Part shown: piece by piece, positions 1-64,000 of the stretch | How positions within the stretch are numbered: position 1 is the stretch's first letter | Layout: the number at the start of each line of letters is the position of its first letter | NCBI GenBank assembly: GCA_019058315.1 | Contig: JAHPZH010000001.1 | Coordinates: 64,001 to 128,000, forward strand | DNA: 64,000 bases | Direction of reading: 5' to 3' | Origin: Candidatus Helarchaeota archaeon | GTDB taxonomy: Archaea > Asgardarchaeota > Lokiarchaeia > Helarchaeales > RDOG01 | The notes under the pieces: generated by a model | The model's input: only the letters and a program-made list of their open reading frames with translations | Database searches by the model: none | What the model was told of the DNA's origin: nothing | Made by a program: the position numbers and the translations under genes

Positions 1-2171
1 CTATCATTCATTTTGCTATAAACTTCAGGAACAACATAGATAATACGATCAATTTGTGTTGCAACACTATTTCCAATAATTGGACCTGAAGTTTTTATTA
101 TCACCGAATCAATTTCAATATCTTTCGGAGCTGTTATATCTTTTATTTTATTATTAACTTGAAATCGACGGCACTGAAGAAGATTTATTTTATACATTTG
201 TTCATCAAAGAAGTTTACTGTATATTCTATATCAACAGGAGCTTCATATGCATTTTCTAATGTATTTAATATTTCTTTCATATCATTTATGAAATTAGTA
301 TTTTTTAAGAGGTTATCAAATGTTAAAACCCAAGGAAAAATAATGGGTCTATTTAGTTTTTGCATTCTTTTTTCCAGTTCTTGATCATAGGTTGCAAAAA
401 TACTTAAAGGTAACGTGTCTTCAATTAATCGGAAATCCAAGAAATTCAAAGTGTCAAATTTATTCTTTTCAATGTCTAATAAATCAATCTTTTTTTGCGA
501 AAACCTTTCCACCTCCTCCCAAGAGCTCTCAACACGTAATAAAGGTTCATTTATGGCTACCAATCTAGTAAAATCATCTTCTATACGTTCAACTGCCCTT
601 GTCCCAAGACCAAATACTAATCTTAAAAATCCAGCATATGGATCAATTTTTTCATTCCATACATAAGGATTAAACGAAAATCCCGTTCCAGCAACTTGTG
701 GGAAAAAATATTTTCCATACATCGAACCCGAGACTCTTTGAACTAATAAAGCCATTTGTTCATCGTAGGATAATATACCTCGATTTTTTCGGTATACTAA
801 AGCATCTGGTTGCACGGTACTTGCATAAACCTTTCTAATTGCATTTAAAAATTCTCCTAAACGTTCTTTAGAAGTACCTTGATTTGCACAAAACACACTA
901 TCATATTTGCCAGAAAATGAATTTCCATATGAATCTTCTTGTAAGCTACTGGAGCGAACAATAATTGGTGCTTGGCCGAAATAATCAAGGATCTCAGAAA
1001 ACTTCTCAATTAAATAATTTGGAAAGGTTCCCGATAGAATTTTTTCATATGTTTCTTTCCATCCCTCAAGGAAAGTATCTAGGTTTGATAATTTTCTGCG
1101 CATCCACCAACAATCATTCTTAACTAAAAATGTATAAAATACATCGCTACCAATATAAAAGGAATCATGTAATTCTAATTTTTTTTCTAAAAGCGGTGTT
1201 TCTTTTTTTAATATTGCTCGTGCAAGTAACATTCCAAAAGTCTTTCCTCCAATAAAACCTGTACCAATCATTCGTTTTCTTATTGAAAGAATGTCTTCAA
1301 TATCAAAATATTTCAGTGCTAATAATAATTGGATTTCATCCTGAACAATTGCTTTTCTTAATAGTTTGCTCTTAAAAACAGACGATTCTTTAACCGAAAT
1401 TTCCCCTAAAAGTAACCCTTCTAATGTTTTTTGGGCTTCTTGAAATGTAAGATGCCATGAATCAACATATTCTCTACTAATATCAAGCCATTGATAATGT
1501 TTTTTTGAAAGGATTTCTGTAATTATAGCACTTTGTTTAATGGTTTGGAAAGTACTTGATGGATCATCTAAATCAACCCATTTATGCAACATAAATATTG
1601 TTGGAGAAAAGCGATTAAAGACTTTTAAGGGATGAACATAAAGAGCATTTTTATCATCATGATAGACATCAATAATGACTTGTGCTGTTTCATGGATATC
1701 ATTAAAAGTTTCTGAATCATGATAATGTCGAAATAAGGCAAAATATGCTACAGTTTTTAGCTCATATAAATAAGGACATATTATCATAAAGAAATTTCCT
1801 AACATCACGTTAGAATACCAATCAACTGCTAAATCAGAAAGAGAATCAAAAACATAACAAGCCCCTATCCCATGCTTATCGATGATACGAATTATTTCTG
1901 AAATAAAATAGTCAAATCCTTTCTCTGGAAATAACTCATAAACTGATACCTTAATATGTTTTTGTATCAAATATTGATGTTGAGCAAAGCGAAAATAAAC
2001 TAAATCTAATTTTTCTCTATCTGCATAAGAGCAAAATGCACGAACAAATGGAAGATAATTTCCGATTTTATCAATCTGAAAAACCACGTTATCTCCGGCA
2101 ACAATACCTTGTAGAATCCCATCTAATGCTGGAATTCCTGAGCTATATTTTAGATTTAATTCATTTTCCAT
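1..2171 (-). CDS. PEP/pyruvate-binding domain protein (PEP synthase/PPDK N-terminal ATP-grasp family) with a KaiC/RecA-like N-terminus; 3' end runs off the window
   Basis: Absent from the ORF track (no stop in window). Manual translation from ATG at 2171: MENELNLKYSSGIPALDGILQGIVAGDNVVFQID..., then IGTGFIGGKTFGMLLARAIL, PIIVRSSSLQEDSYGNSFSGKYDSVF, EQMALLVQRVSG, GLGTRAVER, typical of the PPDK_N family. Confidence 0.85.
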   Translation of the reverse strand, partial: MENELNLKYSSGIPALDGILQGIVAGDNVVFQIDKIGNYLPFVRAFCSYADREKLDLVYFRFAQHQYLIQKHIKVSVYELFPEKGFDYFISEIIRIIDKHGIGACYVFDSLSDLAVDWYSNVMLGNFFMIICPYLYELKTVAYFALFRHYHDSETFNDIHETAQVIIDVYHDDKNALYVHPLKVFNRFSPTIFMLHKWVDLDDPSSTFQTIKQSAIITEILSKKHYQWLDISREYVDSWHLTFQEAQKTLEGLLLGEISVKESSVFKSKLLRKAIVQDEIQLLLALKYFDIEDILSIRKRMIGTGFIGGKTFGMLLARAILKKETPLLEKKLELHDSFYIGSDVFYTFLVKNDCWWMRRKLSNLDTFLEGWKETYEKILSGTFPNYLIEKFSEILDYFGQAPIIVRSSSLQEDSYGNSFSGKYDSVFCANQGTSKERLGEFLNAIRKVYASTVQPDALVYRKNRGILSYDEQMALLVQRVSGSMYGKYFFPQVAGTGFSFNPYVWNEKIDPYAGFLRLVFGLGTRAVERIEDDFTRLVAINEPLLRVESSWEEVERFSQKKIDLLDIEKNKFDTLNFLDFRLIEDTLPLSIFATYDQELEKRMQKLNRPIIFPWVLTFDNLLKNTNFINDMKEILNTLENAYEAPVDIEYTVNFFDEQMYKINLLQCRRFQVNNKIKDITAPKDIEIDSVIIKTSGPIIGNSVATQIDRIIYVVPEVYSKMND

Positions 2172-2292
2172 TTTTTAATTCCTTTATTTTATCTAATCTA
2201 AAATATAGAAAAAAAGCATTTTGAATTTTATTATTATGAATTAAAATAAAAGACTTTATAGGAATAGTTTGGAGAAAAAACTTAATTTAGGA

Positions 2293-2727
2293 TTATTTTG
2301 AACGACTTTCTAGGGCTGCTTTCAAGGTATTAATAGTTAATTCAGCACAATGCGCATTTTCTGGTGGTAAACCATCTAGAGCATTTTTTAGATCTTCTTT
2401 AGTGATTTTTTCAATTTCTTCGATTGATTTATTTTGGATTAACTTAATAACCATACTTCCGCAAGCAACAGTAGCTCCGCATCCATCTGTAAAAAAAGTT
2501 GCATTATCGATTCGATCTCCATTGATTTTTAGAAAAATCTGCATTGTATCACCGCACCAACCTTTAATTTTCGCCATTGCAGATGGATTTTCTATTGTTC
2601 CAAAATGATATGGATGTTTATATTCTTCAATAACTTTTTCAGAAAATATTTTCCTTGCTTCATCATCAATTTCATTTTGGAGTTGAGCAACGAATTGATC
2701 TAATTCTGAATCTTTATCCCGAGCCAT
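2293..2727 (-). CDS. NifU/IscU-like Fe-S cluster scaffold protein
   Basis: Three conserved Cys (GWCGD, DGCGATVACGS, HCAEL). Start moved to MARDKDSELD at 2727, directly after the upstream stop. Confidence 0.85.
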   Translation of the reverse strand: MARDKDSELDQFVAQLQNEIDDEARKIFSEKVIEEYKHPYHFGTIENPSAMAKIKGWCGDTMQIFLKINGDRIDNATFFTDGCGATVACGSMVIKLIQNKSIEEIEKITKEDLKNALDGLPPENAHCAELTINTLKAALESRSK

Positions 2728-2728
2728 T

Positions 2729-3127
2729 TTAACGACAAATTTCGCCTGGTTTATGATTATGATCTCTAAATGCATGTTGTTGGCATGCGTCATCTATTGA
2801 ATTTACAGCTTGAAGTTGGTCATTTTTCCACATGATATATGAATCATTTACCGTACCTTGAGCCCCAATAAAAACTTGAATTTTGAACTGGTCAAATAAC
2901 ATAATTGCACGACGTCCTAATCCTCTACAAATTAAAATATTAATTCCTTTTTGTTGTAATATTTCTGCGGGTAGACCCATTCCACCCATATGTTCGCTTG
3001 TATTTTGGATTACTGTTACTTTATCTGTTTCAGTATCTATAATAGTATATGTAGGACAACGCCCAAAATGTTGTCCGATCTGTTCATTAAATCCATTATT
3101 TCCCATAGTTGGCATACAAATCTTCAT
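2729..3127 (-). CDS. NifB/NifX-family (dinitrogenase FeMo-cofactor biosynthesis domain) protein
   Basis: HFGRCPTYTIID and ILICRGLGRRA motifs; His/Cys-rich tail. Confidence 0.85.
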   Translation of the reverse strand: MKICMPTMGNNGFNEQIGQHFGRCPTYTIIDTETDKVTVIQNTSEHMGGMGLPAEILQQKGINILICRGLGRRAIMLFDQFKIQVFIGAQGTVNDSYIMWKNDQLQAVNSIDDACQQHAFRDHNHKPGEICR

Positions 3128-3295
3128 ATAATAACACCAACTTTCAAAATCAAGATACTTTTTAAAATTTTTTTCATAAACATTTCTTATATACTTCCAT
3201 TTTTTAAAATCAAACTTTTATTATTTGAAAGACTGCCATTCTTTTTCATATTGTGAAAAATATAGTAATTTTTTTTATTTTAATATTTTAGAAAC

Positions 3296-3316
3296 TTGGT
3301 TGCGATCCGAAACCAA
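3296..3316. promoter_or_regulatory. Palindromic operator-like site TTGGTTGC-N5-GAAACCAA
   Basis: GC-containing inverted repeat (TTGGTT..AACCAA) in the AT-rich divergent spacer between the nifX-like gene and cdhA; similar copy at 6770-6790. Confidence 0.45.
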
Positions 3317-3489
3317 AATCTAAGAAATATATTGATCTCGAATACTTCAATATGAATAAAGTTTAAAAATCTTATTTAATTTTTCAAAATCAGATAGAAT
3401 TTAAAAATAAAAAGAAAATGAGATTAAATTATTAAAAAAAATAGTTTCAATTTGAAACTTACTATAAATTATTTAATTAAGTGATAAAA

Positions 3490-5868
3490 ATGGCAAAAGA
3501 TTCTTTAAGAATGAAATTTGATGAAATAAAGTCTGATAAGATTATTGTTAAAGGTTTACAGGTTCAAATTGGCCGTTTACCTTCTGAAGAATGGGAAGAA
3601 GAATCACTAGGTCCTACCCCTTTACCCAACCACACTGATCTCCGAGAATGGCACCATTTTCTTAACTATCGATATCCCCCATTGTATGCTCCTCTTTGTG
3701 ACATGTGTTGTCTTTGTACTTTTGGAAAATGCGATATGTCACAAGGCAAAAGAGGTGCATGTGGTCTGGGTCTATCGGCTCAACAATCCCGTATAGTCTT
3801 ATTGGCTTGTTTAATAGGTGCAAGCTGCCATGCAGCTCATTCAAGACATTTGGTGCATCATTTAATTGAAGAATTCGGACCGAATAAATCCATAGATATG
3901 GGTGAGGATATCGCAATAGAAGCACCAAATATTCGCATGATCTGTGGATATCGCCCTAAGACTATAAAAGATTTAGAAATTGCATTAGAATGGTGTGAAA
4001 ATCAAGTACTTCATGGAGTTGCAGCTGCCCACACAGGTCAAGAGGGTGCGGCTAAAGATTATGAATCGAAAGCTATGCATATTGGTATGCTTGATCATGT
4101 AGGTATGGAAGTGGCTGATATTGCACAAATTGCTGGATGGGATTTACCCAAAGGTGAAGCTGATGTACCTTTAGTAGAGTCGGGTTTAGGTGTTATTGAC
4201 GAAAAAAAACCAGTTCTACTATTAATCGGTCATAATGTTTCACCCGGTATTGAAGTTATGAATTATATAAATGAAGAAGGACTAGAAGATAAAATTGAAG
4301 TGGGTGGGATTTGTTGCACTATTCTTGATCTTACCCGTTATGATAAGAGAGCAAAAATTGTAGGCCCAATATCTTGGCAACTCAGAATTGTAAGATCAGG
4401 TATAGCTGATGTAATCCAAATTGACGAGCAATGTATAAGACCTGATATTATTGAAGAAGCAAAGAAAGTCAAAGCAAAAGTTATCGCTACTAATGATAAA
4501 GCTACCCACGGACTTCCAAATCAAACAAAATTAGATGAAGATGAAATTGTTGAATTATTAGTTAGTGATAAGCAAGATGCAACTCTTATTTTAGATCCTG
4601 TAAAAGCAGGTCGAGTTTCTGTAAAATTAGCTTTAAAAATGTTTGAAAAACGAAAAAATGAAAAAGGAGAAAAAATTAAAATAATTCCTGACAATATTGA
4701 AGAAGCAATAAAGATAGCCCAAAATTGTACCGATTGTCTTTCTTGTCAACGAGCATGCGGTAATAATTTGGAGGTTAATGAAGCAATGCAAGCAATGAAA
4801 GCTGGCGATCCTTCGTTATTAAAGTTAGTATACGAAAATTGTGTAGGGTGTACAAGATGTGAGGAAGCATGCCCTCAAGAAATACCAATCCATTCTTTAA
4901 TGGTATTTGCTGCTAAGGATCAAATTGAAAATGAGAAATTTAAGTGTCGAGTAGGTCGTGGTCCAATTAAAGATACTGAAATTCGTAATGTAGGTGCACC
5001 TATTGTATTGGGAGAAATTCCTGGGGTAATTGCTATAGTAGGTTGTGCGAATTATACAAAAGGAACTCAAGAAGTCGCTTTGATTGCAGAAGAATTTTTA
5101 AAACGACGATATATTGTAGTTGTAAGTGGATGTGGAGCAATGGATATTGGGAGATATTGGACAATAGACGATGAAGGTAATAAAGTAACCCTTTATGAAA
5201 AATATCCCGGAAACTTTGAAGCTGGAGGGTTAGTTAATGTAGGTTCTTGTGTAAGTAATGCACATATTACTGGAGCATGTGTTAAAGTAGCGAGTATTTT
5301 TGCAAGAAGACCTATAAGAGGTAATTTTGAAGAAATTGCGGATTACATTTTAAATAGGATAGGAGCTTGTGGGATAGCTTGGGGTGCTATGAGTCAAAAA
5401 GCAGCCTCGATCGGAACTGGATGTAATGTATTTGGGATCCCAGTAATCTTGGGAGCTCATGGCATAAAATATCGTCGTCAATTACTAGGAAGATCTGATC
5501 TCTCCGAGAAATGGGAAGTTTATGATGCAAATACTGGTGAAAAAATCAATGGTGGTCCATGTCCAGAACATTTGTTATACTCCGCTGAATCCGTAGAAGA
5601 ATGTATTGTCATGGCTGCGAAATTGTGCCTTCGTTCAAGTGATAATTTCAAAGGAAGACAAGTAAAATTAACTCATTATATCGATTTACATAAAAAATAC
5701 TTTGGAACTTTTCCAGAAGATGTTTATCTCTTCATACGTGAGGAAGCAGATATTCCTCTCACATTAAAAGATGAAGTCCAAGCGCATTTAAAGAAAAACA
5801 AATGGAAACCTACTTACATATGTACAAATACAACTACATTAAAAAGATTGATTCGGAAGAAAAAATAA
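3490..5868 (+). CDS. cdhA: CO dehydrogenase/acetyl-CoA synthase complex alpha subunit
   Basis: CDMCCLCTFGKC N-terminal motif; C-cluster ligands IGHN, GICCT, DEQC, VGCAN, SGCG, GSCVSN; two ferredoxin motifs CTDCLSCQRAC and CVGCTRCEEACP; ~790 aa. ATG at 3490 preferred over GTG at 3481. Confidence 0.95.
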   Translation: MAKDSLRMKFDEIKSDKIIVKGLQVQIGRLPSEEWEEESLGPTPLPNHTDLREWHHFLNYRYPPLYAPLCDMCCLCTFGKCDMSQGKRGACGLGLSAQQSRIVLLACLIGASCHAAHSRHLVHHLIEEFGPNKSIDMGEDIAIEAPNIRMICGYRPKTIKDLEIALEWCENQVLHGVAAAHTGQEGAAKDYESKAMHIGMLDHVGMEVADIAQIAGWDLPKGEADVPLVESGLGVIDEKKPVLLLIGHNVSPGIEVMNYINEEGLEDKIEVGGICCTILDLTRYDKRAKIVGPISWQLRIVRSGIADVIQIDEQCIRPDIIEEAKKVKAKVIATNDKATHGLPNQTKLDEDEIVELLVSDKQDATLILDPVKAGRVSVKLALKMFEKRKNEKGEKIKIIPDNIEEAIKIAQNCTDCLSCQRACGNNLEVNEAMQAMKAGDPSLLKLVYENCVGCTRCEEACPQEIPIHSLMVFAAKDQIENEKFKCRVGRGPIKDTEIRNVGAPIVLGEIPGVIAIVGCANYTKGTQEVALIAEEFLKRRYIVVVSGCGAMDIGRYWTIDDEGNKVTLYEKYPGNFEAGGLVNVGSCVSNAHITGACVKVASIFARRPIRGNFEEIADYILNRIGACGIAWGAMSQKAASIGTGCNVFGIPVILGAHGIKYRRQLLGRSDLSEKWEVYDANTGEKINGGPCPEHLLYSAESVEECIVMAAKLCLRSSDNFKGRQVKLTHYIDLHKKYFGTFPEDVYLFIREEADIPLTLKDEVQAHLKKNKWKPTYICTNTTTLKRLIRKKK

Positions 5869-5873
5869 AATAG

Positions 5874-5901
5874 ATGTGCAATAAATTAAGGTATTGCACA
5901 T
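5874..5901. terminator. Perfect 10-bp hairpin ATGTGCAATA-N8-TATTGCACAT after cdhA, followed by a T-run
   Basis: Inverted repeat read directly, between convergent genes; could instead be a protein-binding palindrome. Confidence 0.5.
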
Positions 5902-6004
5902 ACTCTTAAGACTTTTTTTTTTATTCAAATTGATTTAATATTTGTAGATATTAAATTTCAAAAAATTAAAAAAAAAAATTTGGATATTACAAGTTCTAAT
6001 TTAT

Positions 6005-6352
6005 CTATTTTACTTCTAACTCTTCCAATCTTTGTTTAATATTATCAATAGCTTGCTGCAATTGTTTTAATTGTGCTTCTAGTAGTTGTTTTTCTTGAGT
6101 AGGATCTACTGTAGGAGTTATTGGGATTGTGGGATCATAAGTAAAAATTGTGCTAGGTAAATTTTGAGTATATGCAGGATTTGCCCACCACCATCTAGGT
6201 AACCAAGGAAACCATCGGCAATTAAGAGAAGGATTTGGACCTAGACCACGTCCTATTCCATATCCTGGACCCCAAAAACCTTTTCCAAATCCTAGCCCCA
6301 AACCAAAGCCAAATCCGCGCCTAAAAAACCTAAATCCGCGACCACGCCACAT
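6005..6352 (-). CDS. DUF5320-like Gly/Arg-rich protein with C-terminal coiled coil
   Basis: RGRGFR/GFGFG low-complexity N-terminus, CRWFPWLPRWWW, C-terminal EKQLLEAQLKQLQQAIDNIKQRLEELE. Confidence 0.7.
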   Translation of the reverse strand: MWRGRGFRFFRRGFGFGLGLGFGKGFWGPGYGIGRGLGPNPSLNCRWFPWLPRWWWANPAYTQNLPSTIFTYDPTIPITPTVDPTQEKQLLEAQLKQLQQAIDNIKQRLEELEVK

Positions 6353-6355
6353 TTT

Positions 6356-6724
6356 TTAACCTTCCTCCTCTTCCAAATCTTTAAGTTTTTTACTTATCTG
6401 TTTAATTTGAGATTCTAGAAAACCTAATTGGTCTTTTAGAATCTGTTTTTCTTGTTCCTTCGTCATGTTCATAGAAGGGGGAGGAATGTTTTGTTGAACA
6501 CCAACATTCTGAGAAACATTAGGAATGTTCTGTTGAGAAGCTAACCATTCTTGAAACTGGGGAAGGTTGCCAGTCTCTTGTAACCATTGAGCAGTGGGAG
6601 GTAATCCAGATGGCGTCTTTCCTACCCAACCTGGAGAAAATCCAAATCGCATCCAGCCTGGGAGTCCTGTCAATTGAAACATCCTACGATGTCTTCCTCT
6701 TTGTCCTCGATTCATACTAATCAT
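6356..6724 (-). CDS. DUF5320-like protein with C-terminal coiled coil
   Basis: RHRRMFQLTGLPGWMRFG motif; C-terminal EKQILKDQLGFLESQIKQISKKLKDLE. Confidence 0.7.
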   Translation of the reverse strand: MISMNRGQRGRHRRMFQLTGLPGWMRFGFSPGWVGKTPSGLPPTAQWLQETGNLPQFQEWLASQQNIPNVSQNVGVQQNIPPPSMNMTKEQEKQILKDQLGFLESQIKQISKKLKDLEEEEG

Positions 6725-6744
6725 CTTTTAATTTCTATTCTTAG

Positions 6745-6960
6745 ATATTGCACAAAAATACTTAAATATTTGGTTGCAAGTTGATACCATCTTTTTTTTA
6801 AATTTATGCTGTAAAGATAATAAAATAGAAATAAAAAATAGGAAATGATGGAAAATATAAAATTTTCCGTATTTAAATTTGCTATTTTAAAATATTTTAT
6901 AAAAAATATTTATGATTTTTTTTTATTTTATCAACAAAATAAGGAATATTGCACAAAAAT
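6745..6960. promoter_or_regulatory. Divergent promoter region with a 15-bp direct repeat ATATTGCACAAAAAT (6745-6759, 6946-6960) and a second TTGGTTGC-N5-GATACCA site (6770-6790)
   Basis: Exact repeats read from the sequence, each next to a TTAAATA TATA-like element. Confidence 0.45.
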
Positions 6961-7022
6961 TTTTAAATAAACATTTATGAATAAAATTAGAGAAAAACTA
7001 ATTTTTTTATTGGGTGGAATAA

Positions 7023-7373
7023 TTGAATCCTCGTGGAAAAAGAAGAAGATTTGGAAAAAATAGAATATGGCAAGGAAAAGGTCCTGGACGACCAATATCT
7101 TCCAAAAACGTTAAAGAACCTACATTTAAACAATTTCTACCAGTAATCCCGCCAAACTTAATCGAAAAAGTCAATAAAAACCCAATTTTCTTATATTATG
7201 ATGAATTGGAGGCTACTAGACTCGTTGATCATGAAAATCTTACTCAAGAACAAGCAGGGGTTGAAATGGGCGTATCTAGGGGAACTATTTGGAGACTGGT
7301 GCAGAGTGCAAGGACTAAAATTCTAACTTCCATCCTTGAGGGGCAAGCCTTATACATAATTCCTCGAGAATAA
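7023..7373 (+). CDS. DUF134-family putative DNA-binding protein
   Basis: DELEATRLVDHENLTQEQAGVEMGVSRGTIWRLVQSARTKI matches the DUF134 HTH; TTG start. Confidence 0.85.
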   Translation: MNPRGKRRRFGKNRIWQGKGPGRPISSKNVKEPTFKQFLPVIPPNLIEKVNKNPIFLYYDELEATRLVDHENLTQEQAGVEMGVSRGTIWRLVQSARTKILTSILEGQALYIIPRE

Positions 7374-7467
7374 GAAATAACCTATAATAATTAAATTTTT
7401 TTAAGAGAAAAAATTTAGATAATAAAGAATTATATTAGGTTATTATATTTCAAAGGAGAAAAACGCA

Positions 7468-8100
7468 TTGAGCTCAAAATTAATTGAAGCAATAATCAAT
7501 TTAGAAGAAGAAGAATCGATAAAGATAACTCAAGATAGAATAAATTCTGGGGAAGATCCTCTAAATATTTTAAACGAAATTAGAGAAGCAATGACTAAAA
7601 TAGGAAAACGTTTCGAAAATAATGAATACTTTTTACCAGATTTAATGATGTCTGGAGAAATTCTTAGGCAAGTAAGTGATATTATTACACCCAAACTCAA
7701 AGAAATAAAAACAAAAGATCAAATTGGTAAAATTTTATTAGGTACAGTAGCTGGGGATATCCATGATATTGGTAAGGATATCGTAAAGTTTATGTTAGAA
7801 GCTAATGGTTTTGAAGTTCTAGATTTAGGTGTAGATGTTCCCGTAGATACCTTTGTAGAAAAAGTCAAAGAATTTAAGCCTGATATAGTGGCATTAAGTG
7901 GTTTTCTTACGATTGCATTTGATGCTATGAAAGAAACTGTTCAGAAAATCAAAGATGCGGGCTATCGAGATAAAGTAAAAATTATGGTTGGTGGAGGAAC
8001 TGTTGATGAACAAGTAAAAATTTATTCGGAAGCTGATGCATTTGGGGATAGTGCCGTTGATGCAGTAAATTTTGCCAAAAAATGGATGGGTGTTAATTAA
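7468..8100 (+). CDS. Corrinoid (cobalamin-binding) protein, MtaC/MtbC/MttC-like
   Basis: B12 cap domain (EYFLPDLMMSGE), DxHxxG motif GDIHDIGK, DLGVDVP, IMVGGG. Confidence 0.92.
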   Translation: MSSKLIEAIINLEEEESIKITQDRINSGEDPLNILNEIREAMTKIGKRFENNEYFLPDLMMSGEILRQVSDIITPKLKEIKTKDQIGKILLGTVAGDIHDIGKDIVKFMLEANGFEVLDLGVDVPVDTFVEKVKEFKPDIVALSGFLTIAFDAMKETVQKIKDAGYRDKVKIMVGGGTVDEQVKIYSEADAFGDSAVDAVNFAKKWMGVN

Positions 8101-8102
8101 TA

Positions 8103-9389
8103 ATGGCAGAAAAATCACCCAGAAAGTTATTTAAAGAACGTAAAAAAAGGATTTTCGAAGCTATTGCTCTTAAAGAACCGGATAGAGTTCCGATTAGTCC
8201 GATGTCAACATATTGGCCTATGTTATATAAAGGAATGACACATAAGGAAGCGATGTATGATCTTGAACGCTCATCCCAAGCTATAGTAGATACTGCACTA
8301 GAATTTCAATGGGACACTGCTCCAAGCGTTATTGTTATGTACCCGGTCCGTGCATTCGATATTCTGGACTCTAAATTATGGAAGTGGCCAGGTGCTAAAA
8401 ACCCAGATCAAAGGGTATCAGATAATTCACCATACCAGTTTTGCGAAGGAGAATACATGAAAGCTGATGAATATAAGGAATATTTTGAAGATCCAACTAG
8501 CTATATCATAAGAAAGGTAATTCCTAGACATTACGCGGCACTTTCAGGATTTAAGAGATTTCCTTCAAGAAATGATATGGTTAATGGTTATATGGTAATG
8601 TTAGGAGCTCCACTTACCTTTAATTCACCCGAATTTAAAGCTTCTAGCCAAGCATTAGAAGATGCATTAAAGGAAGTTCAAATCTGGTTTCAAAAAGGGA
8701 TTGAATCTATGATGAAACTTCAAAGATTAGGATTTCCACCCATTTTTGCGGGAATAGCACAAGCACCTTTTGATGTTGTTAGCGAATTTCTACGAGGTAT
8801 GAGAGGTAGCATGCTTGACATGTACAGAAGACCCGAAGATTTATTGAAATTAGTCGATTCTATTATTAAACCTATGATAGAAGGTGCATTGAAATTGGCA
8901 GTATTACCTGAAGCCCCGCTTGTATTCATACCCCTTCATCGCGGAGCCGATGGCTTTATGAATGATAAACAATATTCAAAATTCTATTGGCCGAGTTTAA
9001 AAGAACTTATGGTAGGATTAATAAAAGCTGGAAAGATCCCGATGCCATTTTTTGAAGGAAAATATAATACCCGTTTAAACTATATAGAAGAATTTGGAAA
9101 AGAATATCCTGGAAAAATGGTTGCATGGTTTGACCAGACTGATATTTTCAAAGCTAAGGAAATATTTGGAGATAAAATTTGTATTCGAGGAAATGTCCCA
9201 GGATCTTTAGTGGTAACTGGAACTCCACACCAAGTTGAAGAATATGTAAAGAAATGTATTGAAATCGTTGGTGAGAGTGGTGGTTATATACTAGATGGTG
9301 GAGTTAGTGGAATTCCAGATGAATCTAAACCTGAAAATGTAAAAGCAATGACTGATGCATGCATGAAATATGGAATTTATAAAAAATAA
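8103..9389 (+). CDS. Uroporphyrinogen decarboxylase-family (MtaA/CmuA-like) corrinoid methyltransferase
   Basis: EPDRVP start, APFDVVSEFLRGM, FYWPSLKE, CIRGNVP, GGYILD, ENVKAM; directly follows the corrinoid gene. Confidence 0.85.
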   Translation: MAEKSPRKLFKERKKRIFEAIALKEPDRVPISPMSTYWPMLYKGMTHKEAMYDLERSSQAIVDTALEFQWDTAPSVIVMYPVRAFDILDSKLWKWPGAKNPDQRVSDNSPYQFCEGEYMKADEYKEYFEDPTSYIIRKVIPRHYAALSGFKRFPSRNDMVNGYMVMLGAPLTFNSPEFKASSQALEDALKEVQIWFQKGIESMMKLQRLGFPPIFAGIAQAPFDVVSEFLRGMRGSMLDMYRRPEDLLKLVDSIIKPMIEGALKLAVLPEAPLVFIPLHRGADGFMNDKQYSKFYWPSLKELMVGLIKAGKIPMPFFEGKYNTRLNYIEEFGKEYPGKMVAWFDQTDIFKAKEIFGDKICIRGNVPGSLVVTGTPHQVEEYVKKCIEIVGESGGYILDGGVSGIPDESKPENVKAMTDACMKYGIYKK

Positions 9390-9442
9390 TTATTTAAATT
9401 TATAAATAATTATTACTTATCAATTTTAACGAAGGGATTTAA

Positions 9443-9934
9443 ATGAGCGATAAACCCAATCATAGGGTGAAAGGTTACCCATTTTATATACCTAAACCTG
9501 TTATAAAAAAAGATGAAAAAGAAATAGGACCTTATGAGATATTGGAAAGAAAATTTAGCCAAATTTATTCTTACATCAAAGAATGGGATACAAAAAAGCT
9601 CGAAGAACTTATACTTTATTTAATTAGGCGAATAAAAAAAATGGTAATAAAGAAAGAATTAAGTATGGAGGAGAAAGATGATGATCCTTTCGTAAGAAAT
9701 TCTGATATTCCAATTTTCATTAAAGGATGGGAAGTAGAGGAGCTCGAAGAACTCATATCATTTATAATAAAGAGAATGGAAAAAACAATTAAAGATGGAT
9801 ATAAAAAAATAATTTCAATATATGTTAATAAAATCAAAGAAATGAAGAAAGCTGAAATGGAAAAATTGAAGGATGCTGAACGAACTCCAATAAACGATTC
9901 TTCTATTCGTTATGGTGTTTACAAACAAGATTAG
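9443..9934 (+). CDS. Hypothetical helical protein with internal duplication
   Basis: Two similar segments: YIKEWDTKKLEELILYLIRRIKK and FIKGWEVEELEELISFIIKRMEK. Confidence 0.65.
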   Translation: MSDKPNHRVKGYPFYIPKPVIKKDEKEIGPYEILERKFSQIYSYIKEWDTKKLEELILYLIRRIKKMVIKKELSMEEKDDDPFVRNSDIPIFIKGWEVEELEELISFIIKRMEKTIKDGYKKIISIYVNKIKEMKKAEMEKLKDAERTPINDSSIRYGVYKQD

Positions 9935-9945
9935 TTCGGAGTTTA

Positions 9946-10893
9946 TTGACTTTGAGTGAAAAAAAATTTAATATTTCTTTTTTAGGATTATATAATGCGG
10001 GGAAATCGTCTTTTTTACGTTCATTAAATAATACACCAAAAAATCAACAAATAGTTGGTAAGACTAGAGGTCCAAATAAAATGGAAATTGAAATTTTGGG
10101 TTTTAAATTATATTTATTCGATTTTGGGGGCTTTAAAGAGCATAGAAATAATTTTCTAGAAAAAAAAGGCAATTATATCAACACTGATTTAATTTTTTAT
10201 ATCGTTGATACTCAAGATAACCACACATTCGGCGATTCTGTCGAATTTTTTGGCAAAATGCTTCAAGAATTAGAAAAAAATGAAGCCAAGCCAAAAATTG
10301 TCGTGTGCCTTCATAAATGTGACCCAGAATTACTTTCAGATAAGTTTTCATTTATTTATGAAAACTTAAAATTCTTAAACAGCTTATTTAGGAACAGAAG
10401 TAAGGGATGGGAAATAACTTATTTGCAGACATCAATTTATAATTACTCGAGTCTAGTCCGAGCTTATATTAAAGGATTAATAAAAATATTTGTAGATCCT
10501 CCAATTATAATGAATACTATCTTTAAAGAATTTATGGATAAAACTGATTTCGATGGTATATGCCTTTTTGATCAAGATGGTTTAATTCTATTTGAATTGT
10601 ATAATCAGACACCATATGCTAGAAAAATCATTGAAGTAATTGGTTTAAATATGGCACAAATGTCTGAAAAATTAATATCTTATAACGTTGGATTCCCTAA
10701 TTCGATTCAGGTAGATATGAAGGGACAAACCTTTTTTAGAAATTTTGAATTAGAGAATGGAAATCGATATTATTTAACAATTTATTCCCGAGATATTGAA
10801 AATTTTGAAAAAATTAATAATTCTTTGCCATATTTTACCGATACTATTTCAAATGCTATGGAAGATATATTAATTATGATTTCAGATAGGTGA
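9946..10893 (+). CDS. Rag/Arf-like small GTPase with C-terminal roadblock/longin-like domain (eukaryotic signature protein)
   Basis: G1 GLYNAGKSS, G3 DFGG, G4 HKCD, G5 TSIY (HKxD/TSI as in Rag GTPases); C-terminal DGICLFDQDGLILF alpha/beta domain. Confidence 0.85.
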   Translation: MTLSEKKFNISFLGLYNAGKSSFLRSLNNTPKNQQIVGKTRGPNKMEIEILGFKLYLFDFGGFKEHRNNFLEKKGNYINTDLIFYIVDTQDNHTFGDSVEFFGKMLQELEKNEAKPKIVVCLHKCDPELLSDKFSFIYENLKFLNSLFRNRSKGWEITYLQTSIYNYSSLVRAYIKGLIKIFVDPPIIMNTIFKEFMDKTDFDGICLFDQDGLILFELYNQTPYARKIIEVIGLNMAQMSEKLISYNVGFPNSIQVDMKGQTFFRNFELENGNRYYLTIYSRDIENFEKINNSLPYFTDTISNAMEDILIMISDR

Positions 10894-10899
10894 TATGAT

Positions 10900-11511
10900 T
10901 TGGCAGATGTTCCATTAGAAAGATGTCCAAAATGTGATAAAAAACTGATATATCTCAAAGTGAAGCGAAAAAACGATAAGGCAGAGGTAGAAGCTATCTG
11001 TCTAGAAGGTCATAAGAAATCCTTTACCACGCCGTTAGCGAAAAAACCAGCATGGGTTCGTCTCATGGCTCAAAGAATTCTATCCTGTGCTGTTTGTGGA
11101 GGGCGTGCAGTTCCAGATAGAGATACAATGAAAAAAGAAAAATATAAAGATAAATTTAAGGTTAGATGTAGAACGGGTTGTAATGATAAATATGAAAGGG
11201 AAGTAGCAAAAGGATTGGCTGATGCTATAAGGAGAATGATAGCTAAATCAAGAAAAATGGGTGTAAAACCATTTCAAAAACCTTTTCCCAAACCTGGTGT
11301 AAAACCTTATCCGCGAAGAGGTGGTAGATATCCTCGTCGAAAACCAAGTGGTATGCAGCCAAAACCTAGAATTAAATTAATTGTACCTGAAGAATGTCCA
11401 AAATGCGATGCACCTTTAAAGAAGGAACAAATAGAACAACTAAGAAAAAATGAAGTTGTTGAGTGTAAATATTGTGGTAGTGCAATCCAAGCTGAAAGAG
11501 AAGAAATTTAA
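10900..11511 (+). CDS. Multi-zinc-ribbon protein
   Basis: CPKC, CLEGH, CAVC, CRTGC, CPKC, CKYC with a basic Pro-rich linker. Confidence 0.75.
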   Translation: MADVPLERCPKCDKKLIYLKVKRKNDKAEVEAICLEGHKKSFTTPLAKKPAWVRLMAQRILSCAVCGGRAVPDRDTMKKEKYKDKFKVRCRTGCNDKYEREVAKGLADAIRRMIAKSRKMGVKPFQKPFPKPGVKPYPRRGGRYPRRKPSGMQPKPRIKLIVPEECPKCDAPLKKEQIEQLRKNEVVECKYCGSAIQAEREEI

Positions 11512-11589
11512 AAATTACTCAATTTGGTAAATATTTTATTCATCTTTTCTATTAAAATAACGGAATTAAATTTTAAATAGTGATGTCAA

Positions 11590-12087
11590 ATGGAGAACGT
11601 AGATAGAGTAAAATTATTTAAATTAATATTTTGCATTATAATTTGCCAATTAGCCGGTATTATTGGTTCATTTGCTACTGCACCCGCTATTTCGAACTGG
11701 TATCAATTCTTAAATAAGCCAATTTTCACACCCCCTTCATGGTTATTTGCACCAGTCTGGATCTCACTATATATTTTAATGGGAATTGCTACATATATAG
11801 TTTGGAATAAAGGTTTAGATGAGTTAAATAATAAAATAGGTTTACTTTTTTTCTCAATCCAATTGGGATTTAATACTATATGGTCAATTATCTTTTTTGG
11901 ATTTAAATCAATTATCGGTGGTCTTATAGTAATTTTTGTTCTTGATATATCGGTTATAGTAACTATCATATTTTATTTCAAGGTTTCTAAAACTGCAGGA
12001 ACACTTTTAATTCCTTATATTATTTGGTTATCAATAGCTACAGCCCTAAATTATTCTTTATTACTTTTGAATCCCTTGCTTTCTTAA
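11590..12087 (+). CDS. tspO: TspO/MBR family tryptophan-rich sensory protein
   Basis: WYQFLNKPIFTPPSWLFAPVWISLY, LNTIWS-like and LLIPYIIW motifs; five hydrophobic segments. Confidence 0.92.
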   Translation: MENVDRVKLFKLIFCIIICQLAGIIGSFATAPAISNWYQFLNKPIFTPPSWLFAPVWISLYILMGIATYIVWNKGLDELNNKIGLLFFSIQLGFNTIWSIIFFGFKSIIGGLIVIFVLDISVIVTIIFYFKVSKTAGTLLIPYIIWLSIATALNYSLLLLNPLLS

Positions 12088-12126
12088 TTTTTAAAATAAA
12101 CACAATAGAATTAACAATTTTTTTTT

Positions 12127-12456
12127 CTATTTTCTCTTTTTAATTGTAATTGAGGGCCATTCTATCCGTTCCTCCCGACATTTAGGACATTTAGATGGGA
12201 TTTTTAAAGATTTAATTGTCTGCTGAAATATGAAACCGCACGCTATACAACGTGGAGGGTAAATGGTTAGAGTAACACCCTTATTTTTCAAAGTCATAGC
12301 AATACTTTTAATATCGTGAATTAAGGTTTTCTTATTAGAATATTCCATTTCTCTTAAGCTTGTTTTCAAATCGATAACTGCCCCTTCATTCATTAATAGA
12401 TTAATCAACCTTTCCTTTCTTGTATTCCAAGTTTTTTTATCTTCTAAATCAGCCAT
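12127..12456 (-). CDS. Archaeal HTH/Zn-ribbon transcriptional regulator (COG3357-like)
   Basis: TRKERLINLL, PPRCIACGFIF, PSKCPKCREERIEWP. Confidence 0.8.
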   Translation of the reverse strand: MADLEDKKTWNTRKERLINLLMNEGAVIDLKTSLREMEYSNKKTLIHDIKSIAMTLKNKGVTLTIYPPRCIACGFIFQQTIKSLKIPSKCPKCREERIEWPSITIKKRK

Positions 12457-12573
12457 TTGCGATTTTTATCCTTTTATAATGTGATGATATGTTAGATTAA
12501 ATTTAAACAGCTATATATGGTAAATTAATATTATTAATTGTTTAGAACAGTTTATTTAAATCTGTGATTTGAT

Positions 12574-13011
12574 TTGTTCGATCCTCCTTTAGAAATTTGT
12601 CCAAAATGCAATGAAAAATTAGTATATATTAGGAGTAGACAGAAAAAAGATGAAATAGATGTCGATGCAATTTGTCTTAATGGACATAAGACAACTTTCA
12701 CTATATCGAACAAAAAAAGAACAGCTCATAAAGATTTAATAAGGGAAAGGATTTTTTCTTGTGCAATTTGTGGAGGACCGGCTTTTCCAGACTATAAAGG
12801 TTCTTTTAAGAAAGAGTTTAATAAGACTAGTTTTAAGGTTAAATGTAAATCTGGATGTAACGATAATTATTTAAGGGAATATGAGAAGGAATTACCCAAA
12901 GAATGCCCTAGATGTGGTACTCCATTAACAGAAGAAAAGCTTGAAAAACTGAGAACTCAAGCAATACTTGATTGTTCGAAATGTGGTTTATGGGCAATGT
13001 TCTCCTATTAA
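12574..13011 (+). CDS. Multi-zinc-ribbon protein, paralog of 10900-11511
   Basis: Same Cys/His pattern (CPKC, CLNGH, CAIC, CKSGC, CPRC, CSKC) without the central linker. Confidence 0.75.
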   Translation: MFDPPLEICPKCNEKLVYIRSRQKKDEIDVDAICLNGHKTTFTISNKKRTAHKDLIRERIFSCAICGGPAFPDYKGSFKKEFNKTSFKVKCKSGCNDNYLREYEKELPKECPRCGTPLTEEKLEKLRTQAILDCSKCGLWAMFSY

Positions 13012-13113
13012 CCTATTTCGATTATAACTTAGTTTTTTTTATAAAAATTAGAAAGTTAGTCATTATTAAGTAGATAATTGAAATTGCATTATTAATAACA
13101 AAAAGTGATATGA

Positions 13114-13965
13114 ATGCCAAAGGATATGAATGGAAAAATCTGCCTTATTACGGGTGCTAATTCAGGAATAGGAAAAGTCACAGCTCTAGAATTAGCTAAA
13201 TTAGGTGCAAAAGTTGTTATGTTTTGTCGTAATTCAAAAAGAGGAGAAGATGCATTAGCTGAAATTAAACAAAAATCTGGAAATGCTTCTGTAGATTTAA
13301 TGATTGCTGATCTTGCATCTCTAGATTCAGTTCGTCGTTTTGCAGCCGATTTTAAGGCAAAATACAATAAATTACATGTATTAATTAACAATGCCGGAAT
13401 TCATTATCCCGAACGTAAATTGACTATTGATGGATATGAAGCAATGTTTGCTGTAAATCATTTAGGCCATTTTTTATTGACTTTGTTGTTACTTGATATG
13501 ATAAAAGCCAGTGCTCCTGCTAGAATCATTAATGTAAGTTCTGAAGCTCATGTCTTTAGTAAAATAGACTTTGATGACTTGAATCTGGATAAAAAATTCA
13601 ATGAATTTCAAGCATATGGTCGATCAAAATTAGCAAATATCTATTTTACATACGAACTGGCTGAGAGGCTAGCAGGAACAGGAGTTACAGTTAATTGTCT
13701 TCATCCTGGCATGGTGAAAACAAATTTCCAAAGATACTCAAAAATGGTTCAAGATGCTATCAAGAAAGCCCCTCCCGGTCTACTGATAAGTCCTGAAGAA
13801 GGAGCTAAGACTACAATATACTTGGCAACATCAACAGAAGTCGAAAATGTTACCGGAAGATATTTTGAAAATTTAAAGGCTAAAAAATCGTCAAGAAGGT
13901 CTTATGAGAGAGAGATACAAAAAAAATTATGGGAAATTAGTGAAAAACTTACTGGTTTGGCATAG
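13114..13965 (+). CDS. Short-chain dehydrogenase/reductase (retinol dehydrogenase-like subgroup)
   Basis: TGANSGIG, LINNAG, NHLGHF, YGRSK catalytic motif, LHPG. Confidence 0.93.
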   Translation: MPKDMNGKICLITGANSGIGKVTALELAKLGAKVVMFCRNSKRGEDALAEIKQKSGNASVDLMIADLASLDSVRRFAADFKAKYNKLHVLINNAGIHYPERKLTIDGYEAMFAVNHLGHFLLTLLLLDMIKASAPARIINVSSEAHVFSKIDFDDLNLDKKFNEFQAYGRSKLANIYFTYELAERLAGTGVTVNCLHPGMVKTNFQRYSKMVQDAIKKAPPGLLISPEEGAKTTIYLATSTEVENVTGRYFENLKAKKSSRRSYEREIQKKLWEISEKLTGLA

Positions 13966-14059
13966 TTAAGATAATTGAATCTCTTTTAATCTTCCTTAAA
14001 TTAAAAAAATCGATAAGTACAATAGAAACTATTTTTATTATTTTTTAGGAGTTTAGATA

Positions 14060-14962
14060 ATGGGTGCTGTACGAAAAATTAAACACATTTCGAAAAGTAT
14101 TCCAACCATTGAAGGTGCAGGAGTTCATTTAAAGCGAGCTTTTGGTTTTAATGAAAGTCCTTCCTTGGATCCATTTTTATTGTTAGATGATTTTCACTCT
14201 GATAATCCTAAATACTATTTAGCGGGATTCCCATGGCATCCTCATCGAGGCATTGAGACGATTACTTATATGCTCCATGGTGAAGTTGAACATGGAGATA
14301 GTTTAGGTAATGGTGGTGTCATTAGGTCTGGAGATGTTCAGTGGATGACTGCGGGATCTGGAATCATTCATCAAGAGATGCCCAAGTCAAATCATAAAGA
14401 TAGTTTGTTATGGGGTTTTCAATTATGGGCAAATCTTCCTGCCTCACAAAAGATGATGGATCCCCGCTATCGAGATGTTAAAAGAGAGCAAATTCCAGAA
14501 GTTAATTTGAATAATGATGTGAAGGTGAGAATCATATGTGGAGAAATTAATGGAACGAAAGGACCTGTCAAGGATATTGTTATTGATCCAGAGTATTTAG
14601 ATATAACAATTCAACCAAATTCAGAATTTATACATCCAGTTAAGATTGGGCATACTATCTTCGCTTATGTTATTGAAGGAAAAGGATATTTTGATCAAAA
14701 TCAAAATAAATTAATTGATGCAGAAAATCTGGTTATATTCGAAAATGGTGATGAAGTAAGAATTAAAACTATTGATGATAATGTTCGTTTTTTATTAATT
14801 TCGGGCAAACCTATTGGTGAACCAGTCGCTTGGTATGGACCTATTGTTATGAATACACAAGAAGAGCTAAGAATAGCCTTTGAGGAATATCGTAATGGAT
14901 CATTTATTAAACATAAAAAGAGTATTTTTCAGACTGAAGGAGCTTCTTATTATAAAAAATAA
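14060..14962 (+). CDS. Pirin family protein
   Basis: DPFLLLD, GFPWHPHRGIETITY, QWMTAGSGIIHQE, FQLWANLP, GPIVMN. Confidence 0.95.
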   Translation: MGAVRKIKHISKSIPTIEGAGVHLKRAFGFNESPSLDPFLLLDDFHSDNPKYYLAGFPWHPHRGIETITYMLHGEVEHGDSLGNGGVIRSGDVQWMTAGSGIIHQEMPKSNHKDSLLWGFQLWANLPASQKMMDPRYRDVKREQIPEVNLNNDVKVRIICGEINGTKGPVKDIVIDPEYLDITIQPNSEFIHPVKIGHTIFAYVIEGKGYFDQNQNKLIDAENLVIFENGDEVRIKTIDDNVRFLLISGKPIGEPVAWYGPIVMNTQEELRIAFEEYRNGSFIKHKKSIFQTEGASYYKK

Positions 14963-15002
14963 GTGAAAAAATAAAACTAAAAGCCTTACTTTTTATTTTT
15001 TA

Positions 15003-15719
15003 TTAATCTTTAAAATAAGGGCAATTATTTTTCAAACATTCTTTATTTAATTCATTAAATTCGCATTTATGTTCTTTATTTATATCTAAAACCACATCAA
15101 AGTTCTCTTTTAAGAATTCAACAGCTTCTTTTATCGCTAAAAAAGAATCCCTTTTACAGCATCTTGGGCCTCCATGCTCTGCTATTGTTTGTAAACTTTT
15201 AGTAGTCATCATAATACTTTGCTTCCATTCTTTAACTTTCAAAGGTGTTGAACCTGTTATTAAACTAATAAATATGCCTGTTCCAATCCCTGCTCCACAA
15301 GCGCCCCAAAAGCCGCAAAAACCACCCAAGACTTGTTTAGCTCTTCTGCTTGCCTCAACTATCTTTTTTTTCTTCTCTTCGTAATCCCCTCTCTTATTAT
15401 AGTACGCTGCGAGAAGAACTGCGGGAACCATAAAATGATGCTCTGGACCATGCATCTTTACTTGTGGGTTTCTCATTAAGATACATGCCATTTCTAGGGG
15501 GTCTTCCAGTTTAGTATTAAAACAGAATTCTTTAATTAAATCATAGGCTGATAAACTATGGCAATGATCACAAATATAATGTCCATTTACACATTTAGTG
15601 TTTGATTCATATATATTTTTGCAATAAGAACATTCCATTTCTTCAGATTCATTAAGATATGTTAATACGTCTCCACAAACAAGACAATTTACTTTATGAT
15701 TTGTAATTTCTTCTTCCAT
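15003..15719 (-). CDS. DUF5714-like Cys-rich protein
   Basis: CLVCG...CSYC...CVNGHYICDHCH, MHGPEHH, GFCGFWGACG, GPRCCKRDS. Confidence 0.8.
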   Translation of the reverse strand: MEEEITNHKVNCLVCGDVLTYLNESEEMECSYCKNIYESNTKCVNGHYICDHCHSLSAYDLIKEFCFNTKLEDPLEMACILMRNPQVKMHGPEHHFMVPAVLLAAYYNKRGDYEEKKKKIVEASRRAKQVLGGFCGFWGACGAGIGTGIFISLITGSTPLKVKEWKQSIMMTTKSLQTIAEHGGPRCCKRDSFLAIKEAVEFLKENFDVVLDINKEHKCEFNELNKECLKNNCPYFKD

Positions 15720-15762
15720 TATTCACCACTAAATTACGTAATAATCAAAAAAAAAAGATAGG

Positions 15763-16335
15763 TTATTTAATAAGGAATGTAAACGCTTGAGGAGCGTATG
15801 CTATAATTCCTCCTAAAATAAATCCAAGAATTGCCGGTCCTGCGTCTTTAAATGCAATTGACAAAGAATGAAGTATTAATATAAGTGACCAAATAGTAAA
15901 AACTGCTGTTACAATGCCTACTGGGATTGCCATTTCAGGAATTATCCCTAAAAGTGAAAAAGCGTTTACAATTACTAATGGAAAATTTGAGTATCCAGTT
16001 GCTCTAAAAGTATGCAAAATAGAATTTGCTTCTCCACCAACTGCATTACCTATCAAGTAAGTGAAAATCCACCATAGAATCGGGGTTGTTACTCGAAAAA
16101 TTGCTTCTAATGCGATTCTTAAAGTGCTGTAAATCCCAAAGAATACAGGAGCCCATATAGCATAAGTTTTATCTGAAACTAACAAGTAACTTAAGACACC
16201 TAAGCCAATTGATAATATAAAATATATAGCTGCCATTAAAGTTGATCCTTCGTCATCTATGATTTGTTCAAGATTCTCTTTTTTATTACGCATAAAATTT
16301 TTTAATTTATTCAATTCCTCACTCATCAAAATCAC
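15763..16335 (-). CDS. Yip1-domain-like multi-pass membrane protein
   Basis: Five hydrophobic segments; IGNAVGGEA...FRATGYSNFP resembles the Yip1 motif. Confidence 0.55.
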   Translation of the reverse strand: MILMSEELNKLKNFMRNKKENLEQIIDDEGSTLMAAIYFILSIGLGVLSYLLVSDKTYAIWAPVFFGIYSTLRIALEAIFRVTTPILWWIFTYLIGNAVGGEANSILHTFRATGYSNFPLVIVNAFSLLGIIPEMAIPVGIVTAVFTIWSLILILHSLSIAFKDAGPAILGFILGGIIAYAPQAFTFLIK

Positions 16336-16561
16336 TTTATTTAGTAGATTATTTTTTCAAATATTTTTATCTTATAAAAGCATTTCTTTAATCTAAATAA
16401 AATATTACATTTCCTAAAAATATTGGATTAATCCTATCTTTTATCGAATATTTGCATTAAATAATTATTAAATTAAAAATAATTACTTTTTTAGTAACAT
16501 ATAAAAAAAATAAATAAAAAATTAATTGGTATATTAGTAAAGAAATAAATTAACTCTTCTT

Positions 16562-16882
16562 TTAAAAAGTAGGGAATTGTTTATTTAATTCAATATTCAT
16601 TTTTCGAATAATATTATTTGCTTCCAAAATTTCTAAATCTAATACTGTTGTCTTATTTGAAGTTTTTGAAATTCCTTTTGTAATAGTGCTAGAAATTTGA
16701 CATTCGATACAACCATTAAAACCATTTTCAAAAAATTTCATATATTCTGTAATAATGTTTTCTCCTGTAAATAAAGAAATTATATTTGAATTTTGATTTA
16801 AAACATATAAATATTCAGTTCCTTTGTATTCGAGTGCGACAATCTTACTATTATTTCTTTTTAAATTATGTAAAATCTTAAT
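16562..16882 (-). CDS. Hypothetical 106-aa CxxC protein missed by the ORF track (probable ATT start)
   Basis: Stop-free 107-codon frame IKILHNLKRN...NGCIECQIS...KQFPTF*, 25 bp downstream of the DsrE gene, purine-rich GGGCGAG upstream. Confidence 0.55.
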   Translation of the reverse strand: MKILHNLKRNNSKIVALEYKGTEYLYVLNQNSNIISLFTGENIITEYMKFFENGFNGCIECQISSTITKGISKTSNKTTVLDLEILEANNIIRKMNIELNKQFPTF

Positions 16883-16907
16883 TGTTTCTCGCCCTTAAAA
16901 ATGAATC

Positions 16908-17255
16908 TTAAAAGGTTATCGTTTTTTCATTATATGCGACTGCTTCGACAATCTCATGCATTCCAACAATTTTACAACCTTCTGCTAAGTCTTCTTGTAT
17001 AACTCCTCTAGCCTGGCAACAAACCCCGCATACTATTACTTTAAGACCTTCGGATATCGCGTTTTCTAAATATTCAAGATGATTTGGATATTCTGCAGGA
17101 TTTTGAGCTTTCTTAGCAACGAAAATACCGTCTTGAAGCAAAACCATAGTTACATCATGACCATCCACAATTGCGGTTAATGCAAATCTAAGAGCAGTAT
17201 AGGGTTTTTCGCGTCCATATGGGGATTCGTAATTGATCACACACATTTTGACCAT
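16908..17255 (-). CDS. DsrE/DsrF-like sulfur-relay family protein
   Basis: SPYGREKPYTALRFA, LLQDGIFVAKK, VCGVCCQARG. Confidence 0.88.
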   Translation of the reverse strand: MVKMCVINYESPYGREKPYTALRFALTAIVDGHDVTMVLLQDGIFVAKKAQNPAEYPNHLEYLENAISEGLKVIVCGVCCQARGVIQEDLAEGCKIVGMHEIVEAVAYNEKTITF

Positions 17256-17348
17256 TTTTTAACACCTTAAAAAATGAAAGAAAGTGAAAATTTAAAAATA
17301 TCAGAAAAAATTATTATATATATAAGAAAAAGTTATGAAGTCGTTAAA

Positions 17349-18254
17349 ATGAAGTTAAATTTAGATTTCTTAAAGACTTTTACTAAAATAGCAGAAATTG
17401 GTAGCTTTTCCAAAACAGCAGCTAAATTAGGTATTACTCAAAGTGCGATTAGCCAACAAATGGATAGTTTAGAAACTTTTTTTGGTGCTAAGTTATTTAA
17501 CAGAACTATTAAAGGTGTTGAACTAACAGAAGAAGGAAAAATTTTGTTGAAAAAAAGTAAAATTATTCTAGATAATATTGAATTGGCGAAAAATGAGATT
17601 GTAAAATCACTTAAAGAAATCAAAGGTACATTAAGAATTTCTGCCAGTACAATTCCAGGACAGCATCTTCTACCTAAATATATTACGAAATTTAAAGAAT
17701 TAAATCCAAATGTGAATTTTAAAATTGAAGTTAATGATTCTGCAATAAGTTTATCAAAATTATTAGAGGATCAAGCGGATCTTGCCGCTGTTGGGAGCTT
17801 AATGGGATATGATATTAATAAATTCGATACAATAACATTAACAGAAGAAGAATTATGTTTTGTAGTTTCAAAAAATCACCCACTTGCAAAAAAAGATACT
17901 TTATCTGCCGAGGATATTAAAAATCAAACGTTTATTTTAAGAGAATCGACCTCTGGCACAAGAAAAGAAAGTGAAAAGCTTTTAAAAGATCTTGGAATTT
18001 CTCTTGATGATTTAAATATTTCGTTTGAATTAACAACAACTGAATCTATATTGACCGCAGTTTCAGAGGGGACTGGTATAAGTCTAATTTCTTCTATTGC
18101 AGCATCGAAATCAGAAGCTGCAGGATTAATTAAATGTCTAAGTTTACCAGAAAAAGTTACATCTAAAAGAAAATTATATTTAGTTAAATTAAAAGGAGAA
18201 AAATTTGAGAAATACTTAATTAATTCATTCTGGAAATTTGTAAAAGAGTTTTAA
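17349..18254 (+). CDS. LysR-family transcriptional regulator (CysL/selenium-metabolism-associated type)
   Basis: LKTFTKIAEIGSFSKTAAKLGITQSAISQQ HTH, ASTIPG, LRESTSGTR; start moved to MKLNLDFL. Confidence 0.9.
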   Translation: MKLNLDFLKTFTKIAEIGSFSKTAAKLGITQSAISQQMDSLETFFGAKLFNRTIKGVELTEEGKILLKKSKIILDNIELAKNEIVKSLKEIKGTLRISASTIPGQHLLPKYITKFKELNPNVNFKIEVNDSAISLSKLLEDQADLAAVGSLMGYDINKFDTITLTEEELCFVVSKNHPLAKKDTLSAEDIKNQTFILRESTSGTRKESEKLLKDLGISLDDLNISFELTTTESILTAVSEGTGISLISSIAASKSEAAGLIKCLSLPEKVTSKRKLYLVKLKGEKFEKYLINSFWKFVKEF

Positions 18255-18256
18255 AG

Positions 18257-19348
18257 TTATTTTATATATTTCATTATCTCTTCTTCGTCTAAATCAAAGC
18301 TAAGCCCCGGTCCATCTGGAATTTTAACATAACCCTCTGAATCTAACTGATAGGAACCCGCTTTACTAAAAAGTATGAAATCTGGATAAAATCCATATTC
18401 AAAATATGGGCAATTTGGAAGACTTCCAATTATTTGTAGATTGGCTGCTTGAACTAACCCTGTTCCAAATACATGAGGTATACACAGTTTTCCATATGCT
18501 TCAGCAAGACTCCCAATTTTTTTTACGATTGATATTCCTCCCGACCTTGTTGCATCGGGTTGGATAATGTCATATGCTCCTTTTTGTAATAATGTTTGAA
18601 ATTCATGAACTCCAAAATTATTTTCTCCTCCTGCTATAGAAATGTCCACTTGAGACCTTAATTCGGTTAAGTTATCAATTTCATCACTAAAGACCGGTTC
18701 TTCTAACCATTTAAAATGATCATGACTTTCTAATATTCGAGCTAATTTTAGGGTAGTTTTTAAGTCATAACCCGAGTTTACATCAACCATAACTTCTAAT
18801 TCACTTGGAGAAAAGTTATCAGTTAATGCATTTATAACCACTTTGTCTTTATCTAAACCTTGTCCAAGTCTTATTTTAATAGCTTTAAAATTTCGTTCAT
18901 CTAATGCAGTTTTTGTCATTTTTACTGTCTCATCAGGCTTCATCCAATAGGGCATGGAAGCATAAGCCTTTATTTTTCTTTGATATGTTCCAATTATTTG
19001 ATGAACTGGTTTTCCTAAATCCTTACCTATAATATCCCATAATGCACAATTAACTAAAGAAATACCTATTGGATTTCCAATCAAGATTCGATAAGTATAA
19101 TTGATTAAATCTTGAGTTATCGCCTCAATATCATAAGGATCACGTTTTAGAATTAATTTTTTCCATCGTCGAATGAAAATTGCACAAGCTTCATCTGAAT
19201 TCACAAAATGTCCAGCTGCAACTCCTTCTATACCTTCATCAGTTTTTAATCTTAATAAAGTACCTGTGATTTTGAATTTAGGCATTGCACCTATTTTAAT
19301 TTTTACTGGTAATTCAAACCAATTTGACTCAATTTCTTTAATCTGCAT
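18257..19348 (-). CDS. Mandelate racemase/muconate lactonizing enzyme (enolase superfamily)
   Basis: ALWDIIGK, KxR motif KAIKIRLG, metal ligands MVDVN, WLEEP, GGEN, IIQPD, PH, PDGPGL. Confidence 0.92.
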   Translation of the reverse strand: MQIKEIESNWFELPVKIKIGAMPKFKITGTLLRLKTDEGIEGVAAGHFVNSDEACAIFIRRWKKLILKRDPYDIEAITQDLINYTYRILIGNPIGISLVNCALWDIIGKDLGKPVHQIIGTYQRKIKAYASMPYWMKPDETVKMTKTALDERNFKAIKIRLGQGLDKDKVVINALTDNFSPSELEVMVDVNSGYDLKTTLKLARILESHDHFKWLEEPVFSDEIDNLTELRSQVDISIAGGENNFGVHEFQTLLQKGAYDIIQPDATRSGGISIVKKIGSLAEAYGKLCIPHVFGTGLVQAANLQIIGSLPNCPYFEYGFYPDFILFSKAGSYQLDSEGYVKIPDGPGLSFDLDEEEIMKYIK

Positions 19349-19440
19349 AATATCACTTTTAAATATCTAAAAAATTCCTATTCAAATGAAATTAGTAATT
19401 TCTAATTGATAATTTAATAAAAAAAAGAAAAATTTGAGTT

Positions 19441-20547
19441 TTAACTTTTTTTCTCTTCTATTGCCTCTTTCTTTGCTTGATGTTTTCCGAGCTGATAAAT
19501 TGTGTATGCCAAAGTAGCCATTAAATATAAGGAAACACCATAAGGATGGTCCACACCAGGAATGAAATGGATAAATTTCATTAGAACAAAAATGGCGAAG
19601 ATTCCTGTTGCAAATAACATCAATAAAAAGCCAATACCGTCAATCAGATAATAATGTAATTGTGTTAACCCTGTGAATGTCCCGGCTATATCAAATATTG
19701 GCCATGCTAGTAATCGTATAAAAAACTTAGCAATATTTAATTTATTTAACTCCATGTATTTATCTTCCGGATGTTTTTTAAGTCTCCAAAGATGGAATAC
19801 TCCCCAACCTGCGAATAAAGGGATAAAAGCCATTACAAGTATATAAATATTCTTTCTAATAACATAATTAGTTTCCATCATATCTATTGTGCTTAGACCT
19901 GCAGATCCATTTACAGGAGTATAAAACCATCCAGTAAATAAAAGTCCACAAGTTACATCATGATACATTTTTCCCAATACATGTGATCCAGTTTCATTAA
20001 AAGCATAATAATTCCAAGAAAATTCAGGTCCTGCGAATTCATGGTAATATACCTCTACTAGACCGAGACCTATAAAGTCTCCCTCTAAACCAGTATAGTC
20101 TGGAGAAAAAATCATGCCTCCTAATTCATCACCAAGCATCATTTGAACTGTAGATCGTGCAGAAGGTGGGTCAAAATAAAATATTAATGGTGGTTTTATT
20201 TCTTCATTCTCAAGATCAAGTATTACTCCAGTATCTGTTGAAACGGTATATATTGTAATATTTGTATAACCTGTAACAACTGCCGCTATACCTATTGGTC
20301 CTGCCCCTGCTGTGTAAATTTCAACTATTGTTAAAGAAAAATCATTTCCATTTAATTGTGCCGCAAGTGGACCGGTCACAAGATATTTTGCAGTATAAGG
20401 GTTTTCATAGAAATCATCATATACTAAATATTCTCCTGCCAAAGATGCAATCGCTACACCAGCTACAACACAAATCATGCCGATTGCCAGTATTAGTAAA
20501 TCTTGTCTCAATGTTTTGTTATTATGGATAGTTTTTAATGTTTCCAT
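19441..20547 (-). CDS. Hypothetical membrane protein (N-terminal anchor, extracellular domain, several C-terminal TM helices)
   Basis: Long ORF with hydrophobic segments; start moved to METLKT. Confidence 0.65.
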   Translation of the reverse strand: METLKTIHNNKTLRQDLLILAIGMICVVAGVAIASLAGEYLVYDDFYENPYTAKYLVTGPLAAQLNGNDFSLTIVEIYTAGAGPIGIAAVVTGYTNITIYTVSTDTGVILDLENEEIKPPLIFYFDPPSARSTVQMMLGDELGGMIFSPDYTGLEGDFIGLGLVEVYYHEFAGPEFSWNYYAFNETGSHVLGKMYHDVTCGLLFTGWFYTPVNGSAGLSTIDMMETNYVIRKNIYILVMAFIPLFAGWGVFHLWRLKKHPEDKYMELNKLNIAKFFIRLLAWPIFDIAGTFTGLTQLHYYLIDGIGFLLMLFATGIFAIFVLMKFIHFIPGVDHPYGVSLYLMATLAYTIYQLGKHQAKKEAIEEKKS

Positions 20548-20651
20548 AATAAATACCCCATAAAAATACCTTTGAAAAAATTTTTTCAAATTATATAAAT
20601 TGTAATTCATTCTGTTTAAAAATTAATAGTTATTACTTGGAGGAATCAACA

Positions 20652-20959
20652 ATAAAAGTTAAAGAATTAGGTGTAGCGTATTATGGAAATGTCTATCTAG
20701 ACCACGCACGCCAAGATTTTAAAGAAATGCAAGAGCATGGGTGCAATTGTGGTTATTAGCCTTTTTAATTCCTGCGAATAGAGAGGACGAATTGAAAGAA
20801 GCAACTAAAATTATGGCCAAGACTAATGTTGATAGTATTTTTGCATGGTGTTATAGAGGTGGGCTTGGAACCTTAATAAAATCAGATAATCCAGAATTAG
20901 TTTGGAAGATAGTTGGAGAGGTTTTTAATAAGATAAAAGAAAATGTTAATAAATTTTAA
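20652..20959 (+). pseudogene. Internally deleted, frameshifted remnant of a TIM-barrel glycoside-hydrolase-like gene
   Basis: After a GGAGG site, one frame reads IKVKELGVAYYGNVYLDHARQDFKEMQEHGCN (N-terminus-like), then stops; another frame continues QLWLLAFLIPANREDEL...DSIFAWCYRG (C-terminus-like). Confidence 0.55.
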
Positions 20960-20984
20960 AATAAAAAAATAAAGAAATTAAGTT

Positions 20985-23900
20985 TTAATCTGATTTATCA
21001 GTTTTATCTTTCAATGGAAGGTGTGAATTAGGTCCTTTTTTACTCATCTTACCTTTAGGCTCTTTTTTAATCTTCTTGGTTTCACTTTTTGTTCCTCTTT
21101 TAGTTATCATTATTCCCGCAATTAGAGAAGCTGCAGCTACAACCCCTAATATTACCAAACCAATTGGCGACATTAATGATTTTAAAATATTATCGTCTGT
21201 TGATGTCCCCGGTAAAGGCAAAATAAACTCTTCTGGTCCAGGTTCTGGTGCAATAACTACATATTGATAAGGTCCCGCGGTATAATCGTTATCGTATGTA
21301 TCATTAACCCAGATCGAGTAAGCTATTCGTGTCCCAATAGGAGAAACCGGAATAGTAAAGTTCCAATAACCATCTAGAATAGTCCCCGATAGTAGATCCA
21401 TTGTATAATAAGTCGGGGTTCCAGTGTGATTTGAATTAATTAAAACCGTATCTACTCCCAGATTATCAGTAATATGAACAGTGATATTAACTACTTCTAG
21501 CTGATTAGGAGTAGTTGGGTCTCTTGAAACTGATATTATATTGGGATCTTCAGAGTCGCTGACTGTATATTGGTATGGTCCATCAGAGTCTTGATTATTA
21601 GTTGTATCATTTACCCAGATCGAATAAGTTATTGTAATTCCTGCGGAATAAACCGGTATAGTAAAGTTCCAATAACCATCTAGAATAGTCCCCGATAGTA
21701 GATTCAATGTATAATTGGTTTGTGTTCCAGTATGATTTGAATTAAATAAAACCGTATCTACACCTAGATTATCAGTAATGTGAACAGTGATATTAACTGT
21801 ATCTAGCTGATTAGGACTGGTGGGATCTCTTGAAACCAGAAGTATATTGGGATCTTCGGAATCACTAATTGTATATTGGTATGGTCCATCGGTGTCTTGG
21901 TTGTTAGTTGTATCATTTACCCAGATCGAATAATTTATTGTAATTCCTGCAGGATAAGCTGGTATAGTATAGTTCCAATAACCATCTTGAGCCGTCCCTG
22001 AGAGTGGGTCCATGGTATAATTTGTTTGCGTTCCATTATGATTTGAATTAATTAAAACCGTATCTACACCTAGATTATCAGTAATGTGGACAGTGATATT
22101 AACTGTATCTAGCTGATTAGGGCTGGTGGGATCTCTTGAAACTAGAAGTATATTGGGATCTTCAGAATCACTAATTGTATATTGGTATAATCCATCGGTG
22201 TCTTGGTTGTTAGTTGTATCATTAACCCAAATCGAATAATTTATTGTAATCCCTGCAGGGTAAGCTGGTATAGTATAATTCCAATAACCATCTTGAGCAG
22301 TCCCTGAAAGTGGGTCCATGGTATAATTTGTTGGCGTTCCAGTATAATTTGTATTAATTAAAACCGTATCTACTGCCATGTTATCAGTAATATGTACGGT
22401 AATATTTACTATATCCGACTGATTAGGGGTAATAGGATCTCGTGAAACTAAAATTATATTTGGATCTTCCGCATCACTAATTATATATTGATATGGTCCA
22501 TCAGTTGCATTATTATTGCTAGTATCATTGACCCAGATCGAGTACATTATTGTGGTTCCAGCGGGATAAGATGGAATAGTATAGTTCCAATAACCATCTC
22601 GAGTAGTACCAGATAGGTGATCCATTGTATAATTAATTGGTGTTCCAGTATGATTTGAATTAATTAAAACGATATCTACTCCTCTGTTCTCAGTAATATG
22701 CACAGTTACACTTACTGTATCCAAATTACTAGGGTTAGTTGGATTCCTTGAAGTTAGTATTATATTTGGATCTATCTTATCAATAGGCCACTCAAAGCAA
22801 GAATACATTATTTCTGCATCTATTCCCCATTCACCGTCCGTATTATCATACCATACTACTGATATGTTTCCTTTATTGTCTGTAGCTATTTGAGGATTGA
22901 GGCTACCACCATCATTCCAAAGTGTATAATCTTCTGAAACTACTGACACATTAGACCAACCAGACGTAGAGGTATAATTTATATAAAAAATTTCATCATC
23001 AATTCCCCATTCACCATCTGTCATATCATACCAAACTACGTATAAAGTTCCACTATTATCCGCTGCTATGTCAGGTGCTAAACTCAAATCAGTATTCCAA
23101 TGTGTATAATCATCTGAAACTACCGTTGCATTAGACCATCCAGAGGAGGTATAATTTGTATACATTACTTCTCTATCAGTTCCCCATTCACCATTTGTCG
23201 AATCTTCCCAAACAACATGAATACTACCATTAATATCCGTATCGATACTGGGATATTCGCTACCACCAGTATTCCACCCGAATAAATCTGAAATCGCAGT
23301 AACATTCGACCAACCTGCTCCTGTATTATTTACATACAAAATTTCATTATCAGAACCCCATTCACCATTTGTTTGATCCCACCAAACAACATGTTGGTAT
23401 CCATTATTATCAACAGCAATTTGAGGGTTATTACTTCCACCATCATTCCATCCAGTATAATCGTCTGAAATTACAGTTGCATTAGACCAACCTGAAGCAG
23501 TATAATTTACATACATTACTTCCAAATCCGTCCCCCATTCACCAGCCGTAAGATCCTGCCAGACCACATGAATAGTCCCAGTATTTTCATCTATAGCGAT
23601 GCTTGGAGCACCACTAACACCATCATTCCATCCGTAAATATCTGAAATAACAGTTACATTAGACCAGCCAGCCCCTGTATTATTAACATACATTACTTCA
23701 TAATCAGTACCCCATTCCCCATCTGTCCCATCCCACCAGACAACGTGTAAATTTCCATTGTTGTCTATTGCGATGCTTGGATCACTACTAGGACCATCAT
23801 TCCAGTTAGTGTAATCGTCTGAAATTACAGTTGCATTGGACCAGCCAGTAGCAGTTAAATTTGCATACATTATTTCTCTGTCAGTTCCCCATTCGCCATT

Positions 23901-25436
23901 TGTATCATCATGCCAGACTACATGTACTACTCCATTATTATCCATAGCTATATCAGGATTATAACTATGATCATCATTCCATCCCATATAAAATGGATGA
24001 TCTGAAACTGCGGTTACATTCGACCAACCTGATCCTTTGTAAACATGTAATATATCTGTATCGGTTACTCCACCTCCCCATATACCGGCTGTATTATCAT
24101 CCCAGACAACATGAACATTTCCAGTATTATTGTCTATTGTTATACTTGGATTATTACTAGAACCATCATTCCATCCAGTCTGATTATCAGAAATTACTGT
24201 TGCATTAGACCATCCTGAAGCTGTATAATTTGTATACATTATCTCCTGATCAGTTCCCCATTCACCATCTGTATCATCTGCCCATACCACATGTAAAATG
24301 TCATTATTATCTATTGCAATATCACCAGCAACACTGGCTCCGTCATTCCATCCTGTTATATCATCCGAAATCACTGTAGCATTAGACCAACCTGATACGG
24401 TAAAGTTAACATAAAATATTTCCCAATCTGCTATTGTCTGGTCTTCCCAAATCACATGTATCACAGAATTATTATCAGTTACAATCTTGGGATATAAACT
24501 TTCTAAATCATTCCATCCATATACATCTGAAATTACTATAGTATTGGATACACCAGATGCAGAATAATTTGCATACATGATCTCAGGATCTGATAAACCT
24601 CCACCCCAAGCTCCTGTCGTCCAATCATGCCAAACCACATGCACTATTCCATTTTTATCAACAGCGATATCAGGATATTCACTATGACCATCATTCCAAT
24701 TTGTAATATCATCTGAGATTAAAGTTACATTAGTCCAACCAGTTCCTGTATTATTAACATACATTATTTCTTCATCAGTTCCCCATTCACCATCTGTATC
24801 TTCGGTCCAGACTACATGTATATTTCCATTAGTATCAGTTGCAATACTAGGTGCATAACTACCACCATTATTCCATCCAGTAATATCATCTGATATTACT
24901 GTTGCGTTAGACCAACCAGAAGCCGTATAGTTAGCATACATGATTTCTCTATCAGTTCCCCATTCCCCATTTGTGTCATCATCCCAAACTACATGGATAT
25001 TTCCATCATTATCTGTAGCTATTCGAGGATTAACACTCCAACCATCGTTCCAACCGAAAAGATCCGAAATTACTGTTATATTGGACCAGCCAGAAGATGT
25101 AAAGTTTGCATACATTATTTCTCTGTCAGTTCCCCATTCGCCATCTGTATCATCAGTCCAAACTACGTGAATATTTCCATCTTTATCAACAACTATATCA
25201 GAGTCCCAACTAAGATCCCTGTTCCAGTACATGGTCCTTTTAGTGTCTGTGATAACTGTAGCATTTGACCAATTAGAATCATTCAAATTCATAGTATTTA
25301 AATTAAAACCATTGTTGTTAACTATTGGAAACGGTACATTTATAGTAAGTCTATGTGGAATTGTACTTAATATTGTAAGTAACAGAAATTGAGATAAAAT
25401 TAGACTTAAGATCAATCTTTTTTTGGTTTTTTTAAT
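20985..25436 (-). CDS. Large secreted, membrane-anchored surface glycoprotein: 14 beta-propeller blades, five Ig-like repeats, C-terminal TM
   Basis: 14 copies of WSN.TVISD..WNDG.S..P.IA.D..G..HVVW.D.T.GEWGTD.EIMY; five 102-aa repeats; dense NxS/T sequons; TM then Lys-rich tail. Start extended from TTG 25415 to ATT 25436 to restore the basic n-region (IKKTKKR). Confidence 0.9.
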   Translation of the reverse strand: MKKTKKRLILSLILSQFLLLTILSTIPHRLTINVPFPIVNNNGFNLNTMNLNDSNWSNATVITDTKRTMYWNRDLSWDSDIVVDKDGNIHVVWTDDTDGEWGTDREIMYANFTSSGWSNITVISDLFGWNDGWSVNPRIATDNDGNIHVVWDDDTNGEWGTDREIMYANYTASGWSNATVISDDITGWNNGGSYAPSIATDTNGNIHVVWTEDTDGEWGTDEEIMYVNNTGTGWTNVTLISDDITNWNDGHSEYPDIAVDKNGIVHVVWHDWTTGAWGGGLSDPEIMYANYSASGVSNTIVISDVYGWNDLESLYPKIVTDNNSVIHVIWEDQTIADWEIFYVNFTVSGWSNATVISDDITGWNDGASVAGDIAIDNNDILHVVWADDTDGEWGTDQEIMYTNYTASGWSNATVISDNQTGWNDGSSNNPSITIDNNTGNVHVVWDDNTAGIWGGGVTDTDILHVYKGSGWSNVTAVSDHPFYMGWNDDHSYNPDIAMDNNGVVHVVWHDDTNGEWGTDREIMYANLTATGWSNATVISDDYTNWNDGPSSDPSIAIDNNGNLHVVWWDGTDGEWGTDYEVMYVNNTGAGWSNVTVISDIYGWNDGVSGAPSIAIDENTGTIHVVWQDLTAGEWGTDLEVMYVNYTASGWSNATVISDDYTGWNDGGSNNPQIAVDNNGYQHVVWWDQTNGEWGSDNEILYVNNTGAGWSNVTAISDLFGWNTGGSEYPSIDTDINGSIHVVWEDSTNGEWGTDREVMYTNYTSSGWSNATVVSDDYTHWNTDLSLAPDIAADNSGTLYVVWYDMTDGEWGIDDEIFYINYTSTSGWSNVSVVSEDYTLWNDGGSLNPQIATDNKGNISVVWYDNTDGEWGIDAEIMYSCFEWPIDKIDPNIILTSRNPTNPSNLDTVSVTVHITENRGVDIVLINSNHTGTPINYTMDHLSGTTRDGYWNYTIPSYPAGTTIMYSIWVNDTSNNNATDGPYQYIISDAEDPNIILVSRDPITPNQSDIVNITVHITDNMAVDTVLINTNYTGTPTNYTMDPLSGTAQDGYWNYTIPAYPAGITINYSIWVNDTTNNQDTDGLYQYTISDSEDPNILLVSRDPTSPNQLDTVNITVHITDNLGVDTVLINSNHNGTQTNYTMDPLSGTAQDGYWNYTIPAYPAGITINYSIWVNDTTNNQDTDGPYQYTISDSEDPNILLVSRDPTSPNQLDTVNITVHITDNLGVDTVLFNSNHTGTQTNYTLNLLSGTILDGYWNFTIPVYSAGITITYSIWVNDTTNNQDSDGPYQYTVSDSEDPNIISVSRDPTTPNQLEVVNITVHITDNLGVDTVLINSNHTGTPTYYTMDLLSGTILDGYWNFTIPVSPIGTRIAYSIWVNDTYDNDYTAGPYQYVVIAPEPGPEEFILPLPGTSTDDNILKSLMSPIGLVILGVVAAASLIAGIMITKRGTKSETKKIKKEPKGKMSKKGPNSHLPLKDKTDKSD
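21255..22772 (-). repeat. Five tandem 306-bp intragenic repeats (Ig-like domains)
   Basis: DPNI codons recur at 22772, 22466, 22160, 21854 and 21548 (306-bp spacing); units 3 and 4 are nearly identical in DNA. Confidence 0.9.
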
Positions 25437-26017
25437 CTTAAAAATCTCCTAATATGTCTATATGTCTAAAAATCCGTTGATTTTGGATATAAAATAATAG
25501 AATTTTTTAATAACTTAGTTTTTAAATTTTATAATATCCTAGAAAAAGTTAAAATATTTAAAGGTATTCATCTATTATCCTCACTCTTGTAATCTATAAG
25601 GTTGATAAGCTCATTTTTACATTAAATAAGGTTGTTAAGTAATTAACTTACCACAATAAGAATTTTCAATCATAATAATTAATGGTTTAAAATGAATTGA
25701 TAGGATATAAAAACAGGTTATAGATTTCAAGTAATTTGTAGAGAAAAAAATAAATTATAAAAATTGGGTTCTAATGTCATTTATCGGATCTATCTGTCCA
25801 TGGGAAAGTTGATTGAGGTCCTTCCTTGCTTATCTCGTCTTTATGCTAGCCGTCTTGATTAGTCCCTGTGAGTAAAGTCATTTTCATTGAATATTAACCT
25901 TAAGAATTGGTTAATTTATTTTCAAATCGGATATTTTGAAGAAAAAATTATTAAAAAAACATTTATTTTAAGACAAATTACGTATATTATCACTGATAAA
26001 ATTGAGAGATTATTGGA

Positions 26018-27382
26018 TTGGAATCAAATTGGAAATATTTTAGAACTGTTTTTTTCTTAATTATTGTAAGTTGGTCAATTACTGCACTATTGGGACCAAT
26101 GGTTAGGGAAATTGCTGTTGATCTACGTGTGGAAAGCGAGGCACAAATCGGTTTTATAACTTCAATCTTCCTTATTATTGCTAGTTTATTATCTTTCGTA
26201 TGGGCTTTCCTAGAAGATCGATACTCAAGAAAATCTCTATTAATTTCTGCTGGTTCGTTGAATTTTATTGCAATATTATTAATTAGTTTAACAAATACAT
26301 ATTTTGATTTATTTTTATTTCATGTGGTTGCAGCCATAGGGTATGCCGCAATCTTTCCAATCGGATGTAGCATGACTATGGATTATATCATTCCAGAGGA
26401 GCGTGCTAAAGCATTTTCGCTTCTTAGTATAGCAAGAACTATAGGAATTGGGTTATCTTATATTTTATCAGGAATATTAGTGGATGTAAGTTGGAAGCTA
26501 CCCTTCCTAATTATTTCAATTTTAGGTTTTGTAAATATTATTTTTCTCTTTAAAATAAAGGATCCGAAAAAGGGGAGTAGAGAAAAAGCATTATCCCATA
26601 TTCTATCAGAAAGACTGATATATAATTATCATATTAATAGAGAAGATATCAAGGTACTTGTTAAAAATAAAGCATCATTATTAATTTTTCTATTCAATTT
26701 CTTTCTAGTTTTAGCATCCGGAAGTATATATTATTATTTAATTACAATGCTAAAATCTGATCATAATTTTTCTTCCATCGCTGCTACTCTATTTGTGGTA
26801 GCGACTTATAGTGATGGAATGGTCGGGAACTTGCTTTGGGGGAAAAGAGCCGATAAAAAGTTTACTGAGAGACTCGAAGGAAAAGCGCATGTTTTATTAG
26901 AATCATTAATTTTAGGTCCACCTTTTCTAATTATTGCTTATTCATTAGTTTTTTCAGTTGATCAAATTGAATTGGTTATTATTTTCGCAATTATAATTGC
27001 TATTGGAGTATTTCTTGTATCAGGTTTAATTTCCATCTCGAATTCAATATTAGGAGATAACAATCCCCCAGAGTTAAGAGCAACAGCCTTTTCGATGAAT
27101 AATTTCTCACAAACTATTGGGCGAAGTATTGGAATCGTACTAATAGGTTTGTTCTTCAATATGTTCGGAGGAACTGTTTATTTGGGATTTGGAAATTTTG
27201 TCAATCTATTTGGAGAGGGTTATCGATGGGGTTTTATTATTATGAGTTTATTGTACTTTCTTGGTTTTATTTTTATTATTCCATTGAAGAAAATCTTACC
27301 AGATGAAATAAATAAATTAAATAATATATTAAAAGAACGAGCAAAAAAAATAGATAAAAAATCTAAATCAAATAACAAGTAA
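26018..27382 (+). CDS. Major facilitator superfamily transporter
   Basis: About 12 TM segments; motif A variant LEDRYSRK; PEERAKAFS and PPELRATAFS. Confidence 0.9.
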   Translation: MESNWKYFRTVFFLIIVSWSITALLGPMVREIAVDLRVESEAQIGFITSIFLIIASLLSFVWAFLEDRYSRKSLLISAGSLNFIAILLISLTNTYFDLFLFHVVAAIGYAAIFPIGCSMTMDYIIPEERAKAFSLLSIARTIGIGLSYILSGILVDVSWKLPFLIISILGFVNIIFLFKIKDPKKGSREKALSHILSERLIYNYHINREDIKVLVKNKASLLIFLFNFFLVLASGSIYYYLITMLKSDHNFSSIAATLFVVATYSDGMVGNLLWGKRADKKFTERLEGKAHVLLESLILGPPFLIIAYSLVFSVDQIELVIIFAIIIAIGVFLVSGLISISNSILGDNNPPELRATAFSMNNFSQTIGRSIGIVLIGLFFNMFGGTVYLGFGNFVNLFGEGYRWGFIIMSLLYFLGFIFIIPLKKILPDEINKLNNILKERAKKIDKKSKSNNK

Positions 27383-27592
27383 AATTCCCATTTTTCCTAT
27401 TCTTTAAAATAAATATTGAAATTTTTTCTTTAACTATTTTTAATGTCTTTAATTTATATTTAAATAACCAATTCCTTAAAAACAACCTTTAAATATTAGT
27501 TTATAGTAATTTAATAACGTTTGAAAAAAATCAAACGACATTTTTTTAATTAATAGTTGATGAAAAAATGGATAAAAAAAGAGGAAAAGCAA

Positions 27593-30022
27593 ATGAAAAT
27601 TAAAAATTATTTATTTTTTACTATTATTCTAATTTCTTGTGTAGCACTTTCAAGTACACTACTCGATTCCCAAGTAACAATTCCAATTGAGACTATTTCA
27701 ACGATTAAAAAGCAAAATAAATTATTGGATATAAATGCGATACTTGATAATATTACAGGAGAATGTAATGCAAGAATTTCTAATCTCTATCATTATGAGA
27801 ATACCACATTTTCCCAATTCAATAATACAGATAATTTTACTGTAACTTATCCAGCAAATGGATCTTATCCGACAATAGATTTTGGTAATTTGACTCTTTC
27901 AAAATTATCCTTATTAACTATAGCAATGACTGATACTTTTGTGGAGAAACCAGTAGCTAATAACAGTTCAAGGGCAAAAAATGGAACTGAATTTTATAAT
28001 GCATATCAACTTGCCCAAAATTTTTCTATTAATGAAACATCTCAAGTAAGCAATTTCCATTTATATGTAAAATATCGAAATCTTGGAGCAGTCCTTCCTG
28101 GTATAGCTGGAATTGTGTTTGCTAATATTTATAGAGAAGAAGATTTTAATGGAACTGATTTTGAAGGTGACCCAGTAAATACATATGAGTTATACGGAGG
28201 TCTAGCCGATGGTGGAGGGGCGTGGCTCGAAGGTTGGCTACCAATCGAATTCAACAGTCTATTAGTAAAAGGTAATTATTTTCTAGTAACCTATGTTCAA
28301 AGTTTGAGTATAATTCTTAGCCCTAATAATAACAGTTGGCAAATTCAAAATTATTCAATCCCCTTTCAAGATAAAGGAGTAAGTATGTTTCAAAATGGTA
28401 CTGGACATTGGAATAATATTTCGGAAGATGGGAATGCAGATTTTTTACTAACATTAGAAATTGCTCCATATATTGATCCGAGAAAATGGAATTTAACTTG
28501 TTATGTAGATAATCAAAAACTAGATCTTATTCATTATGAAGAGCCAAATCCCCGTTTTCTAAAATTTCCTTGGACAAGTTACGTCGATTATTATCTTCCT
28601 TCTATTCCAAACCAAGATATTAATGTGACTTTTACAACAAACCAAACTTTAGGTTGGGTAGTAGTTGGTGCTACATATAGATATATAAATTCTGTAGAAG
28701 CTAATGGAACTTTTATAGCTAATTTGAAAAGCCGTAAGTGGGTTATAAATTATACTTCAGTAAATTCGACTGCTGAAGTATTTCCAATATTTACTTTCCC
28801 CTCTGATTGGACAATCAACAAATTCTATAATAGATTTTATCAGGAAATTATAGAATATGGGATTATGTATTCGAGTATTTATAATGAAACACTTAATGGT
28901 CTTTATTATCCTGAAACAGGGGATGGGGAGACAACATTTAACTTTTCGGCAATATTTACTTCCCATAATTATGTAAGTAGTATTAACCCCCAGCTCCGTT
29001 CTGGAGTTAACTTTAAGAACCAATTCAATTTTAAAGAAGGAGATACAATAAGATTACAAGCTATAATACAAGATTCTATAGAAAATCCCGCCTCGGGTGG
29101 AAATTGCAGTTTTTATATATTTAATCCCTCAAATAATTCAATATATTTTGAAAATACAACTGCAATTAATGGTATAGCCAACTCGAATAATATATCAACT
29201 TCTGGTTGGGATATAGGCGATTATGTTATTGTAACTACATGGACAAATGGGTCTGAAATAGGCTTTAGCTCATTTACATTTTCACTACAAGAGGAAAAAG
29301 TACCTTTAATTCCACCCCTTTTCGCAACACCAGAACCTATATGGTTGTATATTATTACTACTGCTTTAGTTGTGTCAATGGTAATGGTGGGAGGTCTAAT
29401 AGTAAGACGTAAATTACAAGAGAGAAATTGGGAAAAATCTCTTCTACACTTATTCATAATGGCAAAGGATGGGAGATCGATGTATAATTATCCATTTGGG
29501 CTTGTAACTAAAGATCCAACTTTAATTTCTGGTATGCTAACCGCTATGACAAGTTTTGTGAAAGAAACTGTCGGAAGTAAAAAACAATTAAGAACAATTG
29601 ATCAACAAGATAAAAAAGTTATACTTGGGCATGGGGCTGTATCCACCGTAGCTGTGTTTGCTGAAAAGGATATATCTATTATCCATAATAAAACTGATGA
29701 GTTTCTAGAAGCATTTGAAAGAACGTATGGCTTCAAGATAGAACACTGGGATGGATCAACTGAGGTGTTTAAAGGAGTAAATAAATTAGTGGAGAAATAT
29801 TTTCCAGTTTCTGTTGAATCCAAAATTATCCAAGGCGTAAGTAGAGAGTTACTTGAATTGAAAGAACGTATAATGTCTACTAATGATCCTAATGAAATTC
29901 TTTCTTTACTACAAGAATTCGCAAGCTTAGCTGAAAGATACCAAGATGTCATAAGAGAACATTTTAATAAAGAATATGGAGAAATTTTAAAAATTGCTAA
30001 TAAAAAAATTCAAAATCAGTAA
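27593..30022 (+). CDS. Single-pass membrane protein: glycosylated ectodomain, TM, cytoplasmic longin/roadblock-like domain
   Basis: Signal peptide MKIKNYLFF..., many NxS/T sequons, TM WLYIITTALVVSMVMVGGLIV, then LLHLFIMAKDGRSMY...DPTLISGMLTAMTSFVKE...WDG. Confidence 0.8.
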   Translation: MKIKNYLFFTIILISCVALSSTLLDSQVTIPIETISTIKKQNKLLDINAILDNITGECNARISNLYHYENTTFSQFNNTDNFTVTYPANGSYPTIDFGNLTLSKLSLLTIAMTDTFVEKPVANNSSRAKNGTEFYNAYQLAQNFSINETSQVSNFHLYVKYRNLGAVLPGIAGIVFANIYREEDFNGTDFEGDPVNTYELYGGLADGGGAWLEGWLPIEFNSLLVKGNYFLVTYVQSLSIILSPNNNSWQIQNYSIPFQDKGVSMFQNGTGHWNNISEDGNADFLLTLEIAPYIDPRKWNLTCYVDNQKLDLIHYEEPNPRFLKFPWTSYVDYYLPSIPNQDINVTFTTNQTLGWVVVGATYRYINSVEANGTFIANLKSRKWVINYTSVNSTAEVFPIFTFPSDWTINKFYNRFYQEIIEYGIMYSSIYNETLNGLYYPETGDGETTFNFSAIFTSHNYVSSINPQLRSGVNFKNQFNFKEGDTIRLQAIIQDSIENPASGGNCSFYIFNPSNNSIYFENTTAINGIANSNNISTSGWDIGDYVIVTTWTNGSEIGFSSFTFSLQEEKVPLIPPLFATPEPIWLYIITTALVVSMVMVGGLIVRRKLQERNWEKSLLHLFIMAKDGRSMYNYPFGLVTKDPTLISGMLTAMTSFVKETVGSKKQLRTIDQQDKKVILGHGAVSTVAVFAEKDISIIHNKTDEFLEAFERTYGFKIEHWDGSTEVFKGVNKLVEKYFPVSVESKIIQGVSRELLELKERIMSTNDPNEILSLLQEFASLAERYQDVIREHFNKEYGEILKIANKKIQNQ

Positions 30023-30052
30023 TGTTCCATATTTCTTTATGGGGTAAAAATT

Positions 30053-32452
30053 ATGAGAAGAAAAAAAACCGTTTTTTGCTTTATATTATCAATATTTTTT
30101 GTTATTTGTTTCAATTCATTATTGATTTCACAAACTATTGACTTATCTAAATTTGTTCGAATATCTGATAACCCTAATCAATTTTTAAAAATTAGCGCAA
30201 TTCTCAATAACATTACAGGCAATTGCACTTCAGAAATCTATAATTTACATGGTTTTGAAAATAATTCAATAGAAGGGTTCAACAATCCTATGAATTATAC
30301 AAAAATGGTACCAGCTAATATAACGTTACCTAATTTTAACCATAGTTTAACTACTTCAAAATTTGAGTTTACTATAACCGCTATGACAGATCCTTTTACA
30401 ACTTATAGCATAGCAAACGATACCTCAAATGCCATGAATGCAACTGATGAAAATAATGCATACATGCTTGCTCAAAACTTTTCTATAGTTGAGCCTTCTC
30501 ATATTGATTATATCTATCTATATCTAAATTATACAAGTTGGCTCCCTATAATTTGGGCTGGAATTGTAACTGTGTATATTTATAAAAGTGATCTGATTAC
30601 CCCTGTTAATGAATATGGTATGTCAATTTTCTTACCAAATAGTGGAGGTTTTGGAAATTGGACCGCAGAATGGTTCAATGTTAGATTTAACAATATCTTA
30701 CCAATAGGAAACTATTATTTAGTAATGTATACATCAAGTACAAGTATTAGGGCACCAAATAATAATAGCTGGCAAATTCAAAATTATACAAACCCAGATG
30801 ATGATAAAGGGGCAACCTTAACAAAATATGGCAATGGTTCATGGATCCCAATTGAAAATGATGGTCATGCGGATTTCTTATTAATGATGAATAAATCTAC
30901 ATATGTTAGTCCTTATGATGTTAATCTATCTATTTATGTTAATAATGATAAATTAAATTTAAATCATTATTATGAAGAAAATCCAACCTTTCTCAGATTT
31001 CCTTGGATAAGTAATGGGATATACTACATCCCTGCTGTTCCTACTAGTGATATCAACATAACAATTACGGTTGATCAAATTTTAGGATGGGGAGCAGTTA
31101 TTACTACTACTAGATATGTCAAATTCTTACCAGCAGCCGGGAATTTTACAGCTTCGTTGGATAGTAGAAAGTGGTCTGTAAATTACACATCAATAAATTC
31201 TACTACTGCATTCCTTCCAGTATTTATCTTTCCTATAGACTGGTCTATTGATAAATTTTATAATAGATTTGGTCAGGAAGTAATAGAATATGGGATAATG
31301 TACTCGAAAGTTTATAATAAAACTTATAACGGTATTTATTATCCAGAAACTGGAGATGGCGAAACTACATATAATTTTAGTGCCGAATTCACTTCTCTCA
31401 ATTATGTAAGTAATATATTTCCTCAAATTTATAATGGAACTGGTTTCCAGACTCAATTCAGTTTTTATAAAGGAGATACAATAAGATTCCAAGCAAATAT
31501 TCAAGATTCAGAAGGTAATTCGGCTATAAATGGAAATTGTACATTTTATCTTTATAATCCCTCAAATAATCTAGAATATTCAGAAAATATTACGGTCGTG
31601 AATGGTATTGCTAATTCAGATAATCTAACTAATTTACCTAGAGGCGAATATTTAATAATTGTAACTTGGACAAATGGCTCTCAAGTTGGTTTTAATTCAT
31701 TCACATTTACAATTTCAACAGAAAAAGAATTTTATCCCTTTATCCCCCCTGCTCAACCAGAACCGATATGGTTATATATTATAACTACAGCTTTAATAGT
31801 TCTAACCGTCATGATTGGAGGTCTGATAGCTAGACGTAAATTACAAGAAAGGAACTGGGAAAAATCCTTACTGCATTTATTTATAATGAATAAAGATGGT
31901 CGAGCAATGTATGATTATCCTTTTGGGATAGAGCAAAAAGATCCAACTCTAATATCTGGTATGCTTACAGCTTTAACAAGTTTTATAAAAGAAACTGTTG
32001 GGAGTAAAAAGCAATTGAAAACGATTGATCAAGAAGATAAAAAAGTTATACTTGGACATGGAACTTATAGCACTGTTGCAGTTTTTGCAGAAAAAGATCT
32101 ACCTGTTATACATGAAAAGGCTGCTGAATTCTTAAAAATATTTGAAGATTCTTTTTCATCGAAAATAAAACAATGGGATGGTTCAACCTCAATTTTTAAA
32201 GGAGTCAGTAGTATAGTTGAGAAATATTTTCCGATTTCGGCAGAAGCTAAAATTATTCAAGGCGTTGGGAAAGAACTATTATTATTAAAAGAAAGTATTA
32301 ATTCGACTTCTGATCCACAAGAAGTAATTTCGTTATTACAAAAAGTTACTGGATTAGCCGAAAGATATCAAGAAATTATAAGAGAACATTTTAATAAAGA
32401 ATACGGCGAAATTTTAAAGATAGCAAATCAAAAAGTAATCAAATTAGTCTAA
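30053..32452 (+). CDS. Tandem paralog of 27593-30022 (ectodomain, TM, longin-like domain)
   Basis: Collinear motifs NNNSWQIQNY, YYPETGDGETT, NWEKSLLHLFIM, DPTLISGMLTA, REHFNKEYGEILKIAN. Confidence 0.8.
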   Translation: MRRKKTVFCFILSIFFVICFNSLLISQTIDLSKFVRISDNPNQFLKISAILNNITGNCTSEIYNLHGFENNSIEGFNNPMNYTKMVPANITLPNFNHSLTTSKFEFTITAMTDPFTTYSIANDTSNAMNATDENNAYMLAQNFSIVEPSHIDYIYLYLNYTSWLPIIWAGIVTVYIYKSDLITPVNEYGMSIFLPNSGGFGNWTAEWFNVRFNNILPIGNYYLVMYTSSTSIRAPNNNSWQIQNYTNPDDDKGATLTKYGNGSWIPIENDGHADFLLMMNKSTYVSPYDVNLSIYVNNDKLNLNHYYEENPTFLRFPWISNGIYYIPAVPTSDINITITVDQILGWGAVITTTRYVKFLPAAGNFTASLDSRKWSVNYTSINSTTAFLPVFIFPIDWSIDKFYNRFGQEVIEYGIMYSKVYNKTYNGIYYPETGDGETTYNFSAEFTSLNYVSNIFPQIYNGTGFQTQFSFYKGDTIRFQANIQDSEGNSAINGNCTFYLYNPSNNLEYSENITVVNGIANSDNLTNLPRGEYLIIVTWTNGSQVGFNSFTFTISTEKEFYPFIPPAQPEPIWLYIITTALIVLTVMIGGLIARRKLQERNWEKSLLHLFIMNKDGRAMYDYPFGIEQKDPTLISGMLTALTSFIKETVGSKKQLKTIDQEDKKVILGHGTYSTVAVFAEKDLPVIHEKAAEFLKIFEDSFSSKIKQWDGSTSIFKGVSSIVEKYFPISAEAKIIQGVGKELLLLKESINSTSDPQEVISLLQKVTGLAERYQEIIREHFNKEYGEILKIANQKVIKLV

Positions 32453-32586
32453 ATTCATTCTGTATGAATCTCAAAGTAATAGATTTAAGAATACATTTTT
32501 TTAGCAAAAATATATCAAGATTAATTTATATTTTTTAAATGAAGAACTGGAATAAATTATTAATCATTAAGTGGAGTAGAAATAAG

Positions 32587-33036
32587 ATGGAAGAACTTTT
32601 TAAATCTATGGAAAAAAGGATATCTAACTTAAAGAAGTTAAGTGAATTAATGGTACAAATGAAGGATATTTCTCAATTAATTAAAGGCGACATTCAAAAA
32701 CTTGATGATTTCAAGGATATGATAAAAGTTAACGAGTTAGACGAATGGTCTTTTAGTTTAATAAAGAATTTGCAGGAAATTGAAAAAACACAAGCTATTG
32801 AAATAGGAAAAGCCGACTTAAAACTAAGTGATTATAATTTTCTTAATTGGGAAAATGTGCGTAAAGGACTTTCCGAAAGGGGTGTAAAAGTGATTAAGGA
32901 TGAACAAGTAAAGCACTTTTTTAATAATGCAATGGTCATTGCAATGCAATATTTCACATCCAAGGAAAAAGCAAGAGATAAAGCCAAAAAATTAGTTAAA
33001 GAAAGCCGAAAACAAATTAAAAAAAGAAAAAAATAA
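32587..33036 (+). CDS. Hypothetical helical protein
   Basis: ORF with GGAG upstream of MEELFK; no recognisable motif. Confidence 0.6.
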   Translation: MEELFKSMEKRISNLKKLSELMVQMKDISQLIKGDIQKLDDFKDMIKVNELDEWSFSLIKNLQEIEKTQAIEIGKADLKLSDYNFLNWENVRKGLSERGVKVIKDEQVKHFFNNAMVIAMQYFTSKEKARDKAKKLVKESRKQIKKRKK

Positions 33037-33208
33037 TCCAGAAGATTTTTTAGCCAAAAAATTAATTGCAAATAAAAAAATCTAAATTTTTTTATTTTTT
33101 CTGAAGTATTTTTTCATTTCATCAATTTTTCTCAATTTTGCAAAAATCTAAAAAATAATTTTAGAAATTATTAAATGAAATTCAAATTTATTTACATGGA
33201 AGCTTAAA

Positions 33209-34963
33209 ATGTCGACTAATCAAGAGAATGCAGTTGAAGTAACGGATTTATTGAAATATTATAATCTTTCGTCTGGTGAAAGATTAACAGCATTAGATTC
33301 TATATCTTTTAATTTAAAAACTTCCGAAATCGTAGGTATAATAGGTAAATCTGGCGGAGGTAAAACTACCTTACTTAGAATATTAAGAGGGGTTGAACCT
33401 TTTAATGGAGGAAAATTCATTCTTCGTGATAAAAATGGTGAAATTATTTTAACTCCTGATTCACCTGAAAGTCTCTTCCGTGAAGCAAAAAAGAAGACAG
33501 TTATACATTTACAACGTTCCTTTGGTCTATGGGCCACAACTGCTTTAGATAATGTAATGAGAAGATTAAATGCTCTAAAGACTGACGATGAAACTGCTCC
33601 ATTACCAGAAGATTATACAAGTGAATATCAAGAGCTGAAGGAGAAAGCCCTTGAAATTTTAGATGCAGTAAAATTAAAACATAAAGCGGATCAAGTTGCT
33701 CCTGTTATGAGTGGTGGGGAAAAACAACGTCTAGTGTTAGCTCGACAATTAGCAATTGCAGGTTCCGAAAGAAATATGGGGAAAATATTGCTTCTGGATG
33801 AACCTGTTACTATGTCTGACCCATTAACTAAACAAATTTCATTAGATTATATAAAGGAATTAAGAAACAAGTATAATCTTTCTATTCTTGTAGCCAGTCA
33901 CCACCCCCAGTTATTGGAGTACTTAAGTGATAGAATAATATGGTTAGAAAAGGGTAAAATTATCAAGATAGGAGATCCAAAGGAAATTGTCAAAGGATTT
34001 TTAGATAAAATGCCTGATCCAATTCCTTTAGAACCTCTTAAATCAAAAAAACCGATAATATCAGTTAAAAATGTTTCTAGGAAATTTTATACGCCTGAAG
34101 TGTTAAAGTTAGAGTTCGATATGTCAAACATAAATTTTGAAGTTTTTGACAGTGAAATTCTGGGTATAATAGGTCCTTCTGGAATTGGAAAAACAGTATT
34201 ATTAGAATTACTTTCTGGAGTAACTTTACCAAAAGATGGCGAAGTACTTTACAATATTATTGGTAAAAACGTCAATATCGGTGTGTTAGGAGAAGAAGCA
34301 ATGATGTCAAGACGTAATATAAGTTATGTTAGACAAGAACTTTCGCTTACTCATAATGCAATAGTTAAAGATTTAGCTGCTGCTACATTAGGTCTTAAGG
34401 GAGAAAGAGCACTCTATAATGCCAGAAAAAAAGCGAAAGAACTTAATATTCGTGAAGAGATAATTGATGTTCTTCACCGGTTAAGTGATCTTCCCGATTC
34501 TGAGGTGAATATAAGATTGGAAAAACTTGGTTTAGATAAAAGTATAATTCATGATTTGTTTCCAATACCTCCATGGTCAGCTATTTCAGACATAGTAATA
34601 CCTATTTTTAACGAATTTGATCTCCCTTCAAAAATATTAGAACGTAAAACGCAAGAACTTTCTGGCGGTGAAAGTATAAGAGTTGCAATTGCATTAGCTC
34701 TGCTCTCCAGCCCAAAGGTAATTATTTTAGATGAACCATTTGGTGATTTAGATCCTAATACATTACGAAATTTAGCAAATATGATAAAAAGAGTAAATAA
34801 AATGGATGTAACCATAATAATTGTTTCTCATCATACAGAATTTCTTAAAGAAGTCACACATCGTGTTATTTATATGAAGGAAGGAAAGCTTCTTAAAATT
34901 GGAGACCCTGATGAAATTACTAAGGAATTTTTAAAGGATAGTAGTGCAGAATTCATGTATTAA
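33209..34963 (+). CDS. Dual-ATPase ABC protein, AtwA (methyl-coenzyme M reductase component A2)-like, lacking the Zn-binding insert
   Basis: Walker A GKSGGGKT and GPSGIGKT; HLQRSFGLW and MSGGEKQRLVLARQLA resemble AtwA (MLQRTFALY, LSGGEKQRVVLARQLA); no TM segments and no adjacent permease. Confidence 0.75.
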   Translation: MSTNQENAVEVTDLLKYYNLSSGERLTALDSISFNLKTSEIVGIIGKSGGGKTTLLRILRGVEPFNGGKFILRDKNGEIILTPDSPESLFREAKKKTVIHLQRSFGLWATTALDNVMRRLNALKTDDETAPLPEDYTSEYQELKEKALEILDAVKLKHKADQVAPVMSGGEKQRLVLARQLAIAGSERNMGKILLLDEPVTMSDPLTKQISLDYIKELRNKYNLSILVASHHPQLLEYLSDRIIWLEKGKIIKIGDPKEIVKGFLDKMPDPIPLEPLKSKKPIISVKNVSRKFYTPEVLKLEFDMSNINFEVFDSEILGIIGPSGIGKTVLLELLSGVTLPKDGEVLYNIIGKNVNIGVLGEEAMMSRRNISYVRQELSLTHNAIVKDLAAATLGLKGERALYNARKKAKELNIREEIIDVLHRLSDLPDSEVNIRLEKLGLDKSIIHDLFPIPPWSAISDIVIPIFNEFDLPSKILERKTQELSGGESIRVAIALALLSSPKVIILDEPFGDLDPNTLRNLANMIKRVNKMDVTIIIVSHHTEFLKEVTHRVIYMKEGKLLKIGDPDEITKEFLKDSSAEFMY

Positions 34964-34974
34964 GAGGGAAAATA

Positions 34975-36246
34975 ATGTCGAAGCTTACTCCAGAACAACA
35001 AAAAAAATATGATAAAGCTCTAAAATTATATGCCAAAGCAGAGAAAATGATTGCAAAACAGAAATTTGATAAAGCAAAAGATAACTTCAAAAAAGCGATT
35101 AATGAATTCTATTCAATGCAGGCATATGCACAAGCCCAGAAAATTATTAATAAATTTGTAGAATCCGCTTTAATAGAAAAAGAATATCAAGAAGCCGCTG
35201 TTGCCTTGTATCAAGCTGCAAATATCGCCTTAATTGAAAATAAGGTCAAAAAAGCACTAGAAAATTATAAATCATCAATTAATTTTTTTATAGAACAATC
35301 AGGATTTAGCAAGAAAAATGAAGATATAAAATATAACGCTTTATGCCTTTCTCCTCTTTGTGAAGCCGCATTAGGTAAATTTGAGTATGCAATTGATTAT
35401 TTTAAAACAAACCTTAATCAAATTCCTCGCCGATTTAGAATCAAACTCCCAATTGTTGATTTTTGCACTTCAATTTTTAATACGCTTATTACTAAAAAGA
35501 TTGAAAATCTAAATAATTCTAAAACAATTTTAAAAGATTTAAAGTTACTAGAAGGCGAAACAATATTACTCGAAAATCTCATAAGTATTGCTGAACTTTA
35601 TGTAAAAACTAAAATCGAATCTCGTCTAAATAAAGAAAAAATAGAAGCAGGGGATAGTTTTTCTTTAAATATTTCATTAAACTCGCCTGAAAATATAGAA
35701 ATTCTTAAATATTATTTGGATTATGACACACAACGATTAGAATTAACTAATGTACCAAAAATTTCTGAGAATAAACCTATTGAATTTATATTCGATGCTA
35801 AAGTTCAAGGGAAGGCAAAATTTGGACCTCTTTTATTAACATGTAAGGCAAAAGAAATAGAGTTTCCTTTTAAATATCAAAGCATTTTAAACATATTACC
35901 AGGGAGACCAAGACTTCAAATAGATGCTCAAAGTGAGATAAATATATTCGAGGGTGATGCCTTTGATTTTGATTTCGAAATAACAAATAGAGGTAAAGGA
36001 GAGGCTATTAATTTAGCTGTAACACTTGAGGTTCCCGAAGAAATTATGATCATAGCAGGCACTAAAGAAAAAAAACTTTATTCCCTAAATTCTCAAGAAA
36101 ATTATATTTTCACATTTCCTCTACAAGCCATAAAGAGCGGAGCTTATGAAGGAAAAATCCTTATTAGTTTTGAAATTCCTCGAGGTATTTCTAGTAAGCC
36201 GGAAGAGATAGAGGAAGTAAAAACAATTAATTTTAAAGTTACTTAA
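34975..36246 (+). CDS. TPR/SNAP-like alpha-solenoid followed by two Ig-like beta-sandwich domains
   Basis: Ala-rich helical repeats (AAVALYQAANIA, ALENYKSSINF); C-terminal FEITNRGKGEAINLAVTLEVP CARDB/BatD-like pattern; no signal peptide. Confidence 0.6.
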   Translation: MSKLTPEQQKKYDKALKLYAKAEKMIAKQKFDKAKDNFKKAINEFYSMQAYAQAQKIINKFVESALIEKEYQEAAVALYQAANIALIENKVKKALENYKSSINFFIEQSGFSKKNEDIKYNALCLSPLCEAALGKFEYAIDYFKTNLNQIPRRFRIKLPIVDFCTSIFNTLITKKIENLNNSKTILKDLKLLEGETILLENLISIAELYVKTKIESRLNKEKIEAGDSFSLNISLNSPENIEILKYYLDYDTQRLELTNVPKISENKPIEFIFDAKVQGKAKFGPLLLTCKAKEIEFPFKYQSILNILPGRPRLQIDAQSEINIFEGDAFDFDFEITNRGKGEAINLAVTLEVPEEIMIIAGTKEKKLYSLNSQENYIFTFPLQAIKSGAYEGKILISFEIPRGISSKPEEIEEVKTINFKVT

Positions 36247-36307
36247 TAAAAAATAATATTATTATCATAATTTATTTTTAAAAATAACTCAATAATTTGT
36301 TTATAAG

Positions 36308-36841
36308 TTATAAAGCGAGCCCGAATTCATAAGCGTTTTTTAATTCTTTTTGATTATTTTTAATCTCTCCCCTCTCATAAGCAGATGCTAGTATCTTACC
36401 TGCAAATTCCATCCCCAAATAATCAAAAGACATTTTAAACATCTCAATTAATGGTCCACAAGCTTTTGGTCCTTCTTCTGATGGGGAAACAATAACTCCT
36501 TTTTTATTCTTTAATTTCTTAGTTTCAATAAACGGTCGCATTCTATCAATTAAAAGCTTCATCTGTCCAGTTGGGCCGTACCAATATATTGGAGTCCCAA
36601 AGATTATTAGATCGGCATTTTCCATCTTCGAATAAATTTCATGCATCATATCTTCTATAGTACAAATGAATAATCCTCTTTTACAATTACGACAATCGAT
36701 ACATGGAAGAATTTCATAATCATATAAGTAAATTTTTTCACTTATATGTCCATTCTCTTTAGCCCCCTCTAATATTTTTTCAACTAATATATCCGTATTG
36801 CTCCCTTTCCTAGGGCTTCCAATTAAAGCTAAAATCTTCAT
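36308..36841 (-). CDS. Iron-sulfur flavoprotein / NADPH-dependent FMN reductase (flavodoxin fold)
   Basis: GSPRKGSNT, PCIDCRNC...C, GTPIYWYG, MKLLIDR. Confidence 0.9.
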   Translation of the reverse strand: MKILALIGSPRKGSNTDILVEKILEGAKENGHISEKIYLYDYEILPCIDCRNCKRGLFICTIEDMMHEIYSKMENADLIIFGTPIYWYGPTGQMKLLIDRMRPFIETKKLKNKKGVIVSPSEEGPKACGPLIEMFKMSFDYLGMEFAGKILASAYERGEIKNNQKELKNAYEFGLAL

Positions 36842-36872
36842 AGTCAATCATTAAAATAGAGGGAAAATTTAA

Positions 36873-37565
36873 TCATACCTTTAAATCAAAAAACAAGTCA
36901 ATTCCATATTTATCATAAAGCTCATCAATCAGGTAAATCAATGGGTTTAAATGACTTTTATAACGATCCCAAACAAGATGAGTTGTTTTTTCTCTTCTTT
37001 GTGCAAAATGTAAGAATCCCTCGCTATCAAAACATGGATCTTTTGGTCGGGGCGTTACTTGAATCGTAGGAGGAACATCTGGATATTCTGCATTGAATAA
37101 AATTTTCGAAACTCTTACCACACCATCTCTCCATTTAGATGATACATAAATACCCTTTTCCGGGCGTTTTTTATCTATGTATTTCCATTCACTACCGTTT
37201 ATTTCCACTATGTATTTTAGATGGGTTTTAAACAACTCAGTTCCACTTTTAATTTTACTAGAAATACTCCCACCTATGGGTTCCGGAATCCAGTATATCT
37301 TATCTGTGTCTTGTGCTATTTCCCCTATCGTGTTGCGAAGAGATATTGGTACTTTTCGACCTTGTGTAATATAGTAAAGTTTTATTGTTAGCATGTTAAT
37401 TCCGACGTTTCTAACATTGCCATATCCTAAATTTAAAACGTCTAAGATTCGATCATTATATTTCCATAATAATCTACTGGCAACATCCCTGATAATCTCA
37501 TCTTCTTGAGATTCAACATAATCTGTGGTCCCAATAAGTGGATTAACCCAAGTTATTTCTTTCAA
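36873..37565 (-). CDS. Ubiquitin-like domain (internal PIGG) fused to an atypical E2/UBC-fold domain
   Basis: N-half is homologous to 38522-38830 (DKIYWIPEPIGG vs DKIYWEPEPIGGH); C-half is homologous to 38870-39232 with ILFNAEYPDVPP and HLNPLIYLIDE. Confidence 0.75.
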   Translation of the reverse strand: MKEITWVNPLIGTTDYVESQEDEIIRDVASRLLWKYNDRILDVLNLGYGNVRNVGINMLTIKLYYITQGRKVPISLRNTIGEIAQDTDKIYWIPEPIGGSISSKIKSGTELFKTHLKYIVEINGSEWKYIDKKRPEKGIYVSSKWRDGVVRVSKILFNAEYPDVPPTIQVTPRPKDPCFDSEGFLHFAQRREKTTHLVWDRYKSHLNPLIYLIDELYDKYGIDLFFDLKV

Positions 37566-37637
37566 TGTGTTTCCGTCTTTAATTTATTATCAATTATTTA
37601 GAAATTAAAATTAATATTTATAAATTAGGTTTTTAAT

Positions 37638-38405
37638 TTGATGAAAAGATTTTTCTTTGGTCCTGTTCTTTCTCGTAGATTGGGTTTTTCTTTAGGGATT
37701 GATATATTACCCGATAAAAAGACTTGTACTTTTGACTGTCTTTACTGTGAAATAGGAAAAACTCGACGAGTTACCTCCCCAAAAACCCGTTCTCCTTTCC
37801 TAATAGAAAATAAAAAGAATTTTGAATTACAATTAAGAAATATCTTATCTCAAGATATATTAATCGATACATTAACATTTGCAGGATATTCGGGTGAGGC
37901 AACATTAAATAGTGAATTAAATACATTTTTAAACATTACAAAATCTGTAAGATCTGACCTGCATAAAGAAAATATCCCAATATCCATTTTGACTAATTCC
38001 TCAACAATTAATTTTCCTGAAATTAGAAAAATATTAATGAATTTTGATAATATAGTTGCGAAATTAGATGTTGGAAATCAAGCTTCTTTTATGAAGGTGA
38101 ATCGTCCACATTTTTTAGTTCCACAAATTTCTGATATTATAAATGGTTTAAAGCAATTAAGGGAGGAGCTTGATAAGAATCGACTCGTTATTCAGACTCT
38201 TTTGTTTAGTGAAAATAATGATAGAAAAAACATTGATTCATTAATTGAAGCTTACAATATTATCAATCCAAATAAAATTCAACTTTACTCGATTGCCCGT
38301 CCACCCGCATATGCCGTAAAAAAAATAGATGGGCTTCAATTGGAACAGATAAAAAAGAATATGCAAGATGTATTAAAAACCAATATTAAAATTGAAACTT
38401 ATTAA
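37638..38405 (+). CDS. Radical SAM protein (COG0731-like Fe-S oxidoreductase)
   Basis: FGPVLSRRLGFSLGID, CTFDCLYC, SGEATL, LTNSS, AKLD, VNRP, YSIARPP. Confidence 0.88.
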   Translation: MMKRFFFGPVLSRRLGFSLGIDILPDKKTCTFDCLYCEIGKTRRVTSPKTRSPFLIENKKNFELQLRNILSQDILIDTLTFAGYSGEATLNSELNTFLNITKSVRSDLHKENIPISILTNSSTINFPEIRKILMNFDNIVAKLDVGNQASFMKVNRPHFLVPQISDIINGLKQLREELDKNRLVIQTLLFSENNDRKNIDSLIEAYNIINPNKIQLYSIARPPAYAVKKIDGLQLEQIKKNMQDVLKTNIKIETY

Positions 38406-38521
38406 AAAGATATTTGTAGTATTGATTTTAAAATTTCATTAAACAAGAAAAACCAGAAAAATAAAAAAACATAATTTCTTTTATCCATTAATAAATTAAC
38501 TTATATTATGGTGCAAAATAG

Positions 38522-38830
38522 ATGCCAGAAATGACATATGTCTGCCCGCAAATAGGTAGTACAGATTATTTAGATTATGAAGAAGATACGACCTTCGAAG
38601 ATCAAATAAATGAACTAAAAGAGAAATATTTACGAGATATTCTTGATTACGTTCAGCAATTTCGAAATATACGTCAAAATATAGGATTAGATCAAATTAC
38701 TGTAAAGATACACTATATTGATGCTGAAGGTATCAAACAAACAATTGGACTTAAAACTTACGTTAAGGCAATGGCTGAACGTCATATTGATAAGATATAT
38801 TGGGAACCCGAACCCATTGGAGGGCATTAA
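38522..38830 (+). CDS. Ubiquitin-like (beta-grasp) protein ending PIGG-H
   Basis: Strand/helix pattern beta-beta-alpha(DTTFEDQINELKEKY)-insert-beta-beta-beta; di-Gly masked by one residue; adjacent to an E2-like gene. Confidence 0.72.
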   Translation: MPEMTYVCPQIGSTDYLDYEEDTTFEDQINELKEKYLRDILDYVQQFRNIRQNIGLDQITVKIHYIDAEGIKQTIGLKTYVKAMAERHIDKIYWEPEPIGGH

Positions 38831-38869
38831 ACCAAACTTTTAATATAAGGGTATATCTAGAGGAAAAAA

Positions 38870-39232
38870 ATGCAGCAAACTTCTAAACAAATCTTTGCAA
38901 GTCATATTTACGATTTGACAGTTCGACCCGGTTATTATCGCTCTACATGGAAACTAATTAATAAAAAAATACCCTTAAAAGGAGCTTTCGGTCATTTTAT
39001 GGGCAAGGATTTTCGAGTAATTGTAATAAAAATCTTATTTAATTCAAAATATCCCGAAAATCCTCCAAAAATTATTAGCACTCCTCCTATCCGCGATGTT
39101 TGTTGGGATAATAAGGGTGTGTTACATTGGGCTAGATACGGGGGAGAGTTTGTATGGAGTAAATATAAAGATCACTCCAATCCATTAATTTATGTCGCAG
39201 ATGAAATTACTGAAAAATATAAAACCATGTAA
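38870..39232 (+). CDS. Atypical E2/UBC-fold protein
   Basis: ILFNSKYPENPPKIISTPPIRDVCWDNKGVLHW aligns without gaps to the UBC core [33 protein letters not shown]. Confidence 0.75.
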   Translation: MQQTSKQIFASHIYDLTVRPGYYRSTWKLINKKIPLKGAFGHFMGKDFRVIVIKILFNSKYPENPPKIISTPPIRDVCWDNKGVLHWARYGGEFVWSKYKDHSNPLIYVADEITEKYKTM

Positions 39233-39256
39233 AAAAAAAATTGATTTTTAGATCTA

Positions 39257-40834
39257 TTACTTTTTAATTATTATTGCCACTAACACTAGAATTACTATCG
39301 CCATAGCACCAATTATTATCAAGAGAATAAGAGGATCAATTGGAAAACCCGCACCTGTCGGTATAGGTATAAAATTATCCATAGGTTCTGTAGACACTAA
39401 TGAAACTTTTTGTGCATATATATCATAATCACTTAAGCTTCTATTATCCTGCCACGTTATGATAGCAACTCCAGAACTAACGTAAATAATCTCATGATTT
39501 TCTTGCAAACCATATTCTGTACATACTGGCAGACCCTTACCAACATATTGCAAAATACCATTTTTATCGAGCATTTGTGCATAGATTGATCCATTAGCAT
39601 CTTCTTCTTTATCTATCCAAGAGATAAATGAATTTCCTGAGGAGTCGCAGCAAATCCTAGACTGTTGTTGATCACTGGGTGAAGTACAAACAGGGGTACC
39701 ATTATTTCTCCATAATGTGGTGCCTATTGGGTTAATTTTTTGAGTATAGATATCCTCCTCATAAATATTTCGTAAATCCTGCCATGTAATAATTGCATTT
39801 CCCTCACTATCACAGCAAATTTTTGGATAGAATTGGCTATATTCTGCTGTACAAATTGGTGTGCCATTGAGAGTCCAATAAACAGTACCAGTTGAGTCGA
39901 TTTTTTGTGCATATATATCTGTATATGTACCGTTTCTATTATCCACCCAAGTGATAATTGCATTACCAGAACTATCACAGCAAATATCAGGCCAATATTG
40001 ACTGTCAGTTGCATTACAAATTACAGTACCATTGTCTTGCAATTGTGAATGACCTGTAGAATTAATAAATTGACAATAGATATCGTTATCTGATGTTGTC
40101 ATATTTCTATAGTCTTGCCAAGTAATAATTGCGTTTCCTGCACCATAAACACTAATTTTTGGAAATGTTTGGATGTTTATAGCATTGCAAATTATTTTTC
40201 CGTTAGTTGTCCATTGGACAACTCCACTCGAATTAATTCTCTGGGCATGGATATTAGATGTTGCAAATTCATCATTTATCCATGTAAGAATCGCACCGCC
40301 TAAATTATCGCTGCAAATTTCTATCCTTGATTCATCATTAGGCAAACCAGTAATTTGCACACCGTTGGCAGTCCATTGCGTAATCCCGTTTGCGTCCACT
40401 CTTTGAGCTTTAATATTTTGAGTATCTTCCCATGCGATGATTGCCCCCCCAGAACCATCAGAACATATCTGGGGAAGAGTTTGAGAACCAGGAGAGTTAC
40501 AAATTAATGTGCCGTTAACATCCCATAATGGATTCCCATTTGAATCGATTCTTTGAACATAAATACTAGAAATGTCTCTGGAATCCGCCCAAGTAATAAT
40601 TGCACCACCAGTTCCATCACTGCATATTTCAGGATTATATTGGTCTTGTGGCGTTTGTACACATACAGGTGTACCATTAGCTGCCCATTGCGTACTTAAA
40701 CCATTAGCCTTGAGTTTAGATTTCTCATCAATTTTTAAAAGTAAGACATTTTGATTGCTAAACCCTGTATATGAATTTATAGCTAAAATGGAAAACATCA
40801 AGATTGGGATTAAAATTAAAAACCTTTTCTTCAT
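39257..40834 (-). CDS. Secreted beta-propeller protein with C-terminal TM anchor
   Basis: About seven repeats W..NGT.IC....Q..P.ICSD..GGAIITW.D.R...DIY.Q.I; signal peptide MKKRFLILIP; C-terminal hydrophobic helix followed by KK. Confidence 0.85.
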   Translation of the reverse strand: MKKRFLILIPILMFSILAINSYTGFSNQNVLLLKIDEKSKLKANGLSTQWAANGTPVCVQTPQDQYNPEICSDGTGGAIITWADSRDISSIYVQRIDSNGNPLWDVNGTLICNSPGSQTLPQICSDGSGGAIIAWEDTQNIKAQRVDANGITQWTANGVQITGLPNDESRIEICSDNLGGAILTWINDEFATSNIHAQRINSSGVVQWTTNGKIICNAINIQTFPKISVYGAGNAIITWQDYRNMTTSDNDIYCQFINSTGHSQLQDNGTVICNATDSQYWPDICCDSSGNAIITWVDNRNGTYTDIYAQKIDSTGTVYWTLNGTPICTAEYSQFYPKICCDSEGNAIITWQDLRNIYEEDIYTQKINPIGTTLWRNNGTPVCTSPSDQQQSRICCDSSGNSFISWIDKEEDANGSIYAQMLDKNGILQYVGKGLPVCTEYGLQENHEIIYVSSGVAIITWQDNRSLSDYDIYAQKVSLVSTEPMDNFIPIPTGAGFPIDPLILLIIIGAMAIVILVLVAIIIKK

Positions 40835-40949
40835 TTTTAACAAATCCAATTTTTATTAAAATATATCAAATATACTGAGGTTATAACATATAAATTGGAG
40901 TAATAGTTCATAGAGAAATAGAATAATTAAGTTAGAAAGTCGTGTAGAA

Positions 40950-42023
40950 ATGCGAGTAATTATAGATTCGTCGGTAATTGAATCATGTAAGCAAACAATT
41001 CAAGAATGTTATGGTGAAAAAGCGTTTAAAGAAGTAGGGGGGTATATTTTAGGAATGTTTGACGGCGAAAATTTCCAAGTTAAATCCCTTTATCTTGATA
41101 AATATGCTGAATCGACTTCTATCAGAATTAAACTAAGCGTTGATGCATTCCATGAAGTTGAGGAAATACTTTCCCAATCTCCTGAAATGATGTATATTGG
41201 GACATGGCATGTTCATCCTGGGACAGATAAACCCGCATACTCAAATGTTGATGTTTCAACTCTATTTTTAGAACGGGTAATTATAGACACAGATAATCCT
41301 GAAAGTTTGAAATGCCCAAAGATTCATATAATTTTTAATAATTCTCTAACTGAATATAGTTGTTATACTATGGATATATTTTTTAATTTTTTATGCGAAC
41401 CTCTTGATTCATCTGTTGCCAAAAATTTAGTTGAAGCTGAATTGCTTGAAATTGGGCTAGATGCCCTTACGGAATCTAAAACCTTGCTAAAACTAGAAAC
41501 TCTTGAAAGTTATATCAATTTACAAAAAAATATCGAAGAAGTGTATAATAATCTCGATTTAATTTCTGACCAAATCAATTTTGCACTTGACTTTTTTAAT
41601 GAACTTGAATGGTATAATAAAGTTGAAAATAAAATCGAAAAAATAATTAAGAATGAGATTAAAAATGGAGAAAGAATTGGAGTAATCTCTTCTGAAAACG
41701 AGAAAAAAATCGAAAGCTTGAAATATAGACCTAAGAATATAAAAAATTCATATACAGATGGATCTTTAGTAGGTTTTTGGGTATTATTTCCATACGAAAG
41801 TATCAGCGATATGTTTTTGAAAATTTTTTATGCTAATTTCTTCAAAAAAATTGAGACTGAACCTGGAGATGTCTTCTTATTCTTCCTAGTTCAAAAAATT
41901 AAGGAAGAAATCATGATTAAACCGTTTTTTTTAAATTTCACATCATTTGAAGGAATATCATATATAGAATTAGAAATGACTTTGATTGAGGATGACAATG
42001 AAAATAATGTTTCAGAATCCTGA
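40950..42023 (+). CDS. JAB/MPN+ (JAMM) metalloprotease with C-terminal extension
   Basis: EVGGYILG...GTWHVHPGTDKPAYSNVD fits E...HxH...SxxD; overlaps the E1 gene. Confidence 0.88.
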   Translation: MRVIIDSSVIESCKQTIQECYGEKAFKEVGGYILGMFDGENFQVKSLYLDKYAESTSIRIKLSVDAFHEVEEILSQSPEMMYIGTWHVHPGTDKPAYSNVDVSTLFLERVIIDTDNPESLKCPKIHIIFNNSLTEYSCYTMDIFFNFLCEPLDSSVAKNLVEAELLEIGLDALTESKTLLKLETLESYINLQKNIEEVYNNLDLISDQINFALDFFNELEWYNKVENKIEKIIKNEIKNGERIGVISSENEKKIESLKYRPKNIKNSYTDGSLVGFWVLFPYESISDMFLKIFYANFFKKIETEPGDVFLFFLVQKIKEEIMIKPFFLNFTSFEGISYIELEMTLIEDDNENNVSES

Positions 42024-43077
42024 TACGGGTGAAACAATATATATCGAGGATGAGGAGCTTCTTATCAGAGATATTGCCAATAAAATAATGAAAGAATACA
42101 ATCTAGAAAAACCACCAATCTTCTTCACCCTTATGAAAGAAGACCCAGTATCAGAAACTTATCTAGAAGAAGATGATAAATTAAAAACAATTAATGAAGA
42201 AAAATTGGATGTAAAGACACCAATATGGTGGCGATCGTCAGAAATTGATCTAGATTTAATTTATAAACTTCGAACAGAACGCTATGATAGATCGGGTTAT
42301 GAGCTAGAAAAAATCGGAAAAACCAAGGTATTAATTGCAGGTGTGGGATTATTAGGAGCGGATATTGCGTTTGATTGCGCAGTTTTAGGAATAAAGGACC
42401 TTACAATAATTGATTATGGGTCTGTAGATTGGTTTAATATCTATCGACAAAGTCTCTATTCCAAAAAAGATGTATTTAAATCGAAAGTTGAAGTGGCAAA
42501 AGAAAATCTCGAGGATATGGGGGGTGTAAATGTTAAATCATTAAAAATTGAGATTCCAAGTTTTATTTATCTGCCAGAAGATAAAAGTATAATACAAAAT
42601 TCCATTTTAAAAATTGAGCCTGAAGTTAAAAAATGTGATATAATAATTACTGCTCTTGATACATTCAGCGCTAGAATGATAATGCAAACTTTAGCTTTAG
42701 CAAATGATAAAATCCTTATTAATACGGCGGCTGGTCTAGTAGGTGGGGTAGTTCAATTAGTGAGAATTAAGCAAAATGATCCTTGCTTGGCATGTGGTAT
42801 TTATTTTGATAGAAATCAAGATGTGGGTGCGTGCACTTTGGCATCGTTTGGTACTCCTAAAATCATATCTGGAATTACAATGGAAATTTTGACAAATCTG
42901 ATTGAAGAAAGAGAAATCAAATATAACCATTTTAAATATATTCCCCAAACTTACCAAATAGAACAAAGTAATTTTATAAAAGGCAAAGAGTTCTGTGATT
43001 TTTGCGATAGGGAGAAAGGAATTATATTTAAATATAAAAATGGAGAAAAAAAAGCCCTAATTGATTGGTTATATTGA
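41998..43077 (+). CDS. ThiF/MoeB/E1-family adenylyltransferase with N-terminal Ubl-like domain
   Basis: RYDR, VLIAGVGLLG, IIDYGSVDWFNIYRQ, SKVEVAK, ALDTFSAR, Zn pairs PCLAC and CDFC, putative catalytic Cys in VGACT; start at ATG 41998. Confidence 0.88.
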   Translation: MKIMFQNPDTGETIYIEDEELLIRDIANKIMKEYNLEKPPIFFTLMKEDPVSETYLEEDDKLKTINEEKLDVKTPIWWRSSEIDLDLIYKLRTERYDRSGYELEKIGKTKVLIAGVGLLGADIAFDCAVLGIKDLTIIDYGSVDWFNIYRQSLYSKKDVFKSKVEVAKENLEDMGGVNVKSLKIEIPSFIYLPEDKSIIQNSILKIEPEVKKCDIIITALDTFSARMIMQTLALANDKILINTAAGLVGGVVQLVRIKQNDPCLACGIYFDRNQDVGACTLASFGTPKIISGITMEILTNLIEEREIKYNHFKYIPQTYQIEQSNFIKGKEFCDFCDREKGIIFKYKNGEKKALIDWLY

Positions 43078-43214
43078 TTTATATGAAAATTTATTTATTT
43101 AAAGATAAATAATAACATTTTTTAATATAATTTTTAATGTAAAAGCACGCATTAATTTATTATTGTCATACTAAATTAGTTTCAAGATTTCAAATAAATA
43201 GGAGAAAAATTAAG

Positions 43215-44060
43215 ATGGTTGAAATTACATTAACCCCTAAAAAAGATGCATTCTCTTCAAAAATTCCTCTTGAAGCAGAAATTATTACAACAGATAATCT
43301 CGCTGGAAAATCTATTGAGGAAATAAAAAAACTGCCAGTATGGAAAGGAAATCGTGAAAAAAATCTAGGAGAATTTTTCGATGTAAAAGGAGGAAAAGCA
43401 GATGCTCCAGCAGATATAAAAATAATCATCGATGGTGATATTCCGATGGTAAAAGGGATTGGAACAAAGATGACTGCTGGTGAAATAGTTGTCAAAGGTA
43501 AAGCAGGAATGCACACAGCAGATCTATTAAATGGTGGAAAAATCACAGTGGAAGGAGACGTAGATGACTTCTGCGGCTCTGAGATGAAAAAGGGAGAATT
43601 TATTGTGAATGGAAATGCAGGAAATTACTTTATCGCAGCAGCTAGGGGTAATTGGCAAGGTATGACTGGTGGAAAAGTTGTAGTTAATGGCAGTGTTGGT
43701 TCTGAAATGGCTGCTTGGGTTCGTGGTAAGACGACCCGGATAGAAATCAATGGAAATGTTAAAGGTTTTGCGGCTGTTCATATGCACGGAGGATTGCTTA
43801 TCATAAATGGAGATGTTTTAGATAGATTAGGAGCTGAAATGGCAAGGGGAATTATTATAGTTAATGGAAAATTGGAATCTATTCTACCATCATTTAAATA
43901 TTCAGGGGAAGTGCAAGAGATAGAAGTGAATGAAACTGAAAAAATTACTGGAAAGTATTTACAATTCAATGGTGATTACGCCCAATTAGGTGTAAAATCA
44001 AAATATTTTGGTAGAATTTTCCTCGCTGCGGATAAGAATAAACATTTAATTCCAAAATAA
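43215..44060 (+). CDS. fwdC: Formylmethanofuran dehydrogenase subunit C
   Basis: IPLEAEIIT, LPVWKGNREKNLGEFFDV, GXGXG beta-helix repeats, RGNWQGMTGG, ILPSF. Confidence 0.92.
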   Translation: MVEITLTPKKDAFSSKIPLEAEIITTDNLAGKSIEEIKKLPVWKGNREKNLGEFFDVKGGKADAPADIKIIIDGDIPMVKGIGTKMTAGEIVVKGKAGMHTADLLNGGKITVEGDVDDFCGSEMKKGEFIVNGNAGNYFIAAARGNWQGMTGGKVVVNGSVGSEMAAWVRGKTTRIEINGNVKGFAAVHMHGGLLIINGDVLDRLGAEMARGIIIVNGKLESILPSFKYSGEVQEIEVNETEKITGKYLQFNGDYAQLGVKSKYFGRIFLAADKNKHLIPK

Positions 44061-44145
44061 TTTGCTTTTTTTATAAAATATTATAAATAAAATTAACTTA
44101 ATTATAGTTTAAATATTCTAATTAATTAAAACGGTAGTTAATTTT

Positions 44146-45312
44146 ATGCCAAAACCTGAAAATTGGATACTTATAAAGGTCCACGCTAATACAAAATTAG
44201 ATATTCCAAAGACAAAAATTCCACATCATAAAACTTGCGGGTTTCTTTCAAGAAGATTAAAAAATTTGTTAATGGATTCATTTGCATATGCATTTATTTC
44301 AGCAATAAATGAACCATATTTTAAAGTAGCAATAGGAAAATCTGATGAAGCTTTTGAAAAAAGGTTTTTAAATGTAATCAAGCGAACCTTTTTGAAAGAG
44401 CTAGTATTAGAGGTCTTTAGAAAGGGTGGTTTGGGATATGGTAAAAAAGGATACTTAGAACCACTTCCTTATTCAAAGCCCTACTGGGAGTATGACTTCG
44501 TAAATGCTAAAAGATTCGATGTTGATGGTAATCTAAAGGGTTTTATTGATGTAAAAGTTATTTATATTAATTACTCTTCTGAAAAAAACGTTACAATTGA
44601 AGAATTAGACACCACAAAAATAAAAAGATCGAAAAAAGCTTCAAAAGATGCTCCAGATATATCGCATCCTTTAGGAATATTGCTTGAAGCACCATGGCGT
44701 CATTATTATAAACTAATTGAACAAACTAAAAGAAAGAATGGTGACAAATTAGAGGTTCCATTCGAAATTCTATTCGTTTTAGCACCTTGGTTTGATCAAA
44801 CAGTTGAAGGTGAAATTTTAGATTTATTAGAAGAATATGTGCACCTTGATCATTCTAAAAAATCATTACCTATTCCTTCACAAGTACCTAAATTAATCGA
44901 GAGATATTTCCCTCTTGTTGAAGAAAGACCAGCGAGTTCCGATTGGATTTTGGAAAACTGGAATAAAATTTATGATGTTATTGGTTATGAGGCCGAGAGA
45001 TCTATTAAAGATTTAGAAGGATTTTGGTTATGGGTTTTGGGTGTTGTCGACAAAGGAAAAGCAAAAAAATTCGTGAATGTATACTACGATGATCAAATAA
45101 TGATGAACATTGAAGGAAAAGATACTGCGATCTGGAGCTCTGTGGTTCCCCCACCATATCCGCGAATTTATTCTTCTTATCTTAAAAAGAAAGAAGCTGG
45201 AGAAGACGTATCTCCTCCTGATATCGATCCGGATCATCCAGATTATAATTTGAATAACCATGCAATCGATGTTTTTTCAGATGATGTAAAACCAATAACA
45301 GATTATATTTAG
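44146..45312 (+). CDS. Hypothetical soluble protein
   Basis: 388-aa ORF with normal composition; no family recognised. Confidence 0.7.
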   Translation: MPKPENWILIKVHANTKLDIPKTKIPHHKTCGFLSRRLKNLLMDSFAYAFISAINEPYFKVAIGKSDEAFEKRFLNVIKRTFLKELVLEVFRKGGLGYGKKGYLEPLPYSKPYWEYDFVNAKRFDVDGNLKGFIDVKVIYINYSSEKNVTIEELDTTKIKRSKKASKDAPDISHPLGILLEAPWRHYYKLIEQTKRKNGDKLEVPFEILFVLAPWFDQTVEGEILDLLEEYVHLDHSKKSLPIPSQVPKLIERYFPLVEERPASSDWILENWNKIYDVIGYEAERSIKDLEGFWLWVLGVVDKGKAKKFVNVYYDDQIMMNIEGKDTAIWSSVVPPPYPRIYSSYLKKKEAGEDVSPPDIDPDHPDYNLNNHAIDVFSDDVKPITDYI

Positions 45313-45344
45313 ATTTTACATTCTTTTTTATTTTTTTAATTGAT

Positions 45345-46358
45345 TTAACATAGCTTATATGCTGAAATTACAACTTCTAGAGCTTTTTTACCATCTATAG
45401 CATTTGCAACTGGTTCTTTATTTTCTAAAATACATTCAACAAAATGGTCTGTCATTTTTTTCTTAACATTTTCCATAAACATATCTGGTTTTAGTGACTG
45501 AACTAATTCATTTCTTTTTAATTTCTTTGGAAAAAATTCGATTTTGGGTTCAGATTTATAATTCAATGCTTGTAAACTTATTATACCATTGAATCCATGG
45601 ACCTCGATAATATTAGATGGAAGATCACACCAACTTGTTTCAAGCTCGCATATAATACCGCTCTTAAATTTAAAAACTACACTTGCGACATCTTCCCAAG
45701 TCATTTCTTTACAGAAAGTTCCCATAGAGGCTCCTGTCAGCTCTGAGATATCACCAAACAACCATATTAATGTATCAATATGATGAATTCCTAAATCCAA
45801 TAAGACTCCTCCCCCAGCTTTTACTTTATCAAAGAACCATCTATCTTTACTGCTTGCTCTCCAAGAAGTATAAGGTCCTTTATGAGAAAATCTTGCCCTT
45901 ACAAATGAAATTTCTCCCAGAACTTCTTTATCAATAATTTCTTTTAAAATTTGATATGCAGTCCAAAACCTCTGATGAGCTGCATACATAAATATTATTT
46001 TTGCCTTATTTACAGCAGCTATTATCTTATTTGCATCTTCAAGATTTGTGGTTAATGGCTTTTCACAAAAAACATGTTTCCTTGCTTCTGCTGCAGCTAT
46101 AGCCATTTCAGCATGTAAGTAATTTGGCGTACAAATAACAACAGCATCAATATCTTCCTTTTCAAACATTGTATTATAGTCTGTATAATATGATGTCATT
46201 TCAAACTTTTTAGCAAATTTTTCTGCATGTTCTTTAGTACGTGATGTCACACTAACTAGTTCAACATTTGGATTCTGATTAAAAAGTCCAGTATTTTCGT
46301 AAGCAACTGCACCGGCCCCTAAAATTCCAAAACGAATCTTTTTCAAAATAAATATCAC
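45345..46358 (-). CDS. Gfo/Idh/MocA family oxidoreductase
   Basis: GILGAG, ICTPNYLH, HVFCEKP, GGGVLLDLGIHHID; true start probably the TTG of LKKIRFG. Confidence 0.93.
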   Translation of the reverse strand: MIFILKKIRFGILGAGAVAYENTGLFNQNPNVELVSVTSRTKEHAEKFAKKFEMTSYYTDYNTMFEKEDIDAVVICTPNYLHAEMAIAAAEARKHVFCEKPLTTNLEDANKIIAAVNKAKIIFMYAAHQRFWTAYQILKEIIDKEVLGEISFVRARFSHKGPYTSWRASSKDRWFFDKVKAGGGVLLDLGIHHIDTLIWLFGDISELTGASMGTFCKEMTWEDVASVVFKFKSGIICELETSWCDLPSNIIEVHGFNGIISLQALNYKSEPKIEFFPKKLKRNELVQSLKPDMFMENVKKKMTDHFVECILENKEPVANAIDGKKALEVVISAYKLC

Positions 46359-46497
46359 CGATTATTAAATTAAATTAGATCATTTCAACAAATTCAGTAA
46401 AATTTTACATTAATTAATGTTAAATAAGACTAATCTATACTAATTTAATTCTAAGTATATTATAATTCCCAAATTATCAAAGTTTTAAGGCGTTAAT

Positions 46498-48000
46498 TTG
46501 AAAAGTTATGACGTAATTATCATTCATCCACCAAGAGTAATGGAACCAGATTATGGTAAGCACACAAAATTTGTTCGAAGTACATATATTTTTATTCCAA
46601 TGGGTGTTTTTGCAATTGCTGACTTTCTTGAGAGGGAAGGGTTTGGAGTTAAAATTATTAATTATCCTTTAGAGCAATATTTAAACCGGAAATGGTCTTT
46701 GGCTGAGTTTCTTAAAAAAATTAATTTTAAGGTATGTGGAATAGATTTACATTGGATCCACAACGCACATGGAGTCATTGAAACTGCAAAGATTGTGAAA
46801 GAGGTAAATCCTAATGCTAAAGTGGTTTTCGGAGGTTTTAGCGCTTCTTATTATCATGATCAATTATTGAAATACTATAAAAATATTGATGCAGTAATTA
46901 GAGGAGAAGGTGAAATTCCTCTTTTGAATTACGTTCGTAATACTAATAAAAATCATGATTTAGATTCTGTGGCTAATTTATCTTATCGAAATGCCTCTAA
47001 TCACATCAAAATTAATCCTATTTCTTATGTAGCAAAATCATTGAATGAATTCAATTTTACTAATGTAAATCTCTTAGAGAATGCAAAAAAATATTTCGAG
47101 TATAGTAGAAGAATTATGGGAATTTCTCTTAATCTACCCATAGCTAGAGGATGTCCCTTCAATTGTCCTTGTTGTGCAGGAGGGCAAAGGGCTCAACAAA
47201 AATTATCGGGACGGGATAAGGTAATTTTCAGAAACCCAGAAAAAGTAATAGAAGATATCCACAATATCTTGGATAAATATAACATCCCTAGCGTTTTTTT
47301 TGGACATGGTACCTATCCCACAAATTTGAAATATTGGAAAAATCTTTTTAAATTGATTCGTAAGGAAAAGTTCGATATTAGCGGTGATTTGGAAATATGG
47401 AGGCTGCCATATCCCAAAGATATGTGGGAATTGTTTTATAAGACCTTCACTCGTAGACATTCATCGATTAGTATTTCTCCTCGAACTATGTCTACAAATG
47501 TACATAATAAGGTTGCAAAAATCTGTGATCCTACTTTTCAATTTCCTAAAAATCAAATTCAAGATTTAATAAAAAATGCAAATTTATTCAGAATGACTCT
47601 AAGAATATGGTTAACAATAGGTTATCCATTTCAAACCCGTAGAGATGTTCTTAAAGATTATTTATTTACAATAAAATGTCTCATAAAATATGGAAGTTCC
47701 AATTTCAAACCAATTACTATTATGAGTGAACCATATTATATTTTTCCTGGTTCACCTGCTCATGAGGATCCCAAAAGTTTTGGAATCAAATTAGATTATA
47801 ATTCCTTTCCACAAATAGTTGATGCATTTAAAAGAATAAAAGTAACATATACAAATAGAGTTTTAAACTATGAAACTAAGTATTTTTCGAAAACCACAAA
47901 TCTTATAATAAATGATCTATTATTTTTAACTGCTGCACCCATGTTTTTAACGAGAGGTGCGAAATATCCCAAAGAAAAAGATGTAACTATTTTTAAGTAA
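46498..48000 (+). CDS. Cobalamin-binding radical SAM protein
   Basis: N-terminal B12-binding domain (PMGVFAIADFL, VFGGFSAS, RGEGE), ARGCPFNCPCC, PGSP. Confidence 0.88.
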   Translation: MKSYDVIIIHPPRVMEPDYGKHTKFVRSTYIFIPMGVFAIADFLEREGFGVKIINYPLEQYLNRKWSLAEFLKKINFKVCGIDLHWIHNAHGVIETAKIVKEVNPNAKVVFGGFSASYYHDQLLKYYKNIDAVIRGEGEIPLLNYVRNTNKNHDLDSVANLSYRNASNHIKINPISYVAKSLNEFNFTNVNLLENAKKYFEYSRRIMGISLNLPIARGCPFNCPCCAGGQRAQQKLSGRDKVIFRNPEKVIEDIHNILDKYNIPSVFFGHGTYPTNLKYWKNLFKLIRKEKFDISGDLEIWRLPYPKDMWELFYKTFTRRHSSISISPRTMSTNVHNKVAKICDPTFQFPKNQIQDLIKNANLFRMTLRIWLTIGYPFQTRRDVLKDYLFTIKCLIKYGSSNFKPITIMSEPYYIFPGSPAHEDPKSFGIKLDYNSFPQIVDAFKRIKVTYTNRVLNYETKYFSKTTNLIINDLLFLTAAPMFLTRGAKYPKEKDVTIFK

Positions 48001-48139
48001 AATTTTTTCGTCAATTTTAATCTTTTTTGAATGATTAACGATTTTATTGATAAGTTTTTTAATAATTTCAATTCATTTTAGAAATTTTTATATATTATTT
48101 GCTTGATTGTAATTAAAGTAAAAATTTTGGAGATAACTC

Positions 48140-48715
48140 TTGAAAGACAATAGCTTTTCTAAATTATTTGTATTAAGCTTCATAATATTTATTTTTAGTT
48201 CTTTAATGCTCCCAATTATCAAATATTTTATTGATATCATCGCTGAAATGTTATTTGTATTCCAATATAAATTCTTTTATCAATTTCATATCAACTTTAA
48301 TTTATTATTATTCGAAGAAATTCTTCCCTATTTGATTTTAGCTTGGTTAATTAGTGAAATGTTCATTTGTCCTTGTATAATTAAAGCAAGACTCTCCAAG
48401 AGATTCAAAAATTTTATTTTAAGTTATATAATGAAGAAAAAATTTGACCATTTCGAATTTAATTCAATAAAATATGAAAATAAAAGGAAGCAATCCAAAG
48501 AGAAGAAAACTAGTGATGAAATATATGTTCATTTTACTCCTAAATTAGGAAAAAATGAATCCCATTTTAATCAAGAGAGAATAAAATATAATAATAATCC
48601 TCCTGATTATAATATTTCAAATTTTTTAAGAAAATTTTCAAATATCTTTAATATTTTTTTATTATTTTTTTCAAATTTTTTTTCAAACCTATGTTCACTA
48701 TGGAGGGGGAAATAA
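48140..48715 (+). CDS. Hypothetical membrane protein
   Basis: GGAGA upstream of TTG; hydrophobic N-terminus; extremely AT-rich, so it may be spurious. Confidence 0.35.
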   Translation: MKDNSFSKLFVLSFIIFIFSSLMLPIIKYFIDIIAEMLFVFQYKFFYQFHINFNLLLFEEILPYLILAWLISEMFICPCIIKARLSKRFKNFILSYIMKKKFDHFEFNSIKYENKRKQSKEKKTSDEIYVHFTPKLGKNESHFNQERIKYNNNPPDYNISNFLRKFSNIFNIFLLFFSNFFSNLCSLWRGK

Positions 48716-48838
48716 TCGTTTGAACTCATTTTTTAACTATACTTTAAATGGAAATAATTTCTATTTTTTGGTTTCTTTACTATTAAACTTTCAAATATCT
48801 ATTTATTTTAAAAAATTAACAAAAGAAGGTGAGAAAAA

Positions 48839-50242
48839 TTGGATTGGAAACCCGAAATAAATGAATTATATGAAAAAGTAACAAGTCAAGTACCAGAAGC
48901 ATTTCGAGATGCTGTAAAACCAATGCTTAGGCAAGCTGCAGAGAAAGCTGCGATACTCCGTAATTCTGCCTATGTAAGCGAAGATGATTTACTGTCATCT
49001 CTATTTGATATTACACCAGAGGCATTTAAACCAACGGTTGTATCAGATTTGGAAAATTTAGGAATTGCTACAGGAAAATATATTGAACTATCAGAGATAA
49101 GAAAAGACTATTCACGCACTTGGGATGAGATTAGTGGAGCATTTCTACCAGGGGTGTATCATTTTACTATGTTTTTAACTGATAGATGTAATCAGAAATG
49201 TATGCATTGTGCTGCTGAAAATCCTATACATCGTCCCGAACTCTCAACTGAACAATGGATTCAAATTATAGAAAATGTTGAACAGACCCTTAGAAAACGT
49301 GGTAGAAGGGGTTGCTATATATGGTTTGGTGGTGATCCAACTTTACGTAAAGATTTGAAAGATCTTATAAAATACTGTGGGGAAAAAGGTTATTACCAAG
49401 CAGTTTCAACTAATGGAATGCTATTTACAGAAGAACTTGCAAAACTTTGTGCAGAAGTTAAAATGTCACATGTTTTTATTAGCTTTGATAGTGTTTATCC
49501 TGAAAGAGCTGCAAAGATAAGAGGAGTTCCAAAAGCTTACGAGGCAGCAGAAAAAGCTATTAAATTAGCACTGAAATATGGCCATTTTGTAATTTGTACA
49601 GCAACAGTACAAAAAACCAATTTTGACGAACTTGATGAAATAAAACAACTCATGGAGAGTTGGGGTGTAATCCCTTATTTCAGAGCCGTTATAAAACAGA
49701 GAAGTGCTGCAGTAAACTGGGATGAGATTGGACTAAGTCATGAGGAATATAAAAAGTTCTATGAATTTAAATATAAACATGTTGTTGAGGCTATTAGAAA
49801 AGGTGAGGGTTCATCTCTCAATAAATTCTATACTTATGATATGGTTCCTTTTATGGAATGTCCAATAAATATAAAAGAACTTACTGCACTTGAATGGGGA
49901 GTTGGTTGTCAAGCATGTCGGTCAGTTTCGGGTATAGATATAAATGGAGATTTTTTTCCATGTGATTATCCTTCAGAATTAACTCTTGGAAACGTATTAA
50001 AACAACCCTTCGATGAAATAATGGAATCTCAGCTTTTTAAGGATATAAGAGATAGAAAAAGAATCGGCAAATGCGCATCATGTCACCATCTCGAATTGTG
50101 TGGAGGAGGTTGTCGAGTACATGCAGAATGTGAGACTGGAGATTTTTTTGAATCATTTCCGTATTGTTGGCATGAAATGGATCATAAACATGAAGAAATT
50201 GCTGAAGTTCCTAAAGAAAAAGAGATACCCGCAAGTAAATAA
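48839..50242 (+). CDS. Radical SAM/SPASM protein with N-terminal PCP_red/DUF2621-like domain
   Basis: CNQKCMHC, FGGDP, SPASM CQAC...PC...GKCASC...CGGGCR...YC; first ~76 aa are the shared helical domain. Confidence 0.9.
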   Translation: MDWKPEINELYEKVTSQVPEAFRDAVKPMLRQAAEKAAILRNSAYVSEDDLLSSLFDITPEAFKPTVVSDLENLGIATGKYIELSEIRKDYSRTWDEISGAFLPGVYHFTMFLTDRCNQKCMHCAAENPIHRPELSTEQWIQIIENVEQTLRKRGRRGCYIWFGGDPTLRKDLKDLIKYCGEKGYYQAVSTNGMLFTEELAKLCAEVKMSHVFISFDSVYPERAAKIRGVPKAYEAAEKAIKLALKYGHFVICTATVQKTNFDELDEIKQLMESWGVIPYFRAVIKQRSAAVNWDEIGLSHEEYKKFYEFKYKHVVEAIRKGEGSSLNKFYTYDMVPFMECPINIKELTALEWGVGCQACRSVSGIDINGDFFPCDYPSELTLGNVLKQPFDEIMESQLFKDIRDRKRIGKCASCHHLELCGGGCRVHAECETGDFFESFPYCWHEMDHKHEEIAEVPKEKEIPASK

Positions 50243-50266
50243 TTTAAATGAATATGGTGTAAATTC

Positions 50267-51679
50267 ATGGAATGGGAAGAAGAAACCAAAGATTTATACA
50301 AAAAAATAACTGAAAATATTCCTGAAGGCTTTCGGAACTCAGTAAAACCCTTAATTTACGAAGCAGCAGAGAAAAGATGCGTAGAACGTAATGGATCCTA
50401 TGTTAACGAAGCAGATTTAATAACTGCAATTTTTGATATAACTCCAGAAGCATTTAAAGCTATGATGACTGATGATCTAAAATCCTTGGGGATTAACGTT
50501 GAAAGATACATTGAACTTAAAGATATTAGAGATCGATATAGACTTTCATGGCAAAAGCTAGAAGATGCTTTTCATCCGGGAAATGTACACTTTGCAATGT
50601 ATATTACAGAAAAGTGTAATCAAAAATGTTTGCATTGTGCCGCAGATGAAAAAGTTGAACGCCCTGAGTTAACAACAGAACAATGGTGTGAAATAATAGA
50701 GAATATTGAGACAGGATTGAGAAAAAATGGTCGACGTGCTTGTTTTATATGGTTTGGAGGAGAGCCCACATTGCGGGAAGACATCCATGATATCATGAAG
50801 TTCTGTGGTGATAAAGGTTACTATCATGCAATAATAACCAATGGTGTGAGGTTTGCAGAAGAATTTGCTAAATCTTGCTCTGATAATGGAATGAGCCACG
50901 TTTTTGTGAGTTTCGACAGTGCAGATCCTATAAAAAACGATAAAATACGCGGAATGCCCGGTGGAAAAACCTTAGAATCGGCAAAGAAAGCAATCGATAA
51001 TTGCTTGAAGTATGGTTTATTCGTTTGCTCATCAATAACCGTAATGAAACATAATATTGATGAACTTGAAGATCTAAAAGCAATATCCGAGAGTTGGGGT
51101 TCACAACCATATTTTAGAGCAGTGGTTAAACAAAATAGAGCTGCTGATTATTGGGATGAAATTGGTTTAAGTCAAGAGGACTATAAAAAATTATATGAAT
51201 TTAAGTATAAACATGCCATAGAAGCTATAAGGGATGGAAAGGCAGGAACTCTACCAGCATACGAAATATATGAAATGACACCCTTTATGGAATGTCCTAA
51301 GGACGACAAGGAAATGACTGGAATTGAGTGGGGTGTTGGATGTCTCGCTTGCAGAACTATGATGGGCATTGGGGTTGATGGAACTATATATCCTTGTGGT
51401 TATCCTACTAAACTGACACTAGGTAATGCATTGAAAGATAAATTTGAAGATGTTCTTAATACACAAATTTATAAAGATATTCGAGATAGGAAGCGCACTG
51501 GTAAATGTGGAGAATGTCACCACCTTAAATATTGCGGTGGAGGATGTAGAGTGCATACAGAATGCGAAACTGGGGACTTCTTCGCTTCTTTCCCTTACTG
51601 CTGGCATGAAATGGATCATGAACATGAAAAACTAGAAGGTTTTGTTAAGGAAAAAGAATTAGAAATTATAAAGAAATAA
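50267..51679 (+). CDS. Radical SAM/SPASM protein with N-terminal PCP_red/DUF2621-like domain (tandem paralog)
   Basis: CNQKCLHC, FGGEP, CLAC...PC...GKCGEC...CGGGCR; collinear with 48839-50242. Confidence 0.9.
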   Translation: MEWEEETKDLYKKITENIPEGFRNSVKPLIYEAAEKRCVERNGSYVNEADLITAIFDITPEAFKAMMTDDLKSLGINVERYIELKDIRDRYRLSWQKLEDAFHPGNVHFAMYITEKCNQKCLHCAADEKVERPELTTEQWCEIIENIETGLRKNGRRACFIWFGGEPTLREDIHDIMKFCGDKGYYHAIITNGVRFAEEFAKSCSDNGMSHVFVSFDSADPIKNDKIRGMPGGKTLESAKKAIDNCLKYGLFVCSSITVMKHNIDELEDLKAISESWGSQPYFRAVVKQNRAADYWDEIGLSQEDYKKLYEFKYKHAIEAIRDGKAGTLPAYEIYEMTPFMECPKDDKEMTGIEWGVGCLACRTMMGIGVDGTIYPCGYPTKLTLGNALKDKFEDVLNTQIYKDIRDRKRTGKCGECHHLKYCGGGCRVHTECETGDFFASFPYCWHEMDHEHEKLEGFVKEKELEIIKK

Positions 51680-51689
51680 AAATCAAAAA

Positions 51690-52103
51690 ATGGAGTTGAT
51701 GAAAATTATAAACACGAAAGAAGAATGGGAATCTTATTTAGATAAATTCATAGAGGGTTATAATATTTTACCTGAGTTACCTGCAATAATTCAATCCATA
51801 GCCCCATTGGTTTTTAATTATGTAATAACTGATCGCCCAGAAATGAGCTATTGGTTTTTAATAGAAAAAGACAAAATAAGTTGGGGATTGGGGCAATATT
51901 CTGGAACTAATCATCCAACTATCATCCATAAGACTGATTTTGAGACCATGAAAAAGGTTAATTCAGGTGAGACTGATCCTATTCAAGCAACAATGTTGGG
52001 GACTTATAATGTCGATGGTGATGTTTCTAAACTCATGGCATGTGCATCCTTACTTCCGCTTGGAGTAAAAGCACATGCTTATGCTCTAGAAAAAATAAAA
52101 TAA
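51690..52103 (+). CDS. SCP2 sterol/lipid-binding domain protein (UbiT/UbiJ-like fold)
   Basis: PTIIHKTDFETMKKVNSGETDPIQATMLGTYNVDGDVSKLM fits the SCP2 C-terminal consensus. Confidence 0.85.
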   Translation: MELMKIINTKEEWESYLDKFIEGYNILPELPAIIQSIAPLVFNYVITDRPEMSYWFLIEKDKISWGLGQYSGTNHPTIIHKTDFETMKKVNSGETDPIQATMLGTYNVDGDVSKLMACASLLPLGVKAHAYALEKIK

Positions 52104-52115
52104 TGGAGTAATAAA

Positions 52116-53324
52116 ATGAATTTTAAATATAATACAGATATAGAAAAGATGCATTATGATATTATAAAGGCTGCTAAACTCGCTGATGCTCCATACAATG
52201 AAGATATAATTCAAAGAATTCTTAAAGCTTATAAGGATTTTTTTAGAGGTTCGGTTGTTACCTTTGTAACTTCAACTAAGCCAAAGAACAAACGCACTCT
52301 GTCAATCCGTTATGTGGAAATAGATGTTAAACATGATCCTTATGAAATTGCGATATCTAATAATCTACTTAAACAAGAAAAACATTTAATCCACCATTTA
52401 TTAACCGAAATTAAAAGTAATTATCCCATTATGGGGTATGGAGTGGATGCTGACGTAAATTATGGTGTAACGAAAATTTGGAGTTTCTTTCAAATTCCAC
52501 AACCCTTAGAAAAAGCATTTAAAACACCTGCAGTTCCTGAAAGTATCCAGAAATTTACAGATTATTTTAAAAAATATGACCTTGATGTTTTTCATCTATT
52601 TGCTTTAGATTTCCGTAATAAAACTGCTAATGTATATTTTATGGTGAAGGATCCAAAAGCAAACCCAGCTGATAAGGTTGCGAACATGATTTCAGACTTA
52701 GGTTTAAAAGTTCCATCACAAGAGATACTTGAACATTGCTCCAAAGCATTAACAATTTATCTTACATTTGCGTGGGAATCCTCCATGGTTGATAGAATAT
52801 GTTTCGGAACTGCCGTTGATGATCCTAGCTTGATCCCAACACATTTAGACCCATTATTAAAAAAGTATTCACAAAATGCACCATTTCAATCAAAAAATCG
52901 CCTATTTATTTACAGTATAACACCATCACGTTCAGGTGACTATATCAAAATCGAAAATGATTATATGGGGGAGATGATTAATTTAATGAAATCTGGAATT
53001 CAAGCTGAAGTTTGGATGGATGACTTAAAAAAACAAAGAGAAAATGTTCAGCCAAAAACTGTTGAACTAAGTGGGGTTAAGTGGGTAGATGGAGTTTCAA
53101 TATTATTTGAAAAAATTACAGATGATATTCCCGAGACGTTCCGTTCATTTGTAAAACCTATGCTGCTTGAAACTGCCGAAAAAAAAAGTCAAATTAGAAA
53201 TGGAAATGGAATTACTGAATCGGATCTTATAACTGCACTATTAGAAATAACACCAGAACCATTCAAACCTGACGCAATTAATAATTTGAAAAAATTAGGA
53301 GTAGATATGCAAAAATATATTTAA
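52116..53324 (+). CDS. ABBA-type aromatic prenyltransferase (NphB/CloQ family) with C-terminal PCP_red/DUF2621-like domain
   Basis: Collinear with NphB motifs: GSVVTF, HDPY, YGVDADVNYGVTKIWSFF, LDFRNKTANVYF, LGLKVP, IYLTFAWESSMVDRICF, DPSLIP, YSQNAPF, DYIKIENDY. Confidence 0.88.
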   Translation: MNFKYNTDIEKMHYDIIKAAKLADAPYNEDIIQRILKAYKDFFRGSVVTFVTSTKPKNKRTLSIRYVEIDVKHDPYEIAISNNLLKQEKHLIHHLLTEIKSNYPIMGYGVDADVNYGVTKIWSFFQIPQPLEKAFKTPAVPESIQKFTDYFKKYDLDVFHLFALDFRNKTANVYFMVKDPKANPADKVANMISDLGLKVPSQEILEHCSKALTIYLTFAWESSMVDRICFGTAVDDPSLIPTHLDPLLKKYSQNAPFQSKNRLFIYSITPSRSGDYIKIENDYMGEMINLMKSGIQAEVWMDDLKKQRENVQPKTVELSGVKWVDGVSILFEKITDDIPETFRSFVKPMLLETAEKKSQIRNGNGITESDLITALLEITPEPFKPDAINNLKKLGVDMQKYI

Positions 53325-53363
53325 TTCTTAATTTTTTGATCACAAAATAAAAATTAAAAGGAA

Positions 53364-54773
53364 GTGATTGCAATTCAATTTACTGTAGCAACAAATTGGG
53401 ATTTTAAACTAATAGATGAATTAGCTAAATACCCTGTGAAAGATATTTATGGAGTTGCAAAATTTTCGATAGTTGGTCATGGTAGACCCTCATTTTTATT
53501 AAATGAAGTTTCAGAAGAAGAAATTGCGGAGTATATTCGAAAAATTCATGAGAAAAAAATGAAATTTTCTTATTTATTAAATGCACCTTGTATGAATAAC
53601 ATGGAATATGATGCTGAATATCATAAAAAGCTGTTAAATTACATTCAATGGATTTGTGATATTGGATCAGATAATGTAATAGTTACAACACCTTTTTTAA
53701 TCAGTCTTATTAAAGAACAATTTCCAAAATTGAAAATTCGGGTTTCAACTATAGCCCACGTTAATAGTGTGAATCGAGCAAAATTCTATGAAGCATTGGG
53801 TGCAGAAGAAATCACTCCTGATGTAATGATTAATCGCGATTTTAAGACTTTGATAAAAATTAAAAAAGCAGTGAAATGTGACATTGTTCTGCTTTTAACT
53901 GATGGTTGTTTATATCAATGTCCCTTTAGATATTATCATTATAATATCCTTGGGCATTCTTCCCAATCTTCCCACATACTTGGAGGTAATTATGTAGATT
54001 TTTGCATATTAAATTGTAGTGCTATTAAATTCTCTAATCCTACCGAAGTAATTAAAGCAAGATGGGTTCGCCCTGAAGATTTATCCCATTATGAAGCTAT
54101 CGGGATTGATAAATTTAAAATTGCTGGACGCCGTATGCCTACTAAATGGATTCTTCGAGCAGTGAAAGCATTTTCTTCTCGAAAATATAATGGGAATCTT
54201 ATAGATATAATCCAAGGTTTTTCTATGTCCGTTGGGGTTGAGAAAGATCCAAATGCTAAATTTATCGACACGATTGATAAAGAGCCTAAAGCAAAACTTA
54301 TAATTGATAATACTAAATTGGATGGTTTTATTGATTTTTTTAAAAAACAAGATTGTATATCAATGTGTGATGACTGCAAATATTGTGAAAATTGGGCAAA
54401 AAAAGCTGTAATTCTTGATAAAGAGCAAGCTCCTAGGTATGTCGAATCATTAGAAGGTTATATTAAAGATATCACTACGAGCCGAGAATTTGGTATTGAA
54501 TCGGTTAAACCAGAAAAGAAGAAGAAAAAAGGCTTAGAATGGAATCCTGAAACTGAAAAAATTTTTGAGGATTTAATTCAACTATCTCCCCAACAATTCC
54601 AATCAATGGCAAAGATGGTTATTTCTTCAATGTCAGAAGAAAATGCAAAAAAAAGAGATTCTAAGGTAGTAGAAAACCAAGATATTGTAAAAGCATTTAT
54701 TGCTGGAACTCCTGAACCTTTTCAAGCAGATATGAGAGAAGGACTTAAAAAATATGGTCTATTAAACGAATGA
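53364..54773 (+). CDS. U32-family Fe-S protein (UbiU/UbiV/RlhA-like) with C-terminal PCP_red/DUF2621-like domain
   Basis: FSYLLNAPC, VSTIAHV, INRDF, GCLYQCPFRYYH...C...C, WVRPEDL, FKIAGR, extra C..CDDCKYC. Confidence 0.88.
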   Translation: MIAIQFTVATNWDFKLIDELAKYPVKDIYGVAKFSIVGHGRPSFLLNEVSEEEIAEYIRKIHEKKMKFSYLLNAPCMNNMEYDAEYHKKLLNYIQWICDIGSDNVIVTTPFLISLIKEQFPKLKIRVSTIAHVNSVNRAKFYEALGAEEITPDVMINRDFKTLIKIKKAVKCDIVLLLTDGCLYQCPFRYYHYNILGHSSQSSHILGGNYVDFCILNCSAIKFSNPTEVIKARWVRPEDLSHYEAIGIDKFKIAGRRMPTKWILRAVKAFSSRKYNGNLIDIIQGFSMSVGVEKDPNAKFIDTIDKEPKAKLIIDNTKLDGFIDFFKKQDCISMCDDCKYCENWAKKAVILDKEQAPRYVESLEGYIKDITTSREFGIESVKPEKKKKKGLEWNPETEKIFEDLIQLSPQQFQSMAKMVISSMSEENAKKRDSKVVENQDIVKAFIAGTPEPFQADMREGLKKYGLLNE

Positions 54774-54814
54774 TAGAAAGGTAATTTTTAATTTTTTTTT
54801 ATAGTGACGTATAA

Positions 54815-55438
54815 TTGAAAACTGTTATAATAACCTCACCACACCCCGATGATGCTGTATTAGGTTGTGGTGGAACAATCATCAAATCCATCCAAGAAAA
54901 TACACAAGTTTATGTCATTTATCTAACAGATGGAAGGGCTTGTTATACTTATCTTAAAATTAAATCCAATTTAACTCCATCAGATGTTGCAGCAGGAAGA
55001 AAGAAAGAAGCAATAGAAAGTTGTAGAATTTTAGGAGTTCCAGAATCAAATCTAAAATTTCTTGAAATTTGGGATAGAGAACTTGGGAAACCAAAAAATT
55101 TTAAAAAAGCACTAGCTGCTGTAAAAGAATTAGTGAGAAAAACTAATCCTTATAGAATCTTTGGTCCAGTTTTTAAAAATAGACATATTGATCATCAAGC
55201 AACCCATGATATTATATTAGAAGTTCTTAAAGATTGTCCTGATATTGAATTTTATATGTACGGTCTTCAGAAATCTATTGGAAAATCAGATTTAAAAATT
55301 GATATAACTAGTGTTAGAGAACAAAGAGCAAAAGCTATGTTTATTCACGAAATTGAGCTTGTTTATGAAAGAGATATTTATAAAATTTTAGCAAAACAAA
55401 CAAAGGAAAGATTTAGATTATATAGAAGAAGTAATTAA
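54815..55438 (+). CDS. PIG-L/LmbE family deacetylase
   Basis: SPHPDDAVLGCGG, LTDG, RKKEA, HIDH. Confidence 0.9.
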   Translation: MKTVIITSPHPDDAVLGCGGTIIKSIQENTQVYVIYLTDGRACYTYLKIKSNLTPSDVAAGRKKEAIESCRILGVPESNLKFLEIWDRELGKPKNFKKALAAVKELVRKTNPYRIFGPVFKNRHIDHQATHDIILEVLKDCPDIEFYMYGLQKSIGKSDLKIDITSVREQRAKAMFIHEIELVYERDIYKILAKQTKERFRLYRRSN

Positions 55439-55644
55439 CAATTTTTTATAAAAATATTTTAAAAATTTAATATAACTATCCATTTTTTATTATTTCTTAT
55501 CTTATGTTTATTTTTTTTTAATGATGGATAAAAAATTAAATTAAAAAAAATCTAAATTATTAAAAAGATAATAAATTTCAAATAATTAATATAGATTCCT
55601 TATCAATAAATCAAGTAATAGAATGAATTATTTGAGGATTTAAA

Positions 55645-56175
55645 TTGAAAAGGTCTTCTTGGCAAGGATTATTCATCTTATTTAACCTTTGTGGGATTAT
55701 TCTTGCAATTTCTGGTATATTACTTGCCACGCTTGCCTTAAATGATTTCATAATTTTGGCTAATAATAGCTATATTTTTAGATTTTTTTGGGGATTCATA
55801 GAAATTTGGCTTAATTTTCTATTTTTTATTACTAGTATTGTCCCCTTATCTCTGGATATAGTCGCGATAATTTTAAGTATTGAGGCAGCAATTTCCGTTA
55901 TCAGCCTAATTCTCTTACTTGATTTTTCTCAGGTTCAAGGGTGGCGATTTAGGTTCTTAATTTTTAGTGGTATTTTTAATGTAGTACTTATTTGTATTGG
56001 ATTAGGTCTATTTGATGCTACATTAATTAACGCAAAAGTGAATTGGCTACTAGGAACATTCTTCTTTACTCCTTTAACCTCCTTAGGCGGTTCAATCCCT
56101 ATTTTAATAGGAGTAGCACTTATGGGTGTCAATGTATATATATTTTTTAGTATGAGAAAAGACAAAAATTATTAA
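55645..56175 (+). CDS. Hypothetical multi-pass membrane protein
   Basis: Four to five hydrophobic segments; GAGG upstream of TTG. Confidence 0.65.
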   Translation: MKRSSWQGLFILFNLCGIILAISGILLATLALNDFIILANNSYIFRFFWGFIEIWLNFLFFITSIVPLSLDIVAIILSIEAAISVISLILLLDFSQVQGWRFRFLIFSGIFNVVLICIGLGLFDATLINAKVNWLLGTFFFTPLTSLGGSIPILIGVALMGVNVYIFFSMRKDKNY

Positions 56176-56189
56176 AAATAAAGAGTTTT

Positions 56190-56939
56190 TTAAAGAACCG
56201 CGTTTCCAATTAAGTTTCCAATCTCAAAATTTTTCTGAATTTCATGTCCAATCTTTTTATACTTTTCTATTTTCGATTCTGGAACTTTTAAAATTCGTAA
56301 AAATGGCTCAATTTCATTTATTTTTGCGAAATATATTAAATCATTATTTTCTCTTACTTCCTTTATTAAATCTATTTCCTGTAGATTAAAAAGAAAATCT
56401 TGGACTATTTGAGATTTTAATTTAGACTTTTTTGCTAATATGTTCAAATTGATACCAGGCTCTAATAAAATATATTCCAAAATCCTAAAAATCTTGTCAT
56501 CTCTAAGTAAAAGAATATTATTATCTAATTCTGAATTTATTTTGAAATCAAAATAAGTTATTTTATTTTTAAATCTCCTACTTCTTATATATTCAAATTT
56601 CTCAAGCATCCTTAAGTGCCAAGCTGTCTGATGAGGCGATAACTCTAGATTTCTTTGAATATCTCTTAAATGAGCGCCTGGGCTGTTGAAAACGTATTCA
56701 TAAATTTTGTTCCTTGTATTGTTATTTAAGACGGAATCTTTTGTTATTTTAGAATCTTCAAATAAAACTTTTTTTGAAAATAATCCGTAAATCGCTTGAT
56801 TAATTTCAACATTCGAATATTTTAAGTTTAAAACGGAAATAGTGTATAATTTTTCAACATTTAAAGGACTTACTTTAACCATTTTTTTTGCTAATTCTAA
56901 TATTGACCTCTCAATGGGTAAGAGATTTAATGTTTTAAT
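56190..56939 (-). CDS. Winged-helix transcriptional regulator (tandem ArsR/MarR-like wHTH, COG3398-like)
   Basis: NTRNKIYEYVFNSPGAHLRDIQRNLELS...WHLRMLEKFEYI, second wHTH ILLEPGINLNILAK; start extended to ATT 56939 by homology with 60768-61526. Confidence 0.85.
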   Translation of the reverse strand: MKTLNLLPIERSILELAKKMVKVSPLNVEKLYTISVLNLKYSNVEINQAIYGLFSKKVLFEDSKITKDSVLNNNTRNKIYEYVFNSPGAHLRDIQRNLELSPHQTAWHLRMLEKFEYIRSRRFKNKITYFDFKINSELDNNILLLRDDKIFRILEYILLEPGINLNILAKKSKLKSQIVQDFLFNLQEIDLIKEVRENNDLIYFAKINEIEPFLRILKVPESKIEKYKKIGHEIQKNFEIGNLIGNAVL

Positions 56940-56981
56940 ATAAATTCACCCTAAATATATTCCTTTTAAAATAAAAAAAAA

Positions 56982-59900
56982 TTATTTGATATTCTCAAGA
57001 TATCTTAGAAATTCCTCTCTTTCTTTTGGAGATAAACTAGCTAATTCCTTTAGAATTGTTGCTTTTTCAGCGTTATCCGGAATGTTTAATTTTAAAATTC
57101 TTATTACTTCATCTTCAGATAAGAAGGAAATGTCTCGCTTTAAATCAGTTAAATATTTTTCCTTTTTGAGTCTATTTAATAAGAATTCTAAATTAGCAGA
57201 GCTATCTTTTTTATGTTCCATTCGAGGAGCTAAAGAATCTATTTTTTTCTTCTTCTTTGCTAATTTCTGCTTCGATATTTTTTGCTGAGTTGAGGTTTGT
57301 CTTTTTCTTATTACAATAACACCCACAGTGCCAGCTGAGGCTCCTACTATTCCAATTATTATAATTATAATAGTTATTGTATTATTAGGTGGTGGTATCC
57401 AAGGAATCCTAAAAGGACCTTTTATTTTTATTTTTATAATTAATGATTCACCTGTATTATTTGCCTCATCAACTGGAATTATTTCGTACGTATATTTTTT
57501 CTTTGAAGCGTTGAGATCCATATAATACGTTAAAGATGTTATTCCCAAATATTCTCCGTCTCTTCGAATAATATAATTTACAGAATTATTATCTGCCGAT
57601 GGAAACCATGAAATTGTGATATTACCTGATTGGATTATAACGCTTTTATATGTTGGTTTTGTGGGAGGAGTATCATCGAATGTTAAAATTATTGTCGTTA
57701 TATTTTGATTCCCGAATGTATCATTAGCTCTTATCCAAAATTGAACTACTTGATCACTATTGAAACTTGATAAATCAATATCGAAAGAACCAACAAATGA
57801 ATTTGTCCAAGTTAACTGTGTAACATTTGCCCTCCATTCCACAGTTGAAATATCTAGATTATCATCAGTAATAGTCAGATATATAAAGGCTGGCTTATTT
57901 AAGACTGTTTCATTCTGAGGAGAATCTAAGACAATTGAAGGGTTAATACTATCTGTATCCCATGTTGCAATATCCAAAACCCTCGCCGATTCACCAGTTA
58001 TTGTATGTGTGTCATTATAGATAACCATAACAGTATCTCCAACTTGAACCAAGATTATATCTGAAGGATCGTTACTTGAACTCGTACTAAATGTGAAATT
58101 CCCTGTAAATATGCCAGTAGTTGGTCCAGTCTCACCTAACTGAACTATTATGCCAGAATTATCACTAGAACTATTTACATTGACATCAACATAATCATTT
58201 CCACCCGTTGTATCTAGATCTGAATCTATTACTGTTATCATAGCAACTGTTCCTGTTCCGTAATATGCAGTTGAATCCAAAGTTATGGATCCTGTTACTG
58301 TTTCGATCCAGGTTGCTGTATCTACCATTTGTGCTGAAGCACCAGTAACATCATATAAGTCATTATAAATCACCATAATTATGTCCCCATCTTGAGCACG
58401 AATAATATCCAAAAGATCACTACTAAAGTTACTGCTGAATGTGAAATTTCCCATAAATATACCTGTCGTTGAACCAATTTCAGTTAATTGAACATATATT
58501 CCACCCACGTCACTTGAACTATTAACAAGCACTGTTGCATTATCAGGCGAAGCCGATATGTCTAGATCTGAATCATTTAACATTATATTCGCAACAGCAT
58601 CTGTTCCATAGTAAGTTGCTGAATCTAAATTTACGATACCAGTAACTGTCTCAATCCAAATGGCTGTATCATTTAAGCTATCATGAATTACCATGATAGT
58701 ATCACCATCTTGAGCCCAAATAATATCTAAAGGATCGTTGCTTGAAGTAGTGCTAAATGTAAAAGTTCCGCTAAATATAGCTGAATTGACTGCTGTTTCA
58801 AATAATTGAACCATTATACCTGGATTATCACTTGTGCTATTTACAGTTACGTTTACATTTTCAATAATTGTAGAATTCAAATTATAACTACTATCAATAA
58901 CCGTTATAGTTGCTATTGCTGCTGTTCCATAGTAGTATGTTGAATCAAGATCTAAAGTTATAGTCACTGTATCTATCCAGATTGCAGTATCTTTTGGTTG
59001 TGCGAAAGCTCCAGTAATTGTATGTGAATCATTATACATTGACATAATAGTATCACCATCTTGAGCCCAGATTATATCTGCAGCATCATTACTTGAGGTA
59101 TTGTTGAATGTAAAACTTCCAATAAAAATGCCTGTAGTAGCTCCAGTTTCATCTAAACGAACAACAATTCCAGTAGGATCGGAGGTACTATTTACATTCA
59201 CATCTACATAATCCATTGCTCCCGTTACATCCAGATCTGAGTCGACAACTGTTATAGTAGCTATAGCCCCAGATCCAACATAAGTAGGAGAATCTAGATC
59301 TATGGTTCCTGTAACTGTTGCAATCCAAATTGCACTATCTAATGTTTGGGCTGGCATACCTGTTACAGTGTGAGAATCATTATACCTCGTAGTTATTATA
59401 TCACCATCTAGAGCTAAAATTATATCTAAAGGGTCATTACTTGCGGTAGTGCTAAATGTGAAAGTCCCCATAAATACTCCTGTTGTTGGACCTGTTTCAA
59501 TTAATTGGACATTTATACCAACAATATCGCTTGTACTGTAAACATCTACGCCTACGCTATCAGGCGCCCCCGTTATATCTAGATCCGAGTCGCTTACTGC
59601 AATAACAGCAATTGCTGCTGTTCCATAATATTGAACCTCATCTAAAATTATGGTTCCAGTCACCGTCTCAACCCAAGTCGCGGTATCTGTAACATTATCA
59701 TGAATAGCCATAATAGTGTCTCCGTCTTGAGCCCAGATTATATCCGCAGGATCGTTGCTTACTATAGTACTAAATGTAAAAAAGCCTGTAAAATAACTTG
59801 TATTAACTCCAGTTTCAGTTAATTGAACAGAAATACCCGTGATATCAGTTGAACTATTAACACTAACATTTACGATATCAAGAATTGTAGGATTTAAATT

Positions 59901-60464
59901 ATAACTAGTATCAAAAACCGTTATATTAGCGATTGCCGAGACTCCATAATAAGTAGTAGCATCTAATTCTATAGTTTTACTTGCTGATTCTAACCATGTT
60001 GCACTATCGCTTAGACTAACATTGTCATGTGCAACAATAGTATCACCATTTTGAACTAGAATAATACCCAATGTATAATTACTTTCAACTGTGCTAAATG
60101 TAAAATTCCCTATGAATATACTAGTATTATATCCAGTTTCTATTAAATCAATTATGATACCAATAGAATCACTAGAACTATTTACGAATATCCACGCAGT
60201 ATCATTGGCTCCCTCATCAAAATTATATAATTCCTCATTTAGGGTTATGGTAGCAACTGCACTCGTTCCATAATAAACTTCAGCATCTAAATTAAGTGTT
60301 CCCCTAATTTCCATGGTATAACTATCATTTTCATAAGGCATAGAAAGTATTGAACTATTTAAATTACTTGAAGAGATCAAATTTGCAAAACTTATGAAAA
60401 ATATTACTGTTATTGTAAAAGTCAAAGCTATCTTAAGTCTTTTATTTTTCATTTTACTCACCAA
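56982..60464 (-). CDS. Surface glycoprotein: seven ~100-115-aa repeats, Ig/FN3-like stalk, TM, cytoplasmic helical domain
   Basis: Repeat I.LD...YYG..A.A.I.V.D...STSD..GI.V.L.ETG..TG.F.G.FTFST..SND..DII.AQDGDTI; signal peptide; TM ITIIIIIIGIVGASAGTVGVIVI; tail ELASLSPKEREEFL. Confidence 0.88.
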   Translation of the reverse strand: MVSKMKNKRLKIALTFTITVIFFISFANLISSSNLNSSILSMPYENDSYTMEIRGTLNLDAEVYYGTSAVATITLNEELYNFDEGANDTAWIFVNSSSDSIGIIIDLIETGYNTSIFIGNFTFSTVESNYTLGIILVQNGDTIVAHDNVSLSDSATWLESASKTIELDATTYYGVSAIANITVFDTSYNLNPTILDIVNVSVNSSTDITGISVQLTETGVNTSYFTGFFTFSTIVSNDPADIIWAQDGDTIMAIHDNVTDTATWVETVTGTIILDEVQYYGTAAIAVIAVSDSDLDITGAPDSVGVDVYSTSDIVGINVQLIETGPTTGVFMGTFTFSTTASNDPLDIILALDGDIITTRYNDSHTVTGMPAQTLDSAIWIATVTGTIDLDSPTYVGSGAIATITVVDSDLDVTGAMDYVDVNVNSTSDPTGIVVRLDETGATTGIFIGSFTFNNTSSNDAADIIWAQDGDTIMSMYNDSHTITGAFAQPKDTAIWIDTVTITLDLDSTYYYGTAAIATITVIDSSYNLNSTIIENVNVTVNSTSDNPGIMVQLFETAVNSAIFSGTFTFSTTSSNDPLDIIWAQDGDTIMVIHDSLNDTAIWIETVTGIVNLDSATYYGTDAVANIMLNDSDLDISASPDNATVLVNSSSDVGGIYVQLTEIGSTTGIFMGNFTFSSNFSSDLLDIIRAQDGDIIMVIYNDLYDVTGASAQMVDTATWIETVTGSITLDSTAYYGTGTVAMITVIDSDLDTTGGNDYVDVNVNSSSDNSGIIVQLGETGPTTGIFTGNFTFSTSSSNDPSDIILVQVGDTVMVIYNDTHTITGESARVLDIATWDTDSINPSIVLDSPQNETVLNKPAFIYLTITDDNLDISTVEWRANVTQLTWTNSFVGSFDIDLSSFNSDQVVQFWIRANDTFGNQNITTIILTFDDTPPTKPTYKSVIIQSGNITISWFPSADNNSVNYIIRRDGEYLGITSLTYYMDLNASKKKYTYEIIPVDEANNTGESLIIKIKIKGPFRIPWIPPPNNTITIIIIIIGIVGASAGTVGVIVIRKRQTSTQQKISKQKLAKKKKKIDSLAPRMEHKKDSSANLEFLLNRLKKEKYLTDLKRDISFLSEDEVIRILKLNIPDNAEKATILKELASLSPKEREEFLRYLENIK

Positions 60465-60767
60465 AACGAAGATAAGTCATTATCCTATCTTATTACTAAT
60501 TTCCGATTTTTTCTCTTATAAATGCGTTTGGTTCAATATTTCTTTTAAGGAAATAGTATATCTAATTTAAATAATGGTGTTTAAGCCAATTATGGACATA
60601 ATCTATAAAAAAATGTTTAAATTAACTATTTTAAATTAAAATTACATAAATATTAAATTAATCAAATTATTTAATTTCATTTAAAAATGAAAATTCATCA
60701 AATTTTAATTGAAATTAAAAAATATCTAGTTTTGGATATTAAAAAAAATGAACAATGAAAATACTTA

Positions 60768-61526
60768 TTATTTAGTAATTAATCCCCAATCTCCCTTTGA
60801 AATTATGTTATTGTTATTTATACATTTTAGAGTTTCTATTTCTCTGTACTTTTTTATTTTTACTTCTGGAACTTTTAATATTTTTAATATTGGCTCAATT
60901 TTTTCCATTTTTCCAAAATATCTTAGAGTATCTTTTTCTAATGCTCCAAATACTAAATCTAGCGATTGTAGATTAAAAGTAATATTCTCAACAACTTCCG
61001 CCTTTATTTTAGCGTTCTTTGCTAATGTATTTAAATCAATACCAGGCTCTAATAAAATATTTTTTAAAACTCTCAAAAAACTTACATCCCTAAGCATAAA
61101 AATGGATTTAAATAATTCAGGATTAATTTTAAAATTAAAATAGGTTATTTTATTGCTAATTTTATTTTTTCTAATAAAACCAAATTCTTCAAGCATTTCT
61201 AAATGCCAAATAGTTTGATGAATTGATAAATCCAGAGTTCTTTGAATTTCTCTAAAATGAGAGCCAGGGTTACTGGAAATATATTCAAAAATTTTATTCC
61301 TTATTTGATTTTTGAGGGCTGTATCTTTTGTAATTTTAGATCCTTTAACTAATATTCTTTTTGAAAATAGTTGGTAAATGGCTTGACTAATTTCACTATT
61401 ATCATATCTTAAATTCAAAATTGATATAGTATATAATCTTTCAATATTTATTGGACCTATTTTCAATAATTTTTTAGCCAATTTTAAAACTGATCTCTCG
61501 ATTGGTGAAAGGTTCAATTGGCTTAT
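60768..61526 (-). CDS. Winged-helix transcriptional regulator, paralog of 56190-56939
   Basis: IRNKIFEYISSNPGSHFREIQRTLDLS...WHLEMLEEFGFI, ILLEPGIDLNTLAK; probable ATA start at 61526 (track TTG 61517). Confidence 0.85.
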   Translation of the reverse strand: MSQLNLSPIERSVLKLAKKLLKIGPINIERLYTISILNLRYDNSEISQAIYQLFSKRILVKGSKITKDTALKNQIRNKIFEYISSNPGSHFREIQRTLDLSIHQTIWHLEMLEEFGFIRKNKISNKITYFNFKINPELFKSIFMLRDVSFLRVLKNILLEPGIDLNTLAKNAKIKAEVVENITFNLQSLDLVFGALEKDTLRYFGKMEKIEPILKILKVPEVKIKKYREIETLKCINNNNIISKGDWGLITK

Positions 61527-61573
61527 TTTATATTCACCTCAAAATTAATTACGTTTAAAAATTAAAAAAATTT

Positions 61574-64000
61574 TCAATTATCTTGAAAATTTTCGAGTGC
61601 TTCTATTAATTTTCTTCTTTTTTTTGGATTTAAATTTGCTAATTCCTCTAATATTAGTGTTATATCTGAAAAATTAAAAATATTTAATTGTAAAATTCTT
61701 TTTAATTCGTCATTAGATACTACAGTAATTTCTTGCTTGAAATTATCTAAATAATTTTCTTCTTTAAGATTTTTAAATAAACTATTAAGAGCAGCAACAT
61801 TATCCGTCCCAAATTTTGTTCGAGGAATTAATAAACTCATTCCTTTCTTTCCTTTTTTTCTTTTATCCAACTTTAACTTTTTTCCTTTTGTTGGAATGAT
61901 ATTTCGTCTTTTTCGTATTATTAAAACACTTGAACCACAAACAGCGCTTCCTACTATCCCTAAGATTATTATTATGATAATTTTACCATTGTCTGGAGGA
62001 GGAAACAGAAATGGGGGGAGCTTAATTGGACCAATAATTCTGAATTTAATTATTAGTGCCTCACCTGTATTATTTGCTTCATCGACTGGAATTATTTCAT
62101 ATTTATATTTTCCATGGCTTAAATTCTCAAGTTCTCTATAATAATTTAAAGTTGTATTTCCCAAGTATAGACCATTTCTCCAAATTTGGTAAAATACAAC
62201 ATTATTATCTGAAGAGGCAGTCCATGAGAGAGTAATATTACCTTGCTGAATTGTTATTGCTGGATTCGTAGGTTTAGTTGGAGAAGTATCATCAAATGTT
62301 AAAATAATAGTTATTGAACTCTGAGTTCCGACTATATCACTTGCTCTTATCCAAAATTGAATTACTTGGTCACTTGTAAAACTTGATAAACCAATATCAT
62401 AAGAACCAATAAAAGAATTAGTCCAGCTGGTTTGGGTTACATTTGCTTTCCATTCTACAGAAGAAGAGTTCAAATTATCATCAGTTATAGTCAGATTAAT
62501 ATAAGCAGGTTTATTTATTACTGTTGCGTTCATAGGTGAGTTCAAGATAATTGAAGGTGCTGTATTATTAATTGCAGAAATAATACCTACATTAAGCAAC
62601 AAATCTGTTTTATATCTTCTATATTCAAGTTTTGCTCTTTCAAGATCTGAAACATTATCAAACATATCATAAATAAATCTAAAATTATAAGGTTCCGTAG
62701 CTAGTAGATCCCCTTCACTAGCCGTGATGCCACCACCACACACTCCCAGTTCAGTATAAGATGATATGTCATTATAATACATATAAGGTGTAGTTCCAAA
62801 TGAAGAAAGAGGATCAACAAATTCTTTTCTTGGTAAATAAGCCCAAAATCCTCCATGTGTCTGCGAAGCAACCATAACATAATCTGGAAGTCCCTCATTA
62901 GAAGCAGGCGGAACTTGACCTGGATCTAATGTCGGGTTTCCTCCGTTTTGTAAATCATCATCTGTGTCACTACCATTAAAATATAGATATTTTTCATTAC
63001 TAATTGTATAATTGGGATTGGCATCTCCAGGAGTATATCCAGGATAACCTCCGGGATTACCACCAAGAACTGCAGAAAAATCGTCTCTTATGGAAGAATT
63101 AATTCTGATAGTCTCTAAATAAAGACATATAGGGTCATAAGTGACACTAAGACCTACTTCGGGAAGATCTATTTCTATTTTGGTTTCACTTGTTTGTTCC
63201 ATATTATTATAAAAATGATTCTCCAGCGTAGCGTGAATGTATACATCTACATCTACCGAAAAAACGGTCAAACCAACATGTATATATGTCTGTTTCAATA
63301 AAATAACACGGATAGGACCATTCTTAATTGCCAATCGGTCGCCTTCTGTATCCCAACCAACCCAACCTCGGGTATTTGAAGGATCTGGCGAAGATAGTTG
63401 AATAGCTTCTTCATTTGGATTATCTATTCCACATGCTGTACCATTGTAATATATTCCAGACCAATTGCCATGTGTCATCAAATCCAAATGAAATGTTCCA
63501 AAAATGGGAATATTAATCTGAACTGACCCAAAGCTTTTCGAACCTTCTTCTAATATATCCATTCCATCAGAACTTGGAGATAATATTCTTAATAAATTCC
63601 GAATATCTGGATCATAAGCATCAAAACTTGTTTGATAAGTTTGAGTAGTTATAGTCAAATTGGATGGATCCCAATTCACATAACTTTCATATAGGGGTAT
63701 CCCTTGGCCGGTTTCATTATTATAATAAATATACATAAATGATTGCCCTCCATCAACAGGATCGGTTATGTTAATATTTATTCTATAAGGAAAATTCGAT
63801 TCATTCCACCAAACTGTAGATGGAACCCATTTCCCATTTTCTGCATAAAAACAAATTTCATCATCATAATCTATAGCATATGGTATTTGAAGTCCAGTAT
63901 CTCTACCATATGGATCAGTCGGTTCATAATTATTTGAACCATTTTGAGAAACATAAGTATAAGAATAATTAAGTATAGGTCCATTTTGCCATGTTAAAAT
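61574..64000 (-). CDS. Surface glycoprotein, 5' end outside the window; shares stalk/TM/tail with 56982-60464
   Basis: Frame stays open from 63736 to the window edge (includes WWNESNFPYRININIT); C-terminal PSIILNSP.N.TV.NKPA.I.LTITDDNL...IIPVDEANNTGE, TM, ELANLNPKKR. Confidence 0.85.
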   Translation of the reverse strand: MLTWQNGPILNYSYTYVSQNGSNNYEPTDPYGRDTGLQIPYAIDYDDEICFYAENGKWVPSTVWWNESNFPYRININITDPVDGGQSFMYIYYNNETGQGIPLYESYVNWDPSNLTITTQTYQTSFDAYDPDIRNLLRILSPSSDGMDILEEGSKSFGSVQINIPIFGTFHLDLMTHGNWSGIYYNGTACGIDNPNEEAIQLSSPDPSNTRGWVGWDTEGDRLAIKNGPIRVILLKQTYIHVGLTVFSVDVDVYIHATLENHFYNNMEQTSETKIEIDLPEVGLSVTYDPICLYLETIRINSSIRDDFSAVLGGNPGGYPGYTPGDANPNYTISNEKYLYFNGSDTDDDLQNGGNPTLDPGQVPPASNEGLPDYVMVASQTHGGFWAYLPRKEFVDPLSSFGTTPYMYYNDISSYTELGVCGGGITASEGDLLATEPYNFRFIYDMFDNVSDLERAKLEYRRYKTDLLLNVGIISAINNTAPSIILNSPMNATVINKPAYINLTITDDNLNSSSVEWKANVTQTSWTNSFIGSYDIGLSSFTSDQVIQFWIRASDIVGTQSSITIILTFDDTSPTKPTNPAITIQQGNITLSWTASSDNNVVFYQIWRNGLYLGNTTLNYYRELENLSHGKYKYEIIPVDEANNTGEALIIKFRIIGPIKLPPFLFPPPDNGKIIIIIILGIVGSAVCGSSVLIIRKRRNIIPTKGKKLKLDKRKKGKKGMSLLIPRTKFGTDNVAALNSLFKNLKEENYLDNFKQEITVVSNDELKRILQLNIFNFSDITLILEELANLNPKKRRKLIEALENFQDN

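Follow-up and report, generated by a model that had tools for sequence, protein, structure and literature searches.

A candidate self-contained ubiquitin-like conjugation module in Helarchaeales and its bacterial relatives

Gene content of the locus

We analysed a 64,000-nucleotide window from a Candidatus Helarchaeota archaeon (GCA_019058315.1, contig JAHPZH010000001.1, positions 64,001 to 128,000); all coordinates below are positions within this window. An initial annotation, made from the sequence alone, had described a ubiquitin-like protein (Ubl) ending EPIGG-H, an adjacent free E2-like gene, a Ubl-E2 fusion on the opposite strand and an overlapping JAB and E1 pair, and we recovered each of these as an open reading frame (ORF) where it had been placed. 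The genes of the locus are:

36873..37565, minus strand: Ubl-E2-like fusion, 230 aa, the 'type B' paralogue (ORF, AF2 model, fold matches, alignment A1)
37638..38405, plus strand: small radical SAM protein, 255 aa (Pfam Radical_SAM slightly below cutoff)
38522..38830, plus strand: free Ubl, 102 aa, the 'type A' paralogue (paralogue of the N-half of the fusion)
38870..39232, plus strand: free minimal E2-like protein, 120 aa, type A (paralogue of the C-half of the fusion)
39257-40849, minus strand: secreted repeat-protein gene, 530 aa, which interrupts the cassette in this genome
40950..42023, plus strand: JAB/JAMM metalloprotease, 357 aa (PADLOC JAB models, JAMM residues)
41986..43077, plus strand: ThiF-type E1, 363 aa, likely true start ATG 41998 (Pfam ThiF 3.3e-31)

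The JAB and E1 genes share 38 nt, a figure that drops to 26 nt with the E1 start placed at ATG 41998, as in its relatives. The repeat-protein gene, which the initial annotation did not include, is missing from the cassette of a close relative, L019. Together the cassette genes make up a complete candidate tagging kit: a pair of small modifiers, a pair of minimal E2-like enzymes, a single protease for trimming and a single E1.

A domain scan of ten ORFs, spanning 36308 to 45312, yielded no RING, HECT or UQ_con match, in keeping with the earlier statement that the locus holds no RING or HECT gene. The ORFs at 33209-34963 and 45345-46358 lie outside that scan and were covered through their counterparts in the syntenic L019 locus, where the domains are limited to those of ABC transporters and GFO/IDH/MocA oxidoreductases. 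Canonical E1+UQ_con loci of the same genome lie away from the cassette, on contigs C2, C6 and C10, which bears out the proposal of a pathway distinct from the canonical Asgard Ub-E1-E2 one.

Modifiers, E2-like proteins, protease and E1

The AF2 model of the fusion (pLDDT 84) contains an N-terminal beta-grasp (residues 1-99, about 1-100) and a UBC fold at residues 103-221, and fold searches with this model return ubiquitin and Ubl structures for the N-part and E2, UEV and ATG3 structures for the C-part; both folds of the annotated beta-grasp modifier and UBC partner, for which a fold check had been set in advance, are present in this model. The beta-grasp ends in Gly98-Gly99 (37269-37274), precisely at the domain junction, and in alignment A1 of the fusion family the Gly-Gly is at least 90% conserved, with YPxxPP and NPL invariant. 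The free Ubl ends in Gly100-Gly101 (38819-38824) followed by one His and a stop codon (EPIGG-H-stop), and its orthologues in all Helarchaeales cassettes carry PIGG and a variable tail of 1 to about 15 residues. Compared with the halves of the fusion, the free Ubl is 42% identical (E 5e-22) and the free E2-like protein 41% identical (E 4e-26), matches that on sequence grounds are far above chance and that uphold the annotated paralogy of fusion and split pair. No Pfam, NCBIfam or PADLOC model matched the Ubl or the E2-like protein.

The split Ubl and E2-like genes are in the same frame, separated by 39 nt with three stop codons, and the E2-like gene comes with a GAGG ribosome-binding motif and an ATG of its own. 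For types A and B alike, fused and split forms both occur, depending on the genome; this, together with the split pair still being in frame in the window, fits two polypeptides that act separately after cleavage. The fused form is the common state and is probably ancestral. The two modifier/E2 pairs appear to stem from an ancient duplication within Helarchaeales and would share one JAB and one E1.

Each E2-like domain has a single Cys, C178 (37032-37034) in the minimal UBC-fold domain of the fusion and C78 (39101-39103) in the free protein. In a register that comes from spacing and weak profile alignments rather than structural coordinates (DPC/HPN aligned gap-free with the canonical E2s of this genome, hhalign E 0.0055), C78 takes the place of the Asn in the canonical HPN motif, and the canonical Cys position is held by His86 (39125-39127). 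Across the family the canonical position is variable (H/N/D/K/S/Q), and the single Cys is kept in 64 of the 67 sequences with the E2-like YPxxxP motif, a set that spans archaea and bacteria and in which the neighbouring residues vary; a few family members have lost it (P0023, P0032, P0034). The E2 assignment itself comes from predicted structure, with middling Z-scores of 8-9.3. We know of no verifiable characterised precedent for an E2 Cys at the HPN-Asn position. The HPC motif of ATG3 was considered as a parallel and rejected, as Thr213, not Cys234, corresponds to the canonical Asn (PMC6689050); the catalytic Cys of ATG3 is thus not at this position, unlike the putative catalytic Cys of the window protein.

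The catalytic domain of the JAB protein (about residues 1-145) carries E28, H87-x-H89, S98 and D101, JAMM residues that are invariant in alignment A6. PADLOC JAB models matched at E 1.6e-10 and Pfam Prok-JAB below threshold, and identity to the JAB of bacterial cassettes is 29-32%. The uncharacterised C-terminal domain of about 200 aa is conserved in the bacterial relatives too.

The E1 belongs to the ATG7/UBA5/MoeB single-domain class, with an extra N-terminal beta-grasp domain (about 5-85) ahead of a single adenylation domain (about 90-363). The latter has GxGxxG, R154-Q155, K167, D225, a zinc site of Cys 267/270/337/340 and a crossover-loop Cys283-Thr284 (42832-42837); alignment A2 shows no variation in the ATP-binding residues, the zinc Cys or Cys283-Thr284 among archaeal and bacterial family members at 25-30% identity. 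The beta-grasp topology of the N-terminal domain is seen in the AF2 model (pLDDT 89.5), and hhalign matches this domain to the Ubl profile with 77% probability (E 2e-5). Among solved structures, the best match by sequence is the C-terminal adenylation domain of ATG7 (113 bits with the family profile), and ATG7 is also the best match by fold (Z 31.0 over 269 aligned residues at 2.3 A), which is not so for the other E1 paralogues in this genome. Cys283 aligns with the Cys of the ATG7 'CTVTRPG' segment, which we take to be the catalytic Cys507. The family is discrete, with members at 284 bits or more and the next match at 89 bits.

Known systems and a proposed pathway

The initial annotation had likened the organisation to E3-less prokaryotic Ubl systems, a likeness that holds: its closest counterpart in architecture is Type I Bub (once called 6E.1; BubAB, BubCD, BubE), and the true bacterial homologues adjoin HD-CE effectors. 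In both Type I Bub and the window, the Ubl is fused to a small non-canonical E2-fold domain, the JAB is linked to a single-domain homodimer-type E1 (fused in many relatives) and a RING or HECT E3 is missing; the Bub JAB-E1 protein cleaves the Ubl-E2 fusion after Gly experimentally (PMC11601596). Yet the defining Bub features fail. DUF6527/BubE is missing from the window genome and from the homologous bacterial cassettes; Type I Bub uses an E2 Ser and an E1 Tyr, forming oxyesters without a catalytic Cys, whereas the window family keeps a Cys in both enzymes, invariant in the E1 and conserved in the E2; the window family has a single beta-grasp Ubl and an E1 with an N-terminal beta-grasp domain; and the window E1 matches the fold of ATG7 better than that of BubCD (Z 23.8).

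The likeness to eukaryotic ATG7, the autophagy enzyme of ATG12 and ATG8 conjugation, known from sequence and fold matches rather than from phylogeny, extends to a conserved Cys at the aligned position in the crossover loop and to the lack of a separate Cys domain, and the E2-like protein, like ATG10 and ATG3, is small, non-canonical and without HPN. Transfer of ATG12 is not known to require an E3. In contrast, the N-terminal E2-binding domain of ATG7 is replaced by a beta-grasp, and processing would fall to a JAB metalloprotease instead of the cysteine protease ATG4. The E2-like domain merely ties with ATG3 in the fold search and has no Pfam match at all, and therefore none to the ATG3/ATG10 family.

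With Bil (6d; the ISG15-like antiviral BilABCD), the locus shares separate Ubl, E2, JAB and E1 genes, the lack of an E3 and, as predicted here, pre-processing of the Ubl C-terminus by the JAB, but its E1 has a single adenylation domain and matches BilD only at Z 20.3. The best defence-database matches of JAB and E1 are the Cap3 and Cap2 models of Type II CBASS, and Cap2 has been called ATG7-like by its authors; the window locus nevertheless has no CD-NTase, its E1 and E2 are unfused, it has a true Ubl substrate, and its E1 matches Cap2 at Z 18.7. The canonical Asgard/Caldiarchaeum Ub-E1-E2-RING-Rpn11 operon is alike in its archaeal host, a Ubl precursor for trimming by a JAB-family protease and an expected E1-to-E2 relay, but is built around ubiquitin itself, with an E2 of the UQ_con family, a RING E3 and an E1 whose insert bears a Cys (PMC5654768, PMC6043591); of the Pfam families of that operon, the window locus matches ThiF only.

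We consider it fairly probable that the locus works as a stand-alone module for ubiquitin-like conjugation, from a hitherto uncharacterised family, and we infer its chemistry, cleavage site, independence from an E3 and biological role from the genes, their paralogy, predicted folds, intact motifs, co-occurrence and distribution. The JAB would cut after the conserved Gly-Gly, removing the single terminal His from the split Ubl and freeing the modifier from the E2-like partner in the fusion. The single-domain and probably homodimeric E1 would adenylate the exposed Gly and take the modifier onto Cys283, from which it may pass to the single Cys of the E2-like protein (C78 or C178), a nucleophile apparently shifted from the canonical position to that of the HPN Asn. 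The E2-like protein would then discharge the modifier onto targets with no dedicated E3. The N-terminal beta-grasp of the E1, a putative distant relative of the modifier, may serve as a docking site for the E2-like protein, a part played in canonical E1s by the ubiquitin-fold domain.

Distribution and alternative readings

The Ubl-E2 family is tiny, with 29 representatives in 1.84 billion proteins. Ubl, E2-like, JAB and E1 genes occur together in one cassette in all seven species-level Helarchaeales genomes sampled, whereas none of the 154 other Lokiarchaeia has the family with its own JAB and E1. Outside Helarchaeales the spread is patchy (12 of 400 Asgard genomes), and fusion-JAB-E1 cassettes are present there in three Asgard genomes (Hodarchaeota, Wukongarchaeum and one more) as well as in bacteria; this is the co-occurrence of the four families that had been set beforehand as a check. 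In the bacterial cassettes the JAB and E1 of the window have orthologues over their full length (28-32% identity; E1 E 3e-51 and 2e-54), and the archaeal and bacterial cassettes share ancestry.

The same machinery could act against viruses or mobile elements in Helarchaeales, tagging invader proteins as Bil does or controlling an unlinked effector. The bacterial relatives hint at such a conflict role, which could hold for archaea too: their fusion, JAB and E1 genes lie directly 3' of HD-CE, a likely defence effector that itself holds two Cys-less copies of the E2-like domain, in defence-like neighbourhoods of NB-ARC NTPase, SMODS, caspase-like C14 peptidase, PIN and transposase genes. The patchy spread outside Helarchaeales resembles that of mobile defence genes, JAB and E1 match Cap3 and Cap2 models weakly, and Bil and CBASS, both characterised bacterial Ubl operons, act against viruses. 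Against this, the module is fixed in Helarchaeales with an old internal duplication, its flanks are ordinary metabolic genes that vary from family to family, no HD-CE or DUF6527 was found anywhere in the window genome, no conserved effector-like neighbour was found beside Helarchaeales cassettes, and no relative was found on viral contigs. Since the module is fixed there in an ordinary chromosomal context, an antiviral role is not implied in Helarchaeales, and we regard it as rather unlikely. Because it has no HD-CE effector and is inherited vertically in this order, we read the Helarchaeales module as a domesticated cellular modification pathway.

A non-catalytic, UEV/RWD-like role for the E2-like domain, as a removable cap or chaperone, with E1 alone conjugating the Ubl after JAB cleavage as UbaA does with SAMPs, would agree with the missing canonical Cys and HPN motif, the lack of the two C-terminal helices of canonical E2s in the model, and the best, sub-threshold, matches of the family profile to UEV/Mms2-type E2 variants; in the fold search the VPS37A UEV is level with true E2s. 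Clearly inactive copies of the domain exist in HD-CE proteins, and the related 6e E2-like domain was first judged inactive by Iyer et al. 2006. We find this reading improbable nonetheless, as the Cys is kept despite drifting flanks and is missing from just those copies, in HD-CE proteins, for which inactivity is expected, so that the fold is independent of it, and as the 6e/Bub domain, once deemed inactive, turned out to be an active enzyme with a non-canonical nucleophile (PMC11601596).

Crossover-loop Cys are also found in ThiF and MoeB, which make thiocarboxylates, and Cys283 is therefore no proof of a thioester relay to E2. A sulfur-carrier Ubl, with a thiocarboxylate made for thiolation, possibly tied to the radical SAM protein, and no protein conjugation, would suit the good, sub-cutoff scores of the E1 against ThiF and MoeB models, the shared CxxC...Cys layout (presumably ThiF C184 and MoeB C187) and the radical SAM gene directly 5' of the Ubl, but is highly improbable given that the E1 has no rhodanese domain (domain scan, AF2 model), that every cassette encodes a JAB protease together with an E2-fold partner that has a conserved Cys, that fold searches liken the Ubl to ubiquitin-type beta-grasps and not to ThiS or MoaD, and that the radical SAM gene is linked in one Helarchaeales family only.

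It is uncertain whether the radical SAM protein is a member of the conjugation system. In the window, as in L019 and L038, its gene lies directly 5' of the Ubl gene, but all five cassette loci of the remaining two Helarchaeales families lack it there, so that the linkage is confined to the window's own family-level lineage, with none in bacterial or other Asgard cassettes. The best NCBIfam match of the protein is a viperin-like model, at 27.7 bits against a cutoff of 180.

Gene layout and distribution of the cassette

The Ubl, E2-like, JAB and E1 genes make up a non-canonical module, the first such module that we can document as fixed throughout an entire Asgard order, in addition to the canonical ubiquitin loci. 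An ORF scan recovered, in place, every gene that the initial annotation had claimed at this locus.

Genes of the conjugation locus (positions in the window)
36873-37565, minus strand: Ubl-E2 fusion, 230 aa, from the ORF scan
37638-38405, plus strand: small radical SAM gene, next to the Ubl gene on its 5' side
38522-38830, plus strand: free Ubl, 102 aa, C-terminus EPIGG-H
38870-39232, plus strand: free E2-like protein, 120 aa, 39 nt downstream of the Ubl ORF
39257-40849, minus strand: secreted repeat protein, 530 aa, between the 120-aa and JAB genes
40950-42023, plus strand: JAB, 357 aa
41986-43077, plus strand: E1, 363 aa, overlapping the JAB ORF

Identity between the fusion and the free proteins is 42% for its N-terminal half against the 102-aa protein (E 5e-22) and 41% for its C-terminal half against the 120-aa protein (E 4e-26). 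The free Ubl and E2-like genes share one reading frame, interrupted by TAA, TAA and TAG, with a GAGG motif 5' of the second ATG. Because the halves are paralogous and the frame is shared, we regard the split pair as the fission counterpart of the fusion. The E1 ORF was called from TTG 41986; its orthologues start at the position of Met5, which is ATG 41998, and the overlap between JAB and E1 is then 26 nt. Pfam recognized the E1 (ThiF, 3.3e-31) and, weakly, the JAB (Prok-JAB, 16 bits against a cutoff of 25), and PADLOC picked up the JAB (1.6e-10) and the E1 through its CBASS Cap3 and Cap2 models. The Ubl and the E2-like protein had no match in Pfam, NCBIfam or PADLOC, the Pfam hits of the Ubl at E of at least 0.002 (BET, DNTTIP1 and others) being noise from its helical insert.

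In an exhaustive HMMER scan of 1.84 billion representatives, the Ubl-E2 fusion had only 29 relatives, most of them fused; a profile search added members from Helarchaeota, 'Promethearchaeota' and Lokiarchaeota MAGs and one proteobacterial MAG. Among GTDB species genomes, the family occurs in all seven of the window's order, in none of the 154 others of the class, and in 12 of 400 of the phylum. Its carriers include Helarchaeota Hel_GB_A and Hel_GB_B, a Hodarchaeota MAG and Wukongarchaeum. When the six window proteins were mapped onto the fetched relative loci (L-numbers), the order Ubl, E2-like, JAB, E1 was found in every Helarchaeales genome (7/7), and a second Ubl/E2 pair, fused or split, elsewhere in six of the seven. 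Other Asgard genomes carry the fusion followed by JAB and E1, or by a JAB::E1 fusion. The expected co-occurrence of the four families thus holds in Helarchaeales, in other Asgard genomes and in bacterial cassettes. The E1 family is discrete, with members at 284 bits or more and the next protein at 89 bits; a search of viral contigs (IMG/VR) with its profile returned no relative. In a maximum-likelihood tree of E2-like domains, the two Helarchaeales paralogue types are sisters (support 92/84), and together they are sister to the bacterial clade linked to HD-CE (98/87), the likely effector that precedes the bacterial cassettes. Public MAG annotations call the family's genes 'hypothetical protein' and 'ThiF family adenylyltransferase', and we found no published description of the cassette family in literature on Asgard ATG7, HD-CE, Helarchaeota ubiquitin or JAB/E2-like operons.

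Within the window's own family alone (the window, its syntenic relative L019, and L038) is the radical SAM gene conserved immediately 5' of the Ubl gene; a viperin-like role for it was dropped, given 27.7 bits against a cutoff of 180 for the best named model and linkage in one lineage only. In the 530-aa protein, a signal peptide and a C-terminal transmembrane helix accompany repeated C-S-D-x-x-G-G-A-I-I-x-W units; the repeats are beta-propeller-like, with weak matches to PDIAV-lipoprotein and Methanosarcina propeller repeats, and the gene, which separates E2-like from JAB in the window, is missing from L019. After the E1, at 43215-45312 on the plus strand, lie genes for a 281-aa protein with a GXGXG motif and for a 388-aa protein that has no annotation. 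L019 has both in the same order, there with three small unrelated genes between E1 and GXGXG, and neither of the two was seen beside the cassettes of other Helarchaeales families.

Cassettes with the E2-like frame at +1 to the Ubl gene, overlapping its 3' end (positions in each fetched Helarchaeales locus)
L032: 7420-7600
L034: 1780-1980
L035: 7660-7860, minus strand
L038: 3440-3640, minus strand
L039: 8180-8440
L040: 3730-3960, minus strand

In five of these six cases, no ATG, GTG or TTG follows the upstream in-frame stop ahead of the conserved N-terminal helix (I-S-K-x-x-F-A-E-H); for L040 the frame is open beyond the start of the stretch read. An ATT, ATC or ATA is found 8 nt past a GGAGG or GGGGG made by the Gly-Gly codons. 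Either these codons double as a Shine-Dalgarno sequence for an AUH start, or +1 frameshifting yields a Ubl-E2 fusion. Unlike them, the window's own E2-like gene has a normal ATG.

The modifier, its protease, the E1 and the E2-like partner

The fusion was modelled with AlphaFold2 (pLDDT 84) from alignment A1 of 18 fused homologues, and the model bears out both folds proposed for the free proteins, a beta-grasp for the Ubl and a UBC fold for its partner. Residues 1-100 resemble the TINCR Ubl (Z 8.8), the polycomb ULD (Z 8.6) and Atg12 (Z 8.5), and match ubiquitin with a Foldseek probability of 1.0. The C-terminal Gly-Gly is conserved. The model therefore supports a ubiquitin-like beta-grasp modifier ending in Gly-Gly, which we predict is exposed by processing. 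At lead level, ESM Atlas feature and shape searches returned only generic clusters of Ubl-E2 fusions, E2s and ubiquitin.

A candidate for that processing is the JAB protein, in which E28, H87-x-H89, S98 and D101 are invariant in the 10 sequences of its alignment (A6) and make up the zinc-site motif of a JAB/JAMM metalloprotease (E ... HxH ... S..D).

In the E1 alignment (A2) the nucleotide-binding glycines, R154-Q155, K167, D225, four zinc cysteines and Cys283-Thr284 are invariant, the last pair lying 13 residues past the first CxxC. The AlphaFold2 model of the E1 (pLDDT 89.5) has a beta-grasp N-terminal domain followed by a single adenylation domain. The beta-grasp comprises the first 85 residues (strand-strand-helix-strand-strand-helix-strand), and hhalign aligns it to the family of the modifier (probability 77%, E 2e-5).

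For residues 103-221 of the fusion, the best structural match was a Plasmodium falciparum E2 (2h2y_A; Z 9.3, 104 aligned residues, 2.9 A), followed by the VPS37A UEV (Z 8.9), E2S (Z 8.8) and ATG3 chains (Z 8.0-8.6). These middling scores, with E2, UEV and ATG3 tied, support the UBC fold class for the modelled domain and not a subfamily. The modelled domain amounts to a minimal UBC core that lacks the two final helices. Against the PDB, the family profile retrieved only sub-threshold UEV and E2 sequences, always aligned through the YPxxPP strand, and no Pfam match at E up to 1 linked the protein to the ATG3/ATG10 family (Autophagy_act_C). Counted by spacing from YPxxPP, D-P/V-C occupies the register of H-P-N, and the register of the canonical E2 Cys holds His86 or His186, so that neither HPN nor the canonical Cys is found; the same gap-free register came from a weak profile alignment with the genome's own canonical E2s. 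Each window copy has one Cys, C78 in the free protein and C178 in the fusion, and it is retained in 64 of 67 archaeal and bacterial sequences with the E2-like YPxxxP motif, its neighbours varying. At the canonical Cys position the family has H, N, D, K, S or Q. A few distant members have H-P-C, in a register unlike that of ATG3. We dropped D-P-C as the counterpart of the H-P-C of ATG3/ATG10. That analogy was abandoned because the canonical HPN Asn corresponds to Atg3 Thr213, not Cys234 (PMC6689050). A complex prediction of the E1 with the free E2-like protein gave ipSAE values of 0.02 and 0.00, which are no evidence either way.

Two longer metagenomic relatives, P0032 (659 aa) and P0023 (445 aa), fuse the Ubl, the E2-like domain and more. 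Their E2-like domains lack the Cys (D-P-S and D-P-R), and residues 398-483 of P0032 have a sub-threshold Pfam Prok-JAB match (17 bits against a cutoff of 25).

Relation to known systems and likely role

Eukaryotic ubiquitin signalling is presumed to have its roots in prokaryotic E1/E2/JAB/Ubl operons. To our knowledge, only CBASS Cap2/3, Bil and Bub have been characterized among them, all bacterial and all tied to conflict. The classes described are 6a/MBL, 6b/CBASS, 6c, 6d/Bil and 6e/Bub (Iyer et al. 2006; Corbett-lab papers). The initial annotation had likened the locus to such E3-less systems and set it apart from the canonical Asgard ubiquitin pathway, and we agree on both counts. The locus departs from the canonical Asgard operon in at least one defining feature, and three canonical E1+UQ_con loci lie elsewhere in the genome (contigs C2, C6 and C10). 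In architecture the locus matches Type I Bub, which combines a Ubl-E2 fusion with a JAB linked or fused to an E1; in the window the genes for JAB and E1 overlap, and L015, L016, L042, L044 and L045 carry them in fused form. The Bub JAB-E1 protein has been shown to cut its Ubl-E2 fusion after Gly (PMC11601596).

The architecture of Type I Bub is shared, but its defining features fail here. DUF6527/BubE (PF20137) had no match in the whole genome (94% complete), whereas the control genome, Caulobacter, does match, and the genes listed for the homologous bacterial cassettes do not include it. Type I Bub has an invariant E2 Ser with His/Asp, where the cassette keeps one conserved Cys, and its E1 has a Tyr and no catalytic Cys, where ours keeps Cys283. 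In fold, BubCD is further from the window E1 (Z 23.8) than ATG7 is (Z 31.0). Nor does the locus classify as Bil (6d), given an E1 of 363 aa with one beta-grasp and one adenylation domain and a Z of 20.3 to BilD (8tyz_A). Type II CBASS combines a CD-NTase with the Cap2 E1-E2 fusion; this locus has no nucleotidyltransferase and separate E1 and E2 genes, and the PADLOC E1-E2 model matches only at E 5.6e-13, over the E1 part. SAMP/UbaA modifiers are E2-independent, whereas here an E2-fold partner is always present, and the window E1 scores 33 bits against a cutoff of 450 for NCBIfam SAMPActivE1UbaA. The cassette represents a fourth design of prokaryotic Ubl operon besides CBASS Cap2/3, Bil and Bub, with a fused or split Ubl-E2 precursor, an E1 bearing its own N-terminal ubiquitin-fold domain, and a proposed Cys-based relay in which the E2 nucleophile is displaced to the HPN-Asn position.

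By analogy with Bub, and from the conserved residues and the lability between fused and split forms, we infer the following relay. JAB would cleave the modifier precursor after Gly-Gly; the E1 would adenylate the modifier and load it on Cys283; it would pass to C78 or C178 of the E2-like protein, which may discharge it onto targets without an E3.

In bacteria the order is an HD-CE protein, the fusion or split pair, then JAB and E1 or JAB::E1, the JAB and E1 being full-length orthologues of the window's, N-terminal beta-grasp included. Neighbours include NB-ARC, SMODS, C14 caspase-like peptidase, PIN and transposase genes. The C-terminal halves of the HD-CE (PF24391) proteins at L014:6198-7907, L015:6149-8008 and L016:746-2569 hold two tandem Cys-less E2-like copies (per-domain E down to 2.4e-8 in a three-sequence search). 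These copies tie the cassette to the HD-CE effector in bacteria and suggest that the effector may be controlled through the Ubl system.

A defence role in Helarchaeales as well is possible but doubtful. HD-CE is absent from the order, the cassettes lie among ordinary genes that differ between families, and unrelated insertions interrupt them (the 530-aa gene in the window; GNAT and aldolase genes in L032). We rather favour, with some confidence, a domesticated cellular pathway, since the module is present in all seven genomes and its duplication is old, alongside the lack of HD-CE and the ordinary, variable flanks. A non-catalytic E2-like domain, in a family that retains its Cys, and a sulfur-carrier role for the Ubl, beside a constant E2-fold partner, are the less likely readings. 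Three questions become testable: whether moving its cysteine leaves an E2 fold functional, how two modifier/E2 pairs are served by a single E1 and a single JAB, and whether archaea near the eukaryotic ancestor domesticated a bacterial defence cassette (HD-CE with pseudo-E2 repeats).

The E1 and its likeness to ATG7

As a single sequence, the E1 matched the ATG7 C-terminal domain best in the PDB (phmmer, 6e-14), and its family profile ranked ATG7 (113 bits, 1.2e-31) over UBA5 (103), UBA1 (99) and MoeB (91). With the E1 model, ranks 1-11 in Foldseek were all ATG7, and VIA-align placed ATG7 first (Z 31.0, 269 residues, 2.3 A), followed by MoeB (27.4), UBA5 (26.4), UBA3 (25.8), BubCD (23.8), BilD (20.3) and Cap2 (18.7). 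Cys283 aligns with the Cys of ATG7 'CTVTRPG', which we take to be the catalytic Cys507, and the E1 has an ATG7-type adenylation domain with a crossover-loop Cys. We ruled out that such likeness is generic to E1-like proteins of an AT-rich genome: the three of the genome's seven other E1 (ThiF) paralogues that were tested best matched UBA5, UBA1 and MccB, with ATG7 last or absent, so the genome itself does not account for the resemblance. NCBIfam ranks ThiF over the full-length ATG7 model for this protein, and we therefore describe ATG7 as its closest solved relative and claim no family membership. The N-terminal E2-binding domain of ATG7 has no counterpart in the window E1, which has a beta-grasp there, and the alignment to full-length ATG7 begins at ATG7 residue 293.

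No ATG7 homologue from prokaryotes is reported in a recent survey (PMC11354881). It is conceivable, though in our judgement improbable, that the cassette E1 family is the closest prokaryotic relative of eukaryotic ATG7 and the module the prokaryotic stock of ATG12/ATG8-type conjugation systems. If so, one Asgard order and a bacterial conflict system would have preserved that stock, which would consist of one beta-grasp modifier with Gly at its end, a minimal E2 that needs no E3, and an E1 of the homodimer type whose Cys lies within the domain. The specific resemblance to ATG7 offers a concrete starting point for the origin of autophagy conjugation enzymes. Elsewhere in this genome, beyond the window, there is a further E1 of 270 aa (G000:C3:658618-659253, locus L006) whose best PDB match is UBA5, at 95 bits.

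Follow-up and report, generated by a model that had tools for sequence, protein, structure and literature searches.

Eukaryotic ubiquitin precursors, which include polyubiquitin, the ubiquitin-ribosomal protein fusions UBA52/RPS27A and tailed ubiquitin-like proteins (Ubls), carry a masked Gly-Gly (GG) and are cut after this GG before activation. In bacteria, the Type I Bub systems (formerly 6E.1) are encoded by operons of BubAB, BubCD and BubE. The cut in BubAB, made by the JAB domain of BubCD, falls after Gly229, as Edman sequencing showed, and active-site mutants are inactive (PMC11601596; Ye, Gong, Chambers & Corbett). Bub chemistry has no catalytic Cys: the E1 uses a Tyr of its crossover loop and the E2 a Ser (with His and Asp), in an oxyester chemistry (PMC11601596). 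A related arrangement had been predicted by Iyer, Burroughs & Aravind in 2006, whose Table 1 lists, in row 6e, a polyUbl in fusion with an 'inactive E2-like domain' (PMC1779556).

The present analysis concerns a stretch of 64,000 nucleotides from a Candidatus Helarchaeota archaeon, referred to throughout as the window, which encodes a Ubl fused through GG to an E2-like domain. We propose that this fusion is probably the pre-protein of a cysteine-based, Bub-like ubiquitin-type conjugation system and would be cut after Gly99 by the JAB metalloprotease of the same locus.

Organization of the fusion gene and its split paralog

The fusion gene, termed paralog A, is a 230-aa ORF with a TTG start on the minus strand (36873..37565). 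Homology and fold matches place a ubiquitin-like beta-grasp domain ending in W-x-P-E-P-I-G-G at residues 1-99 (37269..37565, minus) and an E2-like domain of UBC/UEV fold at residues 108-230 (36876..37244, minus). The two are joined by the linker SISSKIKS (residues 100-107; 37245..37268, minus), which has low pLDDT and varies among homologs. Conservation and natural split points mark the Gly98-Gly99 codons (37269..37274, minus) as the predicted cleavage and activation site, and alignment of homologs reveals a near-invariant cysteine in the E2 domain, Cys178 (codon 37032-37034, minus). On the plus strand, paralog B consists of two ORFs that align with the fusion, namely a free 102-aa Ubl ending in PEPIGG-H (38522..38830) and a free 120-aa E2-like protein (38870..39232). 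Fusion residues 1-99 share 42% identity with the former (E 5e-22) and residues 106-220 share 41% with the latter (E 4e-26), a similarity far above chance in both halves. Over the last 12 residues before the junction, 11 are equal to the free Ubl tail, compared with 42% identity overall. A sequence-only reading of the window had described the 230-aa protein as the 38522 homolog, PIGG, SISSK and the 38870 homolog in succession, with the di-Gly at 37269-37274 and in inverted orientation across a radical SAM gene. Both halves align as described, the codons of G98-G99 lie at that position, and the fusion and the split pair occupy opposite strands on either side of the radical SAM gene (37638-38405).

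The GC content of the window is ~31%, and its nearest protein relatives are found in metagenome-assembled genomes (MAGs) of Helarchaeota and Lokiarchaeota, which also hold the full-length fused homologs (n=13, 52-92% identity). Three neighbouring features deserve separate mention. The radical SAM gene was considered as a system component and rejected: it adjoins the family only in the window and in locus L003, lies ~6 kb off in L004 and did not turn up at the JAB/E1 loci of the remaining genomes; its score against the viperin family (27.7 bits, cut-off 180) permits a superfamily-level assignment only. A 423-aa TPR plus CARDB/DUF11-like protein is encoded in the window (34975-36246) and, in genome G240, at L018:5387-6595. 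In each case the fused gene is no more than ~3 kb away, in G240 although the JAB/E1 operon is elsewhere; this proximity may reflect a functional link or mere synteny. Finally, the fusion ends in a tail, GIDLFFDL (residues 221-230, window 36876-36905), that is invariant within the paralog A clade, absent from the free E2 and modelled with low confidence. It could be a docking motif.

Structural assignment of the two halves

Neither the fusion nor the free Ubl or free E2 has a family match in Pfam (E<=0.1), NCBIfam or PADLOC. A single-sequence AlphaFold2 model of the fusion was unusable (pLDDT 35), and the model used here was built on a 54-row alignment. It has a mean pLDDT of 89 and a pTM of 0.56, with residues 100-104 below a pLDDT of 50, suggesting two confident domains joined by a flexible hinge. 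For residues 1-99, the top Foldseek match was ubiquitin (E about 1e-4, prob 1.0), and VIA returned the beta-grasp Ubls polycomb ULD, ATG12 and SUMO with Z up to 9.1. For residues 103-226, VIA returned the VPS37A UEV, a Plasmodium E2, Mms2 and UBE2G2 (Z 8.4-9.0); a sequence-profile search of PDB chains (E<=10) gave weak UEV-type matches alone, the best at E 0.055. The initial assignment of a Ubl and an E2 is thus recovered at the level of predicted folds. The modelled first half combines a beta-grasp fold with a flexible tail bearing Gly-Gly, as expected of a Ubl, and modelled residues 103-226 adopt the UBC fold. The canonical HPN before the catalytic Cys (Pfam UQ_con) is absent from the E2 domain, which has no Pfam match at E<=0.1; the motif reads P-K-D-P-C-F-D...G-x-L-H. 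The Ubl would be attached covalently to targets through its C-terminal Gly.

The neighbouring JAB and E1 genes

Downstream of paralog B, a 357-aa JAB/JAMM metalloprotease with a roughly 200-aa C-terminal extension is encoded on the plus strand (40950..42023). It matches the PADLOC JAB model with E 1.6e-10, and its JAMM motif is complete, with E28, H87, H89, S98 and D101 invariant in 11 homologs. The JAB ORF overlaps that of an E1-like adenylating enzyme of 363 aa (41986..43077, plus), the two being separate genes in the window. This E1 matches Pfam ThiF with E 3e-31 over one ThiF stretch (residues 107-311), and its best solved relative is Atg7 (E 6e-14), to whose catalytic Cys the E1 residue Cys283 is aligned. 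Cys283 sits in a short crossover loop and, like both CxxC pairs and the ATP-site residues, is invariant in 9 homologs. The N-terminal 95 residues (window 41986-42300) are similar to the Ubl family (hhalign E 5e-5, 67% probability), with RSS in place of GG. Relatives beginning MK(V/I)MFQNPD suggest that the true E1 start is probably the ATG at 41998. The genome contains a single JAB and a single E1 of the family, so both Ubl/E2 modules must share them. A complex prediction for JAB residues 1-160 plus Zn against fusion residues 1-112, run without controls, scored 0.00 and is evidence neither way.

Between the free E2 and the JAB, the window carries a gene for a 530-aa repeat-rich secreted or membrane protein (39257-40849, minus). 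In the closely related locus L003, the same interval measures only about 180 nt, which identifies the 530-aa gene as an insertion that breaks the operon in the lineage of the window.

Junction and cysteine conservation

A profile search of 1.84 billion representative proteins yielded 36 cluster representatives of the family, of which about 22 are fused, 9 E2-only and 5 Ubl-only. Conservation of GG in fused homologs, on which the initial proposal of a precursor depended, is borne out: 22 of 26 fused relatives have GG at the junction and all 26 have at least one junction Gly, at identities down to about 21%. The four non-GG junctions read GA, WG or YG. The linker ranges from 2 to about 17 residues among homologs and is variable in sequence too. 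The E2 Cys is missing from three E2-bearing rows, comprising two longer multidomain proteins and the long-branch P0045; a fourth row without Cys is a Ubl-only protein that has no E2 domain. A D-x-C motif is conserved in the E2 domain, and the fusion clade has His186, a position at which K, D, S, N, G, C and M also occur across the family.

Fused and split states

The family is present in 6 of 301 sampled genomes of the phylum and in 7 of 7 species genomes of the window's order. Within this order, paralog B stands beside JAB and E1 and is always two ORFs. Paralog A varies between related genomes, a comparison suggested alongside the sequence-only reading: it is fused in three species (G000, G240 and G303) and split in three others (G302, G301 and G304, with the post-GG tails E, M and TSSDE). 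The metagenome relatives L004 and L028 are split as well, with the tail R, and paralog A was not found in G297, a genome that is 82% complete. At least six of the seven species of the order keep both the paralog A and the paralog B modules. The fused gene and the JAB/E1 operon of G240 lie on different contigs, so that the fusion and the JAB are linked there by genome and not by operon.

Every split falls 1-5 codons downstream of GG, and no free Ubl in the family ends at GG. Their tails after GG are H, L, R, E, M, VPYI, IMYLT, TSSDE, WGE or 8-13 residues long, and processing is consequently needed in the fused and the split state alike. Since the same paralog is fused in some species and split after GG in others, the products should be equivalent.

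In a tree of E2 domains rooted at its midpoint only, the fusion clade is sister to the clade of the window's free E2 (support 89/87), and split states are dispersed among mostly fused members, which takes at least 5 changes. In six species, the paralog-B Ubl tail is the N-terminal coding region of the E2 read out of frame, a pattern diagnostic of a 1-nt frameshift in a gene that was formerly fused. The sequence-only reading had taken the coexistence of fused and split states as the record of a fusion or fission event. Such a record can be given a direction, for trees and reading frames together point to fission of a fused ancestor, not to fusion.

E2 genes without a canonical start codon

In G240, G297, G301, G302, G303 and G304, the reading frame of the paralog-B E2 is shifted by +1 against that of the Ubl and begins immediately behind the GG codons. 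The corresponding loci are L019:9950-10070 (G240), L020:3770-3950 on the minus strand (G297), L048 (G303), L049 (G302), L050 (G304) and L051 (G301). None of these six E2 genes has an ATG, GTG or TTG before the family-invariant F..H helix. The junction of G240 is identical across its JGI, NCBI and ENA records. Over the start-less stretch of 21 codons, pN/pS is 0.33 in the E2 frame and about 1.08 in the other two frames. By this comparison the stretch is under purifying selection in the E2 frame, from which its translation follows. Two routes are possible. Initiation may occur at a conserved AUU/AUC/AUA located 5-8 nt after the GGAGG-like Gly-Gly codons, or the E2 may be made through a +1 frameshift; in four genomes, a ribosome that passes over the first base of the stop codon of the Ubl would be exactly in the E2 frame. 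A uniform +1 frameshift at the stop codon was rejected, as the Ubl frame of L048, L050 and L027 stops ~9 codons later, inside the conserved helix.

Distant relatives

JAB is found with the family everywhere examined. The distant fused homologs L007, L009 and L023 lie directly upstream of a JAB-E1 fusion protein of 711, 685 and 659 aa, respectively, and the JAB and E1 of the window (357 + 363 aa) match the 711-aa protein of L007 end to end. The host genome of L007, of 11 Mb and 62% GC, is probably bacterial. Its Ubl-E2 and JAB-E1 genes (L007:1-14687) are located among Peptidase_C14 and C11 caspase-like proteins, an HD-CE protein and a MazEF pair, a setting that is conflict-island-like and unlike the archaeal one. 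At L008:959-2902, a single gene encodes Ubl-GG, an E2-like domain and JAB, with the E2 Cys replaced by Arg or Ser; a normal Ubl-E2 fusion precedes it and an E1 follows. This triple fusion could possibly be a self-processing polyprotein.

Discussion

The proposed pathway can be outlined as follows. The JAB of the locus (40950-42023) would cut the fusion after Gly99, separating the E2-like enzyme from a Ubl that now ends in an exposed Gly-Gly, and would also remove the one His that follows GG in the free 102-aa Ubl. Judging from conserved residues, the E1 (41986-43077) would then adenylate either Ubl, load it on Cys283 and transfer it to the E2 of the same module, at the conserved Cys (Cys178 in the fusion). 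Two modifier/E2 modules would thereby run on one protease and one E1, with the fused module made in 1:1 amounts. The fusion would probably be inactive until cut because its Ubl sits directly on the N-terminal helix of the E2.

As far as sequences can indicate, cutting after GG appears well supported, both by the near-invariant junction glycines, the variable disordered linker and the interchange of fused and split states, and by the tail removal needed in every state and the presence of an intact JAB alongside the family. An internal control is provided by the Ubl-like domain that remains permanently on the E1 and has no GG. The idea put forward in the sequence-only reading, that JAB cleavage would set free a second Ubl and its cognate E2, is in this sense supported. 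Against the pre-protein reading stand the non-GG junctions of four fused homologs and the fusion of G240, which is off the operon contig.

Uncleaved Ubl domains are common in eukaryotic proteins. The fusion might work uncleaved, with its Ubl acting as a docking or regulatory module that holds the E2 on the E1 or a partner, or as a mimic of a loaded E2. In its favour, about 22 of the 36 cluster representatives are fused, which makes this the commonest state, and AlphaFold shows two well-folded domains. However, a conserved terminal GG would be needless in an uncleaved protein, and the Ubl-like domain fused to the E1 no longer has one; moreover, close relatives have both domains as separate genes split at GG. 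A two-residue linker is also possible, which would bring GG to the N-terminus of E2 helix 1. In the UBC fold, the N-terminus of helix 1 lies far from the active-site loop, so a thioester-linked conjugate could hardly be copied. We therefore consider uncleaved function unlikely. The form of it raised in the sequence-only reading, an uncleaved mimic of a charged E2, found no support, given that paralog A is either fused or split after GG and that the fused Ubl-like domain of the E1 is without GG.

Both states could also matter, if the pool were cut in part and the uncut fusion served as a brake or reservoir setting the Ubl-to-E2 ratio. Fused and split modules persist side by side in at least six of the order's seven species, which suggests non-redundancy and would fit such an arrangement. 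Paralog A is, however, split in three of those species, which makes an obligatory uncut role unlikely, and partial cutting as a whole seems to us improbable.

Processing could, in addition, be achieved by means other than the locus JAB, either through the E2's own Cys or by an unrelated cellular protease. The conserved D-x-C motif with His186 in the fusion clade would suit the former, and the distance of the fused gene from the JAB in G240 would suit either. Yet His186 is variable across the family, leaving no general Cys-His dyad, the JAB co-occurs everywhere examined and is fused to the E1 or to a Ubl-E2 protein in distant members, and in Bub it is the JAB that does the cutting. Such processing is very unlikely, and self-cleavage by a Cys-His-Asp triad of the E2 domain is ruled out by the variation of His186 across the family.

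If the cut by the JAB is true, the principle of a tag placed on its own E2 and cut to become active is not confined to the bacterial, oxyester-based Bub systems. A thioester-based version would exist in Asgard archaea, to which eukaryotes are closer than to any other known prokaryotes, in the form of a compact four-part system (Ubl, E2, JAB and Atg7-like E1) without an E3. A system of this size could be rebuilt in vitro to study the control of activation and the choice of targets in early ubiquitin-type cascades. The family is missed by current annotation because it is tiny and absent from Pfam, NCBIfam and PADLOC. Furthermore, its fused and split forms in sister species represent a natural experiment on gene fission.

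The proposed precursor resembles those of eukaryotic ubiquitin in that the GG of the modifier is covered, either by another protein fused to it or by a few extra residues. It differs in that the partner is the cognate E2 and in that the likely protease in the window is a JAMM metalloprotease beside the E1, where most eukaryotic precursors are processed by DUBs of the Cys-protease type. Type II CBASS Cap2/Cap3 and Bil systems show likeness in other respects: in PADLOC, Cap3-type models pick up the JAB (E 1.6e-10) and Cap2 'E1-E2' models the E1 (E 5.6e-13), and this E1 is Atg7-like with Cys-based chemistry. Unlike the window system, CBASS has in Cap2 an E2-E1 fusion without a separate Ubl. Bil (BilABCD) is distinguished from the window E1 by the latter's single ThiF stretch and its Cys in a short crossover loop.

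The closest architecture is that of Type I Bub. In both, the Ubl is N-terminal to the E2-fold domain with a conserved Gly between them, JAB is joined physically or genetically to a single-domain E1, and the E2 is without the C-terminal helices of canonical UBC. JAB and E1 form one protein in BubCD, as in L007, L009 and L023, and separate overlapping genes in the window. Several features set the two apart. The window family keeps the E1 Cys283 (invariant) and the E2 Cys178 (near-invariant). BubE (DUF6527, PF20137), present in every Bub operon, was not found in the window genome: PF20137 gave no match in this 94%-complete genome, though a control genome matched, nor in the Pfam lists of related loci. 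Bub Ubls often contain 2-3 beta-grasp domains compared with one in the window family. The host is an Asgard archaeon, and the locus is stable and syntenic with a related MAG over about 13 kb of ordinary genes, in contrast to the mobile islands described for Bub systems. The profile search of PDB chains (E<=10), a collection that may or may not include those of Bub, gave no sequence similarity to Bub proteins, and no Bub chain occurred among the top 50 rows of the VIA wide fold search, a result that does not exclude similarity. By the conserved cysteines and the absence of BubE, the window family is not Bub. In view of the missing sequence similarity, Bub is a precedent by analogy of architecture and not by shown homology, and cleavage of the fusion is inferred.

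A description of an archaeal Ubl-E2 fusion or of a non-canonical Ubl system of Helarchaeota was not found in the literature searched. It is possible, if doubtful in its entirety, that the locus represents an undescribed cysteine-based sister of Bub that is a stable chromosomal trait of one Asgard order, with two modifier/E2 modules on one protease and E1, and with the start-less +1 E2 made by recoding in most species, such that one message gives much free Ubl and little E2 or Ubl-E2. The mechanism of cutting after Gly is itself not new, having an experimentally grounded precedent in Bub. The new details are the cysteine-based archaeal variant, the pairing of a fused with a split module, and the +1-frame E2 genes that lack a canonical start in the operons of six related genomes.

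Follow-up and report, generated by a model that had tools for sequence, protein, structure and literature searches.

E2 enzymes are defined by an HPN…Cys active site, and each departure from it, namely in UFC1, in ATG3/ATG10 and in the serine-based Bub E2s, has taught new chemistry. The locus considered here raises the question of what becomes of this active site when the only cysteine of a UBC-fold domain appears at the position of the HPN Asn and a histidine at that of the catalytic Cys, as in two paralogous E2-like domains encoded in the window, i.e. the whole stretch of 64,000 nucleotides that was analysed. The first-pass annotation had proposed that the nucleophile migrated to the Asn position, perhaps to form a Cys-His-Asp triad. 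The answer developed below is that both domains would be active, non-canonical E2 carrier enzymes of a cysteine-based Ubl pathway, a reading to which we give a probability slightly above one half (roughly 0.55). No description of this E2-like family was found in the literature, and the residue census reported here, which sets a constant Cys apart from a variable His, is new.

Gene content of the locus

The window is AT-rich (~31% GC) and the close homologues of its proteins carry Helarchaeota or Promethearchaeota labels (Asgard archaea). Between 36.8 and 43.1 kb, five genes constitute a Ubl conjugation locus (Table 1), in which the E1 and JAB genes overlap by 38 nt. The fused and the separate versions of the Ubl and of the E2-like domain are homologous, the E2-like domain of the fusion sharing 41% identity with the 38870 protein (E 4e-26) and the N-terminal half of the fusion 42% identity with the Ubl encoded at 38522. 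As for the open reading frames at 38522 and 38870, they lie in one frame and could be taken for the read-through of one broken gene; this was rejected given the three stops between them (TAA, TAA and TAG), the new GAGG ribosome-binding site that follows and the solo Ubl and solo E2 forms found again in other family loci.

Besides this locus, the genome has an ordinary Asgard ubiquitin set on other contigs, i.e. three HPN…Cys E2s, a GG-ended ubiquitin, a RING protein and a UEV protein. Since this canonical set is encoded separately, the locus is considered a second, distinct Ubl pathway; no other E2 was found within it, the three canonical E2s of the genome all sitting elsewhere.

Table 1. Genes and key residues of the Ubl conjugation locus, in window coordinates.
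Feature	Position	Strand	Details and basis
Ubl-E2 fusion pre-protein, 230 aa	36873-37565	-	Ubl = residues 1-99; E2-like = residues ~105-230
Fusion, H186	37008-37010	-	
Fusion, C178	37032-37034	-	
Fusion, D176	37038-37040	-	
Fusion, GG at the end of the Ubl	37269-37274	-	
Radical SAM gene, between the two Ubl/E2 units	37638-38405	+	Pfam Radical_SAM E 2.6e-6, under gathering score
Solo Ubl, 102 aa, C-terminus I-G-G-H	38522-38830	+	Homology to fusion Ubl
Solo E2-like (UBC-fold) protein, 120 aa	38870-39232	+	ORF with own GAGG ribosome-binding site; fold matches
Solo E2-like, Y61-P62	from 39050	+	
Solo E2-like, D76	39095-39097	+	
Solo E2-like, C78	39101-39103	+	
Solo E2-like, H86	39125-39127	+	
Solo E2-like, N104	39179-39181	+	
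JAMM/JAB metalloprotease, 357 aa, conserved C-terminal extension	40950-42023	+	JAB models and motif
JAMM motif, H87-x-H-x8-S-x2-D101	~41208-41252	+	Intact
E1-like adenylyltransferase, 363 aa, N-terminal Ubl-like domain	41986-43077	+	ThiF match, ATG7 match
E1, C283	42832-42834	+	Within G-A-C-T-L

Fold of the E2-like domains

The AF2 model of the solo E2-like domain, built on the family alignment (pLDDT 94.3, pTM 0.87), begins with helix 1, continues with a meander of four strands and closes with a single central helix, at the point where canonical E2s go on for two more helices. The best 50 Foldseek matches listed were all UBC/UEV entries, and re-scoring of the Foldseek matches with VIA-align gave a Z of 10.3 for Ubc7 (rmsd 3.3 over 111 aligned residues), with 134 chains at Z≥8. 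A wide VIA-align comparison, using one representative per PDB cluster, placed the UEV-like domain of VPS37A first (Z 9.4), with canonical E2s, Mms2, Tsg101, RWD, ATG3, ATG10 and UFC1 below it at Z 7-9; BubB, Cap2 and BilB were absent from the best 50 matches listed of either VIA-align comparison.

At the sequence level, the family profile (39 members) retrieved 183 distinct sequences from the PDB at E≤10 (best E 0.001), and the 60 of these 183 that were listed are all named as members of the UBC/UEV superfamily, FANCL being one of them; the E2 matches of the family HMM span E values of 0.001-0.1. Scans of both E2-like proteins against Pfam, NCBIfam and PADLOC returned no family at E≤0.1, neither window protein thus matching UQ_con at the Pfam gathering threshold, and UQ_con was weakly matched by six of the 39 family members (best E 0.0063). 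As modelled, both domains, i.e. the 38870 protein and residues 105-230 of the fusion, have the UBC fold.

The top sequence matches in the PDB are UEVs, namely Leishmania UEV1, a Plasmodium UEV and Mms2. These closest matches are catalytically inert, which counts against an active E2, and those of Leishmania and Plasmodium carry a Cys at the very position discussed below (L-P-C and M-S-C), so a Cys there is compatible with an inactive domain. Together with the score of VPS37A, they speak for an alternative in which the domain would be an inert UEV/RWD-like module that serves the Ubl or the E1 as chaperone, adaptor or determinant of specificity through non-covalent binding, with conjugation left to the E1 alone or to another E2 and with a structural Cys. 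Weighed against the conservation and the gene context presented below, this alternative is regarded as unlikely, yet as one to be taken seriously.

Position of the single cysteine

Two independent profile alignments define the register of the active-site segment. In the HMM alignment to the PDB, the family stretch 'kdpcfdeeGelh' lies on 'YHPNIDEKGQV(K/C)' of UbcH7, Cys86 of UbcH7 being Lys in that entry, and in the hhalign comparison with the three HPN…C E2s of the same genome, D-p-C falls on H-P-N. In both alignments the His falls on the canonical catalytic Cys, and the register is gap-free from Y-P-x-x-P-P through G-x-L-H, with the canonical Gly and the flanking hydrophobic pattern matched. 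HMMER and hhalign, run unaware of the register proposed in the first-pass annotation (D-x-C on H-P-N, His on the catalytic Cys), thereby recovered the same one. The claim that each E2 domain has a single Cys was confirmed as well, the count being exactly one, and C178 is also the sole Cys of all 230 residues of the fusion. In the aligned sequences, the single Cys of these domains stands at the canonical position of the HPN Asn and the Asp preceding it (His in some lineages) at that of the HPN His. The lack of a Cys at the canonical catalytic position counts in favour of an inert module.

The same segment could also be read as one in which nothing has moved, the loop after strand 4 being shorter, C78 spatially equivalent to the canonical Cys and the stretch up to the His a family-specific insertion, which would leave a minimal E2 of the usual kind that has a His further along, as BilB does (Cys138/His151). 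Several non-canonical E2s do vary in loop length before the Cys and have a nearby downstream His (PMC10557695; PMC1779556), and in the model the His is followed by a beta-hairpin where canonical E2s have a 3-10 helix. This account conflicts, however, with the gap-free register of both profile alignments, including the match of the Gly and of the hydrophobic pattern, and with the H-P-C variants of the family, which resemble an HPN with the Asn alone changed, so that a merely shortened loop, and with it an ordinary minimal E2 of the BilB kind, appears quite unlikely.

Conservation across the family

The E2-like family is small, an exhaustive profile search of 1.84 billion representatives having returned 39 proteins at E≤0.001, most of them Ubl-E2 fusions. 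The census was taken over the aligned E2 domains of these 39 family representatives at 50% identity. C78 is present in 36; of the three exceptions, two are sister Ubl-E2-JAB triple fusions, with Arg in one and Ser in the other, and the third is a solo protein with Thr. D76 is present in 34 (His in three, Asn in two). As for H86, it occurs in 20 members only, the others having Asn (6), Asp (5), Cys (2), Met (2) or, in one member each, Lys, Ser, Pro and Gly. Besides the motif, F9 and H12 (helix 1), Y61-P62, P65-P66, P72, G83, W96 and Y117 are near-invariant, and so is N104-P105-L106 at the start of the central helix. With a mean column identity of 30%, the column of C78 is among only 14 conserved at ≥90%, and the 39-member alignment has neither a Ser/Thr column nor a second Cys column at ≥80%. 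By this census, the shifted Cys is a constant feature of the family and the Cys-His-Asp triad is not. Such retention of the Cys at so low an overall identity argues against an inert module, while the loss of the Cys in three of the 39 representatives is counted against an active E2.

When the His is followed as a label on the maximum-likelihood tree, it undergoes at least seven changes and is present on both sides of the midpoint root; from these sequences, His may be ancestral at position 86 but was lost several times over, with the Cys retained. Closer to the window, two genomes of the same order encode solo-paralogue orthologues with G-V-L-N instead of G-V-L-H. The first-pass annotation had stressed that D, C, D, G and H are kept in both divergent paralogues, which is true of these two and of their closest relatives and ceases to be true, for the His, across the wider family and in the solo orthologues just mentioned. 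Regarding the pattern DxC…GxLH among homologues, conservation accordingly extends to the Cys and the Asp and stops short of the His.

This bears directly on the proposal of an obligate Cys78-His86-Asp76 triad with a new chemistry, be it that of a papain-like hydrolase, self-processing of the Ubl-E2 fusion or transfer to non-lysine targets. The positions of the Asn and of the Cys both line one active-site cleft in canonical E2s, which makes the proximity of such residues plausible, and all three are found in both paralogues and their closest relatives. A Ser with a nearby His and Asp is moreover known in the Bub type I E2s (PMC11601596). Nevertheless, the His has been exchanged for Asn, Asp, Cys, Met, Lys, Ser, Gly or Pro in nearly half of the family with the Cys retained, including Asn in the two same-order orthologues, many Ubl-E2 fusions do without it and the locus supplies a JAMM protease whose motif is intact, so that the triad did not survive the census and is considered very improbable. 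The hydrolase or self-processing activity suggested together with it falls on the same grounds: since many fusions lack the His, it is not needed for cleavage in cis, and self-processing by the E2 domain is ruled out by these fusions and by the dedicated JAMM protease. A Zn site composed of D76, C78, H86 and H12 was discarded likewise, H86 being variable.

With roughly half of the family having exchanged it, the His that stands in place of the catalytic Cys would rather be an accessory polar residue, dispensable as judged from the alignment, which in the lineages keeping it may help to deprotonate the Cys or the incoming amine. More speculatively, the invariant N104 is a candidate stand-in for the lost HPN Asn.

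The variants of the motif are themselves informative. Where position 76 is a His, in three lineages, the motif is H-P-C or H-Q-C, i.e. an HPN with the Asn alone changed, and two of the 39 members have a Cys at both the shifted and the canonical positions. With a chance that we put a little short of even, the thioester nucleophile of the UBC fold would truly have moved from the canonical Cys to the HPN-Asn position and the family would preserve stages of the move. These stages, which are no more certain than the move itself, would be the H-P-C forms keeping the HPN His, the D-x-C…C forms with both Cys and the D-x-C…H/N/D forms, and the resulting migrated-nucleophile E2 would, again with not quite an even chance, work with an ATG7-like E1 in Asgard archaea. 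What remains of the migration first proposed is therefore a Cys conserved at the Asn position as the best candidate nucleophile, the canonical position not being a Cys, and what is gone is the triad attached to it. If true, having the only conserved nucleophile at the Asn position would mean that the UBC fold allows its active site to be reconstructed at a distance of one turn. This would be a naturally occurring example of a migrated active site in a fold that is among the most thoroughly studied of all enzymes, and the natural variants with His, Asn, Asp, Cys and Met at the old Cys position could show what the neighbouring residue contributes.

Partner proteins and proposed mechanism

The Ubl of the fusion ends in P-I-G-G and the solo Ubl has one residue to be trimmed before its GG is exposed. 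The model of the N-terminal domain matches ubiquitin and other beta-grasp structures, and homologous solo Ubls occur among the proteins of the family search (P0017, P0018, P0028, P0031 and P0032). The JAB protein is matched by the PADLOC models of Cap3-type JABs (E 1.6e-10) and weakly by Pfam Prok-JAB, the upstream Glu of its JAMM motif lying within E-V-G-G.

The E1 displays a single ThiF match over its 363 aa (E 3.3e-31), its best relatives in the PDB are ATG7 adenylation domains (E 6e-14) and the PADLOC Cap2 models match it as well. Its C283 aligns with the Cys of 'MCTVTRPG' in Atg7, which we take to be the catalytic Cys507, and a Zn site is formed by C267-x2-C270 and C337-x2-C340; C283, the glycine-rich ATP loop and the four Zn cysteines are invariant in 20 E1 homologues. 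The N-terminal domain of ATG7 is absent and a Ubl-like domain takes its place, the first ~85 residues resembling, over 36 columns, those of the Ubl family (hhalign E 4e-4) without the GG. Judged from these profile matches, the closest affinities of the E1 and the JAB are with the group of ATG7, Cap2 and Cap3.

An E1 that keeps a catalytic-type Cys implies a thioester relay and the operons read contain no other E2, both of which argue against an inert module. On the other side, SAMP conjugation in archaea proceeds without an E2, which leaves room for a pathway run by the E1 alone together with an adaptor domain. The contention of the first-pass annotation that these domains are not simply dead UEVs nonetheless gains support from the Cys present in 36 of 39 members, the GG-ended Ubl, the JAMM protease and the E1 with its invariant crossover-loop Cys. 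It is this combination of a UBC domain, a shifted Cys in nearly all members and a context of Ubl, JAMM and E1 that makes the shifted Cys the best candidate nucleophile.

Co-folding of the E1 with the E2-like protein gave a score of 0.38, versus 0.00 for the best control, with runs agreeing on ≥76% of contacts and a partner pLDDT of ≥86. Of 80 solved complexes, 58 attain the mark used, as do two of 110 mismatched pairs, and scores of ≤0.60 at the mark belong to just seven of the 80 solved complexes plus both mismatches; in the models, the co-fold weakly favours the pairing.

For the active, cysteine-based E2 that we favour, the following course can be proposed. If the case of BubCD and BubAB is a guide, the JAMM protease would cut the Ubl-E2 pre-protein after G99 and would trim the extra His from the solo Ubl, exposing Gly-Gly. 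As its conserved motifs suggest, the ATG7-like E1 would then adenylate the Ubl and load it on the invariant Cys283, from which the Ubl would pass to the single conserved Cys of the E2 (C78 or C178) and then to a target, with no E3 in sight. The fold, the register, the conserved Cys and the gene partnership are established by the analysis, and cleavage, thioesters and transfer are all inferred from these motifs and from the Type I Bub pathway.

Comparison with known systems

The nearest architecture is that of Type I Bub, formerly 6E.1/DUF6527 and composed of BubAB, BubCD and BubE (Ye, Gong, Chambers & Corbett, PMC11601596), which corresponds to operon type 6e of Iyer et al. 2006 (PMC1779556). 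There, BubCD, a JAB-E1 fusion, cuts the Ubl-E2 fusion BubAB after a conserved Gly (PMC11601596). What Iyer et al. 2006 had labelled a '6e inactive E2/RWD-like' domain (PMC1779556) has since turned out, in Bub, to be a working E2 that uses Ser (PMC11601596), and this comparable case speaks against dismissing the present domain as an inert module.

As in Type I Bub, the Ubl is fused through a junction Gly to a minimal E2 of the UBC fold, without the two helices at its C-terminus, the E2 is at times a separate gene, there is no E3 and the non-canonical E2 active site has an Asp and a His nearby. The JAB-E1 fusion is found again in locus L003, and in the window the JAB gene is directly upstream of, and overlapping, that of the E1. 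By contrast, Type I Bub is cysteine-free, with an E1 Tyr, an E2 Ser at the canonical Cys position and oxyester intermediates, whereas the window has Cys283 in the E1 and an E2 Cys at the Asn position, a Ser being found at the shifted E2 position in one of 39 members only. The window E1 also differs in being most like ATG7/Cap2 and in carrying an N-terminal Ubl-like domain, the hosts are Asgard archaea as opposed to bacteria and no sequence match was seen between the Bub E2 domains and those of the family. DUF6527/BubE (PF20137) had no match in the whole genome, which is 94% complete, while a control genome was found by the same model. The architecture is thus that of Type I Bub and three tested features differ, namely the cysteine chemistry on E1 and E2, the Asn-position nucleophile and the absence of BubE.

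With canonical UBC E2s, the family shares helix 1, the four-strand meander and the central helix, Y-P-x-x-P-P, the active-site loop with its Gly and hydrophobic pattern, and the Trp that follows this loop. Unlike them, it has [D/H]-x-C in place of H-P-N and His or a variable residue in place of the catalytic Cys, besides lacking the two C-terminal helices; an HPN followed by a Cys ~7-8 residues later is not found, a Cys at the canonical position being limited to the two members mentioned above. With UEVs (Mms2/UEV1, Tsg101 and VPS37A), it has in common the missing canonical Cys, the best sequence and fold scores and, for the Leishmania and Plasmodium proteins, the Asn-position Cys. Yet UEVs come without an E1, a protease and a GG-ended Ubl of their own, and the Asn-position Cys is not UEV-wide; against the UEV/RWD group as a whole, the family lacks the canonical Cys and has, in 36 of 39 members, a Cys one turn earlier.

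Regarding ATG7, the likeness lies in the E1 adenylation domain, in the catalytic Cys of the crossover loop and, as with ATG3/ATG10, in minimal, non-canonical E2 partners without HPN. An 'HPC' motif of ATG3/ATG10 was considered as a precedent for the shifted Cys and was ruled out, Atg3 having Cys234 in the canonical Cys segment and Thr213 at the Asn position (PMC6689050). The Cap2 and Cap3 models that match the window E1 and JAB belong to type II CBASS, where Cap2, unlike the E1 of this locus, is an E2 fused to an E1 and conjugates a CD-NTase instead of a Ubl.

The Bil system (BilABCD) likewise has separate Ubl, E2, JAB and E1 genes, no E3 and an E2 Cys with a nearby conserved His (PMC10557695). 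It differs in that Cys138 of BilB is at the canonical position, the Bil E1 consists of tandem adenylation domains and a CYS domain and no Ubl-E2 fusion is present; neither the C-E-H-H motif nor an IAD-AAD-CYS E1 was found here, the family motif being [D/H]-x-C…G-x-L-x. A polar residue beside the E2 nucleophile, often a His, recurs in BilB (His151; PMC10557695), in Bub (His335 with Asp299; PMC11601596) and, as a downstream His, in the 6d family (PMC1779556), and the His at the old Cys position would by analogy fit this theme. Going by the motifs that define these groups, the E2 falls outside UQ_con, ATG3/ATG10 and BilB and would probably fall outside UEV.

An active E2 of this kind would, if true, set a cysteine-based pathway against the oxyester-based one of Bub, and would do so in the lineage nearest to the eukaryotes. 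The Bub-like design, in which a pre-protein is processed by the JAB-E1 of the same system, would then extend to archaea and to thioester chemistry. Since the family lies next to an ATG7-like E1 in a host with a complete canonical ubiquitin system, it would also add to the diversity of Ubl pathways present close to where eukaryotes arose. Were the domain inert, it would still be an unannotated UEV-like partner of an archaeal Ubl pathway.

Distribution and gene neighbourhoods

Of 400 genomes searched within the phylum, 11 have the family. They include every one of the seven belonging to this order, and five of these seven give two matches over the cut-off. Where loci of such two-match genomes were read, they comprised a solo form and a longer one, the latter either joined to a Ubl or extended upstream; the fused and the solo paralogue are both kept in most of the order's genomes. 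The other four of the 11 genomes come from three other Asgard families, and the family was absent from all of the ~150 genomes searched in sister families of the same class. Among the 39 representatives, P0036, P0038, P0040 and P0043-P0046 make up a branch with high GC.

Directly downstream of family members, a JAB, a JAB-E1 fusion or an E1 is encoded on three independent contigs, and JAB homologues elsewhere adjoin family genes or are fused with them. In locus L003 (P0036), a 681-aa JAB-E1 fusion directly follows the Ubl-E2 gene and overlaps its end, its JAB half matching the window JAB at E 1e-17; for P0037, the Ubl-E2 gene is followed by JAB, ThiF and JAB genes, and for P0020 a homologue of the window JAB lies downstream (E 1e-21). 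P0025 has no partner on its 2.4-kb contig. In another Helarchaeota genome, the fused gene (P0009) lies apart from the JAB and E1 genes, an arrangement counted against an active E2.

The Radical SAM gene of the window was not adjacent to E2-like family genes in the other contexts examined; lying between the two Ubl/E2 units, it is at most a candidate part of the system, and weak viperin-type matches were obtained for it.

Variation at the candidate nucleophile position

The E2-like family considered here has a conserved Cys at the Asn position of the HPN motif. This residue is replaced in two metagenome proteins, P0035 (445 aa) and P0039 (659 aa), which are Ubl, E2-like and JAB triple fusions carrying Arg in one case and Ser in the other. 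The Ser form of the triple fusion recalls the Ser-based oxyester E2 of the bacterial Bub operons. Besides, two other members (P0040 and P0045) exhibit Cys both at the HPN-Asn position and at the canonical catalytic position (D-x-C...G-x-L-C), and such double-Cys proteins could represent intermediates or reversions in a shift of the nucleophile.

Additional genes and domains

Between the Ubl-E2 fusion and the split Ubl and E2 pair, which are divergently oriented, lies a radical SAM gene (see table); in the further contigs that were read, no such gene was seen to adjoin a family member. A 530-aa protein, encoded between the E2 genes and the JAB-E1 pair, contains about eight repeats with the core 'ICSD/CCDS-GGAIITW' and is without Pfam family.

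Regarding the JAB protein, its C-terminal half harbours a second conserved block (residues ~230-320) around 'LVGFW...FPY', which recurs in the JAB partners in two loci read elsewhere (L001 and L003) and is assigned to no family. The N-terminal domain of the E1 resembles the Ubl family of the locus itself (hhalign, E 4e-4, 42% over 36 columns), is kept in 20/20 aligned E1 homologues and may act as a built-in docking domain comparable to the UFD.

Features of the locus and of related loci
Feature	Location	Strand	Description
Radical SAM gene	window 37638-38405		weak viperin-type matches (pVip at E 2.9e-7 and NCBIfam viperin at E 1.4e-6)
530-aa protein	window 39257-40849	-	N-terminal signal or anchor; C-terminal transmembrane helix
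JAB protein	window 40950-42023		
E1 N-terminal domain	window 41986-42270		~85 residues; Ubl-like, without GG
Canonical ubiquitin cluster	L008 (~104.4-107.6 kb on contig C10 of G000) and L020		81-aa ubiquitin with GG end; 87-aa RING protein; 152-aa HPN...Cys E2; 224-aa UEV-like protein
245-aa protein	L004 5996-6798	-	HEAT repeats and ubiquitin domain

Ubiquitin-related genes elsewhere

The source genome (G000) also encodes a compact canonical ubiquitin cluster, of which the UEV-like protein bears a coiled-coil tail. In another Asgard genome, the 245-aa protein adjoins an operon of the H-P-C type, i.e. with HPN altered at Asn only.

Follow-up and report, generated by a model that had tools for sequence, protein, structure and literature searches.

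Do five closely spaced genes on the plus strand at positions 48839-54773 of the window (the whole 64,000-nucleotide stretch of Candidatus Helarchaeota DNA analyzed here) encode a single pathway, and if so, what kind of molecule might it produce? The original prediction held that they form an anaerobic, UbiTUV-like module for making a prenylated aromatic redox carrier or lipid. The five co-oriented genes were found where predicted, separated in order by 24, 10, 12, and 39 bp, and encode two radical SAM/SPASM enzymes, an SCP2-like protein, an ABBA prenyltransferase, and a divergent U32 protein (Table 1). On balance, it is probable that the operon specifies a soluble, O2-independent pathway to a prenylated, hydroxylated aromatic lipid, in which a shared adaptor domain would gather the enzymes and the product would sooner be a specialized compound than a quinone.

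Table 1. Features of the operon and its immediate surroundings (positions in the window).
Feature	Position	Strand	Length, domains, and characteristics
B12-binding radical SAM gene	46498..48000	+	500 aa; Pfam B12-binding and Radical_SAM
Membrane-like ORF, no family	48140..48715	+	191 aa; 3-4 hydrophobic windows
Radical SAM/SPASM enzyme A	48839..50242	+	467 aa; adaptor domain residues 1-88 (nt 48839-49102)
Radical SAM/SPASM enzyme B	50267..51679	+	470 aa; adaptor domain residues 1-88 (nt 50267-50530)
SCP2-like protein	51690..52103	+	137 aa; Pfam SCP2
ABBA/PT-barrel aromatic prenyltransferase	52116..53324	+	402 aa; C-terminal adaptor domain residues 318-402 (nt 53067-53321)
U32-A, divergent U32 TIM-barrel protein	53364..54773	+	469 aa; adaptor domain residues 388-469 (nt 54525-54770)
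PIG-L/LmbE-family deacetylase	54815..55438	+	207 aa; Pfam PIG-L E 4.7e-26

A recurrent cluster and its neighbors

The arrangement in the window is not a product of chance, since over 15 further loci combine these families and the prenyltransferase and U32 protein co-occur genome by genome. Specifically, among 201 Asgard genomes PF11468 was detected in 12 and the cluster U32 in 13, with all 12 falling within those 13 (the extra genome being G144). The 11 PF11468 genomes besides the window's own form one family, 11 of whose 40 genomes carry PF11468; the cluster is therefore patchy, present in 11-12 of 40 genomes of one Asgard family and not found in the rest of the sample. Beyond Asgard archaea, the gene set recurs in one Thermoplasmata genome and in several phyla of anaerobic bacteria. 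The prenyltransferase accompanies a domain-bearing radical SAM/SPASM enzyme in records from Thermoplasmata, Deferrimicrobium, Aminicenantes, Pseudobacteroides, Clostridia, and Thermoanaerobaculia, and a U32 gene adjoins that of the prenyltransferase in Asgard loci, an uncultured archaeon (L016), a Deferrimicrobium contig (L021), and Pseudobacteroides (L022). This distribution shows signs of cross-domain transfer, a pattern typical of accessory metabolism. The window itself holds a reduced variant of the cluster: its prenyltransferase is of a different lineage, and it has a single U32 gene where fuller versions have two or three paralogues. The combination was not originally recognized as previously described, and a literature search likewise found no published description of it. 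None of the three outcomes that the original prediction gave as grounds for its refutation was observed.

The flanking genes fared less uniformly. A B12 radical SAM gene does precede the operon, as predicted, but it is not an orthologue of the B12 enzyme found within other clusters (23% identity to that of locus L011). It resembles TIGR04190 (249 bits; cut-off 500) and is of an "upstream" type: orthologues precede the cluster in L013 (1075 bits) and L026 (769 bits), and in L015 an orthologue lies close to two paired U32 genes. The gene is probably associated with the cluster, but its membership is uncertain. Similarly, the PIG-L gene follows the operon, yet no PIG-L gene adjoins the cluster in L010-L013 or L026. 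The encoded protein is BshB1-like at 69 bits (cut-off 182), the 41-bp spacer separating the gene from that of U32-A contains one T5 and one T9 run, and the gene, though adjacent, probably lies outside the conserved cluster. Between the B12 radical SAM gene and the operon lies a 191-aa ORF, which the original prediction did not mention and which has no match in Pfam or NCBIfam. L013 and L026 have family-less ORFs of 200-238 aa in the corresponding place. An HMM built from the L013 counterpart did not match the window's ORF at E<=1e-10, and whether the ORF belongs to the cluster is uncertain.

The enzymes and their shared domain

The protein encoded at 52116 is identified as a prenyltransferase by its family and, as originally proposed, by the PT-barrel fold of its predicted structure. 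It matches Pfam PTase_Orf2 (PF11468) with 215 bits against a cut-off of 22 (E 1.8e-63), and a Foldseek search with its model (pLDDT 90.9) returned AmbP3/FamD1 (TM 0.94, 32% identity) as well as AmbP1, EpzP, NphB, and CloQ. Sequence comparison similarly retrieved FamD1 (5.5e-50), EpzP (1.3e-39), NphB (5.6e-32), and CloQ (1e-18). Residues K120, N172, Y174, R227, and K278, invariant in 23 homologues, align with the diphosphate-binding residues K119, N173, Y175, R228, and K284 of NphB. Asp62 of NphB, a Mg-binding residue, aligns with Ser63, and Arg60 and Arg65 are invariant nearby; together these features suggest that prenyl diphosphate may be bound in a Mg-independent, CloQ-like manner. Known PT-barrel enzymes use mostly short prenyl donors, given which the need for an SCP2 carrier is less obvious.

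The SCP2-like protein is a borderline match to Pfam SCP2 (22.3 bits; cut-off 21.3), but a profile of nine homologues matches three solved SCP2 proteins, 4uei (E 0.0011), 3cnu, and 3bn8, over near full length. It shares 58-72% identity with the SCP2 genes and SCP2 tails of other clusters and has no specific similarity to UbiT. The functional link between U32 and SCP2 proteins that had been proposed is borne out by single polypeptides comprising U32, adaptor, and SCP2 domains in related clusters (L011, L012, L016, L026); the SCP2 part of such a polypeptide is 65% identical to the window's protein. Radical SAM/SPASM-SCP2 fusions (L001, L012) and an SCP2-prenyltransferase fusion (P0019) also occur. 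Because SCP2 is thus fused to U32, radical SAM, or prenyltransferase proteins, these architectures point to a greasy small-molecule substrate, and the window's SCP2 protein is likely the carrier of a hydrophobic intermediate.

U32-A resembles known U32 proteins in its N-terminal half only: Pfam Peptidase_U32 covers residues 88-150 (48.5 bits), and the structure closest to its model (pLDDT 86.8) is the U32 protein Mk0906 (5d88; E 6.7e-11, TM 0.72). A total of 721 homologues were found, with 65-96% identity among the 120 matches listed, and 26 sequences, the paralogue U32-B included, all retain C76, C182, C186, C218, C331, C335, C338, and C341. Whereas the family cysteine motif is CX6CX15CX3/4C (PMC6747719), U32-A displays the spacing C76 ... 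C182-x3-C186-x31-C218 together with C331-x3-C-x2-C-x2-C341. Membership in UbiU/UbiV was rejected, the protein scoring 15 bits against the UbiU model (cut-off 440) and nothing against that of UbiV. When the U32-A profile was compared with the U32 proteins of E. coli, TrhP was the best match (hhalign probability 94%, E 1.3e-7), followed by UbiU (E 0.0022), with no match to UbiV. This ranking would suit a TrhP/RlhA-type RNA hydroxylase that neighbors an unrelated prenyltransferase operon by chance, an explanation that is nonetheless extremely unlikely: the TrhP match is confined to the N-terminal half and amounts to 33 bits against a model cut-off of 534, and U32-A does not group firmly with RNA hydroxylases; elsewhere the genome encodes a separate canonical U32 protein (443 aa), which scores 207 bits against TrhP and 274 bits against Pfam U32; and U32-A bears the pathway domain, has SCP2-fused paralogues, and co-occurs with the prenyltransferase. 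By analogy, U32-A is likely an O2-independent hydroxylase.

The two radical SAM/SPASM enzymes fall below all curated cut-offs. Enzyme A (Pfam Radical_SAM 76 bits, SPASM 40 bits), whose translation contains a CX3CX2C motif and a Cys-rich SPASM tail, is closest to AhbD/AhbC/NirJ (124-135 bits; cut-offs 500-650), while enzyme B (81 and 39.5 bits, respectively) scores 145 bits against AhbD (cut-off 500). In a phylogenetic tree the former belongs to orthologue group A (support 100/99), and the latter to a separate group B with Asgard and L002 copies.

Common to four of the five proteins (both radical SAM/SPASM enzymes, the prenyltransferase, and U32-A) is a helical domain of ~85 aa, which the original prediction overlooked. 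The 5.79-Mb genome contains four copies, every one within this operon, and only 277 matches were found among 1.84 billion representative proteins; the domain is confined to this pathway. A Pfam scan of 48 longer matches identified as fusion partners U32 (11), PTase_Orf2 (9), radical SAM/SPASM (6), SCP2 (5), and 2Fe-2S ferredoxin (3), as well as LuxC, HpaB_C, and methyltransferase (1 each). On the prenyltransferase, the domain is N-terminal in mainstream Asgard clusters and C-terminal in the window; L030 encodes it as a stand-alone gene, and in L025 two copies are present. Its sequence matches the C-terminal 80 positions of Pfam DUF2621 (PF11084; E 1.6e-6 to 4e-3), although a single copy of the four reaches the gathering threshold, and then only in a scan of that copy by itself (28.6 versus 27.7 bits). 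One copy weakly matches PCP_red, the C-terminal domain of protochlorophyllide reductase subunit B (E 0.025), while a profile search of solved structures, BchB included, gave no significant match. The domain would recruit the enzymes to a common carrier or substrate, or to one another.

A recognition domain of similar size is found at the N-terminus of many radical SAM/SPASM peptide maturases, and several enzymes in a peptide-maturation cluster can each bear a fused copy of one such domain. The shared domain could accordingly recognize the leader of a ribosomal peptide in a RiPP-like system, with the radical SAM/SPASM enzymes introducing cross-links and the ABBA enzyme adding a prenyl group, as might fit the many peptide maturases among weaker NCBIfam matches and the small ORFs and trypsin-like protease downstream of a bacterial locus (L004). 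Such a system is very unlikely here, given that spacers of 10-39 bp provide no space for a precursor gene, that lipid-binding SCP2 domains are fused to U32, radical SAM, and prenyltransferase proteins, that the IPP isomerase and DAHP synthase of related clusters are small-molecule supply genes, and that the modeled domain consists of four helices with a minimal two-strand bridge.

The proposed pathway and the nature of its product

In the favored pathway to an aromatic lipid, the PT-barrel enzyme would use a prenyl diphosphate to prenylate an aromatic acceptor, presumably derived from the shikimate or aromatic amino-acid pool. SCP2, which occurs fused to each class of enzyme in the cluster, would accordingly hold the greasy intermediate. 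The U32 Fe-S protein may then hydroxylate the ring without O2, by analogy with UbiU/UbiV probably using prephenate as oxygen donor. Least certain is the role of the radical SAM/SPASM pair, which might tailor the side chain or prenyl chain, candidate reactions being AhbD-like oxidative decarboxylation and C-C bond formation. Since the window's genome has both chorismate synthase and chorismate mutase, it can make prephenate. Aromatic prenylation, present in the original prediction, combined with O2-free hydroxylation of the prephenate type also fits the bacterial clusters: three from Bacillota/Clostridia encode a type-1 IPP isomerase (157-169 bits; curated cut-off 127), whose gene immediately follows that of the prenyltransferase in L029 and L030 and in L022 lies three genes downstream of it; the L022 cluster further encodes a bifunctional DAHP synthase/chorismate mutase (429 bits versus 279); and in the Thermoanaerobaculia cluster two P450s replace U32.

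The enzyme logic of prenylation, U32 hydroxylation, and SCP2 carriage would be unchanged if the product were instead a redox carrier of the membrane, namely a new quinone- or phenazine-like electron shuttle that a UbiTUV-like route supplies to anaerobic respiration. Such a role is unlikely, although fuller clusters contain candidate radical SAM methylases of the B12 or class-C type and U32 is highly conserved among the homologues listed. NrfD and NarI/HdrE-type PF02665 were each found in 0 of 40 genomes of the cluster-bearing family and were absent from the window's own genome, and NuoH, detected in 150 of 160 genomes of other Asgard families, was found in 2 of 40 in the cluster-bearing family, both without the cluster, and in no cluster-bearing genome of the 201-genome sample. 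The lack of these modules disfavors a respiratory carrier, and with it the redox-carrier product originally predicted, as do the patchy, apparently transferred distribution and the presence in bacterial clusters of IPP isomerase rather than a long-chain prenyl diphosphate synthase.

Alternatively, the radical SAM enzymes could cross-link, cyclize, or methylate isoprenoid chains of membrane lipids, as do Tes, Gms, and Grs, with the PT-barrel enzyme prenylating a lipid head or core. The solved PT-barrel relatives (AmbP1/AmbP3, EpzP, NphB, and CloQ), however, all act on aromatic acceptors to our knowledge, and we know of no archaeal ether lipids made by the Clostridia, Aminicenantes, and other bacteria that bear the same core. 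Among the additional genes of bacterial clusters are DAHP synthase/chorismate mutase, P450s, and a UbiE-like methyltransferase, and the Tes model scores 62 bits, confined to the radical SAM core. Membrane-lipid modification is thus also improbable, despite the SCP2 proteins, an overall layout of enzymes A and B that matches Gms as described (PMC11186832), and an in-cluster B12 enzyme that, among curated models, comes closest to TIGR04072, "lipid biosynthesis B12/radical SAM" (276 bits; cut-off 360). The CDP-alcohol phosphatidyltransferase (CDP-OH_P_transf) and GT2 glycosyltransferase genes flanking the cluster in three Asgard loci (L011, L013, L026) would also suit a membrane-lipid pathway. 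Taken together, a respiratory quinone is a less likely product than a lipid of specialized or accessory function, for example an antioxidant, signal, antibiotic, or membrane additive.

Comparison with known systems

UbiU and UbiV act as a heterodimer, whereas the window encodes one U32 protein; two U32 paralogues operate in that system and two or three occur in fuller versions of the cluster. The UbiTUV-like character originally proposed stands with regard to the U32/SCP2 link, but not to the identity of the components: U32-A belongs to a separate, very divergent subfamily with another cysteine pattern and an extra CX3CX2CX2C motif, and the SCP2 protein is not UbiT-like by sequence. Prenylation would be performed by a soluble PT-barrel enzyme rather than the membrane UbiA of the ubiquinone route, and the radical SAM/SPASM enzymes and adaptor domain are additions. 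Like UbiT/UbiU/UbiV of Proteobacteria (PMC6747719, PMC10990095), the operon is predicted to employ U32-family and SCP2 proteins on a prenylated aromatic lipid without O2. Prephenate, the oxygen donor of the UbiU/UbiV pathway, whose chemistry has been proposed to extend to U32 proteins in general (PMC10990095), could be made by the window's genome.

Enzymes A and B share a radical SAM core and full SPASM domain with AhbD/AhbC/NirJ, their best curated matches (124-145 bits), although they score far below the family cut-offs. AhbD/AhbC/NirJ act on tetrapyrrole side chains, and Gms acts on lipid tails. Gms (GMGT synthase), which needed separating from AhbC/AhbD, is described as consisting of an N-terminal helical part together with radical SAM and SPASM domains (PMC11186832), a layout like that of enzymes A and B. 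Unlike in all of these enzymes, the N-terminal domain of A and B is the pathway-specific, DUF2621-like domain. Finally, the 52116 protein shares its PT-barrel fold and aligned conserved residues with the Orf2/NphB-CloQ-EpzP-AmbP family (PF11468), but differs in bearing the extra ~85-aa adaptor domain and in belonging to a radical SAM/U32/SCP2 cluster of archaea and strict anaerobes.

Organization of the operon and identity of its enzymes

Five co-oriented genes occupy positions 48839-54773 of this AT-rich window (G+C approximately 24-37% in 2-kb windows), separated from one another by spacers of 24, 10, 12, and 39 bp. The original prediction described them as two radical SAM/SPASM enzymes, an SCP2 protein, an ABBA prenyltransferase, and a U32 protein, an observation that is correct, as ORF positions, spacers, and Pfam and NCBIfam identities all match.

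Features of the five-gene operon and of its flanks, in order of position
Feature	Position	Length	Strand	Family evidence or placement
B12-binding radical SAM gene	46498-48000			upstream of operon
Hydrophobic ORF	48140-48715	191 aa		upstream of operon
Radical SAM/SPASM paralogues A and B		467 and 470 aa	+	Pfam Radical_SAM 76-81 bits, SPASM 40 bits
SCP2-like protein		137 aa	+	Pfam SCP2 22.3 bits vs 21.3 cut-off, borderline
PTase_Orf2 prenyltransferase	52116-53324	402 aa	+	Pfam E 1.8e-63
U32 protein	53364-54773	469 aa	+	Pfam Peptidase_U32 over residues 88-150 only
PIG-L deacetylase	54815-55438			downstream of operon
HVO_0163-type winged-helix regulator	56190-56882		-	PF24266; just downstream of cluster, opposite strand

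A T-rich spacer containing runs of T5 and T9 lies between the U32 gene and the PIG-L gene, and the latter was rejected as a cluster member, as it is not kept beside the cluster elsewhere. Similarly, comparison of the two enzymes led to rejection of the upstream B12-binding radical SAM protein as an orthologue of the B12 enzyme located inside fuller clusters of other genomes; in two further Asgard loci, an orthologue of the window's enzyme likewise precedes the cluster. The hydrophobic ORF did not match the HMM of a 200-aa ORF in the Asgard locus L013. The N-terminal HTH domain of the downstream regulator recurs in the Thermoplasmata locus (L001:4725-6069), in a protein encoded a few genes before the cluster; this may be coincidence. 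Elsewhere in the source genome, at a position unrelated to the cluster (contig C5:606928-616219), four B12-binding radical SAM paralogues lie nearly in a row.

By family and modeled fold, the 52116 protein is an ABBA/PT-barrel aromatic prenyltransferase with predicted activity, as originally proposed. Specifically, it matches PF11468 with 215.1 bits (cut-off 22) over profile positions 2-284 of 287, and its structural model (pLDDT 90.9) aligns in Foldseek with AmbP3/FamD1 at a TM score of 0.94, an rmsd of 1.8, and 32% identity; 41 PT-barrel chains match at E < 1e-19, the next after AmbP3/FamD1 being AmbP1, EpzP, NphB, and CloQ. Across 23 homologues, K120, N172, Y174, R227, and K278 do not vary; their counterparts in the alignment with NphB are K119, N173, Y175, R228, and K284, residues that bind the prenyl diphosphate in that enzyme. 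Asp62, the Mg-binding residue of NphB, is aligned with Ser63 of the window protein, adjacent to invariant Arg60 and Arg65, a pattern that suggests CloQ-like Mg-independent binding. The initial search returned 30 proteins of the window-type subfamily; when genome contigs were scanned, a single prenyltransferase sequence found nothing and an alignment query succeeded.

Both radical SAM/SPASM translations contain a CX3CX2C motif and a Cys-rich SPASM domain. The nearest curated families are those of the tetrapyrrole radical SAM enzymes AhbD, AhbC, and NirJ, yet the window enzymes lie far below the equivalog cut-offs of these families (108-145 bits versus 500-650). The SCP2 assignment is backed by a nine-homologue profile that matches three solved SCP2 proteins (E 0.001-0.003); no similarity to E. 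coli UbiT was detected with the window SCP2 profile (hhalign E 0.14).

A divergent U32 protein and a domain shared among operon enzymes

The structural model of the U32 protein (pLDDT 86.8) has as its top match the U32 protein Mk0906 (5d88; E 6.7e-11, TM 0.72), followed by generic TIM barrels, and the Pfam U32 score is 48.5 bits (cut-off 22.4) over the N-terminal part only; from the Mk0906 and Pfam matches, the U32 TIM-barrel fold is present. Comparison with characterized U32 proteins yielded 15.1 bits for the curated UbiU model (cut-off 440) and no match for that of UbiV, and hhalign returned an E of 0.0022 (probability 13%) for UbiU and again no match for UbiV. The cluster U32 profile aligned with TrhP at E 1.3e-7 across 137 N-terminal columns only, and with RlhA at E 0.0042 (hhalign). 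A grouping with these RNA hydroxylases, named beforehand as grounds for abandoning the original prediction, was not seen, the curated TrhP model scoring 33.5 bits against a cut-off of 534. On the basis of these sequence comparisons, the cluster U32 is placed outside every characterized U32 group.

Eight cysteines are invariant in 26 U32 sequences (C76, C182-x3-C186-x31-C218, and C331-x3-C335-x2-C338-x2-C341). Their spacing differs from that of the family motif, in which four conserved cysteines for [4Fe-4S] are arranged as CX6CX15-16CX3/4 or X38C, and as CXnCX12CX3C in UbiV (Pelosi et al., PMC6747719). The closest U32 homologues, among the matches listed, are labeled Promethearchaeota, Lokiarchaeota, Thorarchaeota, and similar, in keeping with an Asgard source. 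A second, canonical U32 is encoded in the source genome away from the cluster (Pfam U32 274 bits, TrhP 207 bits) and is the likelier candidate RNA hydroxylase of the two. UbiU and UbiV are two U32 paralogues that form a heterodimer; in the source genome, no U32 was found besides that of the cluster and this canonical TrhP-like protein, whereas fuller clusters of other genomes contain two or three U32 paralogues.

Four of the five operon proteins share a segment of approximately 85 aa, which begins the two radical SAM enzymes but ends the prenyltransferase and the U32 protein. Identity among the four copies ranges from 25 to 49%; 13 positions are invariant, and neither Cys nor His is conserved. 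Scanned alone, they score 17.5, 23.7, 25.1, and 28.6 bits against DUF2621 (PF11084; gathering cut-off 27.7), matching the C-terminal part of this family at or just below the cut-off; a match to PCP_red is faint. The domain profile found nothing significant among solved structures, BchB included (best E 0.08), and no usable match was obtained in the ESM Atlas.

All four copies detected in the source genome (5.79 Mb, 12 contigs, 94% complete) lie in the operon. Among 1.84 billion representative proteins there are 277 matches, many of them free-standing proteins of 80-100 aa; contigs bearing free-standing copies were too short to reveal gene context, and giant TPR proteins matching the profile were set aside as probably spurious helical-repeat matches. 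Of 48 longer matches examined with Pfam, most are fused to U32, PTase_Orf2, rSAM/SPASM, or SCP2, rarer partners being a 2Fe-2S ferredoxin, LuxC, HpaB_C, and a methyltransferase. The position of the domain also shuffles: in the prenyltransferase of mainstream Asgard clusters, which is 40% identical to that of the window and surfaced via U32 gene contexts only, it lies at the opposite, N-terminal end, while in one Bacillota locus it forms a separate gene. It is doubled on one U32, a U32-A paralogue of a Promethearchaeota MAG (L025:5104-6798) in which the two copies are in tandem. On one Logan contig (L035:816-3078), DUF362 and DUF6599 genes come immediately after a free-standing 94-aa copy, and the domain may serve other pathways too.

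Fusions involving SCP2 bear on the nature of the substrate. In addition to the SCP2 gene inside the operon, U32-domain-SCP2 fusions occur in four related loci, with an SCP2 tail 65% identical to the window SCP2, and rSAM/SPASM-SCP2 and SCP2-prenyltransferase fusions occur in others. Since every enzyme class is thereby fused to SCP2 somewhere, these data argue for a hydrophobic small-molecule substrate and against RNA or a peptide. The fusions of U32 itself thus weigh against the alternative that the cluster U32 acts as an RNA hydroxylase. The possibility that the radical SAM/SPASM enzymes belong to a RiPP system is further opposed by the operon spacers, which at 10-39 bp leave no room for a precursor peptide gene, and by the finding that no conserved small ORF was seen across the compared loci.

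Conservation and variation of the cluster

Conservation was assessed from the gene contexts of homologues and from a map of 25 loci made with our own HMMs, and both agree. In most loci, between one and three radical SAM/SPASM genes with the shared domain accompany the prenyltransferase, which in Asgard, uncultured-archaeon, Deferrimicrobium, and Pseudobacteroides loci is also joined by a U32. Prenyltransferase records derive from Asgard archaea, Thermoplasmata, an uncultured archaeon, Deferrimicrobium, Aminicenantes, Pseudobacteroides, other Clostridia and Bacillota, Thermoanaerobaculia, and Anaerolineae. The original prediction was to be given up had these genes never co-occurred elsewhere; the families were found together across Asgard and bacterial loci. 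Additional genes in fuller Asgard clusters encode two more U32 paralogues, a B12 radical SAM enzyme inside the cluster, and extra SCP2 proteins, and some of these clusters contain a third radical SAM/SPASM enzyme with a FAD_binding_4 and CCG pair. One such pair, FAD_binding_4 (GlcD-like) and CCG/Fe-S (TfrB/GlcF-like), lies at L012:11254-13817 beside a third-type radical SAM/SPASM enzyme with its own SCP2. In another version of the cluster (L002:2898-5249), a thiolase/DUF35 pair is present along with a PlsC-type acyltransferase.

Among 201 sampled Asgard genomes, 12 were found to carry PF11468 and 13 the cluster U32, the 12 being contained within the 13. Besides the source genome, the carriers belong to one family only (11-12 of 40 genomes), and neither protein was found in the other 160 sampled genomes; the cluster is therefore strictly co-inherited but patchy. 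In phylogenetic trees, each of the two window radical SAM enzymes belongs to an orthologue group of its own, and the U32 protein belongs to the U32-A group, where its neighbor is a Promethearchaeota sequence with 84% identity. The window prenyltransferase is separated from the mainstream Asgard clade with 100/100 support, grouping with that of the uncultured archaeon near Thermoplasmata and Deferrimicrobium sequences. Because of these placements, and because no in-cluster-type B12 enzyme, U32-B, U32-C, or third radical SAM type was found in the source genome, the window carries a reduced version of the cluster, with five genes, whose prenyltransferase belongs to a different lineage.

Proposed pathway and nature of the product

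Accessory genes in bacterial clusters offer indications of the chemistry involved. A type-1 IPP isomerase scores above the curated cut-off in three Bacillota/Clostridia clusters, located directly after the prenyltransferase in two and three genes downstream of it in Pseudobacteroides, whose cluster also includes a bifunctional DAHP synthase/chorismate mutase and a HemN-like radical SAM enzyme; one Clostridia cluster includes a UbiE-like methyltransferase. No U32 was found in the 12-kb locus of a Thermoanaerobaculia MAG, where the prenyltransferase gene and a domain-bearing radical SAM/SPASM gene precede two genes for cytochrome P450 (L024:3265-6530); this version of the pathway may be one that depends on oxygen. 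Together, the supply of isoprenoid donor and of shikimate/prephenate precursors, and P450s in the place of U32, fit prenylation and hydroxylation of an aromatic ring. In the proposed pathway, the PT-barrel enzyme would transfer a prenyl group from a putative donor to a putative aromatic acceptor, the cluster U32 would act as an O2-independent ring hydroxylase, and the radical SAM/SPASM enzymes would carry out tailoring by a presumed radical chemistry. In the UbiU/V pathway the oxygen comes from prephenate, a chemistry that has been proposed for U32 proteins in general (PMC10990095). The source genome encodes chorismate synthase and chorismate mutase.

Whether such a product would serve as a redox carrier, as first proposed, was addressed by seeking quinone-using enzymes. 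In the same 201 Asgard genomes, which as relatives are not independent of one another and are in some cases incomplete, NrfD and NarI/HdrE-type anchors were found in none of the 40 carrier-family genomes, and NuoH-type proteins (PF00146) in 150 of 160 other-family genomes versus 2 of the 40, both without the cluster; none of the three was found in the source genome. Despite these caveats the trend is clear: a redox-carrier role is disfavored in the cluster-bearing genomes sampled, and the missing quinone-using modules, together with a patchy and cross-domain distribution, favor a specialized lipid over a respiratory quinone. The carrier-family lineage seems to be without complex-I/Mbh-like modules altogether.

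A role in a membrane-lipid pathway would accord with the Gms-like domain layout of the radical SAM enzymes, the lipid type of the in-cluster B12 enzyme, and the CDP-alcohol phosphatidyltransferase and GT2 glycosyltransferase genes beside the cluster in three Asgard loci (L011, L013, and L026), which may represent a link to polar-lipid head-group synthesis. The bacterial carriers, with the accessory genes they contain, are hard to reconcile with this role, which we regard as improbable. Downstream of the cluster in L026 lie two more B12 radical SAM genes.

Somewhat better placed, although still tentative, is the proposal that the cluster makes an unknown class of O2-independently hydroxylated prenyl-aromatic lipid on a soluble assembly line. 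The PT-barrel prenyltransferase, the radical SAM/SPASM enzymes, and a U32 hydroxylase of a new subfamily would all be linked to an SCP2 carrier through a dedicated adaptor of approximately 85 aa, as a 'metabolon by tag' that does not depend on the membrane and is common to Asgard archaea and anaerobic bacteria. A search of the literature outside subscription journals found no publication describing the cluster. To our knowledge, the lipid and cofactor chemistry of Asgard archaea is barely known, and the proposed lipid, if real, would be a new natural product or cofactor of these organisms. The adaptor would likewise represent a new kind of portable domain by which the enzymes of a single pathway are all marked, of use in genome mining and perhaps in the engineering of pathways.

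If correct, the proposal would also establish a second, independent instance of U32-dependent, O2-free lipid hydroxylation, outside the Proteobacteria and ubiquinone. The original prediction, sound in its observation, thus holds in part in its interpretation of the operon as a UbiTUV-like module: matches to the UbiU and UbiV models and a second cluster U32 are missing, similarity to UbiT was not detected with the SCP2 profile, and the U32 fold and the association with SCP2 stand. Although not a member of the UbiTUV system, the cluster would work like that anaerobic aromatic-lipid pathway.
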